Source: Eubacteriales bacterium
GTDB taxonomy: Bacteria; Bacillota; Clostridia; Oscillospirales; CAG-382
NCBI GenBank assembly: GCA_045537905.1
Contig: JAZSQJ010000070.1
Location: 5,628-69,627 of the forward strand
DNA length: 64,000 nucleotides
Direction of reading: 5' to 3'
The stretch's first letter is position 1; each line of letters starts with the position of its first letter. The position numbers and the translations under genes are program-made. The notes beneath the pieces were generated by a model. That model was not told the DNA's origin and did no database searches. It was given only the letters and a program-made list of their open reading frames with translations. Of this stretch, positions 1-64,000 are shown in pieces.

Positions 1-434
1 TCCAGCTTGTCTGCTATCTCCTCTACCCTGCCGATAAACTCGGGACCGAACACAAGCATATCTGCCTCTGCCAAGCCAAGACAGTACTTTATCTCGTCAG
101 CCGCATAACGGAAGTTAAGTGGTACAGCCAGGGCACCCGTTTTAAGGATGCCGAAATAGATAGGCAGCCACTCCAGACAGTTCATAAGCAATATTGCAAC
201 CTTGTCACCCTTGCCGATATTACGGGAGAGCAGAAAGTTTGCAAAACGGTTTGCCTTTTCGTTGAACTGTGCCCAGGTTATTTCCTTTCTGAAAGAGGAG
301 GCACCCGTTGCCTCGATAAGGTTATACTCCTTCCAGACAACACGGCGAGGCTGTGCCTCGGGATTAAGCTCCACCAATGCGGAATCCTGACCGTAAAGAT
401 CGCTGTTTTTTTCCAATAATTTTGTTATAGGCAT
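1..434 (-). CDS. AMP-dependent synthetase/ligase (ANL-family acyl-CoA synthetase-like), N-terminal ~144 codons; gene continues past the left edge
   Basis: ATG at 434-432, ten nt downstream of GGAGG (449-445, minus strand). The frame is open to the window edge, so it is missing from the ORF track. Own translation MPITKLLEKNSDLYGQDSALVELNPEAQPRRVVWKEYNLIEATGASSFRKEITWAQFNEKANRFANFLLSRNIGKGDKVAILLMNCLEWLPIYFGILKTGALAVPLNFRY... matches the N-terminal region of adenylate-forming CoA ligases. Confidence 0.8.
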   Translation of the reverse strand, partial: MPITKLLEKNSDLYGQDSALVELNPEAQPRRVVWKEYNLIEATGASSFRKEITWAQFNEKANRFANFLLSRNIGKGDKVAILLMNCLEWLPIYFGILKTGALAVPLNFRYAADEIKYCLGLAEADMLVFGPEFIGRVEEIADKL

Positions 435-458
435 AATGGATATACCTCCTTTGATTTA

Positions 459-495
459 CAAACTAAAACGGGTACTGCGGCATTGGCAGCACCCG
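459..495 (-). terminator. Intrinsic-terminator-like hairpin inside the 5' leader of the ligase gene (candidate attenuator)
   Basis: Minus-strand RNA reads CGGGUGCUGC-CAAUGCC-GCAGUACCCG (10-bp stem including one G.U pair, 7-nt loop) followed by UUUUAGUUUG. It lies between a leader sORF and the ligase RBS. Confidence 0.55.
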
Positions 496-550
496 ATAAA
501 CATCTCATAAAGCTGAAATATGCTTAACCTGTACAAAACGCCAACGCAAA

Positions 551-616
551 TCAAACGCAACAATAATAAGTGCAGTAATAATAAAATGCGTATGCGTAAA
601 TGCGTATATTAAACAT
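551..616 (-). CDS. 21-codon leader sORF MFNIRIYAYAFYYYCTYYCCV (7 Tyr, 3 Cys)
   Basis: ATG 616-614, TGA 553-551; GGAGG at 630-626 with a 9-nt spacer. It sits between a sigma-A-like promoter and a terminator hairpin. Too short for the ORF track; coding status unproven. Confidence 0.35.
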   Translation of the reverse strand: MFNIRIYAYAFYYYCTYYCCV

Positions 617-645
617 ACCCAAAAGCCTCCTTACAGGATATATGC

Positions 646-674
646 ATAATAACACAATTTTTACCCTTTGTAAA
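646..674 (-). promoter_or_regulatory. Sigma-A-type promoter for the ligase leader
   Basis: Minus strand TTTACA (674-669), 17 nt, TATTAT (651-646), with TG at -15/-14 (extended -10). Confidence 0.5.
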
Positions 675-789
675 GGCTTTTCCCTTAAAAAAACACAAAT
701 TAATATAGTATAATTGCGGGGTTTACAAAAAATTCACCAACTTTTACCGTGGCTGTGTATAATATTCTTATGACTTGGAGGTGTTTTAT

Positions 790-1419
790 TTGAAATATAC
801 ACATATAATCTGGGACTTTAACGGCACTATACTGGACGACGTTTTGCCCTGCCTGGACGTGGTTAACGCCCTGCTTGACAGGCGCGGACTTAAAACCGTT
901 AACATTGATACGTATAAAAAGGTGTTTGGCTTCCCTATCAAGGACTATTACAGGGCTGTTGGCTTTGATTTCAGCGTGGAAAGCTATGAGGAGCTGGCTG
1001 ACGAATGGGCAGAGCTATACCGAAATGCTGCCGAAAGCTGCACCCTTTGCGAAGGAGTTGAGAGTGCCCTCGCCCACTTTGCCTCCCTTGGTCTGAAGCA
1101 GATAATACTTTCCGCTACAGAAAAGAATTTGTTAAGGGCACAGCTTGCCCCTTTAGGAATTGAAAGCTATTTTGAGGAGACCCTTGCACTGGATAACCTC
1201 CTTGCCGTAAGCAAGGTGGAGCTGGGCAAGGAATGGATAAAAAGAGAGCGTCCCCAAAAGGCACTGTTTATCGGTGACACCGTACACGACTTTGAAACTG
1301 CAAAAGCAATGGGAGTGGACTGCGTGCTTATCGCCAAAGGACACCAGTGCAAGAAGCGTTTATCCGCTATGGGAGTACCCGTTTTGGATAGTGTTTTGGA
1401 TTTGATAAAGCTGATATAA
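790..1419 (+). CDS. HAD-superfamily hydrolase (phosphoglycolate-phosphatase-like subfamily IA)
   Basis: ORF track 775..1419. The likely start is TTG 790, 7 nt after GGAGG (778-782). Motif I WDFNGTILDD (Asn at the Asp+2 position instead of the usual DxDGT), motif II ILSATEKN, motif IV FIGDTVHD. Confidence 0.8.
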   Translation: MKYTHIIWDFNGTILDDVLPCLDVVNALLDRRGLKTVNIDTYKKVFGFPIKDYYRAVGFDFSVESYEELADEWAELYRNAAESCTLCEGVESALAHFASLGLKQIILSATEKNLLRAQLAPLGIESYFEETLALDNLLAVSKVELGKEWIKRERPQKALFIGDTVHDFETAKAMGVDCVLIAKGHQCKKRLSAMGVPVLDSVLDLIKLI

Positions 1420-1482
1420 AGGTATTATCAAAAGCTTTGAAGATATTATCGTTAAAACCGCAGATAGAATTTAACCGCTGGG

Positions 1483-1514
1483 TTAAGGACCGTCGAGGAC
1501 GCCAGTCCCTACAA
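1483..1514. repeat. 32-bp hairpin motif ttaaggaccgtcgaggacgccagtccctacaa (intact paralogue of the IS481 target site at 43.4/44.7 kb)
   Basis: Nearly identical to the sequence rebuilt from the two flanks of the IS (ttaggaccgtcgaggac + gccggtccctacaa). GGAC(CG)...(CG/CA)GTCC arms can form a short stem. Both copies lie ~65 nt downstream of plus-strand genes. Confidence 0.7.
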
Positions 1515-1585
1515 ATAACTCCTTTAGTATTTTCGTTTTTTGTTGACTGTTTATATATTTGATATTAATATTTAATATGATATTA

Positions 1586-1873
1586 AAAAGTTTAGCGTGG
1601 TACTAACAGTGCCATGCTAAACTACTTCTTAATTCAATATGTTATTTTCTTGCGGTCTACGCCATTTTTACATCGCAGGGATAGGAAAAATTGTTCCGAA
1701 TGGGCGAACAGAACCCGAAGCTGTACTCAGTACTGCGAGTGGTTCTGTTCGTCCATAGCAAAAATTATATAATACAAATAAAGCTAAAGGTGGTACTTCT
1801 GTGCCACCTTTAACTACTTCTTAACTAATTAATTTCAATTTTTGCGCTCGGGACTATTTTTACATCTCTGCTA
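1586..1873. repeat. Composite intergenic repeat: two diverged ~95-bp direct-repeat units, each with a hairpin, bracketing a 95-bp core
   Basis: Units 1586-1680 and 1776-1873 align by eye at roughly 70% identity. Their hairpins are at 1591-1621 and 1785-1812, both followed by ctacttcttaa and ending in atttttacatc. The core 1681-1775 has a perfect 11-bp stem cgaacagaacc/ggttctgttcg (1705-1715 / 1741-1751) around ctgtactcagtactgcgag. The same module is found in the 222-bp elements at 13.4 and 31.4 kb. Confidence 0.6.
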
Positions 1874-2854
1874 GTAGTTAAAGCCCTTAAGCTCGGTAGG
1901 ATTAGCCCACCTGCCGCTTTGCTTCTTTTCTGCATAGTCGCGAAGCTGTTCCGTCCATGCATTGAAGGCATACTGATTAAGGTGGCAGGCAACTGCCGCA
2001 CCTACGTCACTGCAGAACTCGGTACCCAGACAGCCGCCGTCATCTATAAGTGCATAGGCTACGTCGATAAAATCTATGCCGTTTTGGTTGCAGTAATCAA
2101 GAACCCTTGTGTTGAAGGTGTGGATACTGCCGTTATTGAGCTTATGGGTCATATTGTTGCTGGAGCTATGAAGATAGGTGTTGCCCATTACCGCAACGGT
2201 AAGGGTGGGATAGGTGCTTTTAAGCTCGTTTACAAGGGATACGAACAAATTATAGGTCTCGTTAACGCCTGTCATCCCGTCCTTATACATAGCTATATCG
2301 TTAAGTGCCATAAGGGAGAGATAAACCGTTTTTACACCCATTTTGCCTACAGCGTCGGTTATGTTAAGCTTTTCGCCACGGAATACGGGCCACGCACAGT
2401 CTGCCTGAGAGGCGTTTTGGTTTTTGTTGTTATAGAAGCTGAAGCTTGCCGCCGCAAAGAAGGAGGCGTCACCCAGCAGACCGCTGTTTGTAGCACGGTT
2501 GGTGCTTACATAGTTTTTGTAATGAAGCATTATAGAGTTGCCCACGAATACAGAGCCGTTGAAGTAGCTGTCGTTTACGTCTGCCTCAAGCTCGTAGTTG
2601 GTGTAGTAGGCTACCCTTTCGCTATAGCTTTCGGGATAGATGGGGGTGTAAACAGGGGGAGCTACCGACTCTGCAGAGGACTCCTCTACACTGGGGATAT
2701 ATTGACTTTCCTCGCTGAAAGCAGAACCGTTTTCTTCCCCCGATTGCTCCGATATCACCTCGGAGCTACCCGTTTCCAGATTAACGTCAACACAGGAAAC
2801 CAGTGCTGACAGTGTAAATATTATGCTTAAAAATAACGCTATTGTTTTCTTCAT
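1871..2854 (-). CDS. Lipoprotein, SGNH/GDSL-hydrolase-like (function uncertain)
   Basis: Signal peptide with lipobox (LSALVSC); Ser/Glu-rich linker; VFVGNSIM resembles SGNH block I with Asn for Asp. Confidence 0.5.
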   Translation of the reverse strand: MKKTIALFLSIIFTLSALVSCVDVNLETGSSEVISEQSGEENGSAFSEESQYIPSVEESSAESVAPPVYTPIYPESYSERVAYYTNYELEADVNDSYFNGSVFVGNSIMLHYKNYVSTNRATNSGLLGDASFFAAASFSFYNNKNQNASQADCAWPVFRGEKLNITDAVGKMGVKTVYLSLMALNDIAMYKDGMTGVNETYNLFVSLVNELKSTYPTLTVAVMGNTYLHSSSNNMTHKLNNGSIHTFNTRVLDYCNQNGIDFIDVAYALIDDGGCLGTEFCSDVGAAVACHLNQYAFNAWTEQLRDYAEKKQSGRWANPTELKGFNY

Positions 2855-2869
2855 TTCTTTTCCTTTCTT

Positions 2870-4078
2870 TCACTGCATATAGGATATAAATTTTATTGCT
2901 TCTTCAGTTAAAGCTTCTTTAGTATTTTCTGTACCACCGTGGACGCAGATATACAAATGCTCCAGCACCTTGCCTATGTCCTTGCCATCCTTTACACCGA
3001 TAGCCTTTATATCCCCGCCCTTAAGCATAAGCTCAGCCGGATTAATGGGCAGGATACCCTTTTCCAGCTTGTCAAGCCGTGACAGACAATCGGTACAGAA
3101 AGCCTTGCCCTCTGCAACGGACACTGCGTACATAAGCCTTGTGTTCTGTATTCCCCTTCTTCTGGCGGTAAGGGCGAGAGACAAAGCCGTATCGAAGCAG
3201 CTTTCATACATAGCCTCTGCCGCAGACAGCACCTGTAACAGGGTTTTTGTGTCCGGCTTAAGCTTTAATATCAAAGCCCTTGCACCGTCTACACTGCCTC
3301 CAAGATAAGCAAAAAAGTATGCAAGCCTGCAGTCCCCATCCAAGGACCGAAGAGCCTTAAGCAAAGGCTCTGCCTCCTCCGGGCATTCTGCCCCTGTAGC
3401 CGTACACAGAACGGGAAGAAAAGCACCTGCAAGCCTTGGACACCGTTCGGTGACAAAAAAAGCCTTAAGCTCAGCCAAAACACGTTCTGCCGCTATGTTT
3501 TTAATAAGCTCCTTTTGCTCCAGGATAGCGGTGGCGGTGTTTTCCTCAAGGGTAAAGTCAAGCCTGGCGGCAAAACGGAGAGCACGAAGGATACGCAGTG
3601 CATCCTCCTTAAAACGCTGTTCTGCCTTCCCAACGCACCTTATTACCCCTGCCTGTAAATCGGTAATACCGCCGTGGAAGTCCAGCACGCCCTCTGAGGG
3701 GCTGTAGCACAGAGCGTTTACCGTAAAGTCCCTGCGGGCGGTGTCCTCCTCTATACTCCCTACAAACTCCACTCTGTCGGGATGGCGGTTATCCGTATAC
3801 CCACCCTCCTTGCGGAAGCTTGTAAGCTCCACACTGTAGATGCCGTATATAAGGGTTACCGTACCGTGTTTTATGCCCGTGGGGATAACGGTGCAATCCG
3901 AAAACAGCTCCATAACCTTATCAGGCGTGGCAGAGCTGGCTATATCGTAATCGTGAGGGACCTTTCCCAAAAGAGCATCCCTTACACAGCCGCCTACAAA
4001 ATAGGCACGGTATCCTGCCTTCTCAAGCCTTGCCACCACTTCAAGCAGGGGCTTTGGAAAAACGAAAGCCATTTTCAT
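2870..4078 (-). CDS. cca: CCA-adding tRNA nucleotidyltransferase
   Basis: YFVGGCVRDALLGKVPHDYDIA nucleotidyltransferase motif, RRDFTVNA, ERxxxEL head/neck motifs; 402 aa. Confidence 0.9.
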   Translation of the reverse strand: MKMAFVFPKPLLEVVARLEKAGYRAYFVGGCVRDALLGKVPHDYDIASSATPDKVMELFSDCTVIPTGIKHGTVTLIYGIYSVELTSFRKEGGYTDNRHPDRVEFVGSIEEDTARRDFTVNALCYSPSEGVLDFHGGITDLQAGVIRCVGKAEQRFKEDALRILRALRFAARLDFTLEENTATAILEQKELIKNIAAERVLAELKAFFVTERCPRLAGAFLPVLCTATGAECPEEAEPLLKALRSLDGDCRLAYFFAYLGGSVDGARALILKLKPDTKTLLQVLSAAEAMYESCFDTALSLALTARRRGIQNTRLMYAVSVAEGKAFCTDCLSRLDKLEKGILPINPAELMLKGGDIKAIGVKDGKDIGKVLEHLYICVHGGTENTKEALTEEAIKFISYMQ

Positions 4079-4081
4079 AAA

Positions 4082-4564
4082 TCAGATGGGAAGGTCGTAA
4101 TTACCGTGGGGGGTATTGAAGTCGGAGCCGTTTACCGTAAGGCGTACAAGCTCCACACCGAAGCAGGATTTAAGGGTCTTTACGGTGCCGTACATAGAAA
4201 AATACTCCTGGGCAGAGCTACCCGTTGCCTTCTTAAGCTCACCATCAAAATCAATGTGCAGGGTATTACCTTTTATATACCAATTGTTTACACCAACCTT
4301 TACGTCGCCGTAATTCCCCAGCTCGTAAAGGGTGTCTATTATATCCTGGGCGGTACCGTCAAACTCCTTCTCAGCCGTAAGGTAGTTATTAAAATCCTCA
4401 TCGGGATAGTAAAAGGTACCCTTACCGCCGTCTCTGCTGGTAACGATATCGTCGTTAATCTCGGATTTTGTGCCCGAGCTATCGACGTTATTATCACCGC
4501 CTGCACAAGCGGTAAAAATAAGCATTACACTGATAACTAATGCTGACAGTCTTAAAAGCTTCAT
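4082..4564 (-). CDS. GerMN-domain lipoprotein
   Basis: Lipobox IFTAC. C-terminal GTVKTLKSCFGVELVRLTVNGSDF is typical of GerMN (sporulation/germination) domains. Confidence 0.55.
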   Translation of the reverse strand: MKLLRLSALVISVMLIFTACAGGDNNVDSSGTKSEINDDIVTSRDGGKGTFYYPDEDFNNYLTAEKEFDGTAQDIIDTLYELGNYGDVKVGVNNWYIKGNTLHIDFDGELKKATGSSAQEYFSMYGTVKTLKSCFGVELVRLTVNGSDFNTPHGNYDLPI

Positions 4565-4579
4565 AATAAATACCTCCGT

Positions 4580-4978
4580 TTACTTATGGGTCCAAGCCAG
4601 CTCCCAATCCAAAAGGAGACTTACTGCCTTACCCTCTACCTTTATTGCCACGCTAAGACCCTGTCTTATGCTTAGCCATTCCTCCCCGTCAGGGTCATAC
4701 TTAACCACCTTGCATTTTACAGGGTAGAGCAGATAATGCTTCTGACTCCCCTCCCTCTCCCCCGGCTCATACGCCCAAAGGTCGGGACACTTTGCGGCAA
4801 CCACACCAAGCTCCTCCAAAAAAGCAAGGCTTGACCTGTCCATGGCACTTATCTGCTCGTCAAAATTACGGCAAACGGGACACTGACATCTTTGCCTGGT
4901 GTACTGCCCCGTGCTGTATGCACCGTTGGTGGCGGCAATATCTATATCAATTACGTTGTTGCCTGTAGAAAACAGCAT
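4580..4978 (-). CDS. Hypothetical protein (CxCPxC-containing)
   Basis: 132-aa ORF at the head of the same minus-strand gene string; no motif recognised. Confidence 0.4.
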   Translation of the reverse strand: MLFSTGNNVIDIDIAATNGAYSTGQYTRQRCQCPVCRNFDEQISAMDRSSLAFLEELGVVAAKCPDLWAYEPGEREGSQKHYLLYPVKCKVVKYDPDGEEWLSIRQGLSVAIKVEGKAVSLLLDWELAWTHK

Positions 4979-5050
4979 AGCAGCCTCCCGGGTTTTTACT
5001 TAACATATTTTAACATTATTTATTCTTTTTTGCAACACTCTTTTTGCATA

Positions 5051-5079
5051 TTGATTTTATTAAAAAATAGTGTTATAAT
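5051..5079 (+). promoter_or_regulatory. Sigma-A-type promoter of the dockerin phosphoesterase gene
   Basis: TTGATT (5051-5056), 17 nt, TGtTATAAT (5071-5079); AAGGAGG at 5087-5093; ATG at 5103. Confidence 0.6.
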
Positions 5080-5102
5080 ACCAAAAAAGGAGGTTTTGTG
5101 TT

Positions 5103-6692
5103 ATGAAACGCATTTTCACTTTACTGCTTTGTATGACCCTTTGTTTTAGTTTTCTGGCTGTTCCTGCCGTTTTTGAAGCAGGTGCCGCTACCAGCACCAG
5201 CGTTTACGTGATTTGTGCCAACCCCGGCGAAAACTGCGATACGGAAATAGGCATTAGCTGGCACTCTGATTTCGATTGCACCGCTTGCTTCGTGGAATAT
5301 AAGCCTGCCTCTGAAAGCGGCTGGGACAACGTTACCACCGTTGCGGGTACCTATAACGATACCGATTATAAGTATTTTTTAGGTAACACCTTTGCAACCT
5401 CTGCTGCAGAGCCTGTTTTTTCCGAGGAGCATAAGTTTTTGAATTACGGTGCAGACCTTACAGGACTTAAGCCTGCAACCAGATACAAGTACCGCATAGG
5501 CGACGGTAAGGGCAGCTATTCCTCTACCCGTTATTTCAAGACCTCCGGTGCGGAGGAGTACAGCTTTGTTTGGATAAGCGACTTCCATACATACTCCCCT
5601 CTCGGCGGCAGACTTTCTGCGGCAACAAATGCAGTAGCATACGCAGCAAGCCAGTCCACCAACGGTATCGATATGATTTTCAGCACGGGTGATACCGTAG
5701 CATACGGCGGCAGCCACTATTTTTGGAAACAGCTTTATAACGTGAATTGGATAAAAAACTATCTGTATCTTGACCTTAACGGCAACCACGATAATATGAA
5801 CAATACGGATAGCAACAACACCTTCAACTATTTCCGTACCACCCACAACAACCCCGAAAACTGCTTCCTTGGGGACAGCACTACCCCCTACGAGCCCGGT
5901 GTTGTTTATTACACCCTTTATAACGATATTCTTTGGTTCTTCTTTGATAACGAAACTATGAACGCTACCGTCCGTGCACAGCTTCAGGACTGGGCAGGTA
6001 AGGTTATCGAGGAAATGGAAGGCAAATATAAGTATTTGTTTATTTCCGAGCATTATCAGTGGTTTAGCGGCAACACAGGTGCCGACAGCCATTACGGTAA
6101 CTGGTCAGATTTTTGTGACAAGTACGGTGTTGATATTGCCTTTGCAGGTAACAACCACATTTATGCCCGCACCCATAGACTTTACGACGGTGCTGTAGTT
6201 GACGCTGATGCCGACAAGGGTACATATTACATCCAAGCCGCTTCTTCCGACTGCGAAAGAGGTACCACGGGTACGCTTGTAGAGCCTGCAACCTATAACA
6301 ACGATATACTTGCTTACCGTTATAAGAATACGGCTGACCCTGCACGCACCCACGGCGTTTCTCTTATAAGCGTAACGAAAGAGGGCATTACCTTAAAGAT
6401 GTTTGCCTCCGAGAACAAGAGCCAGTCCGCACCTGCCTTTGAGCTTAAGGACGAGGTATTTATTACCCCCAAGCGTGCAGACGTGGATAAGGGCTACGAA
6501 ACAGGTACCAAGGGCGATGCCAACGGCGACGGCAAGGTTAACAACCTTGACGCTACCGAGATACTTAAGTATGACGCAGGCATTACCAACTCTATCCCTT
6601 CCGTTGCAGACGTAAACTCCGACACCAAGGTTAACAACCTTGATGCTACCGAGGTACTTAAGTACGATGCAGGCATTATAAACGGCTTCTAA
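5103..6692 (+). CDS. Secreted calcineurin-like metallophosphoesterase with C-terminal dockerin
   Basis: Signal peptide. Phosphoesterase motifs WISDFH, TGDTVAYGG, LNGNHD, FISEHY, AGNNHIY. The C-terminus has duplicated Ca-binding segments GDANGDGKVNNLDATEILKYDAG and DVNSDTKVNNLDATEVLKYDAG (dockerin type). Confidence 0.8.
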   Translation: MKRIFTLLLCMTLCFSFLAVPAVFEAGAATSTSVYVICANPGENCDTEIGISWHSDFDCTACFVEYKPASESGWDNVTTVAGTYNDTDYKYFLGNTFATSAAEPVFSEEHKFLNYGADLTGLKPATRYKYRIGDGKGSYSSTRYFKTSGAEEYSFVWISDFHTYSPLGGRLSAATNAVAYAASQSTNGIDMIFSTGDTVAYGGSHYFWKQLYNVNWIKNYLYLDLNGNHDNMNNTDSNNTFNYFRTTHNNPENCFLGDSTTPYEPGVVYYTLYNDILWFFFDNETMNATVRAQLQDWAGKVIEEMEGKYKYLFISEHYQWFSGNTGADSHYGNWSDFCDKYGVDIAFAGNNHIYARTHRLYDGAVVDADADKGTYYIQAASSDCERGTTGTLVEPATYNNDILAYRYKNTADPARTHGVSLISVTKEGITLKMFASENKSQSAPAFELKDEVFITPKRADVDKGYETGTKGDANGDGKVNNLDATEILKYDAGITNSIPSVADVNSDTKVNNLDATEVLKYDAGIINGF

Positions 6693-6707
6693 AATTTTAT
6701 AAAATGC

Positions 6708-6741
6708 GTGTCTCCCGTTTTTCGGGAGACACAATTTTTTT
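6708..6741 (+). terminator. Rho-independent terminator
   Basis: gtgtctcccg-ttttt-cgggagacac followed by aattttttt. Confidence 0.8.
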
Positions 6742-6815
6742 GCGTTTTTTTAACAAAAACAGGGACTTTATCCGTATAATAGGTGTAAGGTACCTTAAAA
6801 ACGCAGAAAGGAGGG

Positions 6816-7376
6816 GTGGAAGGAGTGGATATATTGCTTGAGGGAAAATCCATAGAAAATAGCTACCGTCAGTTTTTGCAGGGTGATACAAACGCCTTTG
6901 AGGATATTGTAATAAGCTACAGAAAAGGTCTTATTCTTTTTATAAACCGCTACGTAAACGATTTGGATACGGCTGAGGATCTTGCTGAGGACGTGTTTGT
7001 GCGATTGCTTATCAAAAAGCCACGCTATAAGGGAGATGCCTCCTTCAAAACCTGGTTGTTTTCCATAGGCAGAAATCTTAGCATTGATTATCTACGTAAA
7101 GCCGGGAAAGCCTTACCCTGTAAGGATGTACACAAGGGTGAAACGGCAGATGCGGAGGAGGAGTTTTTGTTATCCGAGAGAAAACGCTTAATATATAAAG
7201 CTCTGGACACCCTTCCCGAGGACGAAAAGCTGCTTATGCATCTGCTTTACATTGAAAATCTGGGATACGAACAAGCAGAAAAGGTATTAAAAATATCTAA
7301 AAACAAGCTTTATCAAATTGCACGAAAAGCAAAGGAAAAGCTTAAAGCAGAGCTGATAAAGGAGGACCTTGTATGA
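6816..7376 (+). CDS. ECF-type sigma-70 family RNA polymerase sigma factor
   Basis: Region 2 (DLAEDVFVRLL...FKTWLFSIGRNLSIDYLRK) and region 4 HTH (LPEDEKLLMHLLYIENLGYEQAEKVLKISKNKLYQIARKAKEKL). The exact start is ambiguous (GTG 6816/6825 or TTG 6834). Confidence 0.85.
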   Translation: MEGVDILLEGKSIENSYRQFLQGDTNAFEDIVISYRKGLILFINRYVNDLDTAEDLAEDVFVRLLIKKPRYKGDASFKTWLFSIGRNLSIDYLRKAGKALPCKDVHKGETADAEEEFLLSERKRLIYKALDTLPEDEKLLMHLLYIENLGYEQAEKVLKISKNKLYQIARKAKEKLKAELIKEDLV

Positions 7377-8437
7377 AGGATGACAGACAGTTTATAAACA
7401 GCGTATACCAAAAACGGAACGAAAAGCTTAAACAGTATAAAAAAACAGCCGTGTTTTCTGTAACCGTATTGCTTGTTTTGGCGGTGATGGCAGCCGCTAC
7501 ATTGATTCCGTTAAACCAAGCCGATAAGGGCGTAGAGCATATCACAAACGAAAGCCTTATTATTGCTCTGCCAAATGAAAGCGTTGAAAGCGAGGAGAGC
7601 GAGGTAACAACGGATAAGCCCCTTGAAAACCTTGTGCTTCTTTCCTGCCCCGTAGAAATACCCGAAGAAGACGTCAAAACAAGCCCTGTAAACAATGAGC
7701 CTTCGTTTGTGATTTTTGGGGATGGCGAATGGGAAGCCGGGGATAACGGTGCTTATTATTATTCACGCAAAATTAAGTTTAACAATGAATTCAAATGCTT
7801 TTTAGGTCTCGAAGCAGACCCGTTAAGCACCTACGTTCATAACGGAAAGCCTTTGTCAGAGCTGTTGAAGCGTGACGGTACCGTATATTTATTCAAGGAC
7901 GGCGAGCATAGGCTTTTTAACGAGTTTCAATTAAGCTTTTCCAAATGGGATGCCTACAACGGAGCACGATTAATAAGAACAAAACTGCAGGAAAAAGCAA
8001 ACAACGGTGACAAAACCGCCGCAGAACAGCTTGAAAAATATAAAGACGCCGATCACGAAACCCTGTTTTACGCCTTGGTGTGGAGCACAGACAAAACCAC
8101 GGAGGAAATATCCGAGTTAAACAGGCAGAGAGCAGAGTTTAACAAAATATGGGAGCAATACGAGGAAAGCGGAAAGGATATTTTGAAAACAAGCTACAAG
8201 GAGGAAATTGAAAAGCTTATCTCCGAGGGATATGACCTTAATTACGTAACGGTTAACGGAACGGTAAAGCTGGTTGGAGCCCTTACCGCAGAACAAGCTG
8301 AACACTTTAACGAAGACGAGCGATTTTATTTTATCCCGGTTAGGGCGATAGGTATCCATAAGGATAAGTGGGATTTGGTATTTCCCGGTTCCGATGAAAT
8401 AATAGAGGTGCCAAGAAATTTTGCGGCAGAACAATAG
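7373..8437 (+). CDS. Single-pass membrane protein translationally coupled to the ECF sigma factor (putative anti-sigma/sensor)
   Basis: ATGA overlap with the sigma gene. About 25 cytoplasmic residues, one TM helix (AVFSVTVLLVLAVMAAATLI) and a ~300-aa extracytoplasmic part with no recognised motif. Confidence 0.45.
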   Translation: MKDDRQFINSVYQKRNEKLKQYKKTAVFSVTVLLVLAVMAAATLIPLNQADKGVEHITNESLIIALPNESVESEESEVTTDKPLENLVLLSCPVEIPEEDVKTSPVNNEPSFVIFGDGEWEAGDNGAYYYSRKIKFNNEFKCFLGLEADPLSTYVHNGKPLSELLKRDGTVYLFKDGEHRLFNEFQLSFSKWDAYNGARLIRTKLQEKANNGDKTAAEQLEKYKDADHETLFYALVWSTDKTTEEISELNRQRAEFNKIWEQYEESGKDILKTSYKEEIEKLISEGYDLNYVTVNGTVKLVGALTAEQAEHFNEDERFYFIPVRAIGIHKDKWDLVFPGSDEIIEVPRNFAAEQ

Positions 8438-8465
8438 AATACTTGTTTAGCAATTTGATCCATAA

Positions 8466-8497
8466 TAAAAAACCGTCCGAGCTCGGACGGTTTTTTA
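8466..8497. terminator. Bidirectional terminator between convergent genes
   Basis: aaaaaa-ccgtccgagctcggacgg-tttttt; perfect palindrome flanked by A and T runs. Confidence 0.8.
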
Positions 8498-9604
8498 TTA
8501 TTCAGTATAAATATAGTATCCTACTCTGTTAGAGCTATCGGTTATCTTGCCGATGTTGGAGGTATCCATATCGCTTACGTAATGCAGATTTTTGCCGCTA
8601 TCCGCCTTTACCTCTTCAAGCACCCGCAGGTCTTTTTCATCGAAAACGAATTTTATAACGGCATTTTGGGGACCGTGAACGGGTGCAAGGTCAGGAGCCT
8701 TGCCGCAGGCGATATCCACCACGGCACGGACAAAGTCCACACCAGTGGAAAGATACACGAGGTCACTGCCTATGCAGTCGCCGCCCATACGGGCGCCTAT
8801 CTCGATAATGCGTGCCTCGCCGTTGTCGCCCAGCCTGAATTCAGAGTGAGAGGCACCGTTTTTTATGTTTAGAGCCGTCAGTGCCTTGAATATCTGCTCT
8901 ATTATGCCCTGCTTAAATTCCTCGGGGATATCGGAGGGTTGCTTATGACCCGTTTCGATAAAGGCGGGTGCACCCGTGGTGTACTTTTTGGTAAGGGCCA
9001 GAAAATGGTGCTTGCCCTGATAGGAAACGCACTCACAGCTATACTCGTCACCCCGAATAAACTCCTCGATTACGGCACTTTTCTCAAAGGACTGGGACAG
9101 AGCGTTTTCCACAGCCCGCCCCAGCTCGGCAAAGCTGTTTACCTTAGTGATACCTCGGCTGCCGCTACGGTCGGTAGGCTTTACTATAAGAGGAAAGGTA
9201 AAGCCCTTTAGCTCCTCCGGGGCAGGTGTTTTGGAAACCTTGGTATATCTGGGCACGGGGACCCCTGCCCTTTCAAAGGCGGCACGCATAGCGTACTTAT
9301 TTGTACAGACGTAGCTGTCCTCGTAGGAGTTGCAGACAAGCCCCATATTCTCTGCCACGTAGTTTACGGTTATTACCGCCAGGTCCGATGCGATAGAGGC
9401 TATGCCGTCTATACCTATTTCCTTGCACTTGTCAAGTATCTGCTCCTTTTCCACTATGCTTATGGGATAAAAGAAGTCTGCAGTTTGCTCCCCTACGTCG
9501 CCGCATTCCCAGGCAAACACATGGGTTTCATACCCCATTTCCTTTGCCTTGAGTATCAGCCTGTTTTGAAAGCTGTTTGCACCTATTATTGCAATTTTCT
9601 TCAT
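8498..9604 (-). CDS. ATP-grasp domain ligase
   Basis: PLIVKPTDRSGSRGI, EEFIRGDEYSCE, EIGARMGGD: ATP-grasp fold motifs. ATGA overlap with the upstream aminotransferase gene. Confidence 0.75.
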   Translation of the reverse strand: MKKIAIIGANSFQNRLILKAKEMGYETHVFAWECGDVGEQTADFFYPISIVEKEQILDKCKEIGIDGIASIASDLAVITVNYVAENMGLVCNSYEDSYVCTNKYAMRAAFERAGVPVPRYTKVSKTPAPEELKGFTFPLIVKPTDRSGSRGITKVNSFAELGRAVENALSQSFEKSAVIEEFIRGDEYSCECVSYQGKHHFLALTKKYTTGAPAFIETGHKQPSDIPEEFKQGIIEQIFKALTALNIKNGASHSEFRLGDNGEARIIEIGARMGGDCIGSDLVYLSTGVDFVRAVVDIACGKAPDLAPVHGPQNAVIKFVFDEKDLRVLEEVKADSGKNLHYVSDMDTSNIGKITDSSNRVGYYIYTE

Positions 9605-10737
9605 ACTATGCCGTAAAACTCCTTAACTGCGGATGTGGCTACGTCTACCTCTGCCTCAGTAAGACCGTAGTACATAGGCAAACGAAGCAGACGCTCGCTT
9701 TCGACGGTGGTATAAACGTCCGCACCGTGGAAGCGGCCGAATTTGATACCTGCGGGGGCACTGTGCAAAGGTATATAATGGAAGGCGCTGGCAACACCGT
9801 GCTCCTTAAGGAAGGCTATAAGCTCCCCACGCTCCTTCAAATCCTTTGCCTTGATATAAAACATATGGGCGTTGTGAACGCACCCCTCAGGTATGGTTGG
9901 CAGCTTAAGCTTGCCCGCTTCCTCCAGAGGAAGCAGTGCATCGTAATAGCGTTGCCACAGGGACAGGCGGTAGTTGTTGACCTCCTCGGCCTTTTCAAGC
10001 TGGGCGTAGAGATACGCCGCATTCATATCGCTGGGCAATTAGGAGGAGCCGTAGTCCACCCAGGTGTATTTATCAACCTGGCCACGGAAGAAACGGCTTC
10101 TATCCGTACCCTTTTCACGGATGATCTCGGCACGCTCTACGTCCTCGTTACCCCTTTGGATAAGCAAAGCACCGCCCTCACCCATACTGTAGTTTTTAGT
10201 TTCGTGGAAGCTGTAGCAGCCAAAGTCACCTATAGCACCAAGAGCCTTACCCTTGTAGCTTGCCATAACGCCCTGCGCCGCATCCTCTACAACGTAAACG
10301 CCGTGCTTTTTGGCTATTGCCATTATAGCATCCATATCGCAGGAAACGCCTGCGTAATGCACGGGAACTATTGCCTTGGTTTTGGGGGTAATTGCCGCCT
10401 CTATCAGCTTTTCGTCTATATTCATAGTATCGGGGCGGATATCAACGAAAACTATTACCGCACCACGCTGTACAAAAGCATCGGCAGTGGAAACGAAGGT
10501 GTAGGAGGGCATTATTACCTCGTCGCCTTCTTTAACGTTGCAAAGCAACGCCGCCATCTCCAAGGCGTGGGTACAGGATGTGGTAAGCAGTGCCTTTCTT
10601 GTGCCTGTTTTTTCCTCTATCCAGGCGTTGCACTTTTTGGTAAAAGCTCCGTCGCCGCAGATTTTACCTGCGGCTATTGCCTCAGCTATATAATCTTTTT
10701 CTTTACCCGTATATGGGGGACGGTTAAAAGGTATCAT
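9601..10737 (-). pseudogene. DegT/DnrJ/EryC1/StrS-family (WecE-like) dTDP-4-amino-4,6-dideoxy-sugar aminotransferase interrupted by one in-frame TAA
   Basis: ORFs 10039..10737 and 9601..10038 are in the same frame and contiguous: ...KYTWVDYGSS-TAA-LPSDMNAAYLYAQLEKAEEVNNYRLSLWQRYYDAL.... In E. coli WecE as I recall it, this stretch reads ...GSSY-L-(P/M)S..., so the stop replaces a Tyr codon. The PLP-Lys motif SFHETKN is in the 5' part. Confidence 0.8.
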
Positions 10738-10749
10738 AGGACGTCTCCG

Positions 10750-11820
10750 TTAATCAGCCTGTGCAGGCTTGTACATTTTTTCGTAATAATCGGCGTAGCT
10801 GCCGCTTTTTACGTTCTTTACCCATTGTTGGTTATTTAAGTACCACTCAACCGTTTCCTTTATTCCCTCCTCAAAGGTGTAAAGGGGTGCCCAGCCCAGG
10901 GTGGTGCTTATCTTAGTGTTATCTATAGCATAACGGCGGTCGTGACCGGGTCTGTCCTTGACGTAGCTTATAAGCTCCTCAGAAGCACCTACCGCCTTAA
11001 TTATAAGCTTAACTATCTCTATATTTGCCTTTTCGTTATTACCGCCTACGTTATACACCTCGCCAAGCTGACCCTTGTGCAATACACAGTCAATGGCACG
11101 GCAGTGGTCCTTAACGTGGAGCCAGTCTCTTATCTGCAGACCGTCGCCGTATACGGGGAGAGACTTGCCCTCCAGACAGTTGCTGAGCATAAGAGGTATA
11201 AGCTTTTCGGGAAATTGGTAGGGGCCGTAGTTATTGGAGCAACGGGTTATGTTTACGGGCAAGCCAAAGGTCTCGTGATAGGCACGCACAAACATATCCG
11301 CCGATGCCTTGGAAGCAGAATAAGGACTGTTTGGACTGAGAGGAGTGGTCTCGGTAAACATACCCGTTTTACCTAAAGCACCGTAAACCTCGTCGGTAGA
11401 AACCTGTAAAAACCTTACGCCCTCCTTATAAGTACGGTTGTACTTATCGTCGGGGTCGGCTGACCAACGTTTTTTTGCCTCGTCCAGCAATATCCTTGTA
11501 CCCTCTACGTTAGTGGATAGGAAGATGTTGGGATATAATATACTGCGGTCCACGTGGCTTTCTGCAGCAAAGTTTACCACATAGTCTATATTTTCACTGT
11601 CGAAAACAGACTTTACCTCATCCTCCTTGCTGATATCGCATTTAATAAAGCGATAATTAGGGTTACCTGCCACGTCTGCAAGGTTTTCAAGGTTGCCCGC
11701 ATAGGTAAGGGCATCGATATTAACTATTCTATAATCGGGGTGGGTCTCCAGCATATATCTGACAAAGTTGCTGCCGATAAAGCCTGCACCGCCTGTAACA
11801 AGAACTGTTTTCACTGTCAA
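10750..11820 (-). CDS. rfbB: dTDP-glucose 4,6-dehydratase
   Basis: TGGAGFIGSNF Rossmann motif, YSASKA (YxxxK); full-length resemblance to RmlB. Confidence 0.92.
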   Translation of the reverse strand: MTVKTVLVTGGAGFIGSNFVRYMLETHPDYRIVNIDALTYAGNLENLADVAGNPNYRFIKCDISKEDEVKSVFDSENIDYVVNFAAESHVDRSILYPNIFLSTNVEGTRILLDEAKKRWSADPDDKYNRTYKEGVRFLQVSTDEVYGALGKTGMFTETTPLSPNSPYSASKASADMFVRAYHETFGLPVNITRCSNNYGPYQFPEKLIPLMLSNCLEGKSLPVYGDGLQIRDWLHVKDHCRAIDCVLHKGQLGEVYNVGGNNEKANIEIVKLIIKAVGASEELISYVKDRPGHDRRYAIDNTKISTTLGWAPLYTFEEGIKETVEWYLNNQQWVKNVKSGSYADYYEKMYKPAQAD

Positions 11821-11834
11821 AAAACTCCTTATTA

Positions 11835-12701
11835 TTAGTCTTCTACAAGGGATAAGATGTACTGTCCGTACTCGGTCATCTTAAGGGACGTACCTACCGC
11901 CTTAAGCTGCTCCTTGTTTATAAGTCCCCTTCTCCAGGCTATCTCCTCAAGGCAGGCTATGTAAAAGCCCTGTCTTGACTGTACAGCCTCCACGTACTCT
12001 GCCGCTTGCAGCAGTCCTTGAGGGGTGCCCGTGTCAAGCCACGCCATGCCTCTGCCCATAAGCTCCACGTTAAGAAGCCCAAGCTCAAGGTAAGCGTTGT
12101 TTACAGAGGTAATCTCTATCTCCCCTCTGGCAGATGGCTTTACGTTAGCGGCTATGTCGCACACACGGCTATCGTAAAAATACAGTCCCGGTACCGCATA
12201 GGAGGACTTAGGCTTTTCCGGCTTTTCCTCTATAGAAATAACACGCTTTTTGCTGTCAAACTCCACAACGCCAAAGGCTCTGGGATCCTTAACGGGGTAG
12301 CCAAAGATGGTTGCACCCTCCTTACGGGCAGATGCCCTTTGCAGGATCCGGGTAAGGTCCTGACCGAAAAACACGTTGTCCCCAAGGATAAGGCATACGT
12401 TGTCACCGCCAATAAAATCCTTGCCGATAATAAAGGCGTCTGCCAAACCTCTGGGTGTTTCCTGCACTGCATAGGACAGCTTTGCACCGAAGGTAGAGCC
12501 GTCGCCCAGAAGTGCCTCGTAGGAAGAAATATCCTCGGGGGTGGAAATAATAAGTATCTCCCTTATACCGCCAAGCAAAAGGGTGGACAAGGGGTAATAT
12601 ATAAGGGGTTTATCATATACAGGCAAAAGCTGTTTGGAAACAGCCTTGGTTAGTGGATAAAGTCTTGTTCCTCTACCGCCCGCAAGCACTATACCTTTCA
12701 T
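11835..12701 (-). CDS. rfbA: Glucose-1-phosphate thymidylyltransferase
   Basis: [18 protein letters not shown]..., [16 protein letters not shown]: RmlA signature. Confidence 0.92.
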
Positions 12702-12859
12702 CTACAAACACTCCTTAAAGACAGGATTTTACAAAAGAATACAGTTTATTATAACAGCATAGCGTTACAATTGCAAGAGAAAATGACGCTTTTTGGAATA
12801 AAACACGCAAAGAAAGCATATATTTTCAACCCATACAATATATCTGCTCTTAAAGGGGT

Positions 12860-13396
12860 ATGCCTATGTCCAAGGACGGCGGTGGTTTGAAAAACCTTGC
12901 GGTTTTATTTGTGCTATGCTTTATACTTTATCTATGGATAAGAAAAAGCTGTCCCGATGCGGAAAACATCGGGGCGTATATCAGGGAGGATTGGTGTATA
13001 TCAATCCTTTGCTCCCTTGCGATTATTGCTTTGAAATGCTTTGTTGTGATGCCTACCACCGTTTGTTTTATTATATTTGGGTATTTACTGCCCACGGCAG
13101 TTGCTTTTTTGATGTGCCTGCTTTGCGTGGCGGTGCTGTTTACTGCATCATATTACAGGGGAAAGAAAAGCGACGGCGCCAAGGTAGGGGGCATACTGAT
13201 AAAAAAGGATAAGGCAGGAGTGTTTTTGACTGCCCTCAGCCTTAACTGCTTACGTTTTTTTGGCTTAGGTGTTACGGGAAGCTTGTTTGGAAAGGTAGGG
13301 GCTCCTTACACAGCGGCGTTGCTTGGTACTATCCTTGGTATACTGCCTACCATTGCCCTTTCCCTATCGCTGACAGGCTTTCTACCTATAGCGTAG
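12860..13396 (+). CDS. Polytopic membrane protein, function unknown
   Basis: 178 aa with 4-5 hydrophobic helices; no motif recognised with confidence. Confidence 0.5.
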   Translation: MPMSKDGGGLKNLAVLFVLCFILYLWIRKSCPDAENIGAYIREDWCISILCSLAIIALKCFVVMPTTVCFIIFGYLLPTAVAFLMCLLCVAVLFTASYYRGKKSDGAKVGGILIKKDKAGVFLTALSLNCLRFFGLGVTGSLFGKVGAPYTAALLGTILGILPTIALSLSLTGFLPIA

Positions 13397-13412
13397 ACCC
13401 TCTAAAACAGAA

Positions 13413-13438
13413 GAAGAGGTGGCATAAGCCACCTCTTC
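13413..13438. repeat. Left copy of the duplicated terminator hairpin flanking element copy A
   Basis: gaagaggtggcataagccacctcttc. Identical over 25 nt to 13661-13685, but not followed by a T-run. Confidence 0.8.
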
Positions 13439-13660
13439 AGACCGCTGACAAAGGCACAGAGCACGAAAAAGAATAAAACATACTCATTCTAAAGTAGAAA
13501 ATTCAGGGAAAATTTTCCTGAATTTTCTGCATTTTATTTGTTTTTTCGTTCAAAACGAACCTCGGCTCACAGTACTTAGTACAGTTTTCCCCTCGGTTCG
13601 TCTTGCCTGCACTCTTTCTCAGCACTCTGCCAGCTTGATGACAAGATTTGTCATCAAGCT
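13439..13660 (+). repeat. 222-bp ORF-less structured intergenic element, copy A (MITE-like)
   Basis: About nine-tenths identical (by eye) to the reverse complement of 31394-31614. Contains a 14-bp stem agaaaattcaggga/ttcctgaattttct (13495-13529) followed by attttatttgtttttt. Also contains a GTACTTAGTAC palindrome (13572-13582) and a terminal 13-bp hairpin agcttgatgacaa-gat-ttgtcatcaagct (13632-13660). Confidence 0.8.
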
Positions 13661-13690
13661 GAAGAGGTGGCATAAGCCACCTCTTTTTTG
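13661..13690 (+). terminator. Right copy of the duplicated hairpin, retaining the T-run (functional terminator of the upstream membrane-protein gene)
   Basis: gaagaggtggc-ataa-gccacctctt followed by ttttttg. Confidence 0.7.
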
Positions 13691-13724
13691 CTTATTTATT
13701 TAATTTAATAAATTCGCAAATCAG

Positions 13725-13997
13725 TTACTGCTTCTGAGCTGCAAAGCACTCACTGCAGTACACGGGTCTGTCATCAGAAGGCTTAAAGGGAACCTTAGCT
13801 TCATTACCGCAGTTAGCGCAAGTGGTAGTGAAGTATTCCTTAGGACCTCTGGCAGCGTTCTTCTTAGCGTCACGGCAAGCCTTGCAACGCTGGGGCTCGT
13901 TCTGGAAGCCACGCTCAGCGTAAAAAGCCTGTTCACCTGCGGAAAATACGAACTCTGCGCCGCATTCTTTGCAAACCAATGTCTTGTCTTCGTACAT
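13725..13997 (-). CDS. Small zinc-ribbon protein (four CxxC pairs; zf-trcl-like)
   Basis: The likely start is ATG 13997 after GAGGT (the ORF track extends to 14051). CKECGAEFVFSAGEQAFYAERGF...RCKACRD...CANCGNE...CSECF. Confidence 0.7.
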   Translation of the reverse strand: MYEDKTLVCKECGAEFVFSAGEQAFYAERGFQNEPQRCKACRDAKKNAARGPKEYFTTTCANCGNEAKVPFKPSDDRPVYCSECFAAQKQ

Positions 13998-14047
13998 AAT
14001 TTTTACCTCGCTTTGGTATAATGTAAATTTTGGGTTACCCCTTATTA

Positions 14048-14614
14048 TCAAACAAGCTTTTTAAGCTTGGCTTTGATCCTTTGTATTGCATTATCAACGC
14101 TTTTTTCGTTTTTGTTCAGCCGTTTAGCTATATCTGCATAAGGGATCTCAGCCAAATACAACTCAAAAACTGCAGCTTCAAACTTAGAAAGTACCGAGAA
14201 AAACCTGTCATATAACTGACCTGTGCTTTCCCTATCCAAGGACTGAAACTCCGGCGTGCTTCTGTCATCAAGACCAGCCAGTGCCTCAACATCCTCGCTG
14301 ATAACCTCGTGCTTACGCTTGCCATACTTTCTTAACCAGGATACAACACTGTTACGGACACAGGTCAGTACGTAGGTTGAAAACCTGGAGCTTACACCGT
14401 CGTAGGTGCGGACGGCACGCAAAAGCCCGATTAACGCCTCTTGCATTAAATCCTCATGCTCAGACTTGGGTACGGATAAGGACATTACATAGCTTGTTAA
14501 CATACCGTTGTACCGCTCCGCTAACAGCTTAAACGCTTCATCGTCGCCGTTTTTGGCAGATGCTACAAGTGCATTTTCCTCAACTATATCTGTAACGCCC
14601 ATCAATACGCCCAT
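14048..14614 (-). CDS. Sigma-70 family sigma factor, SigH-like
   Basis: Region 2 EDLMQEALIGLLRAVRTYD. The C-terminus LSKFEAAVFELYLAEIPYADIAKRLNKNEKSVDNAIQRIKAKLKK closely parallels the B. subtilis SigH region 4 as I recall it. Confidence 0.7.
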   Translation of the reverse strand: MGVLMGVTDIVEENALVASAKNGDDEAFKLLAERYNGMLTSYVMSLSVPKSEHEDLMQEALIGLLRAVRTYDGVSSRFSTYVLTCVRNSVVSWLRKYGKRKHEVISEDVEALAGLDDRSTPEFQSLDRESTGQLYDRFFSVLSKFEAAVFELYLAEIPYADIAKRLNKNEKSVDNAIQRIKAKLKKLV

Positions 14615-14721
14615 TCAAACATTAAATTAAACAGTTACAATTATACTGCTTACAAATAATTATACTACTTTTATACAAAATGTCAAGATATTTTACTAAA
14701 GATTTGTTCCGTTATTATTAA

Positions 14722-15822
14722 CTAAATTTGTATATACTTTTCGGTGATATTATCCATATCCTCAAGCTTTTTAAGGGCATCCTTAGCTAACGCCAGCTGA
14801 CACCTGCCTCGAACCAGGTTATGGGTAGGGTAGCTTGTTTTGAAGTATTTGTCCCCCTCAAGGTAATCCGTAAGGAAACGGACAGACAGCTCCAGTGCCA
14901 TAAGGATAACACCCCAAGGCATATTCTTTATCTCGGTATTCGTTATCTTCCCCATCATCGGCGGCAAAAAGCCTGCCGCAAACGCCCTGTATCTGTCAAG
15001 GTCCAGGGAAACCTTGGAAAGGTCTGCCTCGTCCTCTGCTGCGGTATTTGCCGCAAAACGTACGGCGTCACCAAAGTCGGTCATGGTAAAGCCGGGCATA
15101 ACCGTATCCAGGTCGATAACCGCCAAGGGCTCACCGGTGCGGATATCCAGCATTATGTTGTTACCCTTCGTATCGTTATGAGTAACCCTTACGGGGATTT
15201 TGCCCTGATTATACAAATCTGTAAAACGGTAGGCGTGCTTGTATACCGTGCGGAGATACTCTACCTCCTCGCAAAGCTCAGCCGCTCTGCCGGAAGTATC
15301 CTCGTCGTATGCCTTGAAAAAGGTATCAAAACGCAAAGGTGTGTTGTGAAAATTGGGAATAGTTTCGTATAGGTCGCCGCCGGGAAAATCAGAAAGCATA
15401 GACAAAAAGCGACCAAAGCCTCTGCCAACAGCCTCAAGCATCTTGTTATCGTAAACGTCGTAGGTTGCCGCATTGTAAACAAAGGTCATAACACGCCAAT
15501 ACTCACCGCTTTGGGTAACGTACAGGCAATTGTCGCCGTTTTTGTACAGCCTTATAACCTTCCGCTTAACGTCAGGCTCACCCATTTCCTCCAGCTTACG
15601 CCTTACGTGGGAGGTAACAGCCTGAACGTTTTTTATAATAAGCTCCGGTTTTTTGAAAACGTAGTTGTTTACACGCTGAAATAGGTAAGACCTTATTTTA
15701 CCGTCTACGTCCATATCTACTCTGTATGTATTGTTTATGTGTCCTCTTTTTAAGGGAACAACCTCTTTTACTGTCCCTTTCAAGCCGTAAGCCTGACATA
15801 TTTCGTTAAACACATTATCCAT
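14722..15822 (-). CDS. nahK: N-acetylhexosamine 1-kinase (APH-fold phosphotransferase)
   Basis: RVTHNDTKGNNIMLD, VIDLDTVMPG, DFGDAVRFAANTAAEDEADLSKV and RFLTDYLEGDKYFKTSYPTHNLVR track Bifidobacterium NahK almost motif for motif (from memory). Confidence 0.75.
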   Translation of the reverse strand: MDNVFNEICQAYGLKGTVKEVVPLKRGHINNTYRVDMDVDGKIRSYLFQRVNNYVFKKPELIIKNVQAVTSHVRRKLEEMGEPDVKRKVIRLYKNGDNCLYVTQSGEYWRVMTFVYNAATYDVYDNKMLEAVGRGFGRFLSMLSDFPGGDLYETIPNFHNTPLRFDTFFKAYDEDTSGRAAELCEEVEYLRTVYKHAYRFTDLYNQGKIPVRVTHNDTKGNNIMLDIRTGEPLAVIDLDTVMPGFTMTDFGDAVRFAANTAAEDEADLSKVSLDLDRYRAFAAGFLPPMMGKITNTEIKNMPWGVILMALELSVRFLTDYLEGDKYFKTSYPTHNLVRGRCQLALAKDALKKLEDMDNITEKYIQI

Positions 15823-15884
15823 TATATGCCACCGCCGATTTAATTATTATGATTGGTACAGTATATGCCAAGTGTTACAAACTG

Positions 15885-17768
15885 TTATTGCTGTATTCTC
15901 AAAACCTCGCCCATACCGGGTTGAACGTCTATAAAGCCCTCGTATTCTTTATCAGTGAGCATGGATCTGTACTCACCCTCAAGCGTAAGTCTTGCCGTGT
16001 CGCCCCCGGTGTTGGTGCATACCACTACTCTATCCGCTTCCTCTCCACGCTCGAAAGCAAAGAGGCCGCCCTTTGCCTTAAGAACCTTAAAGGCAGTGGA
16101 CTTGAACACGCTGTCCTTCCTGAGGTTTATCAGCGTTTTGTACCAACTGAATATCTCCTTGTCCTCCCTGCCCCAGGGATAGGGGCAACGGTTAAAGGGG
16201 TCACGGTAGCCTTCCATACCCGCCTCGTCACCGTAATAGATGCAAGGTATACCGGGAAGGGTCATCTGCAGCAGCACTGCCGTCATAAGCCTGTGGCGTG
16301 CCACGATACGGTGAAGGGTATCCATTTTCTTAACCGCAAGCTCTGCATTGGTATAGCCGTCAGAACGCTCACCGCCCATTATGGTAAGGATACGCTCGGT
16401 ATCGTGGGTGCCGAGAATGTTCATCATATATGAGGTTTTGTGTAAGGGATAATGTCTGTATAAGGTATCTACTGTGTCTGCTAAAAAGTCTGCACTGCCG
16501 TGAAGCACGTACTCCACTATGGCACTGCGGAGGGGATAGTTCATTACCGAGTCGAGCTGGGCACCCTGAAAATACTTCTTACGCTCACCGTAAGCCATTT
16601 TGTCAGAGGCGTCCTCCCAAACCTCGCCAACTATATAGGCGTCCTCCTTCTTGCTCTTTATAGCCGCACAAAGCTCGGTAACGAAATCGCTTTCCAGCTC
16701 GTCAACTACGTCAAGACGGAAGCCTGCCGCACCCATTGACATATATTTATCTACTACGCCGCCCACGCCGTTAATAAGCTGTCGGAAAGAATGGTTGCGG
16801 TTTACACGGGGAAGGTTGCCTATACCCCACCAGGACTGATAGTAATCGGGATACTCCTTAAAGTTAAACCAGCTGTAATAGGGGCTTGACTGACCGCCGG
16901 AGTATGCACCGTTGCCGCCGTATTTGCCGTATTTATCAAAGTAAAGGCTATCATCGCCCACGTGGTTAAACACGCCGTCCAGAATAACGCCTATACCCCG
17001 TTCTGCCGCTTGGTCAAACAAATTCTTAAGAGCCTCGTCGCCGCCGAACATCTCGTCAACCTTCATATAGTCGCCCGTGTCGTACTTATGGTTGGAATAC
17101 GCCTTGAACACGGGGCTGAGATAGATACAGGTAACACCAAGCTCTGCCAGGTAGTCCAGCTTCTCGGCAACGCCCCAGAGGGTGCCGCCGAAGAAGGTGT
17201 TGTTAGGCAGAAAATCACCCTGATGCTCTGCGTATTCGGGGACGCCGTTATCCCAATCCGTAAGCATAACGGCGTCATCCCTTACGGGAACTTCCCTACT
17301 GCCCTTGTAAAACCTGTCTACAAACACGTGATAGATTATGCCGCCCTCAAGCCAGGAGGGAGACTTATACTTTTCGTCATATATAAGCATCCTGCCTATA
17401 TATACCTTATCATAGCCTATAGTGCCGCCTGCACGCATATACCACTTGCCCGATGCGGTATGCAGCTCGTACCCGTAAAAGTACAGACCTGCAACGGAGG
17501 GGATGGGAAGGTCAAACCTGTACACGTCAAAGCCCTTGTCAAGCCCAGACCATACACCGTCAACACGCATATCCTCGCCGCCGTCACGGGCAAACAGTAA
17601 CGTTGCCTTAAGCACTGCAAGAGAGCGCCTTGTTTTCAAAACCGGTATCATTTCCTCGCCAATAGCCAAAGCCCTGCTACCGCTTATTTTTCCGTTTTTA
17701 TATGTGATTGATACACAATCCACCGCGTTACCACGGTCGGTTTGTGCATTTAGAACTCTAAGTGCCAC
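15885..17768 (-). CDS. GH13 alpha-glucan hydrolase (neopullulanase/cyclomaltodextrinase-like)
   Basis: All four GH13 regions are intact: VILDGVFNHVG, GFRLDVVDE, VGEVWED, LGTHDTERI. Confidence 0.85.
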   Translation of the reverse strand: MALRVLNAQTDRGNAVDCVSITYKNGKISGSRALAIGEEMIPVLKTRRSLAVLKATLLFARDGGEDMRVDGVWSGLDKGFDVYRFDLPIPSVAGLYFYGYELHTASGKWYMRAGGTIGYDKVYIGRMLIYDEKYKSPSWLEGGIIYHVFVDRFYKGSREVPVRDDAVMLTDWDNGVPEYAEHQGDFLPNNTFFGGTLWGVAEKLDYLAELGVTCIYLSPVFKAYSNHKYDTGDYMKVDEMFGGDEALKNLFDQAAERGIGVILDGVFNHVGDDSLYFDKYGKYGGNGAYSGGQSSPYYSWFNFKEYPDYYQSWWGIGNLPRVNRNHSFRQLINGVGGVVDKYMSMGAAGFRLDVVDELESDFVTELCAAIKSKKEDAYIVGEVWEDASDKMAYGERKKYFQGAQLDSVMNYPLRSAIVEYVLHGSADFLADTVDTLYRHYPLHKTSYMMNILGTHDTERILTIMGGERSDGYTNAELAVKKMDTLHRIVARHRLMTAVLLQMTLPGIPCIYYGDEAGMEGYRDPFNRCPYPWGREDKEIFSWYKTLINLRKDSVFKSTAFKVLKAKGGLFAFERGEEADRVVVCTNTGGDTARLTLEGEYRSMLTDKEYEGFIDVQPGMGEVLRIQQ

Positions 17769-17793
17769 AAAGCGCCCCCGAAATAATTATAGA

Positions 17794-20220
17794 TTATTTT
17801 TTGCCCTTAAGTCTCTGGAGATGCCAGATATCGTTGGCATAGTCCATTATGCTTCTGTCTGCGGCAAACTTGCCTGCCTTTGCTATGTTTACAAGAGACA
17901 TCTTGTTCCACGCTCTGCGGTCCTCGTAGGCTGCAAGCAGCTCGTTATGAGCGTCCTGATAGAAGTCAAAGTCTGCAAGACACATATATGGGTCAGCTAT
18001 GCCATAGGAGAAGAGGAGATAGTTTGCTATATCAGCAAAGGATCTGCCGTTGAAGCCTGTTTGCAGATAGTCTATCGCCTTCTTGAGAGACTCGTTTCTG
18101 TTATAGTAGTAGGAGGAAGCGTAGCCCTTCTTCCAAAGCTCGTCAACCTCTTCTGCGGTGTGACCGAAGATGAAGATGTTGTCCTCGCCTACCTCTTCAC
18201 AAATCTCAACGTTTGCACCGTCAAGGGTACCGATGGTAACGGCGCCGTTTATCATAAACTTCATATTACCCGTACCGCTGGCTTCCTTACCTGCAAGAGA
18301 AATCTGCTCGCTTACGTCGGCAGTAGGAATAAGATGCTCTGCCAGAGTTACGTTATAGTTTTCAAGGAAGAGTACGTTAAGCTTTTCCTTGATCTTGGGA
18401 TTCTTCTGAATATCTGCGCTGATGTAGCAGATAAGACGGATGATGTCCTTAGCCATATAGTAGCCGGGAGCTGCCTTACCGCCGAAAATAAAGGTTCTGG
18501 GTCTGATATTAAGGTCGGGATTTTCCTTAAGTGCACAGTAGATGCTGATGATGTGGATAGCGTTGAGAAGCTGACGCTTATACTCGTGAATACGCTTAAC
18601 CTGTACGTCGAAGATGGAGTCAGGGTCAAGCTCTACACCTGCGGTGCGACGCATATAGTTGGAGAAATCTACCTTATTGTCGTGCTTGATCTTTGCAAGC
18701 TCGTCAAGGATAGGAGCGTCGTCCTGGTACTGAAGGAGCTTAACAAGCTCTGCCGCATTGGTGCGGTAGCCGCTGCCAATGGTGCTGTCCAACAGCTTTG
18801 CAAGACGGGGGTTGGAATAGCAGAGCCATCTGCGGTGAGCTATACCGTTGGTTACGTTAAGGAACCTTTCGGGATACATATCGTTAAAGTCTCTGAAGGT
18901 GTTGGACTTTAATATATCGGTATGCAATGCGGAAACGCCGTTTATCTTATGGCTGCCGATAACGGAAAGGTTTGCCATACGGATCTGACCGTTGTTGATA
19001 ATAGACATTCTGCCAACCTTGTTCCAGTTGCCGGGGAAGCAATTCCAAGCCTCTGCACAGAAACGCTCGTTAATCTCGCGGATAATCATATACAGACGGG
19101 GCAGCTTGAGACGGAAGAGACCCTCGTTCCAGCACTCAAGAGCTTCGGGCATAACGGTATGGTTGGTGTAAGACATAGTTCTTACTACCATATCCCACGC
19201 CTGCTCCCAGGAATAGTTGTGAAGATCCATAAGGATACGCATAAGCTCGGGTATACAAAGAGCAGGATGGGTATCGTTTATATGGATAGCAACCTTTTCG
19301 GGAAGAGTGTTAAGGTTTTTATAGATAGAAATGTGGTCGTGAATAATGTTCTGGAGAGATGCGCTTACAAGGAAATACTGCTGGCTGAGACGGAGCAGCT
19401 TACCCTCGGGATGGTTATCGTTAGGATAAAGCACCTTGGAAATGGTCTGTGCTATGGTGTTTTCCTCAACAGCCTTGATGTACTGCCCCTGAGAGAAAAG
19501 CTCCATATTAAAGTTGCGGATATCCTGTGCCTTCCAGAGACGGAGGGTGGTAATAGCCTCGCTGTCTGCACCGGAAACAAGCATATCGTAGGGAACAGCC
19601 TCTACCTCTTCATAGTTCTCGTGAATAATTTCACAACGGCCGTTGTCCCATTTTTCGGTTATAGTGCCGCCAAAGCGTACAACGCAGGATTTGTCCTGAC
19701 GGGGAACGAGCCATACGTCACCGCCGGGCATCCATATATCGGGAAGCTCTATCTGCTCACCCTCTGCCAGCTTCTGCTTAAACAGACCGTATTCGTAAAG
19801 AATAGAGTAGCCTCTTGCAGGGTATGCAAGGGTGGAGAGAGAGTCCATAAAGCAGGCTGCAAGTCTGCCAAGACCGCCGTTACCCAAACCCGGGTCGGCT
19901 TCCATCTCGTATATCTCGTCAAGCTTAAAGCCGTATTCCTTAAGAACACCTGCATATTCCTTTTCAAGTCCTAAGTTACAAAGGTTTGTGCGCAGGGAGC
20001 AACCCATAAGGAACTCCATACACATATAATAAACCTTCTTTTTGCCCTGTTCCTTGGTCTTTGCATTGAACAGCTTGCGTTTTTGAGCAAGGATGTCACG
20101 CACCGTCATAACGGTAGCCTTATACATCTGCTCCTTAGTTGCTTCTTCAAGGGGTACGCTGAAGTATCTGGACAGCTTATTGTGTATCGCCTCTTGAATG
20201 TCTTTGCGTTTTACGCTCAT
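17794..20220 (-). CDS. glgP: Glycogen/alpha-glucan phosphorylase
   Basis: GNGGLGRLAACF, EASGTGNMKFMINGA (PLP-Lys); 808 aa. Confidence 0.95.
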   Translation of the reverse strand: MSVKRKDIQEAIHNKLSRYFSVPLEEATKEQMYKATVMTVRDILAQKRKLFNAKTKEQGKKKVYYMCMEFLMGCSLRTNLCNLGLEKEYAGVLKEYGFKLDEIYEMEADPGLGNGGLGRLAACFMDSLSTLAYPARGYSILYEYGLFKQKLAEGEQIELPDIWMPGGDVWLVPRQDKSCVVRFGGTITEKWDNGRCEIIHENYEEVEAVPYDMLVSGADSEAITTLRLWKAQDIRNFNMELFSQGQYIKAVEENTIAQTISKVLYPNDNHPEGKLLRLSQQYFLVSASLQNIIHDHISIYKNLNTLPEKVAIHINDTHPALCIPELMRILMDLHNYSWEQAWDMVVRTMSYTNHTVMPEALECWNEGLFRLKLPRLYMIIREINERFCAEAWNCFPGNWNKVGRMSIINNGQIRMANLSVIGSHKINGVSALHTDILKSNTFRDFNDMYPERFLNVTNGIAHRRWLCYSNPRLAKLLDSTIGSGYRTNAAELVKLLQYQDDAPILDELAKIKHDNKVDFSNYMRRTAGVELDPDSIFDVQVKRIHEYKRQLLNAIHIISIYCALKENPDLNIRPRTFIFGGKAAPGYYMAKDIIRLICYISADIQKNPKIKEKLNVLFLENYNVTLAEHLIPTADVSEQISLAGKEASGTGNMKFMINGAVTIGTLDGANVEICEEVGEDNIFIFGHTAEEVDELWKKGYASSYYYNRNESLKKAIDYLQTGFNGRSFADIANYLLFSYGIADPYMCLADFDFYQDAHNELLAAYEDRRAWNKMSLVNIAKAGKFAADRSIMDYANDIWHLQRLKGKK

Positions 20221-20244
20221 ATTGGTTCTCCTTGTATGAAAAAA

Positions 20245-21684
20245 TTAAGCTAAAATATCGTTGTACATATCAATGTAGGTCTGGGCGGATTTATCCCAGG
20301 AAAAATCTACGCTCATAACCCTTTTTACCAGTGCATTCCAGGTTTCCTTGTCACGGTACACACCACAGGCACGCTTCACTGCATTAAGCAGCTCCCACTG
20401 GCTGTACTGGGCAAAGGTAAAGCCGTTGCCGCCGTCAGGCCAGCCGATGTCCTTGATGGAATCGTACAGACCGCCCGTTTCCCTTACTATCGGCACCGTG
20501 CCGTAGCGGGAGGCTATCATCTGGGCAAGACCGCAGGGCTCGCTCTTGGAGGGCATCAAAAACAGGTCTGCACCTGCATATATCTTTTTGGATATATCCT
20601 TGTTGTACATAAGAAGGGTGCTTACCTTGCCCTTGTGGTTTTCTGCCAGGTGCCAGAAATAGTCCTCGTAAGCAAAGTCGCCCTGTCCAAGTATAACAAG
20701 CTGAACGTCGTCACGCAGTATCTCCTCAGCCGCCGCCATAACGAGGTCAACACCCTTATGCCCCGTCAGACGGGTAATCATAGCAACGAGAGGAGTATTT
20801 GCAGACTCGGTAAGACCTACCATATTCTGCAGCTGCTTTTTGTTCTCTGCCTTGCCTGCCATATCCTCTGCGGAATAGGTAGCAAAGGTTGCAGGGTCGT
20901 TGGCGGGATTGTAATAATCCACGTCTATACCGTTGAGTATACCTCTCAGCTTGCCCTTGTTCTGCTCCAGCACGTGATGGAGACCGTTAGAGAAGGTGGG
21001 ACTGAGTATCTCAAGGGCGTAGGTAGGGCTGACCGTGCTGACGGTGTTGGCACATACTATGGCGCCCTTCATAAGATTGATGGCACCGTTGTAGTCCACC
21101 ACTGCCCTGTCCGCCTCGGAAAGCTCAAACACGTCGCCCAGAATCTCGTGTCCGTACACGCCCTGATACGCAATGTTGTGGATAGTAAACACGCTTTCGA
21201 TATTCCTGTAGCCGTCAAGGGCTGAATAACGCTGACGGAGGTATATCACCGTAAGCGCACTTTGCCAGTCGTGAGCGTGGAGGATATCCGGGAAGAAATC
21301 AATAATAGGCAAGGACTCCATTACTGCCTTACAGAAGAAGGCGTAACGCTCGCCGTCGTCAAAGCTACCGTAAAGGGTAGGACGCTTGAAATAATACTCG
21401 TTATCCAATAAGTAATAGGTAACGCCGTTGTGGTTGAGAAGGTGGATACCGAGATACTGGCGACGCCAGGATAGGTTTATATACGTGTCGCCCAGCTTAA
21501 TGAGCTTTGCGCGGAACTCCTCCTTCATGCTGCCGTAAAGGGGCATAATTACACGGACGTCCATACCGCCCTTAGCCGCCTTTTGCAGTGCCGCAGGAAG
21601 GGAGCCTATTACATCACCCAAGCCGCCTGAGGAGGCAAAAGGAACAGCCTCCGATGCGACAAACAGTATTTTCTTTTTTACCAT
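20245..21684 (-). CDS. glgA: Glycogen synthase (GT5, ADP-glucose type)
   Basis: HAHDWQSAL, HNIAYQG, PSKSEPCGLAQM, RETGGL. The N-terminal motif reads PFASSGGLGDV instead of the usual K(T/S)GGL. Confidence 0.9.
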   Translation of the reverse strand: MVKKKILFVASEAVPFASSGGLGDVIGSLPAALQKAAKGGMDVRVIMPLYGSMKEEFRAKLIKLGDTYINLSWRRQYLGIHLLNHNGVTYYLLDNEYYFKRPTLYGSFDDGERYAFFCKAVMESLPIIDFFPDILHAHDWQSALTVIYLRQRYSALDGYRNIESVFTIHNIAYQGVYGHEILGDVFELSEADRAVVDYNGAINLMKGAIVCANTVSTVSPTYALEILSPTFSNGLHHVLEQNKGKLRGILNGIDVDYYNPANDPATFATYSAEDMAGKAENKKQLQNMVGLTESANTPLVAMITRLTGHKGVDLVMAAAEEILRDDVQLVILGQGDFAYEDYFWHLAENHKGKVSTLLMYNKDISKKIYAGADLFLMPSKSEPCGLAQMIASRYGTVPIVRETGGLYDSIKDIGWPDGGNGFTFAQYSQWELLNAVKRACGVYRDKETWNALVKRVMSVDFSWDKSAQTYIDMYNDILA

Positions 21685-21704
21685 AAAGACTACCTCCCCC
21701 TTAA

Positions 21705-22835
21705 TTACACCACGGTGAGCTTATCTATAAAGAAAGGTCTGGTTTCGTGTCCGGAAAGAACTCTGCCATCTCTGATAACAACGTCCTTGTCGGTGATTAC
21801 ACAGTTAAGGTCTGCGTTTTCACCTATAAGGGTGTCCTGCATAATGATAGAGTTACGGATAACCGTGTTTTTGCCAACCTTTACGCCACGGAAAAGGATA
21901 GAGTTTTCTACGGTGCCGTGGATGATACAGCCGTCTGCGATAAGGGAGTTACGAACGTTGCTGCCCTCCTCGTAAACCGTGGGGCTGGAGTTACGGATTT
22001 TGGTGTAAACAGGACGGTTTTTAACGTTGAACAGGCTGTCTCTTGCAGAGGAGCTGAGCAGGTCCATATTACACATATAATAATCGGTAAGAGAGTTGAT
22101 GGATGCAAAATAGCTGTCATAGCGGTAAACTCTGAAGGAGCTTATATCTATGTTCCTGCCGATAATATCCTTGGTAAAGCTGGAATAGCCGTGAGCAGAC
22201 GCATCAAGAATAATGTTTTCAAGATACTTTCTGCGCATAACCATAATGTTAAGGTTAACGTCACAATAGCCGGAAACGATACCGTTACACTCGGATATAT
22301 CGGTTATACGGCCGTCAGCGTTAGACTCAACTACCTCAAAGTGCTTGATATCGGGGGTGATGTACATACGCTTTACAGCCATAGTTATATCCGCACCGCT
22401 GCTTATATGGTCGTTGATAATCTCGTTAAGGTCGATGTTGCAAACCACGTCACAGTCGGAAAGAAGAACGTACTCCTCGGTACAGCAGGACACAAACTCC
22501 AGCATACTCTTAACTGCCTCAAGCCTGGTGTTGTACAGAGAGTTCTGAGCGTTTGCAAAGGCTGTGATATAAGGAGGAAGTATCTTTATACCGCCGCTTC
22601 TGCGTGCCAGGTCCCAGTCCTTACCCGTGCCTATATGGTCCATCAGAGACTGATAGTTATAGTGGGTAACAACGCCAACGTGGGTAATACCTGAGTTTAC
22701 TATGTTGGACAGTGTAAAGTCTATAAGACGGTATCTGCAGCCGAAAGGAACGCTTGCCATAGTTCTTCTTCTGGTAAGCTCACTTACATTATGGTCATGT
22801 ATATTGGAAAAAATAATACCTACTACGCTTGCCAT
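21705..22835 (-). CDS. glgD: Glucose-1-phosphate adenylyltransferase, GlgD (regulatory) subunit
   Basis: GlgC paralogue lacking the GGxGxRL loop (IIFSNIHDHNVSELT); RYRLIDFTLSN; position after glgC. Confidence 0.9.
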   Translation of the reverse strand: MASVVGIIFSNIHDHNVSELTRRRTMASVPFGCRYRLIDFTLSNIVNSGITHVGVVTHYNYQSLMDHIGTGKDWDLARRSGGIKILPPYITAFANAQNSLYNTRLEAVKSMLEFVSCCTEEYVLLSDCDVVCNIDLNEIINDHISSGADITMAVKRMYITPDIKHFEVVESNADGRITDISECNGIVSGYCDVNLNIMVMRRKYLENIILDASAHGYSSFTKDIIGRNIDISSFRVYRYDSYFASINSLTDYYMCNMDLLSSSARDSLFNVKNRPVYTKIRNSSPTVYEEGSNVRNSLIADGCIIHGTVENSILFRGVKVGKNTVIRNSIIMQDTLIGENADLNCVITDKDVVIRDGRVLSGHETRPFFIDKLTVV

Positions 22836-22838
22836 AAA

Positions 22839-24056
22839 TTATTCCCCCTCCTCAGACAAAAGCTCATCAAGGTAAGCAGAGTCAGCACGGACGCCCCCTG
22901 CGATAACGGTGCCGGCCTTTATATCAAGACCGGAGCCTATAAGGGCAATGCCCTTGCCGCTTTCCTTAGAGTCACCTACACGGGCGTTTACGCCAACGGT
23001 GGTGTCGCTATCCATTATAGAATACTCTACGGTAGCGTTTTCGGATATCACACAGTCACGCATAATAATACTGTCCTTAACAACGGCACCCTTGGCAACC
23101 TTTACGCCGCCTGAGAGCACGCTGTTGATAACCGTGCCGTATATCTCACAGCCGCCCGTAATAAGGCTGTTTTCAACGGTCGCACCGTAACCCAGAAAAT
23201 GGGGTGGGTTGGACTGGTGCCTGGAGAAGATACGCCAGCTGGGATTGTTAAGGTTAAGGGAGGGACGGTCACCCAGAAGGTCCATATTAGCCTCCCACAG
23301 AGAGTCGATAGTACCTACGTCCTTCCAATAGCCCTTGAAGGGATAGGCATAAAGGCTTTCCCCTGCGCCCAGCATAGCGGGGATAACGTTTTTACCAAAG
23401 TCCTTATCGCTGTTTTCGTCTGCCTCGTCAGCTATAAGATACTCGTACAGCTTATCCTTGGAGAAAACGTATACACCCATAGACGCCTTGGTGCTCTTGG
23501 GATTCTTGGGCTTTTCCTCAAACTCGTAAACACGCATATCGTCCGTGGTGTTCATTATACCGAAACGGCTTGCCTCGGACAGAGGCACGTCTATTACCGC
23601 AATGGTACAAGCAGCACCCTTACGCTTGTGATACTCAACCATTGCGCTGTAATCCATCTTGTAAATGTGGTCGCCCGATAGCACTACTACGTAGTCGGGG
23701 TCGTATTTATCAAGAAAATGCAGGTTTTGATAAATAGCATTTGCGGTGCCCTTGTACCAATCGGCACGCTTTTGCCCCTGATAAGGAGGCAAAACGGTAA
23801 CACCGCCAAAGGTACGGTCCATATCCCAGGGCTGACCGTTGCCTATGTATTCGTTAAGAGCCAAAGGCTGATACTGGGTAAGAACACCTACCGTATCTAT
23901 GCCCGAATTGATGCAGTTGGAAAGGGTAAAGTCAATAATCCTGTACTTGCTGCCAAAGGATACCGCAGGCTTTGCCACACGCTGAGTAAGCAAATAAAGC
24001 CTACTGCCTTGTCCTCCTGCCAGAAGCATTGCCACACATTCTTTCTTTTTAATCAC
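22839..24056 (-). CDS. glgC: Glucose-1-phosphate adenylyltransferase
   Basis: [40 protein letters not shown]-terminal left-handed beta-helix repeats. Confidence 0.95.
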
Positions 24057-25930
24057 GCCTTCTCATTCCCTTCAATTCTCTTTATTATAGTAAAGCCCAT
24101 AGGCGGTACCAGTATGTTTATACCGTAGCCGCCGTACTGTTTTACAGCTTTTCGTGGTACTTTGTTTGTTACACCGCCGCCGCCGTATTTTACCTCGTCG
24201 CTGCTGAACACCTCACGGTACATACCCTCACTGCTGAGAGGAATATGATACTGCCTTTGAACGGGAGCAAAGTTTATTACAACGGTAAGCTCGCTACCGT
24301 TTTTAGCGATGCGGTTATATAACAGGGTGTTTTCGTTTTTCCTGTCGGAGTCTATCCAGCGGAAGCCTCTGTAGTCTCCGTCCTGCTCCCAAAGCTCAGG
24401 ATTTTCAAGGTAAAACGCATTAAGGTCTGCTACATAGGTCTGGAACTTGGCGTGCATATCGTAGCCCAGCATAAACCACTCCAGAGAGTCGTCAAAGTCC
24501 CATTCCTTAAACTGGGCAAACTCACTGCCCATAAAGGTAAGCTTCTTGCCCGGGTGGGTCATCATATAACCCATATACGCCCTTGCGCAGGCGAATTTTT
24601 GGTAGTAGTCCCCTGCCATCTTGTCTATAAGCGACTTTTTGCCCTGTGCCAGCTCCCCGTGGTGGAGAGGGATAATAAACCTTTCGTCAAAAGCACACAG
24701 GAAGGAATACTTCAAATTTTCGTGTATGTCCTTACGGTAAAAGGGGTCGTAGGTTACGTATTTAAGGGTGTCGGGAGCGAAGCTTGCGTTCCACTTAAGG
24801 TCAAAGCAAAGCCCGTCCTTTTTGGTCATATGGGGATAGTCCGTATTTTCCTCTGCTATAAGCATTACGTCGGGATAATAGTTTTTCATCTCGCCGCCCA
24901 GCTTTTTGAAGAAATGTATAGACTGGACGTTTATACTTGAACCGTCGGGATTAGGGTTCCACTCCCCTGCCTCACGGCCGTAGTCAAGATGCAGCATAGA
25001 GCTTAGTGCCGTTGCACGGAGCCCGTCTATATGATACTTATCCGCCCAGAACATTGCGTTTGATACAAGGAAGCACTGCACCTCGTTCCTAGCTACGTCA
25101 AAGCATCTTGTATCCCAGTTTTTCTGCTCCTTACGGTCCTCGCCCTGATACTCGTACAGGGGTCCGCCGTCAAACTCGTAAAGCCCGTGGGCGTCCTTAG
25201 GAAAATATGCGGGAACCCAGTCCAGTATAACGCCTATACCCACAGAGTGCATTTTGTTAACGAAATACATAAAGTCGTGAGGGGTACCGAAACGGGAGGT
25301 GGGAGCGTAATATCCGCATATCTGATAACCCCAGGAGACATCAAAGGGATGCTCCATTATAGGCAAAAGCTCAATATGAGTGTAACCCATACGCTTAACG
25401 TATGCCGCCAGTCTGTCAGCCAGCTCCCTGTAATTAAGGAAGCCGCCGTCTGCACTCCGTTGCCAGGAGCCAAGATGCACCTCGTATATATTTATGGGTA
25501 CAGCAGGCATCTCACCGTCCTTAAGGCAATTGTACTTCTTCGCTCTGAAGTCCATATAGCCCTTGTCGGTCCACTCAAAGCCATCCAGATTATAAAGACG
25601 GGAGGCTGTACTGCTCATAGTCTCAGAAAAGAACGCATAGGGGTCTGCCTTGAAACGGCGTACACCGTCACGCTCGATTATATATTTATATCTGTCGCCC
25701 TTACCTATAGGAAAGCCCTTGAGAGTTATGCTCCACACATCGCCGTTGTTGGTCATAGGTATGTCCGCCTTCCAGCCGTTGAAATCACCGGCTATATACA
25801 CGGCGTCGGCGTTGGGTGCCCATACTCGGAATGTATATACACCCTTACTCTCCCTGTGTGCGCCCAGATATTCGTATGCTTTATAGTTTGTACCCTGCTT
25901 AAACAGGTACAACGCAAGATCGTTTTCCAT
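24053..25930 (-). CDS. glgB: 1,4-alpha-glucan branching enzyme homologue (GH13_9-like) with substituted catalytic residues
   Basis: Collinear with Bacillus/E. coli GlgB over its whole length ([43 protein letters not shown]). Region I is DWVPAYF (usual DWVPGHF). Region II is [10 protein letters not shown] (usual G(F/L)RVDAVASM). Region III AEENT keeps the Glu. Region IV is [11 protein letters not shown] (usual P(F/L)SHDEVVHGK). The Thr codon ACG at 25012-25010 was confirmed on the DNA. Confidence 0.85.
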
Positions 25931-25947
25931 GTCAAAACACCTCTTTG

Positions 25948-27159
25948 TTAAGACAGTTTATTTATAACGTAGTAACCGTATTTTTGTGCATAAGCCAGTA
26001 TAACCCCGTCAGAGCAACCGCTTATGCTGTCAAAAACGGCAGGTATTATCAGCTTGCCCTTAAGGTCTATCATACCGTAGGTGCCCTCTGCGGTGCGTAC
26101 CGCTGCCAGCCCTTCGCTGAACGCCTTGGCGTCGTCATAGTCGGGATTGCTTATCCACTTGCCGTCAAAGGACATATAGCCGTAGCCCGAAGGCCCCTTG
26201 AGAAGGATGGCTCCGTCAGAATAAGCACAAACCGTAAAGCCTGAGGGCATATCCATAACAGTGCCGTCTGTCCTCAGCATTACCTCAGCTCCCTCGGCAG
26301 TGCGTGCCCTGGTTATACCGTTCTTTACAAAATAGTATCCGATAGCAGAAGCGTTTTCCGTATCTGCACCGAAATAGCTGCTTGTAATTATTGTGCCCTG
26401 TTCGTCAAACAGATACAGACGGTTATCCTCATCAATTGCTATGCAATACCCCTCGGACATACCGTATACATCCTTATACTCGGGTAATACAACGACGTTA
26501 CCGTTGCTACGCTTGCGGAGACCGTAAGCGCCATCCTGCTTAAACACCTCGTAGTCCCTGTCGTAGCCTGCAAGGTATGCCGCCTGCTCACAGTAAATGC
26601 CCTTATCCAGGTTGTAGCTATCGTACTCACAGGGGACAAGGATACCGTTTTTATAATAGGCGTGGCTGCCGTCCTTAACAAACAGAGGCGCGCCGTCCTC
26701 ACTTCTCAGATAGGTCAGTTCCCAGCCGTTTATCACGGAGGAGATATCCTTAAGCCCGCTGTCATACACGGCTTTAACACTGCCCGCCTCGGATTTAATC
26801 AAAAAGCCCATACGGAGAGCCAGGTCAGCCCCGCCAACACTGCCTATACCTGCCATAGAGCAGGATGCAAGATAGGCGCCCTCACCGTATACGCCCGTAA
26901 AGGGGACCGAACCCTCAGGGGCCTTTGGCAAGGAAGCGATAAAGGTAGCCGCCGTTACTGCGGGCTTTTGAGTCTGCGAAGCGTCAGGCTCCTCCTCGGG
27001 AGCTGTGTCGCCGCCGCCGTTACCCCTCGTATCAAGATAAGAGGCGTCCATAAAAGGAAGCTTTCCCACGTGAAAGCCGTAGACCGTAAGTGCCGTACAA
27101 AGGAGCAACAGGATTGCACCAATATATTGTAAAAGTCCTGTAATCAATCTTTTCTTCAT
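25948..27159 (-). CDS. Membrane-anchored WG-repeat protein
   Basis: N-terminal TM helix and repeated (Y/W)G..D..G..(I/V)P..(Y/F)D units (e.g. GTYGMIDLKGKLIIPAVFDSI). Only 17 nt separate it from glgB, which has its own RBS AAGAGGTG. Confidence 0.65.
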   Translation of the reverse strand: MKKRLITGLLQYIGAILLLLCTALTVYGFHVGKLPFMDASYLDTRGNGGGDTAPEEEPDASQTQKPAVTAATFIASLPKAPEGSVPFTGVYGEGAYLASCSMAGIGSVGGADLALRMGFLIKSEAGSVKAVYDSGLKDISSVINGWELTYLRSEDGAPLFVKDGSHAYYKNGILVPCEYDSYNLDKGIYCEQAAYLAGYDRDYEVFKQDGAYGLRKRSNGNVVVLPEYKDVYGMSEGYCIAIDEDNRLYLFDEQGTIITSSYFGADTENASAIGYYFVKNGITRARTAEGAEVMLRTDGTVMDMPSGFTVCAYSDGAILLKGPSGYGYMSFDGKWISNPDYDDAKAFSEGLAAVRTAEGTYGMIDLKGKLIIPAVFDSISGCSDGVILAYAQKYGYYVINKLS

Positions 27160-27167
27160 ATAAAAAT

Positions 27168-27201
27168 ACCGTTAACACTCTATATAAATTCCGTTAACAC
27201 T
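27168..27201. repeat. Two direct copies of (a/t)ccgttaacact spaced 22 bp start to start, immediately upstream of the WG-repeat gene start
   Basis: accgttaacact 27168-27179 and tccgttaacact 27190-27201; each contains the palindrome GTTAAC. Confidence 0.6.
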
Positions 27202-27382
27202 ACGCTGTTTTCCGTCCGCATCTTACGACCGGACACAGTTACAGCATTATTCAGATACTAGTATACACCAAACTGGCGTAATTTGCAATAGTTTTTATAT
27301 GGTAAATTGCTTATATTTCGTCCTTACCGGAGGAAGAAATTATTAAAAATAGTAATTAATTAAACTTTTTTTGAAAAAACTA

Positions 27383-27411
27383 TTTACAACGGACCGTTTT
27401 TGTGGTATTAT
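27383..27411 (+). promoter_or_regulatory. Sigma-A-type promoter of rpsO-pnp
   Basis: TTTACA (27383-27388), 17 nt, TGgTATTAT (27403-27411). Confidence 0.6.
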
Positions 27412-27546
27412 GGCAAAGTTATGGGACAAAGCTCATAACGAGAAATAGTACGGTTGGCTCGGTTTACAGGACACAGGGGCGCTTTGTCGTTCTGCTTCAC
27501 CCACCTTTTGCCAAGCTTTCCCGCATAATTTTACGGAGGTGAAACC
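27412..27546 (+). promoter_or_regulatory. Structured rpsO 5' leader (candidate S15 autoregulatory element)
   Basis: Nested helices: ggcaaag (27412-27418) with cttttgcc (27505-27512), and gacaaagc (27425-27432) with gctttgtc (27481-27488). The RBS GGAGGTG lies directly 3' of the structure. Confidence 0.4.
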
Positions 27547-27813
27547 ATGATATCCAAGGAAACAAAACAGGCTATTATCAACGAGTATGCAATTCACGAA
27601 GGTGACACAGGTTCTCCTGAGGTTCAGATCGCAGTACTCACCAACAGAATCAATTCCCTTACCCAGCACCTTAAGGCCAATCCCCACGACCATCACTCCA
27701 GAAGAGGTCTTCAGCAGATGGTTGGTAAGAGAAAGAAGTTCCTTAACTACCTTATCAAGAACGATATTAGCCGTTACCGTTCCATTATCGAAAGACTTGG
27801 TCTGAGAAAGTAA
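27547..27813 (+). CDS. rpsO: 30S ribosomal protein S15
   Basis: [31 protein letters not shown]...VG.RRK.L.YL: canonical S15; 88 aa. Confidence 0.97.
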
Positions 27814-27829
27814 GAGAGAAGAATTTAGT

Positions 27830-29920
27830 ATGTTTGAAAAGTACAAGGTTTTTGAAACCACCTTTGCCGGCAGACCTTTTATAGTAGAAACCGGCAAAAT
27901 GGCGCAGCTTGCCAACGGCTCCTGCCTTGTTCGCTACGGTGATACTGCTATTCTTGCTACTGCTACCGCTTCCAAGGCTCCCCGTGACGGGATAGATTTT
28001 CTTCCCCTGTCCGTTGACTTTGAAGAAAGGCTTTATTCAGTAGGCAGAATCCCCGGCAGCTGGAACAGACGCGAGGGCCGCCCCGGTCAGAGTGCCATCC
28101 TTACAAGCCGTGTTATCGACCGCCCCATAAGACCTCTTTTCCCCAAGGATCTGAGGAACGACGTTGTTCTTAATCTTATGGTTATGTCTGTTGACCCCGA
28201 CTGCTCTCCCGAAATTGCAGGTATGATAGGTGCGTCCATCGCCCTTTCTATCTCCGACATTCCGTGGAACGGTCCTATCGCAGGCGCTTCTATCGGTTTG
28301 GTAGACGGTGAGCTTGTGGTTAACCCCACGGCTGAACAAAAGGAAAAGAATGAGCTTGAGCTTACCGTTGCTGCCTCTAAGCAGAAGGTAGTAATGATAG
28401 AAGCAGGCGCTAAGGAAGTTGACGACGATAAGGTTTACGAAGGCATTATGCTTGCACATGAGGTTATCAAGCCCATGATCGACTTTATCGACGGCATCGT
28501 TGCTGAAATTGGCAAGGCTAAGTTTGAATATCCCTCCTGCGAGGTTGACCACGATCTGTTTGACAGAATTGAGGCTATGGTTGCAGAGGACGTTAAGGCT
28601 GCCCTTGATACCGACGACAAGAGCGTAAGAGATGCAAGACTTCAGCCCATATACGAGCGTGTTTATGCCGAGCTTGAGGAAGACTATCCCGACAGCAAGG
28701 TTATGATCGACGAGTGTATGTACAAGCTCCAGAAGAAGATCGTTCGTCATTGGCTTCTTACCGAACAGAAGCGTGTTGACGGCAGAAGAATGGACGAGAT
28801 CCGTCCTCTTGCCGCAGAGGTTGGTCTTCTTACCCGTACCCACGGTTCGGGTATGTTTACCAGAGGTCAGACTCAGGTATTCTCTATCGCTACCCTTGCA
28901 CCTATCAGGGAGCAGCAGCTTCTTGACGGTATAGATGCTGAGGATACAAAGCGTTATATGCATCACTATAATATGCCCGGCTTCTCCGTTGGTGAGGCTA
29001 AGGCATCCAGAAGTCCCGGCAGACGTGAGATCGGTCACGGCGCTCTTGCTGAAAGATCTCTTGAGCCCGTTCTTCCTTCCAAGGAGGACTTCCCCTATGC
29101 TATCCGTGTTGTATCTGAGGTTATTTCCTCTAACGGCTCTACCTCTCAGGCATCCGTTTGCGGCTCTACCCTTGCACTTATGGATGCAGGTGTTCCGATC
29201 ACTGCTCCTGTTGCAGGTATCTCCTGCGGTCTTATCACCGAGGGTGAGAGATGGATGACTATGATTGACATTCAGGGCCTTGAGGACTTCTTTGGCGATA
29301 TGGACTTTAAGGTTGCCGGTACCAAGAAGGGTATCACATCTATCCAGATGGACCTTAAGATTGACGGTCTTACACCTGAGATTATCCGTTCCGCGCTGGA
29401 CACCACCCGCAAGGGCAGATTCTATATCATCGACGATGTAATCACTCCCTGCATCGCTGAGCCCAGAGAGGACGTTTCTGAATACGCTCCCAAGATGATC
29501 TCCACCAAGATACCCGTGGACAAGATCCGTGAGGTTATCGGTACCGGTGGTAAGGTTATCCAGAAGATTTGCGCTGATACCGGTGCAAAGATTGATATCG
29601 AGGACGATGGCTCTGTATTCATCGCCGCTGTAGACAAAGAAGCAGGCTACAAGGCGCTTGAAATAGTTAAGGCTATCGCTTTCGACCCCGAGGTTGGTAC
29701 CATTTTCGTGGGCAAGGTTACCAGAATTCTTACCTTCGGTGCTTTCGTTGAGTTTGCACCCGGCAAGGAAGGTCTTGTTCACATCTCCAAGCTCGATAAG
29801 AAGCGTATCGCTAAGTGTGAAGACGTTGTTTCCGTAGGCGACGAGATTAAGGTTAAGGTTATCGAAATCGACGACCAGGGCAGAATAAATCTCTCCCGCA
29901 AGGACGCTCTTGACGACTAG
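27830..29920 (+). CDS. pnp: Polyribonucleotide nucleotidyltransferase (PNPase)
   Basis: Two RNase PH domains, KH (GTGGKVIQKI) and S1 (GKVTRILTFGAFVEF) domains; 696 aa. Confidence 0.97.
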   Translation: MFEKYKVFETTFAGRPFIVETGKMAQLANGSCLVRYGDTAILATATASKAPRDGIDFLPLSVDFEERLYSVGRIPGSWNRREGRPGQSAILTSRVIDRPIRPLFPKDLRNDVVLNLMVMSVDPDCSPEIAGMIGASIALSISDIPWNGPIAGASIGLVDGELVVNPTAEQKEKNELELTVAASKQKVVMIEAGAKEVDDDKVYEGIMLAHEVIKPMIDFIDGIVAEIGKAKFEYPSCEVDHDLFDRIEAMVAEDVKAALDTDDKSVRDARLQPIYERVYAELEEDYPDSKVMIDECMYKLQKKIVRHWLLTEQKRVDGRRMDEIRPLAAEVGLLTRTHGSGMFTRGQTQVFSIATLAPIREQQLLDGIDAEDTKRYMHHYNMPGFSVGEAKASRSPGRREIGHGALAERSLEPVLPSKEDFPYAIRVVSEVISSNGSTSQASVCGSTLALMDAGVPITAPVAGISCGLITEGERWMTMIDIQGLEDFFGDMDFKVAGTKKGITSIQMDLKIDGLTPEIIRSALDTTRKGRFYIIDDVITPCIAEPREDVSEYAPKMISTKIPVDKIREVIGTGGKVIQKICADTGAKIDIEDDGSVFIAAVDKEAGYKALEIVKAIAFDPEVGTIFVGKVTRILTFGAFVEFAPGKEGLVHISKLDKKRIAKCEDVVSVGDEIKVKVIEIDDQGRINLSRKDALDD

Positions 29921-29933
29921 TAAAGAACAAATT

Positions 29934-29968
29934 AAGGAGTTGCGAGAAATCGCAACTCCTTTTGTTTG
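29934..29968 (+). terminator. Rho-independent terminator of pnp
   Basis: aaggagttgcga-gaaa-tcgcaactcctt followed by ttgtttg. Confidence 0.75.
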
Positions 29969-30006
29969 TCATATTTTTTAGACAATTCCCCTAAGCTAAA
30001 AACGCT

Positions 30007-30909
30007 TTAACTATTCCCCATCCAAATACCAAACAATACGCCTAATACAACACACACCGCTATAAACACAAAACATCCTATAAGATTATTTCTGTTTTCC
30101 TTGCGTTGAGCTTCAAGCTTCTCGTTATAACGCTGGTTAAGCTCGGCAATCTTTTCTTCAGCGTTAACAGTGGAATCAAGAGCGGCTAATCTTCTGTAAT
30201 AACCGGATATTACAGACACACGGTTTTCATTTAGTCCGCTTTCCTCTACTGCTTTTATCAAATATTTTAGTATATTGATTTTATAGTTTTTATTTTGCAG
30301 TTTTTCCTCAAGACTTGAAAGAGTGTTACGCATTTCTATTTGCAGAGAATCAAAAAGATTATAGGTTTGCTGCCTGTCATCAGTTGTGCTGGTAACGCCG
30401 TTAACTGTTTTTCTGGTGGTGTTGTAGACAAAGCTACTGCCTCTCATTGCGTTAACATCAGAGAGAATTTGAGTTACGAGCTTATACTGCTCGTCTTCCT
30501 TGCTTACATCAAAGTGATCGTCAATTATGCTTACGCTTTTATTAAGCACCTTGAATGCCGCCTGACGCTTATACAGATCCGAATCTACAAGGGTTTGCTT
30601 TGCCTTACCGAAGGCACTGTAGAAAATTGCCTCGATGTTTGTAGGGTCTTCCTGCTCTGCAAGGTTGTAGTACTTTTCAACCTCTGCCCAGTCTTCCTTT
30701 TCCTTGGCTCTTCTTGCGTTTTGCAGATACTTTTGCACCATTGCAGAATTATCAACGGTAACAGTACCCTTAACGTCAACTGTGCCCTCGATCATCATTT
30801 TCTTTGCTTCCTCAGGGCTGTACTTAGTGCCGCAGTTTTGGCACACGAACATCCCGTCTACCTTAGCAAAATCGTTGCCTGAACACATTTCGCAAACAAT
30901 AGCTTTCAT
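30007..30909 (-). CDS. Tail-anchored zinc-ribbon protein, function unknown
   Basis: N-terminal CEMCSG...CQNCGTKY zinc ribbon, helical middle part and a C-terminal TM helix (LIGCFVFIAVCVVLGVLFGIW). Confidence 0.6.
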   Translation of the reverse strand: MKAIVCEMCSGNDFAKVDGMFVCQNCGTKYSPEEAKKMMIEGTVDVKGTVTVDNSAMVQKYLQNARRAKEKEDWAEVEKYYNLAEQEDPTNIEAIFYSAFGKAKQTLVDSDLYKRQAAFKVLNKSVSIIDDHFDVSKEDEQYKLVTQILSDVNAMRGSSFVYNTTRKTVNGVTSTTDDRQQTYNLFDSLQIEMRNTLSSLEEKLQNKNYKINILKYLIKAVEESGLNENRVSVISGYYRRLAALDSTVNAEEKIAELNQRYNEKLEAQRKENRNNLIGCFVFIAVCVVLGVLFGIWMGNS

Positions 30910-31039
30910 TTTACGGTTTCCTTTCGTTTTTTCGTCCTCGCAGGAACTTTTCTTCCTACGATTATACAGTATATCTTCCTGTTTGTCAACACTAAATAGG
31001 TATTATAATTCTTATATACAAGAATTTGGAGGAAGAATA

Positions 31040-31363
31040 ATGCTTATTTATAACTTAAACGATATAGGAAACCGACTTTTGGAGGCAAGAAAAAAGCTTG
31101 GGTACACCCAAGCAGAGGTAGCAGAGCGGGCAGGGATTTCAGACAGAACCTACGCCGATATAGAAAGAGGCACGGTCAATATGCGCCTTTTGACCTTTTT
31201 ACAGATATGCACCTGTCTTAAAGTTACGCCCAATGATATTGTAACAAAAGAGGAACCGACGGTTGACGAAAAGGTGTTTATTGACGCTTTGGGCGGACTA
31301 ACCAACAAGCAAAAAAACGATGCTTTGAAAATACTGTCTGTTTTTATAGAGTCTATAAAATAA
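31040..31363 (+). CDS. XRE-family helix-turn-helix transcriptional regulator
   Basis: ATG 31040 after GGAGGAAG (the ORF track's 30704 start is an upstream extension). LLEARKKLGYTQAEVAERAGISDRTYADIERG is a classic HTH_3 motif. Confidence 0.85.
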   Translation: MLIYNLNDIGNRLLEARKKLGYTQAEVAERAGISDRTYADIERGTVNMRLLTFLQICTCLKVTPNDIVTKEEPTVDEKVFIDALGGLTNKQKNDALKILSVFIESIK

Positions 31364-31368
31364 AAATC

Positions 31369-31392
31369 AGGAGTTGCAACACTGCAACTCCT
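31369..31392. repeat. Left copy of the duplicated terminator hairpin flanking element copy B
   Basis: aggagttgcaacactgcaactcct. It matches 31616-31639 except for one loop base and is not followed by a T-run. Confidence 0.8.
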
Positions 31393-31393
31393 C

Positions 31394-31614
31394 AGCTTGA
31401 TGACAAACCTTGTCATCAAGCTGGCAGAGCGCTGAGAAAGAGTGCAGACAAGACGAACCGAGGCGATAACTGTACTAAGTACTGTGAGCCGAGGTTCATT
31501 TTGAACGTAAAAACAAATAAAATGCAGAAAATTCAGGGAAGGCATCCCTGAATTTTCTACTTTAATATAATTGTATTTTGTTTTTTTCGTGTTCTGTGCC
31601 TTTGTCAGCGGTCT
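31394..31614 (-). repeat. 221-bp ORF-less structured intergenic element, copy B (inverted relative to copy A)
   Basis: Its reverse complement aligns end to end with 13439-13660. Differences cluster in an AT-rich patch and in hairpin loops (aaatt versus tgcct; gat versus ggt) while the stems are preserved. Confidence 0.8.
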
Positions 31615-31648
31615 GAGGAGTTGCAACACCGCAACTCCTTTCTGTTTT
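31615..31648 (+). terminator. Right copy of the duplicated hairpin with T-rich tail (terminator of the XRE gene)
   Basis: gaggagttgc-aacacc-gcaactcctt followed by tctgtttt. Confidence 0.6.
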
Positions 31649-32228
31649 AATCTAATTTGCACCTTACAACGGTGTACTCGAAGCCGTAGCTGTTTCTTGC
31701 AAAAAAGCTAAGCTCCCCTTCCCCATCAGACAGCTTCTCGTAGGAAACGTCCTCAGTTATAAGAATCTCACTTACCGCATAGGTGTAGCGAGCACCCAAG
31801 GTGTCGGTAAAATATACCGTATCGCCCGTGGATATATTCTTCATAAAATCAAACTGGCCCTCGTTATCACTGCCGCCGATTATCAGACTGCTGTCGTATA
31901 TGCTGCCGTCGAATCTATGGGGATATTTGCTTACGTCCTTTGCACTCCATTTATTTGCAACGGGCAAGCACACGTTATAAGCGGGTATCTCTATAATACC
32001 TACAAAGTCTACACCGTCCAGCTCTATGGAAGGCATAACGGTGTCTCCCTTGCCGTCAGGATATCCGTTTTGGACTTCAGGCATCAGTTCTTTCATTTCC
32101 TCGGTAATAGCCGCCGCCTTGTCTTTGTTGCCGGGAATGGCAATTCTGTTAACCACAAGCAAGGCCAGAGCCGATGCAAACAAAAGAATGCCCAAGATGA
32201 GGATTATCTGCGATACTCTTTTAGTCAT
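31647..32228 (-). CDS. Sortase-fold membrane protein lacking the canonical His/Cys/Arg triad (pseudo-sortase)
   Basis: N-terminal TM anchor. The sortase-like core (IEIPAYNVCLPV..., GDTVYFTDTLGARYTYAV) aligns to SrtA/SrtC. It has IIGGSDNEGQF where sortases have (I/V)AGH..., and ELSFFARNS where they have TLxTC. Confidence 0.6.
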   Translation of the reverse strand: MTKRVSQIILILGILLFASALALLVVNRIAIPGNKDKAAAITEEMKELMPEVQNGYPDGKGDTVMPSIELDGVDFVGIIEIPAYNVCLPVANKWSAKDVSKYPHRFDGSIYDSSLIIGGSDNEGQFDFMKNISTGDTVYFTDTLGARYTYAVSEILITEDVSYEKLSDGEGELSFFARNSYGFEYTVVRCKLD

Positions 32229-33129
32229 TAGCTTTCCTCTTTATGCCAACAGAAAGGAGCATAAGGATTGCGCCTACGGAAAACAATGCCAAAACATAGG
32301 GCCAAACTACTGCCACGTCGCCCGTGGGAGGTGGAGGTATTACCGTCTTAAAGGTGTTGGTTACGATAAAGGCAGTACCTTCCTCGGTAACGCTTACGGT
32401 ATAATTTTCGGCAATGTTTCGTTCTACAACAGTCCACTTGCTGCCATCGTCTGCCGCCTTCCAGCTGTAGGACCAATTGTTTTCTGCAGAAAGGGTTTGC
32501 GTCTCAACCGTCTTCCCATCCTTAAAAATTTCTATTTCTATAGAGGTGGGGCGTTTGTCGGAGCCGGAATCCTTCCACTGCTTTACAACCTTATACTCAA
32601 GCTCATCAGGCTCGGGAACGTGGGTAGTATGCTTGGGAAGAGCCGTTACCTCGTACTGAGGATTGCCGTCTGCATCGGGTCTGGGCAGAGAGGAGAAAAA
32701 GCTTTCAAAGCTGTATATCAAATCGTTCTTTTCGCTCTGTACGCCGTATACAAGATAAAGTCCCTTGCTAAGACCTTCAAAGACAGCCTTACCCTCCTCG
32801 TCGGTCTTGACGGTAGCGGCAGGAGAAATGCCGTCAGCTACTATATAGGAGGTGAGAGTAGTAGCGATAGTACGCCACTCCTCCTGACTTTTTACAACTT
32901 TGACATCAACGGGATAGTCCTTGAAGTCACCGCTGAGGGTATAGGCACCGTCTGCACCTATATCGGCTACACGGAACAGGCTTATTTCAAGACCGTCAAA
33001 CAAAAGCTCCTCTGCCTTATACACAACCGTAAGGGTAGCTGTTTGTTCACCATCCTCAGCAAAGGCAAGGGTGCCGCCCATTTGCAACAGCAACGCCAAG
33101 GTTATTAAAAACACAAGTATTTTTTTCAT
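32221..33129 (-). CDS. Cna-B-domain minor (probable base) pilin with PPPTG-type sorting signal
   Basis: Signal peptide; CnaB-like YKVVKQWKDSGSDKRPTSIEIEIFKDGK...NYTVSVTEEG. C-terminal IPPPPTGD plus a hydrophobic helix plus KRKAND. Confidence 0.75.
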   Translation of the reverse strand: MKKILVFLITLALLLQMGGTLAFAEDGEQTATLTVVYKAEELLFDGLEISLFRVADIGADGAYTLSGDFKDYPVDVKVVKSQEEWRTIATTLTSYIVADGISPAATVKTDEEGKAVFEGLSKGLYLVYGVQSEKNDLIYSFESFFSSLPRPDADGNPQYEVTALPKHTTHVPEPDELEYKVVKQWKDSGSDKRPTSIEIEIFKDGKTVETQTLSAENNWSYSWKAADDGSKWTVVERNIAENYTVSVTEEGTAFIVTNTFKTVIPPPPTGDVAVVWPYVLALFSVGAILMLLSVGIKRKAND

Positions 33130-33132
33130 ATA

Positions 33133-33960
33133 CTAGTCCTCCCTGTCATCTTTTTTCACAGGCTTAAACAATACTATCATCATAAGCACAAAGAGTATGG
33201 GCAGTGCAACGATAGGTGCAACGACCAACACGTCTATAACGTATCCGTCGGTTTTAACGTAAATAACCTTATGCTCAATCGTTTCTATACGGCGTCCCCG
33301 TACCAAAAGACGCTCCGTATTAACGCCGTAAGGCGTGCAAGTGAGCAGGGTGCAATAATCACCGCCTGAGTCTATCTGCAAAAGAGATGCATCGTCAGGC
33401 ATTACTATGCGTATCTGGTCCACCTGATAGGTCAACGTACGGTCGAGGATGGTAACGGTAAAGGTGTCGCCTACTGACAGCTTATCAAGGTCGGTAAACA
33501 GCTTTGCACTGGGCAGACCGCGGTGGGCAGACACAACGGCATGGGTGCCTGTGCCGCCTATAGGCAGGCTTGTTCCCTGCAGATGACCTATGGCTACGGA
33601 CAAAACGCCGTCCGAGGTGCCGTGGTACAAGGGAAGCTCTATACCGATTTTCTTTATTGTTACATAGCCCATCATACCTACGGAGTTAAGATTAAGCACG
33701 TCAAAGTAGCCGTCAACCTGATTATACTCCGTAAGTGGATAGTCCAGACTGCTTAGTTTTTTATTATACTCCTCGGCTTTGTTAAATATGGCGGTGTAGT
33801 CCGCATTATTAAGGGCGTCAAGCATAGACTGATAGTCAACTATAGCCATTGACTGGGTCTTAGAGTTCCAATAATCGCTGAGTGCAGGATACAGCATAAT
33901 TGAAAGCCCTATAAAAAACGCAAGGAGCAACATAAACGTTGGCCATTTTTTTTGTTTCAT
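33133..33960 (-). CDS. Class C (pilin-polymerising) sortase
   Basis: VVSAHRG (His), TLLTCTPYGVNTERLLVRG (Cys and Arg), N- and C-terminal TM helices. Confidence 0.9.
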   Translation of the reverse strand: MKQKKWPTFMLLLAFFIGLSIMLYPALSDYWNSKTQSMAIVDYQSMLDALNNADYTAIFNKAEEYNKKLSSLDYPLTEYNQVDGYFDVLNLNSVGMMGYVTIKKIGIELPLYHGTSDGVLSVAIGHLQGTSLPIGGTGTHAVVSAHRGLPSAKLFTDLDKLSVGDTFTVTILDRTLTYQVDQIRIVMPDDASLLQIDSGGDYCTLLTCTPYGVNTERLLVRGRRIETIEHKVIYVKTDGYVIDVLVVAPIVALPILFVLMMIVLFKPVKKDDRED

Positions 33961-33985
33961 TTACAATAATTACTTCCTTAATTTT

Positions 33986-34058
33986 CGGTGCAGAAGCCGC
34001 TGCCCTACTGTTAAGACATCGGCTTCTGCACCCAAAACCAAAGGCTTTGGGTGCAGAA
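33986..34058 (-). promoter_or_regulatory. Three-segment alternative-hairpin element between the major pilin and sortase genes
   Basis: The middle segment (34020-34036, cggcttctgcacccaaa) can pair with 34046-34058 (tttgggtgcagaa; 13 bp, perfect). It can alternatively pair with 33986-33999 (cggtgcagaagccg; 13 of 14). The two pairings are mutually exclusive. The second helix ends 8 nt upstream of the sortase RBS. Confidence 0.5.
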
Positions 34059-34088
34059 TATATTAGTATTATACCAATAAAATTACGA

Positions 34089-35492
34089 TTAGTCAACAAC
34101 CTTGGACATTCTTACTCTGGTAACGAAGAATATGCCTGCAAGGAGAGCTACAAGACCGCCAACCAGGATGAACATGGTGGTGCCGAAGCCGCCGGTTTCA
34201 GGAAGAACTGCACCGGTCTTGTTGATTACCTGTACACCGCCTTCAATGTAAATCCCTTCGGTAACGGTTGCATCGTTATTAGCAGCGCTGATAGTAACAG
34301 ACTGGCGTGCGGTAAGCTTGTTATAGCCTGCAGGAGCAACAGTTTCTTCAAGATAATAAGTAGCACTGTCGAGACCGGCGATGGTAGCTTTACCGTTAAG
34401 GGTTTCGATTTCAACGCCGGTTTCGCCTGCCTTAGCTACACGGTAAGAACCGTCTTCGATCTTAATAACGGAGATCTCGTTGCCTGCGGTAGCAGCATCG
34501 TAAAGCTTAAACTTAGCGCCGTTAAGAGTTGTGTCAGATTCATTAGTCTTTACAAGATCAAAACTGTAAACATAGGTAGTTGTGGTTGCTTCGTTAGACT
34601 TAAGGTCGCTGTTTTCGCCGTACACAAGGAAGGTCTTGTTGAGGTTGCCTGCACCGCCAACAACAGCATTTTCGTTGATGGTAGCTGTATATTCAACAAC
34701 GATAGCCTTGTTTGCAAGGGTAGCAACATAAGAGTTTTCAAACGAAATCTCAAAATCACAACCGTCGGTAAGATCAGTTGCGGTTACTGTGTAGTTAGCT
34801 TCATCAACAGCAACGCCGTCAACGGTAACAGAGCTAACGCCGGCATAATCAAGACCTGCATCCATTACGTCGTGAAGAACGTAATTCTCAGCACCTGCAA
34901 CAACGTTGATGGTGGTCTTAAAGTTTACGGTAGCAAAGAAATTGTCGTCGTTGGTTTCGCCCCAAGCATCGTCTTCTTTAACTTCCTTGGAAACGTTGGG
35001 GATAAGGTTCTTATCGTCTTTTTCGAAGGAGGTATCAGTGGTGTCGAGCACGCAGAGAGTACCAACGGTGGAGTCTACAAGGTAGTAACCAAGGTCAAGA
35101 CCTGTAAAGGAAACGGTAGTGCCATCAGCTTCTACGCTTTCGGTGGCGGAGATAGAATTGGTCTCAGCGTAAGCGATAGCGGCAGCAGCGATAGCAGCAG
35201 CGTCGGATGCGGAAACGGTTACACCGTTAGCAACGGTAACGATACCGGTATCTTCAGCGTAGCTAAAGTAAGCGCTTTGTGCTTTGAAGAAATCAACCCA
35301 TTCAGAAACAGCAGTGTAGGTATAAGCTTTAGCAGTTGCATTATAGCTAAGGTCTGCTATTTTGTAAATGGAGTAGTCCTGACCAGCAACGGTGTTGTTG
35401 ATGGTAATGGAGCCTTCGCCTTCAGCGGATACGGAGATGCAGCAAGCCATAAGAAGCATTACTGCGCAGAGGATTGCAACGATTCTTTTCAT
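34089..35492 (-). CDS. LPXTG-anchored major pilin (isopeptide-forming fimbrial subunit)
   Basis: Probable start MKRIVAILCAV (35492). E-box YYLEETVAPAGY; candidate pilin-motif lysine in LIPNVSKEV. C-terminal LPETGG plus hydrophobic helix plus RVRMSK. Confidence 0.85.
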   Translation of the reverse strand: MKRIVAILCAVMLLMACCISVSAEGEGSITINNTVAGQDYSIYKIADLSYNATAKAYTYTAVSEWVDFFKAQSAYFSYAEDTGIVTVANGVTVSASDAAAIAAAAIAYAETNSISATESVEADGTTVSFTGLDLGYYLVDSTVGTLCVLDTTDTSFEKDDKNLIPNVSKEVKEDDAWGETNDDNFFATVNFKTTINVVAGAENYVLHDVMDAGLDYAGVSSVTVDGVAVDEANYTVTATDLTDGCDFEISFENSYVATLANKAIVVEYTATINENAVVGGAGNLNKTFLVYGENSDLKSNEATTTTYVYSFDLVKTNESDTTLNGAKFKLYDAATAGNEISVIKIEDGSYRVAKAGETGVEIETLNGKATIAGLDSATYYLEETVAPAGYNKLTARQSVTISAANNDATVTEGIYIEGGVQVINKTGAVLPETGGFGTTMFILVGGLVALLAGIFFVTRVRMSKVVD

Positions 35493-35538
35493 AACATAAT
35501 TCCTTTCTGTTTTTTTGTTTATTTTAGTATGTTGCAAA

Positions 35539-38500
35539 CTAATTGGAACGATTGTTTTTACGCTTATATCTCAGCACACAAGCTCCGCCAAAGGCAAGAA
35601 GCATTACAGCAATGCCGATATAAGGCATAAGGCGTCTTATCAGACTGCCGTTTGTGGAAGGAAGCTCATAACCGCCTGCATTGTAGAAGGTTATGCCTGA
35701 AGCGTTTGTTATTTCCCCACTTGCGGTTAAACCGTTAACACGGTCTTCGCTGTCAGCAATTTTGTAGGCCGTTTGATAGCCGCCCGCAGCAGTCTCGGTA
35801 ACAGTCCATACTGCACCAATGGGCAGGTTTTGGATCTGAACGGTCTGACCGTGAGCAAGACTGATTGTAGCGGCACCGTCAACAAAGGCAACGGAGGTAA
35901 TAACACCGCTTGTATCGGTACAGGAGTAGGTGCCTGTTAAGGGAGTAGCTCCGTTCATAACCCTTACGGTAAACTCAAAGCTTCCCGTAGTATTTTCCAC
36001 ACCCTCTACTTCCTTGGATATGGACAGCACACCGACAAGGGCGTTTTCAAAGCTGAAGGTGCTTACACCGCTACCCGTACCGTTAAGCAACAGGGTAGGT
36101 GTTGCGGTGGTTTTACCCGTAGAAGAATCAACAGAAAAATCAACCTTAAGGATGTAATAATCAGTATCGTAGCCGGGATAGATGTCTGCGCCCTCCTCGT
36201 TAATCAGGAAGTAGGCGCTTGCACTTGTATCCCAAGAGGAGTTAAAGCTGAGTGTGAAGCTTACGGGTGCCGCCGCCGTGCCGTTAACCATAACGGTTTG
36301 AGACATCACAACACCGCCGTCAACGGGTACATAGGCACCGTCAACCAAGCTTACCTGCGTCAATTTCACGGTGTAATCGTGGTCGGCACCGTCGGAATTG
36401 AGCAGAGTTTTGTTACCGTTTACGCTTAGCTCAATCGGATCGACGCTGTTTGTAACCGTAACGACGTGCTTAGTGGAAAGAGCCGCATTACCAACAACGA
36501 CGCCGCCGTTGGTTGACAGGGTCTGGCTAAGGCTTCCATCCCACGCCGTATATGTGCCTGGGTTATTATTAGCACAGCTAAAGGAATAAGCCGTTTTATA
36601 GGTAGTGCTTGTTACCTCGTTAAGCTCTATCTTGGTCTCAGCCAGGATATTGTTGAACTTAACATACTTGTCAGAGCTGAACGTAACCTTACCTGCGGTG
36701 GTCACTGTGTGCATACCGCTTACCAAGGTGCCGTCGGCATTATATAGCTCATAGGGAGTGCCCACCGGGACGGGAACACCGTCAAATTTCAGGTCGAAGG
36801 TAAAGTTTCTTACCGCATTATTGAAGTCATCAAGCTCCTTGTGTATCTCAAGGGAGCTGTAGTAGTTTTCGTTAACCACATTGGTTACGTCAACTATCTG
36901 GATAGTCTGACGTTCATCAATAGTACGCTTAAAGATCTGAACCTCGGTAAGACCTACAACACCGCTGCCGGAGCCGGGAACGGTATTATCGCCCACAACT
37001 ATAGAATCCACGTAAACCTTTACTACAACTATGTTGCCGATAACGGGAGTACCCGTAATGGCATATTTGCGGACGTTGGCGGTAGATTCAATCTGTACGT
37101 GCTGATTTTTAGTAACAGAACCGAGGAGCGTACACTGGGTATAAGATTTTGCGTAACCGACGTACACCTCAATCCTATCGGGAAAGCCGCCGTAGTAACG
37201 ATTCCTTACAGTGGAGTATACGTTTACCTCGCCGACCTCAGCCGCCTCAGGTAAAACGAAATAGATATTAAACGACCCGGTGCTCAAAGGGTTAAAGCCG
37301 CTTGTGGTGACTTCCATAACGTTTGACGTGCCGTTTGTGGAAATAACACCGTCGTTTAGTTTACCTGCGTGGTCTATTGTATGTGCCGTGTATCCGTTTG
37401 CTTCGCCGTAGTCGCTCGTGTTGGGGACTGCCTGGCTACCCAAGGCGTACAAACCGCCGTTGGTTGATGCGGCAACATTTATATGCATAGCTTCCTCGGC
37501 ACCGCTGTTAGCGTGAATATGGTCGCTTTCTATAGCGTAGTAGTGTACTCCACCCACGACAATATCCTCGTTAACGTTACTAGACGGGGGATTTGGTGCA
37601 ATTTCTATAGTGACCGCCGAATACTGTGAGGCGTATTTTTTATCAACAAGCTCCCTGACGAAAAACTCTTTATCAAGGGGAACACCGCCCATTGCAACTT
37701 CATTCGCTTTAATGCGGATAATGCCGTTTGCATCAACAGTTCTACTTTCTATAAACTGAAGAGTCGCTTTGTCATACACCGCATATTCCGTACCGGGCTC
37801 TATAAGAACGGTATTATTATCGGTATCAGAAACACCGTCAATATGTTCAACTATCTGGAAAAGATAGTAGGGGTCGCCGACAACGGTACCGGCTTGAACC
37901 TCTTTGGAAATCTCTATACTGTTTTTAGGCATTGCAGTAAGGTTGAAGTTGATGCTGCACATACTGGAGCCCGAACCGCGCTCCATATAGTAGAAGTCAA
38001 GGGAGTGAACGGTATCTTCTGCAAAAGTACCGTTTACCAAGCTATTTGTGCTCATACCTGCCGCAGTAAGAATTTCAGCAAAGGTAACTACCTTATAGGG
38101 GGTAGATTCAATTTCACCCGTAAAGTCAAGCAGCTTGTAGTAGTAAACCTTACCCTCCCTGAAATTGATGGTACCGCCAACGTGGCTGTGGATACCTGAA
38201 AGGTCCAGGAACAAAACACCGTCAAGATATACCCAAACGTCATCGTCACCGGTGAAATTAAAGGTCATATCGTCCTTATCTGCACCTACAACACCGCCCT
38301 TGGGCTGTGCAAAATCAAAATGTATATCCATACCGAAGAAGAAGTTGCTTTCTTCATCGAAGTCTATGGAAAACAACTTATCAAAGCCGTTTTTTGCCAC
38401 CGTCTTTTCGTAAAGCTGATAAGAAGCGTCGGTGGTAGACGTTACCTTATCGGAATAATATTTAAGAAGCTGATAAGGCAGTACGCCTGCGCTTTCATAT

Positions 38501-40902
38501 CCGCTGAGGAAAGAAGAGGTACCCGTAAGGTTTGTATACATCTTTTCCATAACGTCTGCCAAGTTTTTATAGCACGCAAGACCTGTGGTATTATACAACG
38601 CATAGGCACTTGCAACAGTTCTCTTTATGTAGTTAAGGTTTACATAATTGGAGGTACCCGTAGTACCGTCTGCGTTTGTGTATGTCTGAGGAGACAAAGG
38701 CGTAGTATCCGTTGCAAGATTTGTAAAGGGCATAAAGTTGCCGAAGGGATACATTATAAAGTTAGGCGTTATCTCCTCATCATAAAGCTTAAAGGTATTG
38801 GTTGCACTGTCCCACTGAGCGTGAGTCTCACGGGAGTCAAAATAATAAAGCTGTTTTTCAGGATCGTATTGGAAAAGGCCCGTTATGTTTTGACTGTTCT
38901 TTTGCTCAATATAGCTTAACCTCGTTTCTCTGCCGTTTTTGAACAAATACCCAAGGTCCGTACCGTTAATAAGGGCAGGCGAACCGTTTTTAAGCAAGGG
39001 ATACATAGCGCCCTCGGTAGCCTTTATCGCTGCAAAACCGGGATAAAGCTTATTTATACCTTGAGGATTTCCTGCGCTACCGCAAACGTTAAACTGAGTC
39101 ATATCAAAATCGGAAACGATAAGATCGCCAAAGCCGAAATCGTAGCGTTCATAGTTGAACTCACCGGGAGTTATCGGTGCGGGACGCTGGAAGCCGGGGC
39201 GAGGATAGGCGGTACCGGATGCCTGATCCTGCTGCCACAAGGTGTTAATATGTTCACCGGCTAAGGATCCACCGTAGTCGAACAAATTGATATCAATAAA
39301 ACTCGTGGTATTCGGTGTGGTTATACCGCCGTGGATAAACTTGGAGTTGTCAATAATGCTCTCCTTGGCATAGGTACCAAACAGCAGATAACCAACGCCC
39401 TCGCTTACAGGTGTGGTAGCCGTGCTTTTCGTAGCACTTGCCCAGGTAGGAACAACGGTCGGTGTACCCGATGCGTTATAACTGATAACCGAGTCGCCCC
39501 TCTTTACGTCGGGATCAATAGTAACACCCATCGTCCTGCCGGAGGCATCGGTAAAGAGAGGATGAACCATCAGCAGGTAACCGTTTTCATCCGTATTTGC
39601 TATAGACCTTTTACTTGATCCGTCCTTATGCACGGAATGAACGTAATGGATACCGGTGGTGTAGTTATACTCTATGCGATAGCAATACCAAGAGCTGTAA
39701 TCCAATTGATTAATCCAGGTTTCACCGCTGCTTGCATACATAGCATCCAAAAACGCACCGACGGACTTACCCTTTATAACCATCCCGTAACGCCAGCCAA
39801 CCCAAGCCAGCTCATTTACGTCATACATTGTGTATCTGCCCGTCTCGTCAACGGGTATAACATAGGTTGAAGGAACGGAAACGCCCGCCATAAGCTCGGT
39901 AAGCTTGGAGTAGTTTGTTACAAGATGACGAAGGTTTTCGGGTATCTCGTAATAAATAAGATCAGGAATCCTGTAGGCTTCCATTATTTCAACGAGACGC
40001 TTTTCAAAAGCATCCATATCGTCCTCAAGAAGTGCCATTTCTTCCCACGCCTCATCACATGTGGGAAGCTTATCTATAGCGTCTATAACGAAATCAATCC
40101 GTTCCAGCTCGTCAGCACTGACTGTCTTACGCTCAACCTGAGTTATAAGACCGTAACCCATAACGCTGTCATCTACGCTATAACTGATCTCAGCAACAGC
40201 GTTGTCAACGTCGCCCTCAATAACGGTAAAGCCGCTGTCTTCTACGGATTTTACAACAGCAACTGCATCTGCCTTGCCGTTTTTATCCTTATCAAAGAAA
40301 ACAAGGTCGCCCTTACCGGGTGCGGCACCGTCATACTCTGTATAAAGTCCGTCCTTTTCCCACTCAAGTCTCATTGCATCTACACCTGAGTTATAAGGAA
40401 CCATAATCTCGGTTATATCAGAATAATAAAGGCAGAAGCTAGCAAACAAAGCAGACCAATCACCGTAGGGACTGCCGTGCCACGCACCGTAACGGTTATA
40501 GCCCTGACGGTTGCCCTCAGCGTCGAGTATAAAGTTAAGCTCACTTTCCGTGTAGCCAAGCTGAGTGGTTGCAATGGCAACGATATCATCCGCCAAAACC
40601 CCTGAAAGCTTTACGCCGGAAACAGAAGCGTCCCAATCCACCTGGGTCTCCAGATCCGCCTCCAGGTTTGAATAACAGCTTGCTATATGAGTGTGCTCCT
40701 CTTTCTCACAGCCTTCAGCAAGACAAGCCTCGTTATGGGTATGCTCATCCATACCGCAAAAAGCCTCGTCCGCCATAGTTATACCTATAAGCTTAAGCCA
40801 CCAGAATACACCAAGTACAACGGTGATGGCAAGCATAAGCACCAAAAGCCTTTTAGTGCTTAAGACCTTGTTGCCGTTGTAATCGAAAGTCTTTAATCTC
40901 AT
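35539..40902 (-). CDS. 1787-aa pilus tip adhesin candidate: Cys/His motif, CHAP-like domain, fibro-slime/PA14-like domain, Cna-B/SpaA-like domains, divergent sorting signal
   Basis: Signal-anchor; CGMDEHTHNEAC..C..EEHTHIASC. CHAP-like region aa ~105-252 (YGAWHGSPYGDWSALFASFC ... GDLVFFDKDKNGKADAVAVV...VIEGD). FTGDDDVWVYLDGVLFLDLSGIH (encoded around 38220-38260) is a fibro-slime/PA14 hallmark. E-box-like WTVTETAAGGY. C-terminal YELPSTNGS plus hydrophobic helix plus RYKRKNNRSN. Confidence 0.75.
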   Translation of the reverse strand: MRLKTFDYNGNKVLSTKRLLVLMLAITVVLGVFWWLKLIGITMADEAFCGMDEHTHNEACLAEGCEKEEHTHIASCYSNLEADLETQVDWDASVSGVKLSGVLADDIVAIATTQLGYTESELNFILDAEGNRQGYNRYGAWHGSPYGDWSALFASFCLYYSDITEIMVPYNSGVDAMRLEWEKDGLYTEYDGAAPGKGDLVFFDKDKNGKADAVAVVKSVEDSGFTVIEGDVDNAVAEISYSVDDSVMGYGLITQVERKTVSADELERIDFVIDAIDKLPTCDEAWEEMALLEDDMDAFEKRLVEIMEAYRIPDLIYYEIPENLRHLVTNYSKLTELMAGVSVPSTYVIPVDETGRYTMYDVNELAWVGWRYGMVIKGKSVGAFLDAMYASSGETWINQLDYSSWYCYRIEYNYTTGIHYVHSVHKDGSSKRSIANTDENGYLLMVHPLFTDASGRTMGVTIDPDVKRGDSVISYNASGTPTVVPTWASATKSTATTPVSEGVGYLLFGTYAKESIIDNSKFIHGGITTPNTTSFIDINLFDYGGSLAGEHINTLWQQDQASGTAYPRPGFQRPAPITPGEFNYERYDFGFGDLIVSDFDMTQFNVCGSAGNPQGINKLYPGFAAIKATEGAMYPLLKNGSPALINGTDLGYLFKNGRETRLSYIEQKNSQNITGLFQYDPEKQLYYFDSRETHAQWDSATNTFKLYDEEITPNFIMYPFGNFMPFTNLATDTTPLSPQTYTNADGTTGTSNYVNLNYIKRTVASAYALYNTTGLACYKNLADVMEKMYTNLTGTSSFLSGYESAGVLPYQLLKYYSDKVTSTTDASYQLYEKTVAKNGFDKLFSIDFDEESNFFFGMDIHFDFAQPKGGVVGADKDDMTFNFTGDDDVWVYLDGVLFLDLSGIHSHVGGTINFREGKVYYYKLLDFTGEIESTPYKVVTFAEILTAAGMSTNSLVNGTFAEDTVHSLDFYYMERGSGSSMCSINFNLTAMPKNSIEISKEVQAGTVVGDPYYLFQIVEHIDGVSDTDNNTVLIEPGTEYAVYDKATLQFIESRTVDANGIIRIKANEVAMGGVPLDKEFFVRELVDKKYASQYSAVTIEIAPNPPSSNVNEDIVVGGVHYYAIESDHIHANSGAEEAMHINVAASTNGGLYALGSQAVPNTSDYGEANGYTAHTIDHAGKLNDGVISTNGTSNVMEVTTSGFNPLSTGSFNIYFVLPEAAEVGEVNVYSTVRNRYYGGFPDRIEVYVGYAKSYTQCTLLGSVTKNQHVQIESTANVRKYAITGTPVIGNIVVVKVYVDSIVVGDNTVPGSGSGVVGLTEVQIFKRTIDERQTIQIVDVTNVVNENYYSSLEIHKELDDFNNAVRNFTFDLKFDGVPVPVGTPYELYNADGTLVSGMHTVTTAGKVTFSSDKYVKFNNILAETKIELNEVTSTTYKTAYSFSCANNNPGTYTAWDGSLSQTLSTNGGVVVGNAALSTKHVVTVTNSVDPIELSVNGNKTLLNSDGADHDYTVKLTQVSLVDGAYVPVDGGVVMSQTVMVNGTAAAPVSFTLSFNSSWDTSASAYFLINEEGADIYPGYDTDYYILKVDFSVDSSTGKTTATPTLLLNGTGSGVSTFSFENALVGVLSISKEVEGVENTTGSFEFTVRVMNGATPLTGTYSCTDTSGVITSVAFVDGAATISLAHGQTVQIQNLPIGAVWTVTETAAGGYQTAYKIADSEDRVNGLTASGEITNASGITFYNAGGYELPSTNGSLIRRLMPYIGIAVMLLAFGGACVLRYKRKNNRSN

Positions 40903-40923
40903 AATTACCTCTATATAACGTAT

Positions 40924-41523
40924 TTACCCTAGCCAATCAAATTTTGAAAAGGGCCATATTCTTAAAAATATCTTACCAATCAACTGCTCGTCCGTTATAC
41001 AGCCTATTACGGTGCTGCGGCTGTCAATGGAGGTGTCTCTTTCATCACCCATCATAAAATACTGGCTTTCAGGCACCTGATACGGAAACTCCACGTCACA
41101 CTCACCCAGAGACTTGTTAACTACGTAGGGCTCCTCTATCAGCTCAGAGTTAACGTAAACGTTACCCTCTGCATCTATATCAATAACGTCGCCCGGCGTG
41201 CCTATAATACGCTTGATAAGCACCTTATTCGAAAAGGAAAAGGCACACACGTCGCCAAGCTTTAAGCTTTTGGTTTTAACAAGGACAACCACTTCCCCCT
41301 CGTTAAGGGTTGGGGACATACTGTTGCCCGCAATCTGTACCACGGGAAAAACCAAGGTGGCAATAAGCACCGCAACCGCCGCAACAACTATAAGTCCGTA
41401 GACCGTGCTCTTCAACACCCTCTTGTAGCGTTGCTTATATTTTTCCCTCTTAATTTCCTTTTCCAAAGCCGTTGCCGTTGGTAAGGAAACGTTTTCGATA
41501 TTTTTATCCATTTTGTTCATCAC
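40924..41523 (-). CDS. Type I signal peptidase (S26) encoded in the pilus operon
   Basis: GNSMSPTL (catalytic Ser), LIKRIIGTPGD (Lys box), MMGDERDTSIDSR. Confidence 0.85.
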   Translation of the reverse strand: MMNKMDKNIENVSLPTATALEKEIKREKYKQRYKRVLKSTVYGLIVVAAVAVLIATLVFPVVQIAGNSMSPTLNEGEVVVLVKTKSLKLGDVCAFSFSNKVLIKRIIGTPGDVIDIDAEGNVYVNSELIEEPYVVNKSLGECDVEFPYQVPESQYFMMGDERDTSIDSRSTVIGCITDEQLIGKIFLRIWPFSKFDWLG

Positions 41524-41836
41524 TCGTTTGATCGGCAGTCTGCATAGCGGTGCCTGCCTTTTCTTCCAAAAATTTATTAATACGCATTATGTTCTGGAGA
41601 TATTGAGCCGCTGCAGCATCAACCGCCTCAAAGACGCCGTTTATTTTTAACGCCGCCTCTGCCATCGTGCCTGCTTCCGTCTCCAAAAGCTCTCGCCTCT
41701 TTAGCATTTTGTTTGCCTCGGCAAGCTCTGCTTCCAATCTGTCTGCACGGGAGGTTTGCACCAGCAATAATTCCAACAATTGTTTTCTGTTTAGCTTCTT
41801 AAGCTCTTTTTCTGTCAACAAGCCTCCCCCTTTCAA
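41504..41836 (-). CDS. Small coiled-coil protein, first gene of the pilus operon
   Basis: Heptad-rich LLELLLVQTSRADRLEAELAEANKMLKRRELLETEAG. Overlaps the signal peptidase start by 20 nt. The real start is probably one of the TTG codons at 41821-41816, after GGAGG. Confidence 0.5.
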   Translation of the reverse strand: MKGGGLLTEKELKKLNRKQLLELLLVQTSRADRLEAELAEANKMLKRRELLETEAGTMAEAALKINGVFEAVDAAAAQYLQNIMRINKFLEEKAGTAMQTADQTSDEQNG

Positions 41837-41869
41837 ACGATATTTAGTCCAAATATTACTCCTGCTACT

Positions 41870-41898
41870 AGTATAGCACTTTTCCTAGCATAAATCAA
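41870..41898 (-). promoter_or_regulatory. Sigma-A-type promoter of the pilus operon
   Basis: Minus strand TTGATT (41898-41893), 17 nt, TGcTATACT (41878-41870). Confidence 0.55.
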
Positions 41899-42097
41899 TA
41901 GTAATATGACATTTTTAATGTCTTTTTAATAATTTCATTAAAAACGACAAAAGAGGCCAGGCGGCCCCTCTTGTCTCTTTCCGTATGCGTTTTTTGCCTT
42001 AAGAAGCATATAATACGCTGCGTCGTATATTGCCTCAACATTAAGCGCTACGGCAATTTCTCTTATAAAATCTCTAAGCTTAAGTTTAGCTCCGTAG

Positions 42098-42283
42098 TTA
42101 TTTCATAGAGTTTTCGGCGTTCTGGATCATCTTCTTAACCATCTGACCGCCGATGCTGCCTGCCTGCTTTGCAGTAAGGTCGCCGTTGTAGCCCTGCTTG
42201 AGGTTTACGCCTACGTCGCTTGCAGCTTCCATCTTGAACTTATCCATAGCTTCTCTTGCTTCGGGAACTAAAGTCTTCTTCAT
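42098..42283 (-). CDS. Alpha/beta-type small acid-soluble spore protein
   Basis: EAMDKFKMEAASDVGVNL..GYNGDLTAKQAGSIGGQMVKKMI: SASP signature; 61 aa. Confidence 0.92.
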   Translation of the reverse strand: MKKTLVPEAREAMDKFKMEAASDVGVNLKQGYNGDLTAKQAGSIGGQMVKKMIQNAENSMK

Positions 42284-42341
42284 AATTATTCTCCTTAAAC
42301 TGTTTGTGTTGTTATATCGTCAGAGGCTTTTGCCTCGTTGG

Positions 42342-42370
42342 TATTATGTGATTTAACCGCAAAAATATAC
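42342..42370 (-). promoter_or_regulatory. Forespore (sigma-G/F-type) promoter candidate for the SASP gene
   Basis: Minus strand GTATA (42370-42366), 17 nt, CATAATA (42348-42342). This fits the GHATR-N17/18-CATxHTA consensus as I recall it. Confidence 0.45.
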
Positions 42371-42405
42371 TGGTAATTAATGGAAATTACGTTAATCATT
42401 AATAC

Positions 42406-42434
42406 TTGACCCTTTGTATATATTGTGTTAAAAT
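42406..42434 (+). promoter_or_regulatory. Sigma-A-type promoter of the aldose epimerase gene
   Basis: TTGACC (42406-42411), 17 nt, TGtTAAAAT (42426-42434). Confidence 0.55.
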
Positions 42435-42463
42435 GTTTAGAAACATCAGAAAGGATCAGAGCT

Positions 42464-43315
42464 ATGATTGTAAAAATAAACGACGGCAAGCTTTTTGTGG
42501 AAATAGAAACAAAGGGTGCGGAGCTTATGCGGATAGCTGACGAAAAGGGTACGGACTTTTTGTGGAACGGCGACAGCAGGTTTTGGGGCAGAAGGGCACC
42601 CGTGCTTTTCCCTATCTGCGGCGGAATGAAGGACGACAGCTATCTTCTCGGCGGAAAGAGATACCCTATGACCAAGCACGGCTTTTGCAGAGATGCGGAG
42701 TTTACTTTGGGTGAACACAACGGTAACACAGCAGTGTTTTATATTGAGGACAACGGGGAAAGATTTAAGCTGTTTCCTTTCCGTTTCAGGTTTTCTGTAA
42801 AATACACGGTAAAGGACGGCACGCTGTACGTAGGCTATATCGTTGAAAACAAGGACGAAAAGGATATGTATTTCTCCGTAGGCTCCCACGAAGCCTACGC
42901 CTGCCCCGAGGGGATAGAGGACTACAGGGTAAGGTTTGAAAGGGAAGAAAGGCTGGAAAGCCTTGTTATAGAAAACAACCTTATCCAACCCCACACCGTA
43001 ACAGTAGCTGAAAAGACCGACGTTTTACCATTGAAATACGATTACTTTGCAGTAGACGCCTTGTGTTTCCGTAACCTTAGCTCTAAAAAGCTATGGCTGG
43101 AGGGCAAGGGTCGCAGTATAGAAATAAGCTGGGATGATTTTGAGTTTGTGTTGCTTTGGACAAAGCCTTCCGCTCCCTTCCTTTGCGTGGAGCTTAATTG
43201 CGGTACCGACGATTTTGTAGGTGCAAGTGGCGATATAGAGACGAAAGAAGGCATTATCCGTCTTGAAGCGGGCGGAGTGTTTGAACGCACCCACGGTATG
43301 AAGTTTTTTGCATAA
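42464..43315 (+). CDS. Aldose 1-epimerase family protein (LacX/mutarotase-like)
   Basis: Start ATG 42464 after AAAGGA. APVLFPICGG...YPMTKHGFCRD, FSVGSHEAY: galactose-mutarotase-like fold motifs. Confidence 0.75.
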   Translation: MIVKINDGKLFVEIETKGAELMRIADEKGTDFLWNGDSRFWGRRAPVLFPICGGMKDDSYLLGGKRYPMTKHGFCRDAEFTLGEHNGNTAVFYIEDNGERFKLFPFRFRFSVKYTVKDGTLYVGYIVENKDEKDMYFSVGSHEAYACPEGIEDYRVRFEREERLESLVIENNLIQPHTVTVAEKTDVLPLKYDYFAVDALCFRNLSSKKLWLEGKGRSIEISWDDFEFVLLWTKPSAPFLCVELNCGTDDFVGASGDIETKEGIIRLEAGGVFERTHGMKFFA

Positions 43316-43392
43316 TAATAAACCGTATTCCTTATGTTTTATCTTTATTTTGGGTGCAATTCTTTTGTGCTGCGTTTAGGACCGTCGAGGAC

Positions 43393-44691
43393 TGTATAGT
43401 ATGGTAGGATTGTTTACAGAATGTACGGGAGGATTGTTTACAGTTTTATGATAAAATAGAAGGCAATAAAATACAAAAAAAGGAAGTGTTTTAATGCCGT
43501 GGGAGAATAAAACTGTGGAAAAATTAAGGAAAGAATTCATTCAAAAAGCAATCCAAAAAGAAACGAGCATAAGTGCTTTATGCAGGGAATACGGAATAAG
43601 CAGACCTACCGGGTACAAGTGGATAGAGCGTTTCAAAAGTGGCGAGGGTCTCAGCGACAAATCTCATGAAGCGCTGTTTAAGCCGAGAAAAACGCCCATA
43701 GAAAAAGAAGAACTAATCGTATATACCAGACTGGAGCATCCCACTTGGGGACCCAGGAAGCTCAAACGGTTTCTGTATAACAAGGGATATGACAACCTTC
43801 CTGCTACCAGTACCATAGCAGATATTTTAAGACGCAACGATTTCATATCCCTCGAAGCCTCTGAGGCTCACACTCCGTGGAAAAGGTTTCAAAAGGATAC
43901 CCCTAACGATATGTGGCAAATGGATTTCAAAGGGAATTTCGGTTTGCTTGACGGAACAAGGTGTTTTCCTCTTACCATCTTAGACGATTATTCTCGCTAT
44001 TCACTTTGTGTAAACGCAATGAGTAATGAGCAGTGGATACCAACAAAAGCCTGCTTAGAAGGCGTTTTTAGAGAATACGGGCTGCCTTTTTCCATGCTAT
44101 GCGATAACGGAAACCCTTGGGGTAGTAACTGTGTAGGCTACACCTTGTTCGATGTATGGATGATGCAACTCGACGTGCTGCCAATTCACGGAAGAAGATT
44201 GCATCCTCAAACGCAAGGCAAGGAAGAACGGTTTCACAGGACGCTAAAGGAAGACGTACTCAAAAGAACGGTGTTAAGGGATATGAAACACGCCCAACAG
44301 GAATTTGACAGGTTTAGATATTGCTACAACCATGAAAGACCCCACGAAGCTCTGAATTTAGATGTACCCGCTAAACATTACAAAGCCAGTAAACGCCCAT
44401 ACATAAAAACCCCTAAAGAGCCGGAGTATGATAGCGGGAAGCAATTAAGAAAAGTAAATTACAAGGGCTATATATCTATCAATTGCTACAGGTATTATTT
44501 AGGTGAAAGCTTTATAGATAAGTATCTGGAAATTGTTTCGGAGGATGAGAAAAACCTCAATCTTTGCTATGGCAAATTTGCCATAGCAAAGATTGATACA
44601 GAACAGAAGCTAATTGTTTCTAAAAAGATTTACCGTAGGTAAATGTGTAAACAATCCTCCCGAACAAAGTGTAAACAATCCGTACTTGACA
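43393..44691 (+). mobile_element. IS481-family insertion sequence (1299 bp) with 6-bp target-site duplication
   Basis: TGT...ACA termini and imperfect ~25-bp IRs. GGATTGTTTACA is present twice at each end. The direct repeat GAGGAC lies at 43387-43392 and 44692-44697. Single transposase ORF. Confidence 0.85.
43494..44642 (+). CDS. IS481-family DDE transposase (HTH + rve integrase core)
   Basis: N-terminal HTH (ISALCREYGISRPTGYKW); WQMDFKG, LTILDDYSRY, DNGNPW, HPQTQGKEERFHRTLKE. Confidence 0.9.
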   Translation: MPWENKTVEKLRKEFIQKAIQKETSISALCREYGISRPTGYKWIERFKSGEGLSDKSHEALFKPRKTPIEKEELIVYTRLEHPTWGPRKLKRFLYNKGYDNLPATSTIADILRRNDFISLEASEAHTPWKRFQKDTPNDMWQMDFKGNFGLLDGTRCFPLTILDDYSRYSLCVNAMSNEQWIPTKACLEGVFREYGLPFSMLCDNGNPWGSNCVGYTLFDVWMMQLDVLPIHGRRLHPQTQGKEERFHRTLKEDVLKRTVLRDMKHAQQEFDRFRYCYNHERPHEALNLDVPAKHYKASKRPYIKTPKEPEYDSGKQLRKVNYKGYISINCYRYYLGESFIDKYLEIVSEDEKNLNLCYGKFAIAKIDTEQKLIVSKKIYRR

Positions 44692-44875
44692 GAGGACGCC
44701 GGTCCCTACAAGGTGCTACCCCTTACGCCCCATAAAAACCGTAACGCCGTCCTTAGCTGTACCACGGTGCTATTCGCCACGCCATATTATAACCCATTAC
44801 GGCGTGCAAAGCGTCACGCTCCCATCATAACCCCAAGGCGGTGTGCAAAGGGGCAATTAAATAATCACCTGAGGC

Positions 44876-44916
44876 AAAAGGGCAGGCTGTAAAACCCACG
44901 GTTTTACAGCCTGCCT
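44876..44916 (-). terminator. Rho-independent terminator of the esterase gene
   Basis: Perfect 16-bp stem ggcaggctgtaaaacc / ggttttacagcctgcc, followed on the minus strand by cttttg. Confidence 0.7.
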
Positions 44917-44927
44917 TACGCTTTTAT

Positions 44928-46193
44928 TTACTTCTTCTTTTTCTTACCGATAAGGATTGCCGTTATTGCGGCGCCGACGGCAAGGGCTCCGCCGAGGATG
45001 CCCAGAAGGGCACCTGTAGAGAGACCCTTTTTCTCTGTCTTTTGGGTGCTCTCGTCCCGGGAGGACTCCTCTATCTGCTTATCAAAAACAACCTTTACGC
45101 TGTAGTTTTTGCTTATCTCTGCCAGCTCGATATAAGCGACGCCTTCCTGGGGCACCACCGGTGCAACCTCGGTACCGTCAATGTAAACCTTGCCGTAGGT
45201 GTAGCCCTCGTCGGGAGTAAGCTCAACCCTTACGGTCTCGCCGCCCTTTACGTTGCTTACGCTCTTGCTTACCTCGCCCTCGCCCTCTACCTCGGTGGTA
45301 ACGGAGTATCTAAGGTTTTCAAAGAGCCACTGGAGGAGATAGGGGTCCTTAACGTCGGTCATTGCAGGGGTCCATACGTTATGGGTAACGCCTGCCATCT
45401 CGGTATACTTATAGTCGGTGGCGCCGGCCTTTTTAAGAGCCTCGTCCATATCACGGCTGCCCTGAACGGGTACTGCCGTGTCCTTATCGCCGTGGAACGC
45501 CCATATACGCTTGTCCTTGATACCCTCGGCGTAAGCGGGGTCACCGCCGCCGCACATAGGGATAAGGCCCCCAACTATCTCGGGGTGACGGAGTGCCAGG
45601 TCCCAGGCACCGTAGCCGCCCATGGAGATACCGCCCACAACGGTGTTCTCTACGGTAATGCCCTCCTTGGACTGCAAATCCGTTACCAGCTCGTAAACAA
45701 GCTGCTGGGGCTTGCTGATGGGAATAGAGTCTATACTGTAGCTGCAGGAGCTGTAGTTTGTGTCAACCCACTGGGCACCCTCGGGGCACTGGGGAGCCAC
45801 AACGATAAAGGGGTAATCTGCAAACAGAGTGTCACCCAGGTCGGAAACCATATAGTTTACCATAGTGGTCTGGTCCTTTATTTGCTGTTCGTTATTGTCG
45901 CCCTTACCGCCGCTGCCGTGGAGGAACACCAACAGTATAGCAGGGGTGTCCTTATCCTTCTTAAGGTAGGAGGGAGACTTGTAGATACGGTACTTAAGAG
46001 TGCCGTCGCTGCCTGTAAACTCAGCCGCCTCCATCTTTTCAAGAATAGCGGCTGCGGAAATGTTTCTGGGGTCGTCCTCCTCAAAGGCGCCGTAATCAAT
46101 AGTCTTGCCCGCCGCAAGAGCAGGAATAGAAAACACGCTCAGCGCCATACCTGCGATAGCGGTTACTGCCAAAAGCTTTACTAAACCTTTCAT
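44928..46193 (-). CDS. Secreted/membrane-tethered alpha/beta-hydrolase (esterase)
   Basis: Start MKGLVKLL (46193) after AAAGGAG; signal peptide. Nucleophile elbow GISMGG, HGDKD, VTHNVW; C-terminal TM helix plus KKKKK. Confidence 0.75.
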   Translation of the reverse strand: MKGLVKLLAVTAIAGMALSVFSIPALAAGKTIDYGAFEEDDPRNISAAAILEKMEAAEFTGSDGTLKYRIYKSPSYLKKDKDTPAILLVFLHGSGGKGDNNEQQIKDQTTMVNYMVSDLGDTLFADYPFIVVAPQCPEGAQWVDTNYSSCSYSIDSIPISKPQQLVYELVTDLQSKEGITVENTVVGGISMGGYGAWDLALRHPEIVGGLIPMCGGGDPAYAEGIKDKRIWAFHGDKDTAVPVQGSRDMDEALKKAGATDYKYTEMAGVTHNVWTPAMTDVKDPYLLQWLFENLRYSVTTEVEGEGEVSKSVSNVKGGETVRVELTPDEGYTYGKVYIDGTEVAPVVPQEGVAYIELAEISKNYSVKVVFDKQIEESSRDESTQKTEKKGLSTGALLGILGGALAVGAAITAILIGKKKKK

Positions 46194-46228
46194 AGTACAA
46201 ACTCCTTTTATTTTTTGTTTATAGCTTA

Positions 46229-49200
46229 TTATATACCAAAGTTTTGGATTTGGCAAGGGATAGCTTTATTAATTGACAAAGAATATAAATACGCCCTTTC
46301 TACCTTTATACCCGTAAGCTTTTCGATATACAGGCTGTAGAGGTAAAGCTGGGTGCCGTAACGCTCCGTAAGCACCGCCTCCCCGCCCTCCTTTACGTAG
46401 TCCGTCTTGTAGTCTACCAGGGTGTACGTGCCCTTATCGTTGATAAAGAAGCAGTCTATAACCCCCTGTACCAGCACGGACTCGCCCTCTGCGCCGAAAA
46501 GACGGGCAGGCAACTCCGTAGTAAAGCGTTTTTCCCTGTACACCTTGGGCGACGCCTTTATCTCGGCGTATAAGGGGGAGCCGAAAAAGCCTCTGAGAGC
46601 GTTAAAGTCAAGCCTGTCTCTGTCCTCGGCAGAGATAAAGCCCTTGTCGCACAGTCTTTTTGCCTCTGCCTCCCCATCCCGCTCAGCCTCCTTGTAGTTG
46701 GCAAACTGCAAAAAGGCGTGGGTAGCCGTGCCTATAAGGGCACCCGTGGAGGCACCGCCTCCAAGGAAGTCGGGCTTTCTGTCGGTAACAAGCTCCTCGG
46801 TGTCAAGACCCAGGGTGCCGTCCTCCATCCGCTTTACCCGGGACACGGAATACTTTGCGGTAACAAGCCTTGCAGAGGGGGGGAGCTCCTTCATATCGGG
46901 CAGGGGCGGGCATAGCTCTCCCCTTGCCATAGCGGAGGCGAGAACGGTGGCGGGTATCTCCGCCCCGCCGTCTGCCACCTTAAGCTCGTAGCTGTCGTCA
47001 CCGCCCTGGGCAAGGCAGGGCAAAAACAGGTCTGCCTGCTTTGAAGGCACGTATTTTACCTTGCTGAGATAGTCCTCCAGACTGTCGCTCAAAGCGGCGC
47101 TTATATAAAGCCTTTCCTTGGCACGGGTAAAGGCAACGTAAAACAGACGGTACTCCTCGGCAAGGATACGCTTGTCCTGCTCCCACACGCTAAGGTCAAA
47201 AAGCAGGGTGCTTATACGCCAGCCCTCCTTTTGGTTAGCCAGCTTAACGCTGACCCCCGTGCGGTAGTTGCTTAGCATAGAGTCGCTGTGGTGCATCTTC
47301 TTGATGGTGCCCATGGTGCCCATCACAAAGACCACGGGGTACTCCAGACCCTTGGAGCCGTGGATGGTCAGCAGTGAAACCGCCCCCTCCGCCTTGGCGG
47401 TTGCGGCTTTGGGACTGCGTCCCTCCTGCTCCAGCCTGTTTACGTACTCAACGAAGGCAGACACGCCCCTGTAGCTGTCGCCCGCCATACCCCCCGCAAG
47501 CTCGTACAGCATAAACAGGTTGTCCTTAAAGCGTTTTTCCTTCCCCTCGGGAGCAAACAGAAGCAAATGAGTATCCTCGTACAGGTACCATATAAGGCTG
47601 TGTACGGGCATAGCCAACGCCTTGGTGCGGTACAGACCCAGCCTGTCAAGGAAGGCTTTGCATTTTGCGCCCAGCTCACCCTCCGCCTCTGCACAGCCGC
47701 ACAGGTTGCCGTACAGGCTTATGCCCGTGCCGCCGCAGGCTCTTATCCGCACCAGCTCTGCCGCCGTAAAGCGGAAGATGGGACTGCGGAGTATAGCCGC
47801 CAGGGATATATCGTCCGTGGGGTTGTCTATAACGCGAAGCAGTGACAGGGCAAGCAAAACCTCTGCCTGACTAAGCAGCGTGTCGGCGGTTTTGTTTGCG
47901 GCACAGGGCACGCCCCTCTTTTCCAGGGCCAAGGCAAGCTTTTGCAGGTCTGCCGTCTCCCTGGTGAGTATGGCTATATCCTTAGGCTCGTAGCCCTCGT
48001 AGATGCATTTTACCACCTGCTCTGCCACGTAGTCTGCCTCTTTGTCCTTGTCTGCCCTTTCTATCACCGTAAGGCTGACCTTTTCCTTACCGGTTTTGTC
48101 CTTACCAAACTCCAGCCTCTCCTTGGTGTAGTCCGTGTCCGCACTCTTAAGGGTAAAGGTGCGGTCAAAGAGGTAGTTGCAAAACCGTATAATAGGCTTG
48201 TCACAGCGGAAGTTGTGGGTAAGGTAGATAACCGCCGTGTCCTTCTCCTCCTCTGCGGGAGCAAAGCTGTCACGGTAGCTCATAAATATATCGGGATAAG
48301 CGTCACGGAAGCCGTAGATGCTTTGCTTAAGGTCGCCTACCATAAAACGCCTGCCGCCGCCTATGGCTGTGAATATAGCGTCCTGCAAGGGACTTACGTC
48401 CTGATACTCGTCGATAAACACTTCCTTGTATGCAGAGGCAATACTCTTGCACAGGGAGGTTTTTACGTAGCCCTCCTCGGTCTTTTCAAGAAGCAGCTTC
48501 AGAAACAGCTGTTCTGCATCGGCAAAGTCTATCATACCACGCTCTGCCTTCAAACGGCTGTAATCCTCGTCCAGGCGTTTTACTGCCCTTGCCAGCGACT
48601 CCAGCACCCGTTTCGTGTGCCCGTACTCAGCCATAAGCTCCTCCTCGGTACGGGCAAGTTTTGCCAGAGCAAGACGCTCTGCACGGAAGCGGTTTGAGGC
48701 GGCGGTGTATTCCTCCCCCGTTTTGTTTGGCTTGCGGTAGGAGGGCTTTGTCCTTGCGGCGGCACAGAAGGCGGCGTAGCCCCTGTCTACGGCGGCCTCA
48801 AGCAGCTTGCAGTCCTCCTGCAGGGCAAGGGCGTAGTCACCCTCCTTGTCGCTCTCTGCATAAGCCTCTACCTCGGCTCCGTAGCCTCTCAGCTCTTCTA
48901 TCTTCTCCTTAAGCAGTCCCTTCATAAGAGCGCCTCGGTGGCAATGAAAAAACTCGCCCTGCTTTAAGACCTCCATCTCCTCACGGTGCTTTGCAAGCAT
49001 TTCATCCAGCCAGTCAAGGTAAAAGGGATACTTACGCATACTGCCGTAAAGCCCCGTCATTACCCCTATAAGCCCCTTGTCGTTTTTGAAGGCGGCAAAA
49101 TTATCCAGAAGCAGGTCTGCGTCGGGGTCGTCCCTGTCGCACAGCTCCGTAATAATATTGTCTGCGGCGGCGGCAAGCAGAGTCTCGCACAAGGCCTCGT

Positions 49201-49567
49201 CCCCTACGGCAACGCCCTTGTTAAGCCCCAGCACTGCGGCGTTTTCCTTTACGTGACGGAGACAAAAGCTGTCTATGGTGCCTATGGCGGCACCGGGCAA
49301 AGCGTAAAGCATCTTCCTGTATCGGGGCTCGTCCTTTTCCTTATCAATAAGCTCCTCCAGCAGTCCGCCCAGCTTCCGTCTCAGGTCGGCGGCAGACTCC
49401 TTAGTAAAGGTCACTATCAAAAAATCCTTAAGAGCGTCACCTGCCAACAGCTTTTGGCTTATCCTCTGGGTAAGGACGGTGGTCTTACCGCTGCCTGCGC
49501 CTGCAGACACAAGCACGTCCCTCGTGGCAATATCCATAGCCCTTTGTTGCATAGGTGTATAACTCAT
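46229..49567 (-). CDS. addA: ATP-dependent helicase/nuclease AddA
   Basis: UvrD-type Walker A SAGAGSGKT, DEYQDVS. C-terminal RecB-type nuclease motif GVIDCFF...LVDYKTD. Confidence 0.93.
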   Translation of the reverse strand: MSYTPMQQRAMDIATRDVLVSAGAGSGKTTVLTQRISQKLLAGDALKDFLIVTFTKESAADLRRKLGGLLEELIDKEKDEPRYRKMLYALPGAAIGTIDSFCLRHVKENAAVLGLNKGVAVGDEALCETLLAAAADNIITELCDRDDPDADLLLDNFAAFKNDKGLIGVMTGLYGSMRKYPFYLDWLDEMLAKHREEMEVLKQGEFFHCHRGALMKGLLKEKIEELRGYGAEVEAYAESDKEGDYALALQEDCKLLEAAVDRGYAAFCAAARTKPSYRKPNKTGEEYTAASNRFRAERLALAKLARTEEELMAEYGHTKRVLESLARAVKRLDEDYSRLKAERGMIDFADAEQLFLKLLLEKTEEGYVKTSLCKSIASAYKEVFIDEYQDVSPLQDAIFTAIGGGRRFMVGDLKQSIYGFRDAYPDIFMSYRDSFAPAEEEKDTAVIYLTHNFRCDKPIIRFCNYLFDRTFTLKSADTDYTKERLEFGKDKTGKEKVSLTVIERADKDKEADYVAEQVVKCIYEGYEPKDIAILTRETADLQKLALALEKRGVPCAANKTADTLLSQAEVLLALSLLRVIDNPTDDISLAAILRSPIFRFTAAELVRIRACGGTGISLYGNLCGCAEAEGELGAKCKAFLDRLGLYRTKALAMPVHSLIWYLYEDTHLLLFAPEGKEKRFKDNLFMLYELAGGMAGDSYRGVSAFVEYVNRLEQEGRSPKAATAKAEGAVSLLTIHGSKGLEYPVVFVMGTMGTIKKMHHSDSMLSNYRTGVSVKLANQKEGWRISTLLFDLSVWEQDKRILAEEYRLFYVAFTRAKERLYISAALSDSLEDYLSKVKYVPSKQADLFLPCLAQGGDDSYELKVADGGAEIPATVLASAMARGELCPPLPDMKELPPSARLVTAKYSVSRVKRMEDGTLGLDTEELVTDRKPDFLGGGASTGALIGTATHAFLQFANYKEAERDGEAEAKRLCDKGFISAEDRDRLDFNALRGFFGSPLYAEIKASPKVYREKRFTTELPARLFGAEGESVLVQGVIDCFFINDKGTYTLVDYKTDYVKEGGEAVLTERYGTQLYLYSLYIEKLTGIKVERAYLYSLSINKAIPCQIQNFGI

Positions 49568-49581
49568 TGTCCTTACCTCCT

Positions 49582-52500
49582 TTACTTTTTGTTTTTGCTT
49601 GGCTTACGCACACGGCAAGCCTCGGCAAAGTCACAGTAGTCGCAGTCCATCTCCCTTTTCTTGAAGCATTCTGCGTCCATCTGCCCTGCGGCTATCCTGT
49701 CTGCCGTTTCGGTTATATGTCCGTAAACCGTGGCTTTAAGCTCATCAAAGCCTTTAGTGTCCAGCTTGTTTCTCATACGGCTGAAACGCTCACCCATAGC
49801 CTTTATCACGGCACCGTCCCCGTTGATAAGCCCTTTTTGGGAGGGCGCCTTTCCGTCCTTGGGCAGTCCTATCTCACGGTACAGCACCCCTGCGGGCAGA
49901 GGCTTGCCCTCTCCGTTATCGCAGTAGGCAAAGAGGTAGGAAAACATCTGCAGTCCCTCTCCGTGGGCAAGTCCCTCCACGCTTACAGAGTGCTCACTGC
50001 TCTTGTAGTCTACCACCCTGGCGTACTTTTTGCCGTCGATTACCGCAGTATCAAGGCGGTCGATACTGCCCGATATCTTAACGTCGATACCCCCGCCGCT
50101 TATGAGACGGGGCGGTGACAGGTCTGCGTCCTCTCCCGTGCCTATCCGCACCTCAAAGCCCTGAGGGATAAAGTCGCTTTCCGCAAACTCCTTATCCATA
50201 TCCTCGCATACGAACACCGCCGCATTCTGCAGTCTGCCAAGAAGCTTTTTCAGCCTCTTTGGAACCGTGTCGGGCATAATCTCCTTTATATACGCCTCCG
50301 ACAGGTCCGCCAGCTCCTTTTCTATCTGCGGTCTTTCCACGGGGAGGTATACCCCCGTTTCCACACGCTTTTTTACGTAGTTTTCCACCAGATGGTGCAG
50401 GTAGGTACCGCTGTCCATAGAGGAAAAGCTAAGACGGCGGTCGTCCTTCAGCTTAAGCACGTACTTCATAAGATAGGCAAAGCCGCAGTTGTTGTAGCAG
50501 TCTACCCTGGAATAAGAGATATACATACGGCTGATTTTGTTTTCGTCAATAATCGCCTGCCTGTCCTGCAGGGGCGGCGCCTGTGTAAGCAGCGCCTTTA
50601 TCCCTTCGTCCTTGCAAAGGTGGGCGGTAAGGGCTGCCTTAAGCGCCTTGTTCTTCAGGTAGGGCAAGGCGTCCAGGGCACTCTTGGGGCAAAACATATA
50701 GTCCCGTCCGTCCTCACCGAAGGTACGCCACTCCTTCACGCCGTAGAGCTTGCACATAGCGGAAAACAGAGGGGAGCGACGGGTAACGCCGTCGGATATA
50801 TGGCTTACAAACAGATAGTCTGAGGCAGAAGCGGCACAGTTGTAGAAGAAAAACCGCTCCTCGTTTACCGCCTTGTCCGTCTCTGGCAGTAAGGACACGC
50901 CCTCCTCCTCCAGAAACGCACTTTCCTTAGCGGAGAACACACCGCTTTTTTCGGGCAGGGAGGGAAACTCACCCTCGTTTACACCCAGTATTATCATAGC
51001 CTTAACACCGTCGGCACGCATAAGCCTTGCGTCGCCTACGTCCACCGCATCCGTATAGGAGGGGATAGCGCCTATGGCAGTGCTTTCCAGCATCGCCTCC
51101 AGTATAAGGTGCAGTCCTGCCGCAGTGATGGGTTTTTTACCGATAAGGCTGTCCAGACGCTCCATTATCCCTATAAGACACTCCCAAAGAGAGGCAGTTT
51201 TTGCAGCTCCGTCAGCGTCGCCTGACTCTATAAGCCGCCGTGCCGCCTGCCTTAGCTTGTCGGGCGCTCCGCACTCTACAAGGTGGGCGTATATCAGCCG
51301 TACCGCCTTACCTACCGTAAGCTCCTTGCTCTTAAGCTCCTCTATAAGGGGCATAAGGGACTGGGAAAGCTTTGCCTTTGCCTCGTTTATGCTCCTTAGC
51401 TTTGCCTCGGCATCGGGGCTGAAATCACGCTTGTAGCCCTCCGGGTTCATCAGCCAGGGTTTTTCGTTTATAAGTGCCTTGCCCTTGATATCCCAGGACT
51501 CGGCATAGCGGATAAGCACGTCCGCCTCCCGGTTCTCCAGGACGGAAAAGGTGGTTTTAAGATACTTTTTAAGGGAGGAAAGCTGTATACGCCCCTGTGC
51601 CAGCTCCAACAGTGCCAGCACCGCACCGGACAAGGGCCCCGATGCGGCACTGTCCTTCACACCGAAATACATAGGTATGCCGTAGCCTGCAAGGACCGTA
51701 TCCAGTATGCCTGCGTAGGAGGCAGGGTTGCGGAGCGCTATGGCTATCTCTCCAAAGCCAAGCCCCTTGTCACGGAGGGAGTATATAACGCTTGCCGCAT
51801 ACAACGCCTCCTCGTAGCGGCTTGTGCAGGCAACCAGATCTATGCCCTGCGCCTCTCCGCCGTAAGGCGCCGCCCCGGAAAAGCCCACGCTCTCCCCGTA
51901 TTTTATAGCATCGTTTTTAATGCGGTAATTTGTATCAAAGGTTTTGCTTTCGCTCTCGCCGCTGTAAAGCCTGTCTATGCTTTTGATACAGTTGGCGGTG
52001 CTGTCAAAAAGGCCGCTGCCGTCGTCGCTGTCACCCGTAAAGCTGATATAAAGCTCGGCGGCGTTGTCTGCCATAAGCTTAATAACCTCTAGCTGTTGGG
52101 GGGTGTAGCTGTAGATGCCGTCTATAAACACAGCCTTGCCACGGAAAAAGCCGCCTGCCCCCTCGGTATGTACAAGTCTGGTAAGAAAGTCGTCGTCATC
52201 CAGCCTGTCCTCCCCAAGCAGCCTCTGGTACTCAGCGTAAATAAGGGCGGTTTCCTTAAGCTTTTGCACCAGGCTTGCCTCTACCCCTGCCTTTTTCTCC
52301 ATTCGGCAGGCTATATCCGCAAGCATAGAGGCGGTAATATTAAGCCGTTTAAGGGAGCTTACGGTAGCGGAAAGGTCCTTTAGCGCTCCTCTGCCCAAGG
52401 AGGTAAAGGTTTTAAGCCTGTCTCCCAGGGCGTCCACTGCCGCCGCTATCAGTACGCACCTGCCGGTGCCGTCTACGGTCTTGCTATGTACGCCCCCCAC

Positions 52501-52716
52501 CTCACGGAACACACGGTCGGGCAGTCTTTCAAAATTAAGCACCTCGGTGCCCAGGTCTGCCGCCGCCCGCCTTTCCAAAAGCAGCTCCGTATCCATACTG
52601 TTCTGCTCGGGCACCAAAAAAAGGCAGTCCATACCCATGGACTGCGCCTCTTTCAGACAGCTTATCATATATTCGGTTTTTCCGCTTCCGCTTCTTCCAA
52701 CTATCCTGTGTAGCAT
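49582..52716 (-). CDS. addB: ATP-dependent helicase/nuclease AddB
   Basis: Start MLHRIVGRSGSGKT (52716; the ORF track extension to 52890 overlaps spoIIR). Nuclease motif GSIDRLD...VVDYKSS. C-terminal Cys cluster (CDYCDFAEAC) for the Fe-S centre. Confidence 0.92.
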   Translation of the reverse strand: MLHRIVGRSGSGKTEYMISCLKEAQSMGMDCLFLVPEQNSMDTELLLERRAAADLGTEVLNFERLPDRVFREVGGVHSKTVDGTGRCVLIAAAVDALGDRLKTFTSLGRGALKDLSATVSSLKRLNITASMLADIACRMEKKAGVEASLVQKLKETALIYAEYQRLLGEDRLDDDDFLTRLVHTEGAGGFFRGKAVFIDGIYSYTPQQLEVIKLMADNAAELYISFTGDSDDGSGLFDSTANCIKSIDRLYSGESESKTFDTNYRIKNDAIKYGESVGFSGAAPYGGEAQGIDLVACTSRYEEALYAASVIYSLRDKGLGFGEIAIALRNPASYAGILDTVLAGYGIPMYFGVKDSAASGPLSGAVLALLELAQGRIQLSSLKKYLKTTFSVLENREADVLIRYAESWDIKGKALINEKPWLMNPEGYKRDFSPDAEAKLRSINEAKAKLSQSLMPLIEELKSKELTVGKAVRLIYAHLVECGAPDKLRQAARRLIESGDADGAAKTASLWECLIGIMERLDSLIGKKPITAAGLHLILEAMLESTAIGAIPSYTDAVDVGDARLMRADGVKAMIILGVNEGEFPSLPEKSGVFSAKESAFLEEEGVSLLPETDKAVNEERFFFYNCAASASDYLFVSHISDGVTRRSPLFSAMCKLYGVKEWRTFGEDGRDYMFCPKSALDALPYLKNKALKAALTAHLCKDEGIKALLTQAPPLQDRQAIIDENKISRMYISYSRVDCYNNCGFAYLMKYVLKLKDDRRLSFSSMDSGTYLHHLVENYVKKRVETGVYLPVERPQIEKELADLSEAYIKEIMPDTVPKRLKKLLGRLQNAAVFVCEDMDKEFAESDFIPQGFEVRIGTGEDADLSPPRLISGGGIDVKISGSIDRLDTAVIDGKKYARVVDYKSSEHSVSVEGLAHGEGLQMFSYLFAYCDNGEGKPLPAGVLYREIGLPKDGKAPSQKGLINGDGAVIKAMGERFSRMRNKLDTKGFDELKATVYGHITETADRIAAGQMDAECFKKREMDCDYCDFAEACRVRKPSKNKK

Positions 52717-52735
52717 AATACGCCTCTTTTCTACG

Positions 52736-53302
52736 TCAGCTAAACAGCTCCAGTAGCTTAAAACGGAAGCTGTAGCGTTTTGTTTTGGCATCAAATACCT
52801 GCCCGTCCTTAAGGTATAGCTTTGAGGCAGAGCCGAGACAAAGGGGTGGAAACAGCACGCACCACCAGTTTTGTCCCTCTCCCTCACCAAGCGCTATACG
52901 GAGGGACAGGTACTCCCCCTCAGGCAGTCTCAGGTCGCCGTAGACCCTGGTTGGGTAGTCCTCCCTGCCGAAGGCGTAGCTTGCCCTGTAGGGTACGCCT
53001 TCTGCGGCAAGGACGGCGTTGGCGGTCTCTACCGCCTGCTGTGCCGCCTGCTCTATGCTCTCTACCGCCTCGCCCAGGCTGTCTGCGCCCTCAAAGACCC
53101 CTGCCTTGAGGATAGCGTCCCTTACCTTAAGCTTTACCGCCTGGTCGGTCTCCCCGTCAGAGTTTGCCAGTATATGCAGTCTTACCAGACTGTCGTAGAC
53201 CTCCCCCTCCTCGCCGGGCAGAAAAAGGTCGCAAAACAGTACCGTAAGCAAGCAAAGACTAAGGCAAAGCGCCAGCCTTTTAAGGGTAATTTGTTTTTTC
53301 AT
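52736..53302 (-). CDS. spoIIR: Stage II sporulation protein R
   Basis: Signal sequence; LVRLHILANSDGETDQAVKLKVRDAIL; NWWCVLFPPLC. Confidence 0.9.
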   Translation of the reverse strand: MKKQITLKRLALCLSLCLLTVLFCDLFLPGEEGEVYDSLVRLHILANSDGETDQAVKLKVRDAILKAGVFEGADSLGEAVESIEQAAQQAVETANAVLAAEGVPYRASYAFGREDYPTRVYGDLRLPEGEYLSLRIALGEGEGQNWWCVLFPPLCLGSASKLYLKDGQVFDAKTKRYSFRFKLLELFS

Positions 53303-53390
53303 AGTCCACCGTCGGTGGCTGTTATTATGTAGCCGCCGTTCTCCTTTCTATAAGGAGTATTGACGGCTTTTTTCACGTTTATTCAGTTTT

Positions 53391-54230
53391 TTATAATGCG
53401 CTTACCGTCTGGCAGAACCTGCCCCTTACCGCCTTGGCACACTTTCTTGCCGCCGCCTCCTCGGTAAACACGCCGTACACCGTAGGCCCCTTGCCCGTAA
53501 GACCTACGTATACCGCACCCTTTTCACGCAGAGCCTTCAGGTTACGCTCTACCGCAGGGCACGCCTCCTTAGCCACCCCGAGGAAGCTGTTTGCCGTAAG
53601 AGCCGCCGCAGCCTCTACGTCCCCATCAAGGAACGCCTTGCGGCAAGCCTTGGCGTCCGCAGGGCTTTTCTGCCCCTTATCCAGGGCGGCGTACATCTTA
53701 GGCGTAGACAGGGGAGTGCGGTCAAAGATAAGCACGTAGTACAGCTTAAGGTCGGGTAGCTGCTCCAGCCTGTCTCCAATCCCCTTAGCAAAGGCACTGC
53801 CGCCCCTTATGCAAAAGGGCACGTCTGCACCTAATACGGCGCTCAGTCCGGCAAGGGCGCCCAAGCTGAAGGGTCTGCCGTAGAGACGGTTAAGTCCACG
53901 AAGCACTGCGGCGGCGTCTGCACTGCCGCCCCCAAGACCTGCGCACACGGGTATGCTTTTCTGCAGCTCTATCTCCACGCCCCCCGTCTTGCCCCACTCC
54001 TTAAAAAACAGCTCTGCCGCCTTGTAGGCAAGGTTGCGGCTGTCCGTGGGGATACGGCTGTGACCCGCCTTAAGGCTTATACCCTTTTCCGCCCTTTTAA
54101 GCACCACCGTGTCGCACAGGCTTACGCTTTGCATTACGCTTTGTACGGCGTGGTAGCCGTTTTCCAGGGTCTCGCCCACCTCCAGGCAAAGGTTTAGCTT
54201 GGCAAAGGCTTTTTCCGTTATCTTTATCAT
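53391..54230 (-). CDS. ispE: 4-diphosphocytidyl-2-C-methyl-D-erythritol kinase
   Basis: Start MIKITEKAFAKLNL (54230; ATGA overlap with the upstream gene). GHMP kinase motif PVCAGLGGGSADAAA. Confidence 0.92.
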   Translation of the reverse strand: MIKITEKAFAKLNLCLEVGETLENGYHAVQSVMQSVSLCDTVVLKRAEKGISLKAGHSRIPTDSRNLAYKAAELFFKEWGKTGGVEIELQKSIPVCAGLGGGSADAAAVLRGLNRLYGRPFSLGALAGLSAVLGADVPFCIRGGSAFAKGIGDRLEQLPDLKLYYVLIFDRTPLSTPKMYAALDKGQKSPADAKACRKAFLDGDVEAAAALTANSFLGVAKEACPAVERNLKALREKGAVYVGLTGKGPTVYGVFTEEAAARKCAKAVRGRFCQTVSAL

Positions 54231-55375
54231 ATTTTCAGTATCCTGTTTGTTTTGATATATATTGCCCCTATGGGACAAAGCTCCTGACAGCAGAAGCAGT
54301 GTATACATTTGTCCCTGACTATATGGGGGCGGTTTTTTACCATCTCTATGGTATGAACGGGGCAGTACTCGGCGCATTTGCCGCAGCCCACGCATTTGCT
54401 TTTTTTAACCTTTGGCTTGGGACGGAACAGCTTTATAACCCTGCCGCCGCCCATTTTCTGTACTCTGGCAATCCAGGACACCGCCCCTGCAGAGTGGCTG
54501 TCGGGCATTTTTACGTCTGTCACACGGAAGGTATCGTACTCCTCTTTACTGAGGTTTGTTTGGCTGTAGTCTGCCTTTTCCTCACAAAGACCTCTTCCTA
54601 CTGCGTCCCTTAGCTGGGGTACCCGGGCAGAGGGCAGACCGATAAGGTCGGTACACACAAGGTCCAGAGGAAAGGCGTCCTTACAAACCCCCACGAAGCC
54701 GTACCTTTTGGGTACGCCTGCCGTAGGTCCGTTACCCTCCATACCCAGTATGCCGTCCACGATACTCAGTCCCACAGGCAAAGCAAGGTACAGATCGTTT
54801 AGCATCCCGGTAAAATGGTTTATATCCGTAAATCTGGCGTGAAGCTCAAACTTATGCATACCTGCCACGGTGCCGAAGGTGTTTTTTGCGGCGCCGGAAT
54901 AGGTGGTAAGGGCGTGGGTCTTAAGCTTGCACATATTGATAATAAAGTCCGTTTCCGTAACGGGCTTTATTACCTCAAAGCTTTTGGCAATAAGACCCTC
55001 CTTATAGCTAAGCACAGCCGTCTCCGCCTCGGTATAAAGGCTTACGGGCAGGTCGGCAAGAGCCTCGCTTATACCGCAGCCCCCAAGCTGTGCCTTGGCG
55101 GTAGCCTTGGTGTAGGGTCCGCCGTGGCTTTCCGCCACGGTAACGCTTTTGCCTGCGGCAAGCAGTGCCTTGCACACAGAGCGAAGCATTACGGGATGGG
55201 TGGTAGTGCCCGTATCCAGGGGCTTTTTTGCCACCAGATTAGGCTTTATAAGTATATTGTTCTTGCCCTCCAGCAGCTTTTCTATACCGCCCAGGTCGGC
55301 AAACAGCCTTGCTACAAGGCTGTCCATTGCCTCCTCGGTATACCGGCTTTCTTTATACAGATATACTTTTTCCAT
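54227..55375 (-). CDS. DUF362-domain protein with C-terminal 2x[4Fe-4S] ferredoxin module
   Basis: ILIKPNLV...HP (DUF362-like N-terminus); CVGCGKCAEYCP and CIHCFCCQELCP cluster motifs. Confidence 0.75.
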   Translation of the reverse strand: MEKVYLYKESRYTEEAMDSLVARLFADLGGIEKLLEGKNNILIKPNLVAKKPLDTGTTTHPVMLRSVCKALLAAGKSVTVAESHGGPYTKATAKAQLGGCGISEALADLPVSLYTEAETAVLSYKEGLIAKSFEVIKPVTETDFIINMCKLKTHALTTYSGAAKNTFGTVAGMHKFELHARFTDINHFTGMLNDLYLALPVGLSIVDGILGMEGNGPTAGVPKRYGFVGVCKDAFPLDLVCTDLIGLPSARVPQLRDAVGRGLCEEKADYSQTNLSKEEYDTFRVTDVKMPDSHSAGAVSWIARVQKMGGGRVIKLFRPKPKVKKSKCVGCGKCAEYCPVHTIEMVKNRPHIVRDKCIHCFCCQELCPIGAIYIKTNRILKI

Positions 55376-55383
55376 ATCTCTCC

Positions 55384-58300
55384 TTAAAACAGGCTTATCT
55401 GGTCAGAGTCGGGCAGACCTCCCAGAGCGCCTGCCGCCTCCAACGCCTCCATAACCTTTTTGGTAATGCCCGCCATCCGCTTAAGCTCCTCCTTAGTGGA
55501 GGCTCCGTCCTCGTGCATTGCCTTGTAAATGTTCTCCGCCGCCGTGTCGCCCAGTCCGTTAAGCGCCGCCAGAGGCATACGGATCTTGCCCTTTTCCGGC
55601 ACGAAGGCAAAGGCGGCAGACTTAAACACGTCAACGGGTAAAAACTCTACTCCCCTTGCCAGCATCTCTCTTACAAGATACAGCACGTTAAGGGTATCCT
55701 TGTCCTTGGCAGAGGGCTCCTTGATAGCCTCCAGCTCCTCCTTTGCCCTTTCTGCCGTCTCCTTGTTAAGCATAAGGGCTGCGTCAAAGCCCGTTTGCTT
55801 AACCGTAAAGTACGCCGCATAAAACTCCAGAGGGCGGTGTACCTTAAACCAACCAAGACGAAGTGCGGCTATCATATACGCCGCCGCATGTGCCTTGGGG
55901 AACATATATTTTATCTTCTTACAGCTTTCTATGTACCATTCGGGCACGTTCGCCGCCAGCATTTCCTCCTCGTACTCAGGCTTAACGCCCTTACCCTTAC
56001 GCACGTCCTCCATTATCTTAAAGGCGCTTTGATAGTTAACGCCCTTTTGGATAAGGTACAGCATAATACTGTCACGGGTACCTATTATCTCGGAGATGGT
56101 ACAGGTGCCGTTATTTATAAGGTCCTCGCCGTTGCCCAGCCATATACCCGTACCGTGGGACAGACCCGATATCTGAAGCAGGTCGGAAAAGCACTTGGGA
56201 CGTGCAACCGCCAGCATCTTACGCACGTAGGGAGTACCGCACTCAGGCATACCGAAGGTGCCCGTTTCGCTTCCGATTTGGGCAGGAGTAACGCCAAGGG
56301 GCTTTGTGGACAGAAACAGCTCCATTACCGCCCTGTCGTTCATAGGCACGTCACGGACGTCTATGCCCGTGTAGTCCGTCAGCTTTCTGTATATGGTAGG
56401 TACGTCGTGACCCAGCATATCCAGCTTAAGCAGGGTATCGTGGAGGAAGGAGAAGGCAAAGTGGGTAGTAACCACGCCGCTGGACTCCTTTTCCGCAGGG
56501 TACTGTACGGGGGTAAAATCGTATATCTCGTACTCCTTGGGGATAACCACTATACCGCCGGGGTGCTGTCCCGTGGTACGCTTAACGCCCGTACAGCCTA
56601 CGGCAAGACGCATAGTTTCCGCCTTGCTGAGGGTCTTGCCGTGCTCCTCTGCCCATTTCTTGGCGTAGCCTATGGCGGTTTTGTCTTCTATGCCCGATAC
56701 GGTGCCTGCACGGAAGATGTTTTCCGCACCGAAAAGCACCTCGGTGTACTTATGGCTTTTGCCCTGTATCTCGCCGGAAAAGTTAAGGTCTATATCAGGC
56801 GCCTTGTCGCCCTTGAAGCCAAGGAAGGTTTCAAAGGGGATATCGTGGCCGTCGTTTATCATCTTGGTACCGCAGTCGGGGCAGTCCTTGTCGGGCAGGT
56901 CAAAGCCGCTGCCCACAGAGCCGTCCAGGAAAAAGATGCTTTTTTTACACTTGGGGCAACGGTAGTGGGGCGGGAAAGGGTCAACCTCGGAGATGCCCGA
57001 AAGGGAGGCAACCACCGAGGAGCCTACGGAGCCTCGGGAGCCTACCAGGTAGCCGTTTTCCTCGCTGTTTTTAACCAGCTTAACGGCTATCATATAAAGG
57101 GAAGCGAAGCCGTGCTTGATAATGGAGCTAAGCTCCCTGTCCAGCCTGTCCTTAACCACCTCGGGCAGAGGGGAGCCGAAACGGTTTTCTGCCTCCTCGT
57201 AGCACAGCCTGTTAAGGTCGTCTACCGCACCGGGCAGCTCGGGCGTGAACTGCCCGTCGGGTATAGGCAGTATCTCCTCTATCATATCCGCAATGGCACG
57301 GGTGTTGGTAATTACCACGTCGGTGGCGGTCTGCTTGCCCAGATAGGCAAACTCCTCCAGCATCTCCTCGGTGGTACGGAGGTACAGACCCGAGTCTCTG
57401 TCTGCGCCCTTCATCTTCTTTACGCAAAGCATAACCTTGCGGTACAAATCGTCCTCGGGGTTAAGAAAATGCACGTCCCCCGTAGCAACGCAAAGCTTGT
57501 TTTGCTTTTTGGCAATGGAAACTATCTTGCGGTTAAGGTCGCAAAGAGCTGCCTCGTCCCTTACCTTGCCCTCCTCGATAAGGAAGGCGTTGTTGCAGTT
57601 TGGCATTATCTCAAAATAATCGTAAAAGTCTGCAATCTTAAGTATATCGCCGTACTTTTTATCCTCCAGCACCGCCTGATACAGCTCGCCCCTTTCGCAG
57701 GCGGTGCCTATAAGCAGACCCTCCCTGTGCTGGGCAAGGACCGTTTTAGGTATACGGGGGGTGCGGTGGAAGTAGTTCAAATAGGAATAGCTTATAAGCT
57801 TATACAGATTTTTAAGGCCCGTTTTGTTTTTAACCAGGATGGAGATATGGTAAACCTCCTTGGCTTTCTTGGGGTCAGAGGAGGCACCCATCGCCTCCAG
57901 CATCTCGCCAACGGTGTAAATGCCCTGCTTTTTCAGCTTTTCTATCATACAGCCGAGGATGGCAGACAGCATCTTCGTATCGTCGGTGGCACGGTGGTGG
58001 TCAAAGTCGCCCAGCTCAAAATACTCTGCCAGTACGTCCAGCCTGTGCCTCTTAAGCTCCGTATTAAGGTAGCGGGACAGGGACACCGTATCAAGGTAGG
58101 GGTTTTCGAAGGCAAGGCCGAACTGGGTAGCCACACGGCGTATAAAGCTTATATCAAAGGGAGCGTTGTGGGCAACCAGCATCCTGCCCGAGGCAAAGTC
58201 AAGGAACGCCTTTACAGCCTCCTCCTCCGAGGGGGCGTCCTTAACCATATCGTCGGTGATACCCGTAAGCTCCGTTATATTCTGAGGTATGGGCATAGCG

Positions 58301-59787
58301 GGGTTGACGTAGGTTTCAAACTCCTCTACTACCTTGCCCCCCTTATAAAGCACCGCGCCTATCTGGGTTATACCGCAGGTGGCGGGGCTAAGCCCCGTGG
58401 TCTCTATATCAAAAACGATAAACTCTCCCTCCGAGAGTTTAAAGTTAAAGCTGTCGTTGTAATTGAAAATAGCTCTGGCAGTATCGTCTACCAGGTAGCC
58501 CTCCATACCGTAGATAGGCTTAACGGGAGAGGGACCGCCCCTCTTTTTGCTGGTTGCCGCCATTATCATAGGGTAGGACTGAGCGTTGCCGTGGTCGGTA
58601 ACGGCAATGGCGGGCATATTCCAGCTTTCCGCCACGGAGATAAGCTCGTCGGGAGCGCAAAGGGCGTCGGAGGCGGACATAGTGGTATGCAAGTGCAGCT
58701 CTACCCTGGGGGTGGGATGGGTGTCCAGCCTGGGAACCGTTTTTATTTTGGCTATGGAGTAGAGACGCACGACGTTTTCACCCTCGTACTCGTCAAAGGC
58801 GTATTTGCCCTCCACCATAAGACAGGCGCCTGCCTTGAGGGAGCCTATACTGCCCCCTACCTCCTCGGATACTCTGCATATAACCGAGCCTTGCAGGTCA
58901 GTAAGAAACAGACGGTAGTTTATCTTGGTGCCGTCACGGTTTTCCTTTTCCTCTTTATAAAACAGCTTACCGCAAAAGACGTTCCTTGCGTCCTTTTTAA
59001 GGGCGGCAATAGGTACGGGGGCGCCCCTCATATCTCTGCCGTAAATCAGGTTGGGCTCCGCCAGGTTAAACTGCATACCGCCGCTTATTATAATGCCCTC
59101 CCCGTCTCCTTGGCGGGTTTCCTTATCCACGGTCTCCTCCATAGCGCTGACTGCCTTGGGGGTGTTTCTTGCCTCCTCCAGTCTGCGCTGCTTTTCCTGC
59201 TCTGCCGCCTCCTGCTCTGCCTTTTTTGCCTCTATTCCACGGACTATCTCCTGTAGCTGCCTTTCTATCCTGGCGGCGCTCTCCGTCTGAAAACGCTCCG
59301 ACGCCTTACCTGCAAACAGCACCTTTACCCTGTCGTTAAAGCGGGAGAGGATACAGTCCTCGAAAAACTTCTCTGCCCCTATCTTATAGAGAAAGGTGGT
59401 GCCCAGACCGTCACGCAGGGTGATGGTAAGGCGGTTTTCCTCCATGCTGAAGCGACAGCCGTCAAAAAAGCCTATGGCTATACCCTCGCTGTCGTATCTG
59501 GCAAAAACGGGTATCAGGTCGGGAGCGTGGCAAAGCTCAAAGGGGCAGTCCGCAAAGAAGGGACGTATCTTGGCGTCGTTAAGCTGATACGCCTCCTTTA
59601 TCGCCCTCTCCATATCCAAAAGGACTCCGCTTGCTATATAACAAGAAAAAGATAGAGTGGCTACAAGCTCTCGCTTTTCCGTATCGACTGCCACTCTCAT
59701 ATCTATAAGACGCTCCAGAACAGCCTGCTGCTCCTCGCTAAAGGAACAGCGGGCAAATTTATGTAAAAATGCATCTTTTTTGTTCAT
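55384..59787 (-). CDS. polC: DNA polymerase III alpha subunit, PolC type
   Basis: Start MNKKDAFLHKF (59787) after GGAGAA. PHP HLHTTMS, proofreading exonuclease FIVFDIETTGLS, zinc finger CPKC...CPDCG; ~1467 aa. Confidence 0.97.
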   Translation of the reverse strand: MNKKDAFLHKFARCSFSEEQQAVLERLIDMRVAVDTEKRELVATLSFSCYIASGVLLDMERAIKEAYQLNDAKIRPFFADCPFELCHAPDLIPVFARYDSEGIAIGFFDGCRFSMEENRLTITLRDGLGTTFLYKIGAEKFFEDCILSRFNDRVKVLFAGKASERFQTESAARIERQLQEIVRGIEAKKAEQEAAEQEKQRRLEEARNTPKAVSAMEETVDKETRQGDGEGIIISGGMQFNLAEPNLIYGRDMRGAPVPIAALKKDARNVFCGKLFYKEEKENRDGTKINYRLFLTDLQGSVICRVSEEVGGSIGSLKAGACLMVEGKYAFDEYEGENVVRLYSIAKIKTVPRLDTHPTPRVELHLHTTMSASDALCAPDELISVAESWNMPAIAVTDHGNAQSYPMIMAATSKKRGGPSPVKPIYGMEGYLVDDTARAIFNYNDSFNFKLSEGEFIVFDIETTGLSPATCGITQIGAVLYKGGKVVEEFETYVNPAMPIPQNITELTGITDDMVKDAPSEEEAVKAFLDFASGRMLVAHNAPFDISFIRRVATQFGLAFENPYLDTVSLSRYLNTELKRHRLDVLAEYFELGDFDHHRATDDTKMLSAILGCMIEKLKKQGIYTVGEMLEAMGASSDPKKAKEVYHISILVKNKTGLKNLYKLISYSYLNYFHRTPRIPKTVLAQHREGLLIGTACERGELYQAVLEDKKYGDILKIADFYDYFEIMPNCNNAFLIEEGKVRDEAALCDLNRKIVSIAKKQNKLCVATGDVHFLNPEDDLYRKVMLCVKKMKGADRDSGLYLRTTEEMLEEFAYLGKQTATDVVITNTRAIADMIEEILPIPDGQFTPELPGAVDDLNRLCYEEAENRFGSPLPEVVKDRLDRELSSIIKHGFASLYMIAVKLVKNSEENGYLVGSRGSVGSSVVASLSGISEVDPFPPHYRCPKCKKSIFFLDGSVGSGFDLPDKDCPDCGTKMINDGHDIPFETFLGFKGDKAPDIDLNFSGEIQGKSHKYTEVLFGAENIFRAGTVSGIEDKTAIGYAKKWAEEHGKTLSKAETMRLAVGCTGVKRTTGQHPGGIVVIPKEYEIYDFTPVQYPAEKESSGVVTTHFAFSFLHDTLLKLDMLGHDVPTIYRKLTDYTGIDVRDVPMNDRAVMELFLSTKPLGVTPAQIGSETGTFGMPECGTPYVRKMLAVARPKCFSDLLQISGLSHGTGIWLGNGEDLINNGTCTISEIIGTRDSIMLYLIQKGVNYQSAFKIMEDVRKGKGVKPEYEEEMLAANVPEWYIESCKKIKYMFPKAHAAAYMIAALRLGWFKVHRPLEFYAAYFTVKQTGFDAALMLNKETAERAKEELEAIKEPSAKDKDTLNVLYLVREMLARGVEFLPVDVFKSAAFAFVPEKGKIRMPLAALNGLGDTAAENIYKAMHEDGASTKEELKRMAGITKKVMEALEAAGALGGLPDSDQISLF

Positions 59788-59788
59788 C

Positions 59789-60853
59789 TTATTCTCCGTC
59801 AATCATCTTCATCAATTCATCAATCAGCTCATCTACTACCTTATCCGTATGCACACGGCGGATTACGGTGCCCTTGCGGAACAGCACCGCCTCCTCACCT
59901 GCACCTGCCGCACCGAGGTCAGCCTCTGCCGCCTCACCGGGGCCGTTTACTATACAACCCATAAGGGCAAGGTTTATCTGTTTTTCGCACTTTATGCCGT
60001 CTATTCTTCGTTTTAGCTCCTTTGCCTTGGAGATAAGGTCAAAGCGGGTACGGCCGCAGGTAGGGCAGGAGATAAGGTTGATGCCCTGTCTGAGCCCCAG
60101 GCTTTGCAAAATAGCCTTTGCGGCGGCAACCTCCGCACTCACGTCCTCGGAGAGGGAAACACGCATAGTGTCGCCTATACCGTCGGCAAGGAGAGTGCCT
60201 ATACCCACCGCACTCTTTATAAGGGCGCTGTCGCCGGTGCCCGTTTCGGTAACGCCCAGATGCAAGGGGTAGTCCGTTCTACGGGCAAGGATACGGTTTG
60301 CCTCTATCATAACGGGTACGCTGCTGCTTTTAACTGACAGCACTATGTCTGAAAAGCCGTATTCCTCCAGCATTTCCGCATTGTTAACGGCGCTTTCCGC
60401 AATAGCCTCGGCAGTGGGACCGCCGTACTTGGCAAGAAGCCCCTTTTCCAGACTGCCGCCGTTTATGCCTATGCGGATAGGGATACCCCTGTCCTTACAG
60501 GCCTTTGCCACCTTTTCTATCCTGTGGGCAGAGCCTATGTTGCCCGGATTGATACGGATTTTTGACACGCCAAGGCTTGCCGCCTCCAGCGCCAGCTTGT
60601 AGTCAAAATGTATGTCTGCCACCAGAGGCAGGTCTGTACGGGGCAAAAGATAGTCAAGGGTAGAGAGAGCATCGGCGCTGTTTACCGCCATACGCACTAT
60701 CTGACAGCCCCAGTCCTCCAAGGCCTTAAGCTGGGCAAGGCAAGCCGCCTTGTCCTCAGAAGGGGTGGATAGCATAGATTGTATAGTTACAGGCGCTCCG
60801 CCGCCTATGGCAACGCCACGGGCGTATACCTGCCTTGACCTTCTTTTTTCCAT
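59789..60853 (-). CDS. ispG: 4-hydroxy-3-methylbut-2-en-1-yl diphosphate synthase
   Basis: GGGAPVTIQSM, RINPGNIG, ISCPTCGRT, MGCIVNGPGE. The likely start is ATG 60853 (TAATG junction with rseP). Confidence 0.93.
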   Translation of the reverse strand: MEKRRSRQVYARGVAIGGGAPVTIQSMLSTPSEDKAACLAQLKALEDWGCQIVRMAVNSADALSTLDYLLPRTDLPLVADIHFDYKLALEAASLGVSKIRINPGNIGSAHRIEKVAKACKDRGIPIRIGINGGSLEKGLLAKYGGPTAEAIAESAVNNAEMLEEYGFSDIVLSVKSSSVPVMIEANRILARRTDYPLHLGVTETGTGDSALIKSAVGIGTLLADGIGDTMRVSLSEDVSAEVAAAKAILQSLGLRQGINLISCPTCGRTRFDLISKAKELKRRIDGIKCEKQINLALMGCIVNGPGEAAEADLGAAGAGEEAVLFRKGTVIRRVHTDKVVDELIDELMKMIDGE

Positions 60854-62376
60854 TAAAACAGTCCCCAAATATCCTTAAACATTACAAATATCATAAGTCC
60901 AAATACAAGGAGCATACTTACGGCCATAATCGCGCCCTCTACCTTCTGGGGCAGGGGCTTACGGCGTACCGCCTCGATAGCGTACAGCAAAAATCTGCCG
61001 CCGTCCAGCACGGGCAGGGGCAACAGGTTGCACACGCCAAGGCTGAGGGTTATCATAACGATAAGGGTAAACAGCATTTCCATACTGCCGTCGTCCCCGG
61101 AGTGTATTACCTCGCCTATCTGCTCGCCTATACCAACGGGACCCGACAGCGCCTCTATACCGTACTCACCGCGGAAGGTGTCCACCAGACTGCCTATAGT
61201 CATCTTAAGGGTGGAAAGAGGCTGGTAAAAGGCGTTGTATACCACGGTGCCGAAGGTTTTTTCCTCCTCGGCAACGGTAAAGTCCACCTGACCGTAAAGA
61301 ATGCCCTGCTCACTGCCCTTAAAGAACAGCACCTTTTCTATAATCTGCTCCTTACCGTCACGGAGTACGGTAATATCCACAGGCTCGTCACCGCCACGGA
61401 AGATGCCGTAGGCAAGGTCTGCGTTGACCTTGGTGGAGGTGCCGCCTACCGCCAGTATCTCGTCACCCTCACGGAGGGCGCCGCTTACCTTAAGGGCGGT
61501 TTTTTCCATATTGCCGTTCTTTATTATAAGAGGTGCCTGCTCCGTACCGCCGCGGCGGATGATAAGCACGTTTTCCACCTCGTCCTCGTCGGGCTTGTAG
61601 TCCTTTACCTCAGAGACGGTTTTTACAAGGGAGCCCTTGATAGCGTAGATTATATCGTTTTTCTGCAGTGCCTTTTGTCCCTTGGAGTTTATATAGTCCT
61701 CAGCCAGGCACACAAAGCCGTCCTTTTCCTCAAGAACAAGCTTAGGGAAGGTCTCCTTGGCTACCTTGTACATGGCGGGCATTGCAAACTCCGTATTATT
61801 CTTGCGGACAACAAGGTACTCCGACGCCTTGCCGTGCTTTGCAATAAAGTCTGCCACGGTGCCGTCACAGCTTGCATAAGCACCGTCGGCGGCATAGATA
61901 ATATCGCCCTTTTCAAAGCCCTCTGCGGTCTCACCCACGTAAACCATACGGTCGTCACTGATAGCGTTGCCGCTGAACTGCTTTACGGTGGTGCCAAACA
62001 CGTTGGCTTGGAAAACAACGATTATAGCCATAATAAGCAGACCCAGCACTATGTTTACCAAGGGACCTGCCAGGACGATAATCATACGCTTCCATATAGC
62101 AATAGTGTTAAGGGGCGTTTTACCCTCGTCCTCGGGGGCGGTCTCCTCCCCCGGGTTCTCACCCACCATATCAACGAAGCCCCCTATAGGCAAGGCACGG
62201 AGGGAAAACTTGTTGTACTTACCCTTTTTTTGGTAAACAACGGGTCCCATACCTATAGAGTACTCCCTTATACCCACACCAAAGCCACGGGCGGCTATAT
62301 AATGGCCCAGCTCGTGCAGTGCAATAAGGGCGCCGAAAATTAAAAGCGTAACGATAACAGTGATAATAGTGTTCAT
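60853..62376 (-). CDS. rseP: RIP site-2 zinc metalloprotease RseP/RasP
   Basis: HELGHY, NLLPLPVLDGG, PDZ-like central region; 507 aa, longer than typical. Confidence 0.9.
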   Translation of the reverse strand: MNTIITVIVTLLIFGALIALHELGHYIAARGFGVGIREYSIGMGPVVYQKKGKYNKFSLRALPIGGFVDMVGENPGEETAPEDEGKTPLNTIAIWKRMIIVLAGPLVNIVLGLLIMAIIVVFQANVFGTTVKQFSGNAISDDRMVYVGETAEGFEKGDIIYAADGAYASCDGTVADFIAKHGKASEYLVVRKNNTEFAMPAMYKVAKETFPKLVLEEKDGFVCLAEDYINSKGQKALQKNDIIYAIKGSLVKTVSEVKDYKPDEDEVENVLIIRRGGTEQAPLIIKNGNMEKTALKVSGALREGDEILAVGGTSTKVNADLAYGIFRGGDEPVDITVLRDGKEQIIEKVLFFKGSEQGILYGQVDFTVAEEEKTFGTVVYNAFYQPLSTLKMTIGSLVDTFRGEYGIEALSGPVGIGEQIGEVIHSGDDGSMEMLFTLIVMITLSLGVCNLLPLPVLDGGRFLLYAIEAVRRKPLPQKVEGAIMAVSMLLVFGLMIFVMFKDIWGLF

Positions 62377-62403
62377 TTTTTCTCCATTTTGCTAAAAATG
62401 CGT

Positions 62404-63528
62404 TTATCTGAGTGCCAACTGCAGCGCTCTTTCTCTTGCCTGCCTGTCGGCGTCCTCAATCTGTGTAAGGCTTGGGTTTTTAACGGCGCTATGCTCTGAC
62501 ACCACCCGCAGTACTATATCGGATATGCCCGTAAAGCTAAGCTTGCCCTGAAGGAACAAAGCCACAGCCGCCTCGTTTGCTCCGTTCATCACCGCAGGGG
62601 CGGTGCCGCCTCTGAGAGCGGTCTGCCTTGCCAGAGACAAAAGCGGAAAGCTTTCGTCGTCGTTAGGGTAAAAGCTAAGCCCCTTTACCGACGCAAAATC
62701 CAGCTCCTTCGTAAGAGAGGGCGCCCTGTCGGGGTAGGTCAGAGCGTACTGGATGCAAAGACGCATATCAGGTACACTGAGCTGGGCAATAACGGCGTTG
62801 TCGGGGTAGGTAACCATACTGTGTATAATGCTTTCTCTATGGATTATTACCTCAATATCCTCCGCTGATACACCGAAAAGGTGCATCGCCTCAATAAGCT
62901 CCAGCCCCTTGTTCATCATAGTGGCGCTGTCAACGGTAACCTTTGCGCCCATAGACCAGTTGGGGTGCTTGAGCGCCATAGCAGGCGTTACCGTCTCCAA
63001 AAAGTCCCTCTTTTTGCCAAAGAAGGGTCCGCCCGATGCGGTAAGTATCAGCTTTTTGGGTCTTACACCCCCTGCAAGGCACTGGAAGATGGCAGAATGC
63101 TCGCTATCCACGGGCAGTATGCCCTCCTTCGCCAGGGGCATAACTATCTCGCCCCCTGCCACCAGGGTCTCCTTATTGGCAAGGGCAAGGCGTTTGCCTG
63201 CAAGAAGGCTGTTTACGGTGGGACGGAGCCCACGGATACCCGTAAGGGCGTTAAGCACCGTGTCACAGTCCGTCTCTGCACCAAAGGTGTCAAGCAGGTC
63301 ATCCCCCGTAAGAAGCTTTACCTTGGTGTCGGCAAGGGCTGTTTTAAGCCCGGAATAATGCTTTTCGCCTATATAGGCGTATTTCGGCTTGAAACGGCGG
63401 CACTGCTCCTCAAGGAGCTTTGCGTTACTGCCTGCGGCAAGGGCGCCTACCTCTATACCAAGGTTATCGGCAACCTCCAGGGTCTGGGTGCCTATAGAGC
63501 CCGTTGAGCCAAGTATACAAAGCTTCAT
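62404..63528 (-). CDS. dxr: 1-deoxy-D-xylulose 5-phosphate reductoisomerase
   Basis: Start MKLCILGSTGSIG (63528) after AAAGGAG; LANKE, DSEHSAIFQC, HPNWSMG. Confidence 0.95.
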   Translation of the reverse strand: MKLCILGSTGSIGTQTLEVADNLGIEVGALAAGSNAKLLEEQCRRFKPKYAYIGEKHYSGLKTALADTKVKLLTGDDLLDTFGAETDCDTVLNALTGIRGLRPTVNSLLAGKRLALANKETLVAGGEIVMPLAKEGILPVDSEHSAIFQCLAGGVRPKKLILTASGGPFFGKKRDFLETVTPAMALKHPNWSMGAKVTVDSATMMNKGLELIEAMHLFGVSAEDIEVIIHRESIIHSMVTYPDNAVIAQLSVPDMRLCIQYALTYPDRAPSLTKELDFASVKGLSFYPNDDESFPLLSLARQTALRGGTAPAVMNGANEAAVALFLQGKLSFTGISDIVLRVVSEHSAVKNPSLTQIEDADRQARERALQLALR

Positions 63529-63541
63529 AAACACAGCTCCT

Positions 63542-64000
63542 TTATCTTAAGGCTTTGAAAAAGAGGGAAACGATACCCACACCCGTAAGGGCAAGGGTAA
63601 AATATCCCACCGTTGCGGCAACGGAAAGGAACATAACGCTGTCAAACCTATCCATAACACCGCCGTGACCGGGGAACAGCTTGCCGTAGTCCTTTATGCC
63701 GCAGTCACGCTTGATGGCGGAGGCAACAAGGTCGCCAAGCTGGGCAAGAAGCCCTGCAGGAACGGCAATAATAAGCTTTGCCGCCCAGTTTACCTCCACG
63801 CCCATACCGAAGTCCAGTATAGCGCAGAACGCCCCAAAGCCAACGACCGCACCAAGAACGCCGCATATAAGCCCCTCCACGGTCTTTTTTGGGGAAAGGT
63901 TTGGCGCCAGCTTGCGCTTACCGAAGAACTTACCGCCAAAGATGGCAAAGGTGTCGGTACACCAAGCCGCAACAAACAGAAGCAGGTAATCGTAAGGCTC
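63542..64000 (-). CDS. cdsA: Phosphatidate cytidylyltransferase, C-terminal part; gene continues past the right edge
   Basis: The frame is open to the window edge. Own translation ...WCTDTFAIFGGKFFGKRKLAPNLSPKKTVEGLICG...SAIKRDCGIKDYGKLFPGHGGVMDRFDS carries the CdsA signature. Confidence 0.9.
   Translation of the reverse strand, partial: EPYDYLLLFVAAWCTDTFAIFGGKFFGKRKLAPNLSPKKTVEGLICGVLGAVVGFGAFCAILDFGMGVEVNWAAKLIIAVPAGLLAQLGDLVASAIKRDCGIKDYGKLFPGHGGVMDRFDSVMFLSVAATVGYFTLALTGVGIVSLFFKALR

Follow-up and report, generated by a model that had tools for sequence, protein, structure and literature searches.

The minus strand of the 64,000-nt stretch of DNA analysed here (the window) carries seven closely packed open reading frames between positions 31647 and 41836. 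An ORF check and profile searches find each of them where a sequence-only reading had placed it, and the family assignments behind that reading, a seven-gene sortase-pilus cassette, hold by profile matches. In operon order, the products are a coiled-coil protein (gene 1), a type I signal peptidase (gene 2), a tip adhesin (gene 3), a major pilin (gene 4), a class C sortase (gene 5), a base pilin (gene 6) and a sortase-fold protein without catalytic residues (gene 7). Gene content, gene order, sorting signals, catalytic residues and synteny all support a three-pilin cassette assembled by the class C sortase. The junctions, described earlier as overlapping or short with one exception, gave the same picture when re-measured: the stop of gene 1 overlaps the start of gene 2, genes 2 and 3 are separated by 21 nt, genes 3 and 4 by 1 nt (46 nt if gene 4 begins at the likelier ATG 35492) and genes 5 and 6 by 3 nt, genes 6 and 7 share 8 nt where one stops and the other starts, and 128 nt lie between the pilin and sortase genes.

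The operon's 5' boundary is the intrinsic terminator of an upstream small acid-soluble spore protein (SASP) gene (terminator 41946..41975, minus strand, a 13-bp stem followed by a T run; gene 42098-42283, PF00269, 1.2e-29). At the 3' boundary (31369..31640), a hairpin is found in two copies (31615-31640 and 31369-31392), one on each side of a single ~230-nt MITE-like repeat that bears its own terminator-like hairpin at 31524-31560. Similarity to the nearest public genome, a goat-caecum metagenome-assembled genome, stops at 31637. The repeat, noted earlier as copy B of a flanking element, is real; its family numbers 56 near-full and 43 partial copies genome-wide and is therefore not operon-specific. 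The SASP gene adjoining the operon and a Spo0A match above cut-off bear out the earlier suggestion of a spore-forming host, which by its sequence appears to be an uncultured ruminant-gut Clostridia bacterium with sporulation genes.

This gene order recurs in ~30 related uncultured gut genomes or species, with varied versions across the order. Every locus with enough upstream DNA shows the succession coiled-coil protein, signal peptidase, tip, pilin, class C sortase, base pilin and gene 7, as do two independently picked loci with different flanks, and the arrangement is looser in other families of the order. The genome itself has two paralogous loci encoding a coiled-coil protein, signal peptidase, tip, pilin and class C sortase. 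Between the two closest genomes, the exposed parts diverge fastest, with 94% identity in the tip and 95% in the pilin versus 98-100% in the other five genes. The core pilus machinery is ordinary, and the cassette is widely conserved in uncultured gut Clostridia.

Pilins, polymerising sortase and export genes

Gene 1 (41504..41818, minus strand) encodes a cytoplasmic coiled-coil protein of 104 aa that lacks a signal peptide. The frame is extendable to 41836; the start is most likely the TTG at 41818 (MTEKELKK), judging from the 104-aa form in its database cluster. The family comprises more than 415 clusters with an invariant N-terminal 80 aa, and gene 1 gave no Pfam match and no PDB match. A homologue adjoins the signal peptidase in all three pilus loci of the genome and in ~25 orthologous loci, and the product may be a cytoplasmic partner of that enzyme.

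The product of gene 2 (40924..41523, minus strand) is a dedicated signal peptidase of type I (S26) in which the Ser68/Lys104 dyad and box E are both preserved. It matches Peptidase_S26 (9e-34) and the signal peptidase I equivalog model TIGR02227 (130 bits, cut-off 47). Of 23 orthologues, at least 90% retain S68 (GNS68MSPT), K104 (K104RIIG) and GDxRxxSxDSR. In SipA of Streptococcus pyogenes, the catalytic Ser and Lys are lost, and the protein has a chaperone role. Gene 2 shares the setting of SipA; unlike SipA it keeps both residues and passes TIGR02227, so an inactive chaperone of the SipA/LepA type was rejected, and its sequence instead predicts an active peptidase. A fourth signal peptidase of the genome is unlinked, on contig C51.

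The tip adhesin (gene 3; 35539..40902, minus strand; 1787 aa) opens with an unusually conserved signal-anchor (WWLKLxGITxAGEAFCG), followed by Cys/His knuckles, a CHAP-fold head without the Cys and His, a PA14/fibro-slime-like region, Ig-like stalk domains, a C-terminal DUF7601 domain, LPSTN, a TM segment and RYKRK. Sequence searches with this last domain hit tip pilins, S. pyogenes Cpa/AP1 (2xi9) and 7vcn. The model of the head (pLDDT 87) has its best fold matches among CHAP/NlpC-P60 amidases (Ly7917, Acd24020, SAV0400 and Gsp amidase), and the CHAP Pfam match is weak (0.0016). An active amidase was rejected: with positions assigned by eye against the general CHAP pattern, Ser (DWS) stands where the Cys would be, and none of the 25 orthologues has the His. 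The sorting signal is ELP(S/A)TG in most orthologues and LP(S/A)TN in this subclade, with LPSTN here; no class C sortase is known to accept LPSTN.

The major, or shaft, pilin (gene 4; 34089..35492 from its most likely start, minus strand) combines a signal peptide (...VSA/EGEG), an E-box (YYLEETVAPAGY, with YxLxETxAPxGY conserved) and an LPETGG signal that is nearly invariant across orthologues, with a TM segment and a basic tail behind it. It exceeds the cut-offs of both the SpaH/EbpB major pilin model NF033902 (107 bits, cut-off 95) and the isopeptide-type domain model TIGR04226 (65 bits, cut-off 30), in agreement with its first description as an LPETG pilin with an E-box. K176-N177 and K184 are conserved, and either lysine is a candidate for the intersubunit linkage. 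The adjoining gene 5 (33133..33960, minus strand) had been called a class C, pilin-polymerising sortase, and the evidence is strong: it scores 254 bits against NF033745 (cut-off 160), it conserves His146, Cys208 and Arg217/Arg221 in 33 orthologues, and its C-terminus is a hydrophobic TM anchor followed by KPVKK.

The base pilin (gene 6; 32221..33129, minus strand) contains the Cna-B domain expected of it, found by profile search, a VxxLPK166 motif conserved across orthologues and a proline-rich tail such as that of S. pyogenes FctB. Its sorting signal is not LPXTG: it is PPPTGD, with WPY following in the TM segment.

Transcription of the cassette

A promoter-like site, TTGATT-17-TATACT with a TG-extended -10 (41870..41898, minus strand), lies ~50 nt upstream of gene 1, and relatives have a good TTGCAA-17-TGnTAnAAT at the matching position. 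A single long transcript would start from this sigma-A type promoter. The sequence-only reading had proposed it as the one promoter of the operon; the site is present, but its singleness is not borne out, since it is a 9/12 match and higher-scoring promoter-like sites occur inside the operon at 34096-34068 and 35368-35340.

The seven genes may instead form more than one transcription unit, a possibility we regard as real though clearly the less probable, in which the pilin-sortase spacer would contain a terminator-like or processing element and a promoter of its own, making genes 5-7 a second unit. The 128-nt spacer (33961..34088, minus strand) folds (MFE -50.6 kcal/mol) into two strong hairpins that partly exclude each other, and the 34096-34068 site, an 11/12 match with a TG motif, is placed at the spacer just ahead of these very stable hairpins. 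Nearly all orthologous loci also have a strong hairpin of unrelated sequence in this spacer. Yet the orthologous spacers are mostly 50-100 nt long with no obvious -35/-10 pair (read by eye, not scanned), and their hairpins lack a U tract, mostly preceding an A run instead. Promoter-like matches are, moreover, frequent in this AT-rich DNA (26 found by the scan versus 18.2 +/- 3.9 in shuffles), and internal initiation and readthrough can coexist. We favour the single long transcript, and infer that the hairpin 3' of the pilin gene would raise the pilin message relative to the downstream genes.

Gene 7 and the base-pilin sorting signal

Gene 7 (31647..32228, minus strand) encodes a membrane-anchored protein that the first description had called a pseudo-sortase, and structure and residues agree with that name. 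The AlphaFold2 model (pLDDT 90, pTM 0.81) has the eight-stranded sortase beta-barrel, and the best 50 matches listed in a Foldseek PDB search are all sortases with probability 1.00. Both the catalytic His of the beta4 loop (LIIGGSDNEGQF at that site) and the Cys of the TLxTC motif (SFFARN here) are gone. A sortase transpeptidase was rejected, as both residues are missing clade-wide and the score against the Sortase Pfam model (25.4 bits) falls just below the cut-off of 26.6. The family comprises 59 clusters of ~195 aa, and gene 7 occurs in 53/164 genomes of the taxonomic family and 78/401 of the order, the latter count including active-type matches.

Throughout the gene 7 clade, GGSD stands in place of AHNY and LFAR in place of LFTC, whereas its sister clade keeps both motifs. 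This sister clade consists of small active sortases (for example at loci L048-L054 and L056-L075) that share the size, membrane anchor, fold family and operon position of gene 7 but retain AHNY (His), LTLFTC (Cys) and VRC; they match the general sortase model only and no named class. The active (n=34) and inactive (n=46) forms are reciprocally monophyletic, requiring one change by parsimony. These sequences indicate that the ancestor of gene 7 was an active small sortase like those whose genes follow the base-pilin gene in related operons, and that the gene 7 lineage lost its catalytic residues once, long ago, and has retained the protein since.

The two clades also differ in the base pilins that they adjoin, LPQTGQ..WP for the active sortases and xPxTGD for gene 7. 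Upstream of active forms, the 22 loci with a readable tail have L(P/I)QTG(Q/L)xxWP, apart from one PPQTG and one LEQTG variant; upstream of inactive forms, (S/P/A/T)PxTG(D/E) is found in 26 of the 32 tails read and is degenerate in the other 6. By sequence, then, the loss of activity in gene 7 is accompanied by a change in the base-pilin signal, LPQTGQ..WP giving way to (S/P/A)PxTGD. In the related operons, the small active sortase would serve the LPQTGQ..WP base pilin; after the switch, the anchoring step would have passed to a housekeeping enzyme, and gene 7 would then have been kept, most likely, because its product still partners the base pilin without catalysing anything, the two genes being presumably coupled in translation.

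A candidate housekeeping enzyme is suggested by SrtB of Clostridioides difficile, a class B housekeeping sortase that cleaves (S/P)PXTG signals (PMC4155245). The base-pilin signals here (PPPTGD) and in relatives (SPKTGD, PPQTGD) fit the SrtB motif, including the following Asp. The genome encodes a class B-like sortase on another contig (C83:17703-18830), which at 119 bits lies below the class B cut-off of 154 and has a putative (S/P)PxTGD specificity, and it has other xPxTGD-type substrates outside the pilus loci. This class B-type housekeeping sortase, encoded away from the pilus locus, offers an ordinary explanation of the atypical base-pilin signal; as a second, unlinked enzyme it would also explain how three sorting signals accompany one sortase at the locus. 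The class B-like sortase is present in 12/12 genomes with the dead gene 7 (in one, directly downstream of it) and also in 8/12 genomes with the active small sortase; its presence therefore does not discriminate between the two states. In the nearest relatives (L006, L008), the base-pilin motif is LPPMGD, which has lost the Thr, and in L011-L015 it is PPQLGD, so base-pilin cleavage may be absent in some lineages.

Gene 7 could also be a decaying, functionless relic, the locus being an ordinary six-gene pilus with a dead sortase en route to loss. Its missing His and Cys would fit decay, as would the variability, within the gene 7 family, of the position matching the canonical Arg. The base pilin of the paralogous locus on contig C84, in the same genome, moreover carries a signal of this type (PPVTGD), and that locus has no gene 7; gene 7 is therefore not strictly needed for such a base pilin. 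A relic is nonetheless improbable given what followed the single loss: 46 distinct sequences over many genera, with nearly all frames open, the length (~195 aa) unchanged and the membrane anchor intact. The motifs GGSDxxGQFDF and LFARN are invariant, gene 7 evolves no faster than the pilins, and its start/stop overlap with the base-pilin gene is kept.

Proposed assembly and comparison with characterised pili

We consider it highly probable, from sequence and structural models, that the cassette directs a functional heterotrimeric sortase-assembled pilus by the following mechanism. Sec would export the three pilins, and the operon's own signal peptidase would remove their signal peptides. The class C sortase would cleave the tip at LPSTN (LPxTG in most relatives) and the shaft pilin at LPETG, and Thr-Lys isopeptide bonds, via K176 or K184 of the next pilin, would join the subunits. 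Addition of the base pilin through Lys166 would end fibre growth, and the unlinked class B-type housekeeping sortase would attach the fibre to the wall via PPPTGD. That the locus builds no polymer and displays three separately wall-anchored adhesins is very unlikely: the locus is known from sequence, and the tip LPSTN and base PPPTGD are both unlike the pilin LPETG, but gene 4 passes curated major-pilin and isopeptide-domain models with its E-box and lysines conserved, a C-terminally anchored class C sortase adjoins it, and the gene order matches characterised pili, as does a base pilin that is rich in proline and conserves an LPK motif.

The closest parallel in composition is the S. pyogenes FCT pilus (Cpa tip, SipA/LepA, FctA shaft, pilus sortase and FctB base), whose single operon likewise encodes three pilins, a pilus sortase and a signal-peptidase homologue. 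It differs in its polymerase, class B rather than class C, and the cassette described here adds the coiled-coil protein, the dead sortase and a tip head with a dead CHAP fold. The sequence-only reading had cited streptococci for characterised pili with a signal-peptidase homologue; this precedent stands but is not the sole one, as the necrotic-enteritis pilus of Clostridium perfringens VR-10B (CnaA, FimA, FimB, signal peptidase and sortase) has been characterised and is made from one transcript (PMC8088525). The VR-10B locus also belongs to a spore-forming member of the Clostridia and combines three pilins with a signal peptidase. However, its host is a pathogen of another family (Clostridiaceae), class B sortases polymerise its pilins, its tip is a collagen-binding Cna protein, and it lacks both the coiled-coil gene and the dead sortase.

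The SpaA/Ebp/SpaCBA pili (Corynebacterium diphtheriae SpaABC, Enterococcus faecalis Ebp and Lacticaseibacillus rhamnosus SpaCBA) also rely on a class C sortase and on a shaft pilin with an LPXTG signal; like gene 4, these shaft pilins have an E-box, an isopeptide domain and the Lys of the pilin motif. In these pili, as proposed here, a base pilin with a divergent signal goes to a separate housekeeping sortase; theirs is class A or E and recognises LPXTG/LAXTG, in contrast to the class B type and (S/P)PxTGD here, and their operons have no signal peptidase, coiled-coil gene or pseudo-sortase. C. difficile has no sortase pilus, and its SrtB anchors single proteins.

Literature searches returned no sortase pili in Oscillospiraceae or Ruminococcaceae, which agrees with the earlier view that such pili had not been characterised in this lineage, and no study of the three accessory genes, including the dead sortase. 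The descent of gene 7, its single loss of activity and the linked switch of the base-pilin signal are new here. More speculatively, gene 7 may represent a new kind of pilus-assembly factor, a proposal we consider less likely than not: a membrane-anchored pseudoenzyme that still binds the base-pilin sorting signal or TM segment (xPxTGD..WPY) and acts as a matchmaker that times chain termination. It would bring the base pilin to the class C sortase while that enzyme is loaded with the pilus, and would afterwards hand the completed fibre to the unlinked class B housekeeping sortase. If this were true, the matchmaker gene 7 and an active dedicated signal peptidase with its cytoplasmic coiled-coil partner would make up a pilus-assembly pathway with three non-textbook accessory components.

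Layout and carriers of the pilus cassette

Among the adhesive fibres of Gram-positive bacteria, sortase-dependent pili are the principal kind, and almost all that is known of them comes, to our knowledge, from pathogens and a few lactic acid bacteria. The region described here is a genuine, conserved pilus cassette, read in the window as seven head-to-tail minus-strand ORFs running from 41836 to 31647. In profile searches, gene 1 (a coiled-coil protein) had no match, and gene 2 came out as a type I signal peptidase (PF10502 at 9e-34; TIGR02227 at 130 bits, cut-off 47). The 1787-aa tip protein, gene 3, carries DUF7601 at its C-terminus together with a weak PA14/fibro-slime match. The SpaH/EbpB-type major pilin is gene 4, with LPETGG (NF033902, 107 bits, cut-off 95; TIGR04226, 65 bits, cut-off 30), and the class C sortase is gene 5 (NF033745, 254 bits, cut-off 160). 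Gene 6, the base pilin, is a Cna-B protein, and the sortase match of gene 7 stays below threshold (25.4 bits, cut-off 26.6). Genes 1 and 2 overlap, as do genes 6 and 7 (by 8 nt), and the gaps between measure 21 nt (genes 2 and 3), 1 nt (genes 3 and 4, or 46 nt if gene 4 starts at the likelier ATG at 35492), 128 nt (genes 4 and 5) and 3 nt (genes 5 and 6). A Shine-Dalgarno-like sequence precedes the start of each of genes 3 to 7.

Upstream, the operon adjoins a gene for a small acid-soluble spore protein, and that gene's own terminator (41975-41946) is followed by a promoter-like site at 41898-41870 (TTGATT-17-TATACT with a TG motif; a 9/12 match). The scan returned 26 such sites against a background of 18.2 +/- 3.9, barely above expectation, and two sites, at 34096-34068 and 35368-35340, score higher. 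Three relatives carry a strong TTGCAA-17-TGnTAnAAT at equal distance 5' of gene 1, and a promoter upstream of gene 1 is likely. The sequence-only reading had placed the seven genes behind one promoter: the seven tight ORFs stand, as does the likely promoter at their head, but that it is the only one is unestablished, given the 9/12 match and the better sites inside. At 43407-44681, 1.5 kb 5' of the operon, lies an insertion sequence bounded by terminal inverted repeats of 42 nt (43407-43448 and 44640-44681); its 382-aa transposase has rve and HTH_32 domains.

The window belongs to a 1.88-Mb assembly of 89 contigs that is 96% complete. Its nearest public record is a goat-caecum MAG, ‘Clostridia bacterium RGIG1834’, with 96.5% nucleotide identity across the whole operon, and further carriers are MAGs, mostly from ruminant guts, labelled Oscillospiraceae, Acutalibacteraceae, Candidatus Avispirillum or Eubacteriales; none of the 36 public genome matches is a named cultured species. 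Because Spo0A scores over its cut-off in this genome and the window encodes a dockerin-bearing protein, ‘Ruminococcus-like spore former’ is a fair description of the organism. The dockerin protein (5103-6692, 529 aa) combines a purple-acid-phosphatase N-terminal domain with a C-terminal type I dockerin, both segments of which are encoded by a 69-nt direct repeat at 6522-6683, and suggests a cellulosome-type organisation.

Comparative genomics shows the synteny to be conserved. Across about 25 loci with protein identities of 40-75%, the order coiled-coil protein, signal peptidase, tip, pilin, class C sortase, base pilin, gene 7 is kept wherever upstream DNA suffices, and two independently picked gene 1 homologues, one of them found in 212 sample blocks, show the identical seven-gene arrangement amid unrelated flanks. 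Between the window and its closest relative, the tip and pilin are 94% and 95% identical and the remaining five proteins 98-100%, a pattern that fits the greater divergence expected of exposed surface structures.

Two paralogous pilus loci reside on other contigs of the same genome (C61:23600-32440 and C84:12310-5276), each comprising a coiled-coil protein, signal peptidase, tip (1700 aa or 896 aa), pilin and class C sortase. All three gene 1 homologues of the genome lie directly 5' of a pilus signal peptidase. A fourth signal peptidase, on contig C51, is unlinked to pilus loci and is presumably the housekeeping one.

On the 3' side of gene 7, one hairpin occurs twice (31640-31615 and 31392-31369), bracketing a copy of a ~230-nt repeat. 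Similarity to the closest public genome ends 10 nt past the gene 7 stop (window 31637; L006:10592), and this synteny break is exactly the hairpin and repeat site. The repeat is present in 56 near-full and 43 partial copies, 24 of which sit at contig ends and so fragment the assembly. The duplicated hairpin flanks each of the window's copies (31393-31614 and 13430-13712). The mobile-looking repeat noted earlier as bounding the operon is there and is MITE-like, but it is a genome-wide element, not an operon feature, and sets no operon-specific boundary; as it is spread over 61 of the 89 contigs in about 100 copies or fragments, it was discarded as the mark of a mobile pilus island.

The signal peptidase, its probable coiled-coil partner and the tip

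The operon's dedicated signal-peptidase homologue, called from sequence and placed well over its model's cut-off, has Ser68 (GNSMSPT), Lys104 (KRIIG) and box E, all of them shared by at least 90% of 23 orthologues. Gene 2 is therefore not a dead chaperone of the SipA type. Pili with such a peptidase had been described as characterised in streptococci; the precedent is wider and not limited to that group, since a pilus operon with its own signal peptidase has been characterised in Clostridium perfringens too (PMC8088525). Literature searches combining sortase-dependent pili with Ruminococcaceae, Oscillospiraceae or Ruminococcus found nothing on this lineage, in agreement with the view that such pili are uncharacterised in Oscillospiraceae-type anaerobes.

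Gene 1 is the probable partner of the signal peptidase within the pilus locus. Its family gives weak coiled-coil matches only, one example being DivIVA (7e-4, seen for 6 of 20 members). The name ‘DNA repair protein’, which NCBI attaches to some homologues, is unsupported, as these are without a Pfam or PDB match.

In the orthologue alignment, a signal-anchor of unusual conservation (VFWWLKLxGITxAGEAFCG) opens the tip protein, and C..EHxH...C knuckles come next; the signal-anchor and predicted cleavage region (residues 19-50) are far more conserved than ordinary signal peptides. This conserved signal-anchor may be the reason for a private signal peptidase. The tip head, residues 45-262, modelled at pLDDT 87, best matches CHAP/NlpC-P60 amidases, e.g. 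Ly7917, Acd24020 and Gsp amidase, with Ser at the expected nucleophile position and the His missing in all 25 orthologues. The last domain matches the tip pilins Cpa/AP1 (2xi9) and 7vcn; the PA14/fibro-slime region, at about residues 840-1010 and called from sub-threshold profile matches, found no match in a PDB sequence search. This architecture suggests plant or host glycans, or the cell walls of other bacteria, as binding targets, and so bears on particle colonisation by fibre-associated gut anaerobes.

Pilins, sorting signals and the pilin-sortase spacer

Conserved features in the orthologue alignments include H146, C208 and R217/R221 of the class C sortase, K176-N177, K184, the E-box and LPxTGG of the shaft pilin, and VxxLPK166 of the base pilin. 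The shaft pilin signal is LPETGG almost everywhere and the tip signal ELP(S/A)TG in most relatives, with LP(S/A)TN in the window's subclade; the base-pilin signal at these loci is (P/A/S)PxTGD, never LPXTG. The lysines used and the specificity of each sortase are assigned provisionally from such motifs.

The genome holds five sortase-fold genes: three class C, gene 7, and one class B-like gene on contig C83 (TIGR03064, 1.5e-34, under cut-off). In the same genome, xPxTGD-like signals also occur on other proteins outside the pilus loci, and the class B sortase of Clostridioides difficile cleaves (S/P)PXTG, with substrates that read SPKTGD... (PMC4155245). These three observations make the odd base-pilin signal, most simply, a putative housekeeping signal of the lineage, which fits the standard two-phase model wherein the fibre is anchored through its base pilin by a second sortase. 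Two related loci (L006, L008) have the base-pilin motif LPPMGD, which has no Thr, and L011-L015 have PPQLGD; base pilins without the motif Thr may stay membrane-anchored and uncleaved.

The 128-nt spacer 3' of the pilin gene (33961-34088) forms highly stable hairpins (-50.6 kcal/mol). In nearly all spacers of orthologous loci (L009-L041 in related genomes) there is a long perfect hairpin, unrelated in sequence between loci and usually followed by an A-rich run, not a U tract. The window and L010-L013 have two hairpins, among which a repeated GCACC(C) permits alternative pairing. Rfam returned nothing at gathering score over the whole window, so the hairpins lie outside described RNA families. 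The element looks like a conserved structural feature, and we infer that it might shield the pilin mRNA or damp readthrough, so that pilin would be made in excess of enzyme.

Evolutionary history of the dead sortase

The most informative point of the cassette is the evolutionary history of gene 7, a sortase-fold protein without catalytic His and Cys. Its family comprises membrane-anchored proteins of about 195 aa in 59 clusters (36-76% identity), named ‘hypothetical’ wherever a source gives a name. A model built from the family alignment (pLDDT 90, pTM 0.81) was compared with the PDB by Foldseek, and sortases make up all 50 best matches listed. Relative to the operon's class C sortase, gene 7 has LIIGGSDNEGQF in place of the His loop and LxLFARN in place of TLxTC. 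An invariant C-terminal Cys (TVVRC) was considered as a relocated nucleophile and rejected, as it is also kept in the active sister clade beside an intact TLxTC. Searches for ‘pseudo-sortase’, or for ‘sortase-like’ proteins lacking the catalytic cysteine, found no paper.

The gene 7 profile matches 53 of 164 genomes of the family, 47 of 178 genera and 78 of 401 genomes of the order, or about a fifth of those sampled there, an order-level count that takes in active and inactive forms. From this wider set, 48 further stretches were taken for comparison. The weaker matches are active small sortases in the identical operon position, which carry A(A/G)HNY, DLTLFTC and RVTVRC and pass the general sortase model only. 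In a tree of 80 distinct sequences, 34 active and 46 inactive forms are parted by a single change, and this state co-varies with the signal of the adjoining base pilin. At the 22 active loci with a readable base-pilin tail, the signal is L(P/I)QTG(Q/L)xxWP, with single PPQTG and LEQTG variants, whereas 26 of 32 inactive loci with the tail read have (S/P/A/T)PxTG(D/E). The other six have a degenerate motif, PPQLGD in four (L011-L013 and L015) and LPPMGD in two (L006 and L008).

All 12 dead-form genomes tested have a class B-like sortase, which in one of them lies directly 3' of the dead form, and so do 8 of 12 active-form genomes; as a discriminator of the two states it is consistent with the model and indecisive. 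At G425:C23:13668-15021, in a genome of a different family, a class B sortase over the TIGR03064 cut-off lies ~180 nt 3' of a dead sortase gene.

We propose that an operon-encoded sortase specific to the base pilin lost catalysis once, as anchoring passed to the housekeeping sortase. The gene 7 protein would then have persisted in a non-catalytic function linked to the base pilin, the product of its gene's overlapping partner. That gene 7 is a mere relic finds some favour in the C84 locus, where a base pilin of the matching signal type (PPVTGD) exists without gene 7; neither paralogous locus, C61 or C84, has the dead sortase. Long retention with an undisrupted frame argues against a relic. As material for dN/dS, the gene 7 pairs available are either nearly identical (L006) or too far apart, at most 63% identical in amino-acid sequence. 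Judged from sequence, a retained role beside the base pilin would be the better account.

The cassette implies no machine of a new category. It represents a distinct pilus design, borne by a large and mostly uncultured section of the gut and rumen Clostridia, with a private signal peptidase that is active, its probable cytoplasmic coiled-coil partner, a sortase turned pseudoenzyme, and a tip that joins a disabled cell-wall-amidase fold to a glycan-binding-like module. Catalysis was lost once, in step with a switch of sorting signal, and this offers a clean natural experiment on how anchoring can pass from a dedicated to a housekeeping sortase, from which testable predictions of substrate specificity follow.
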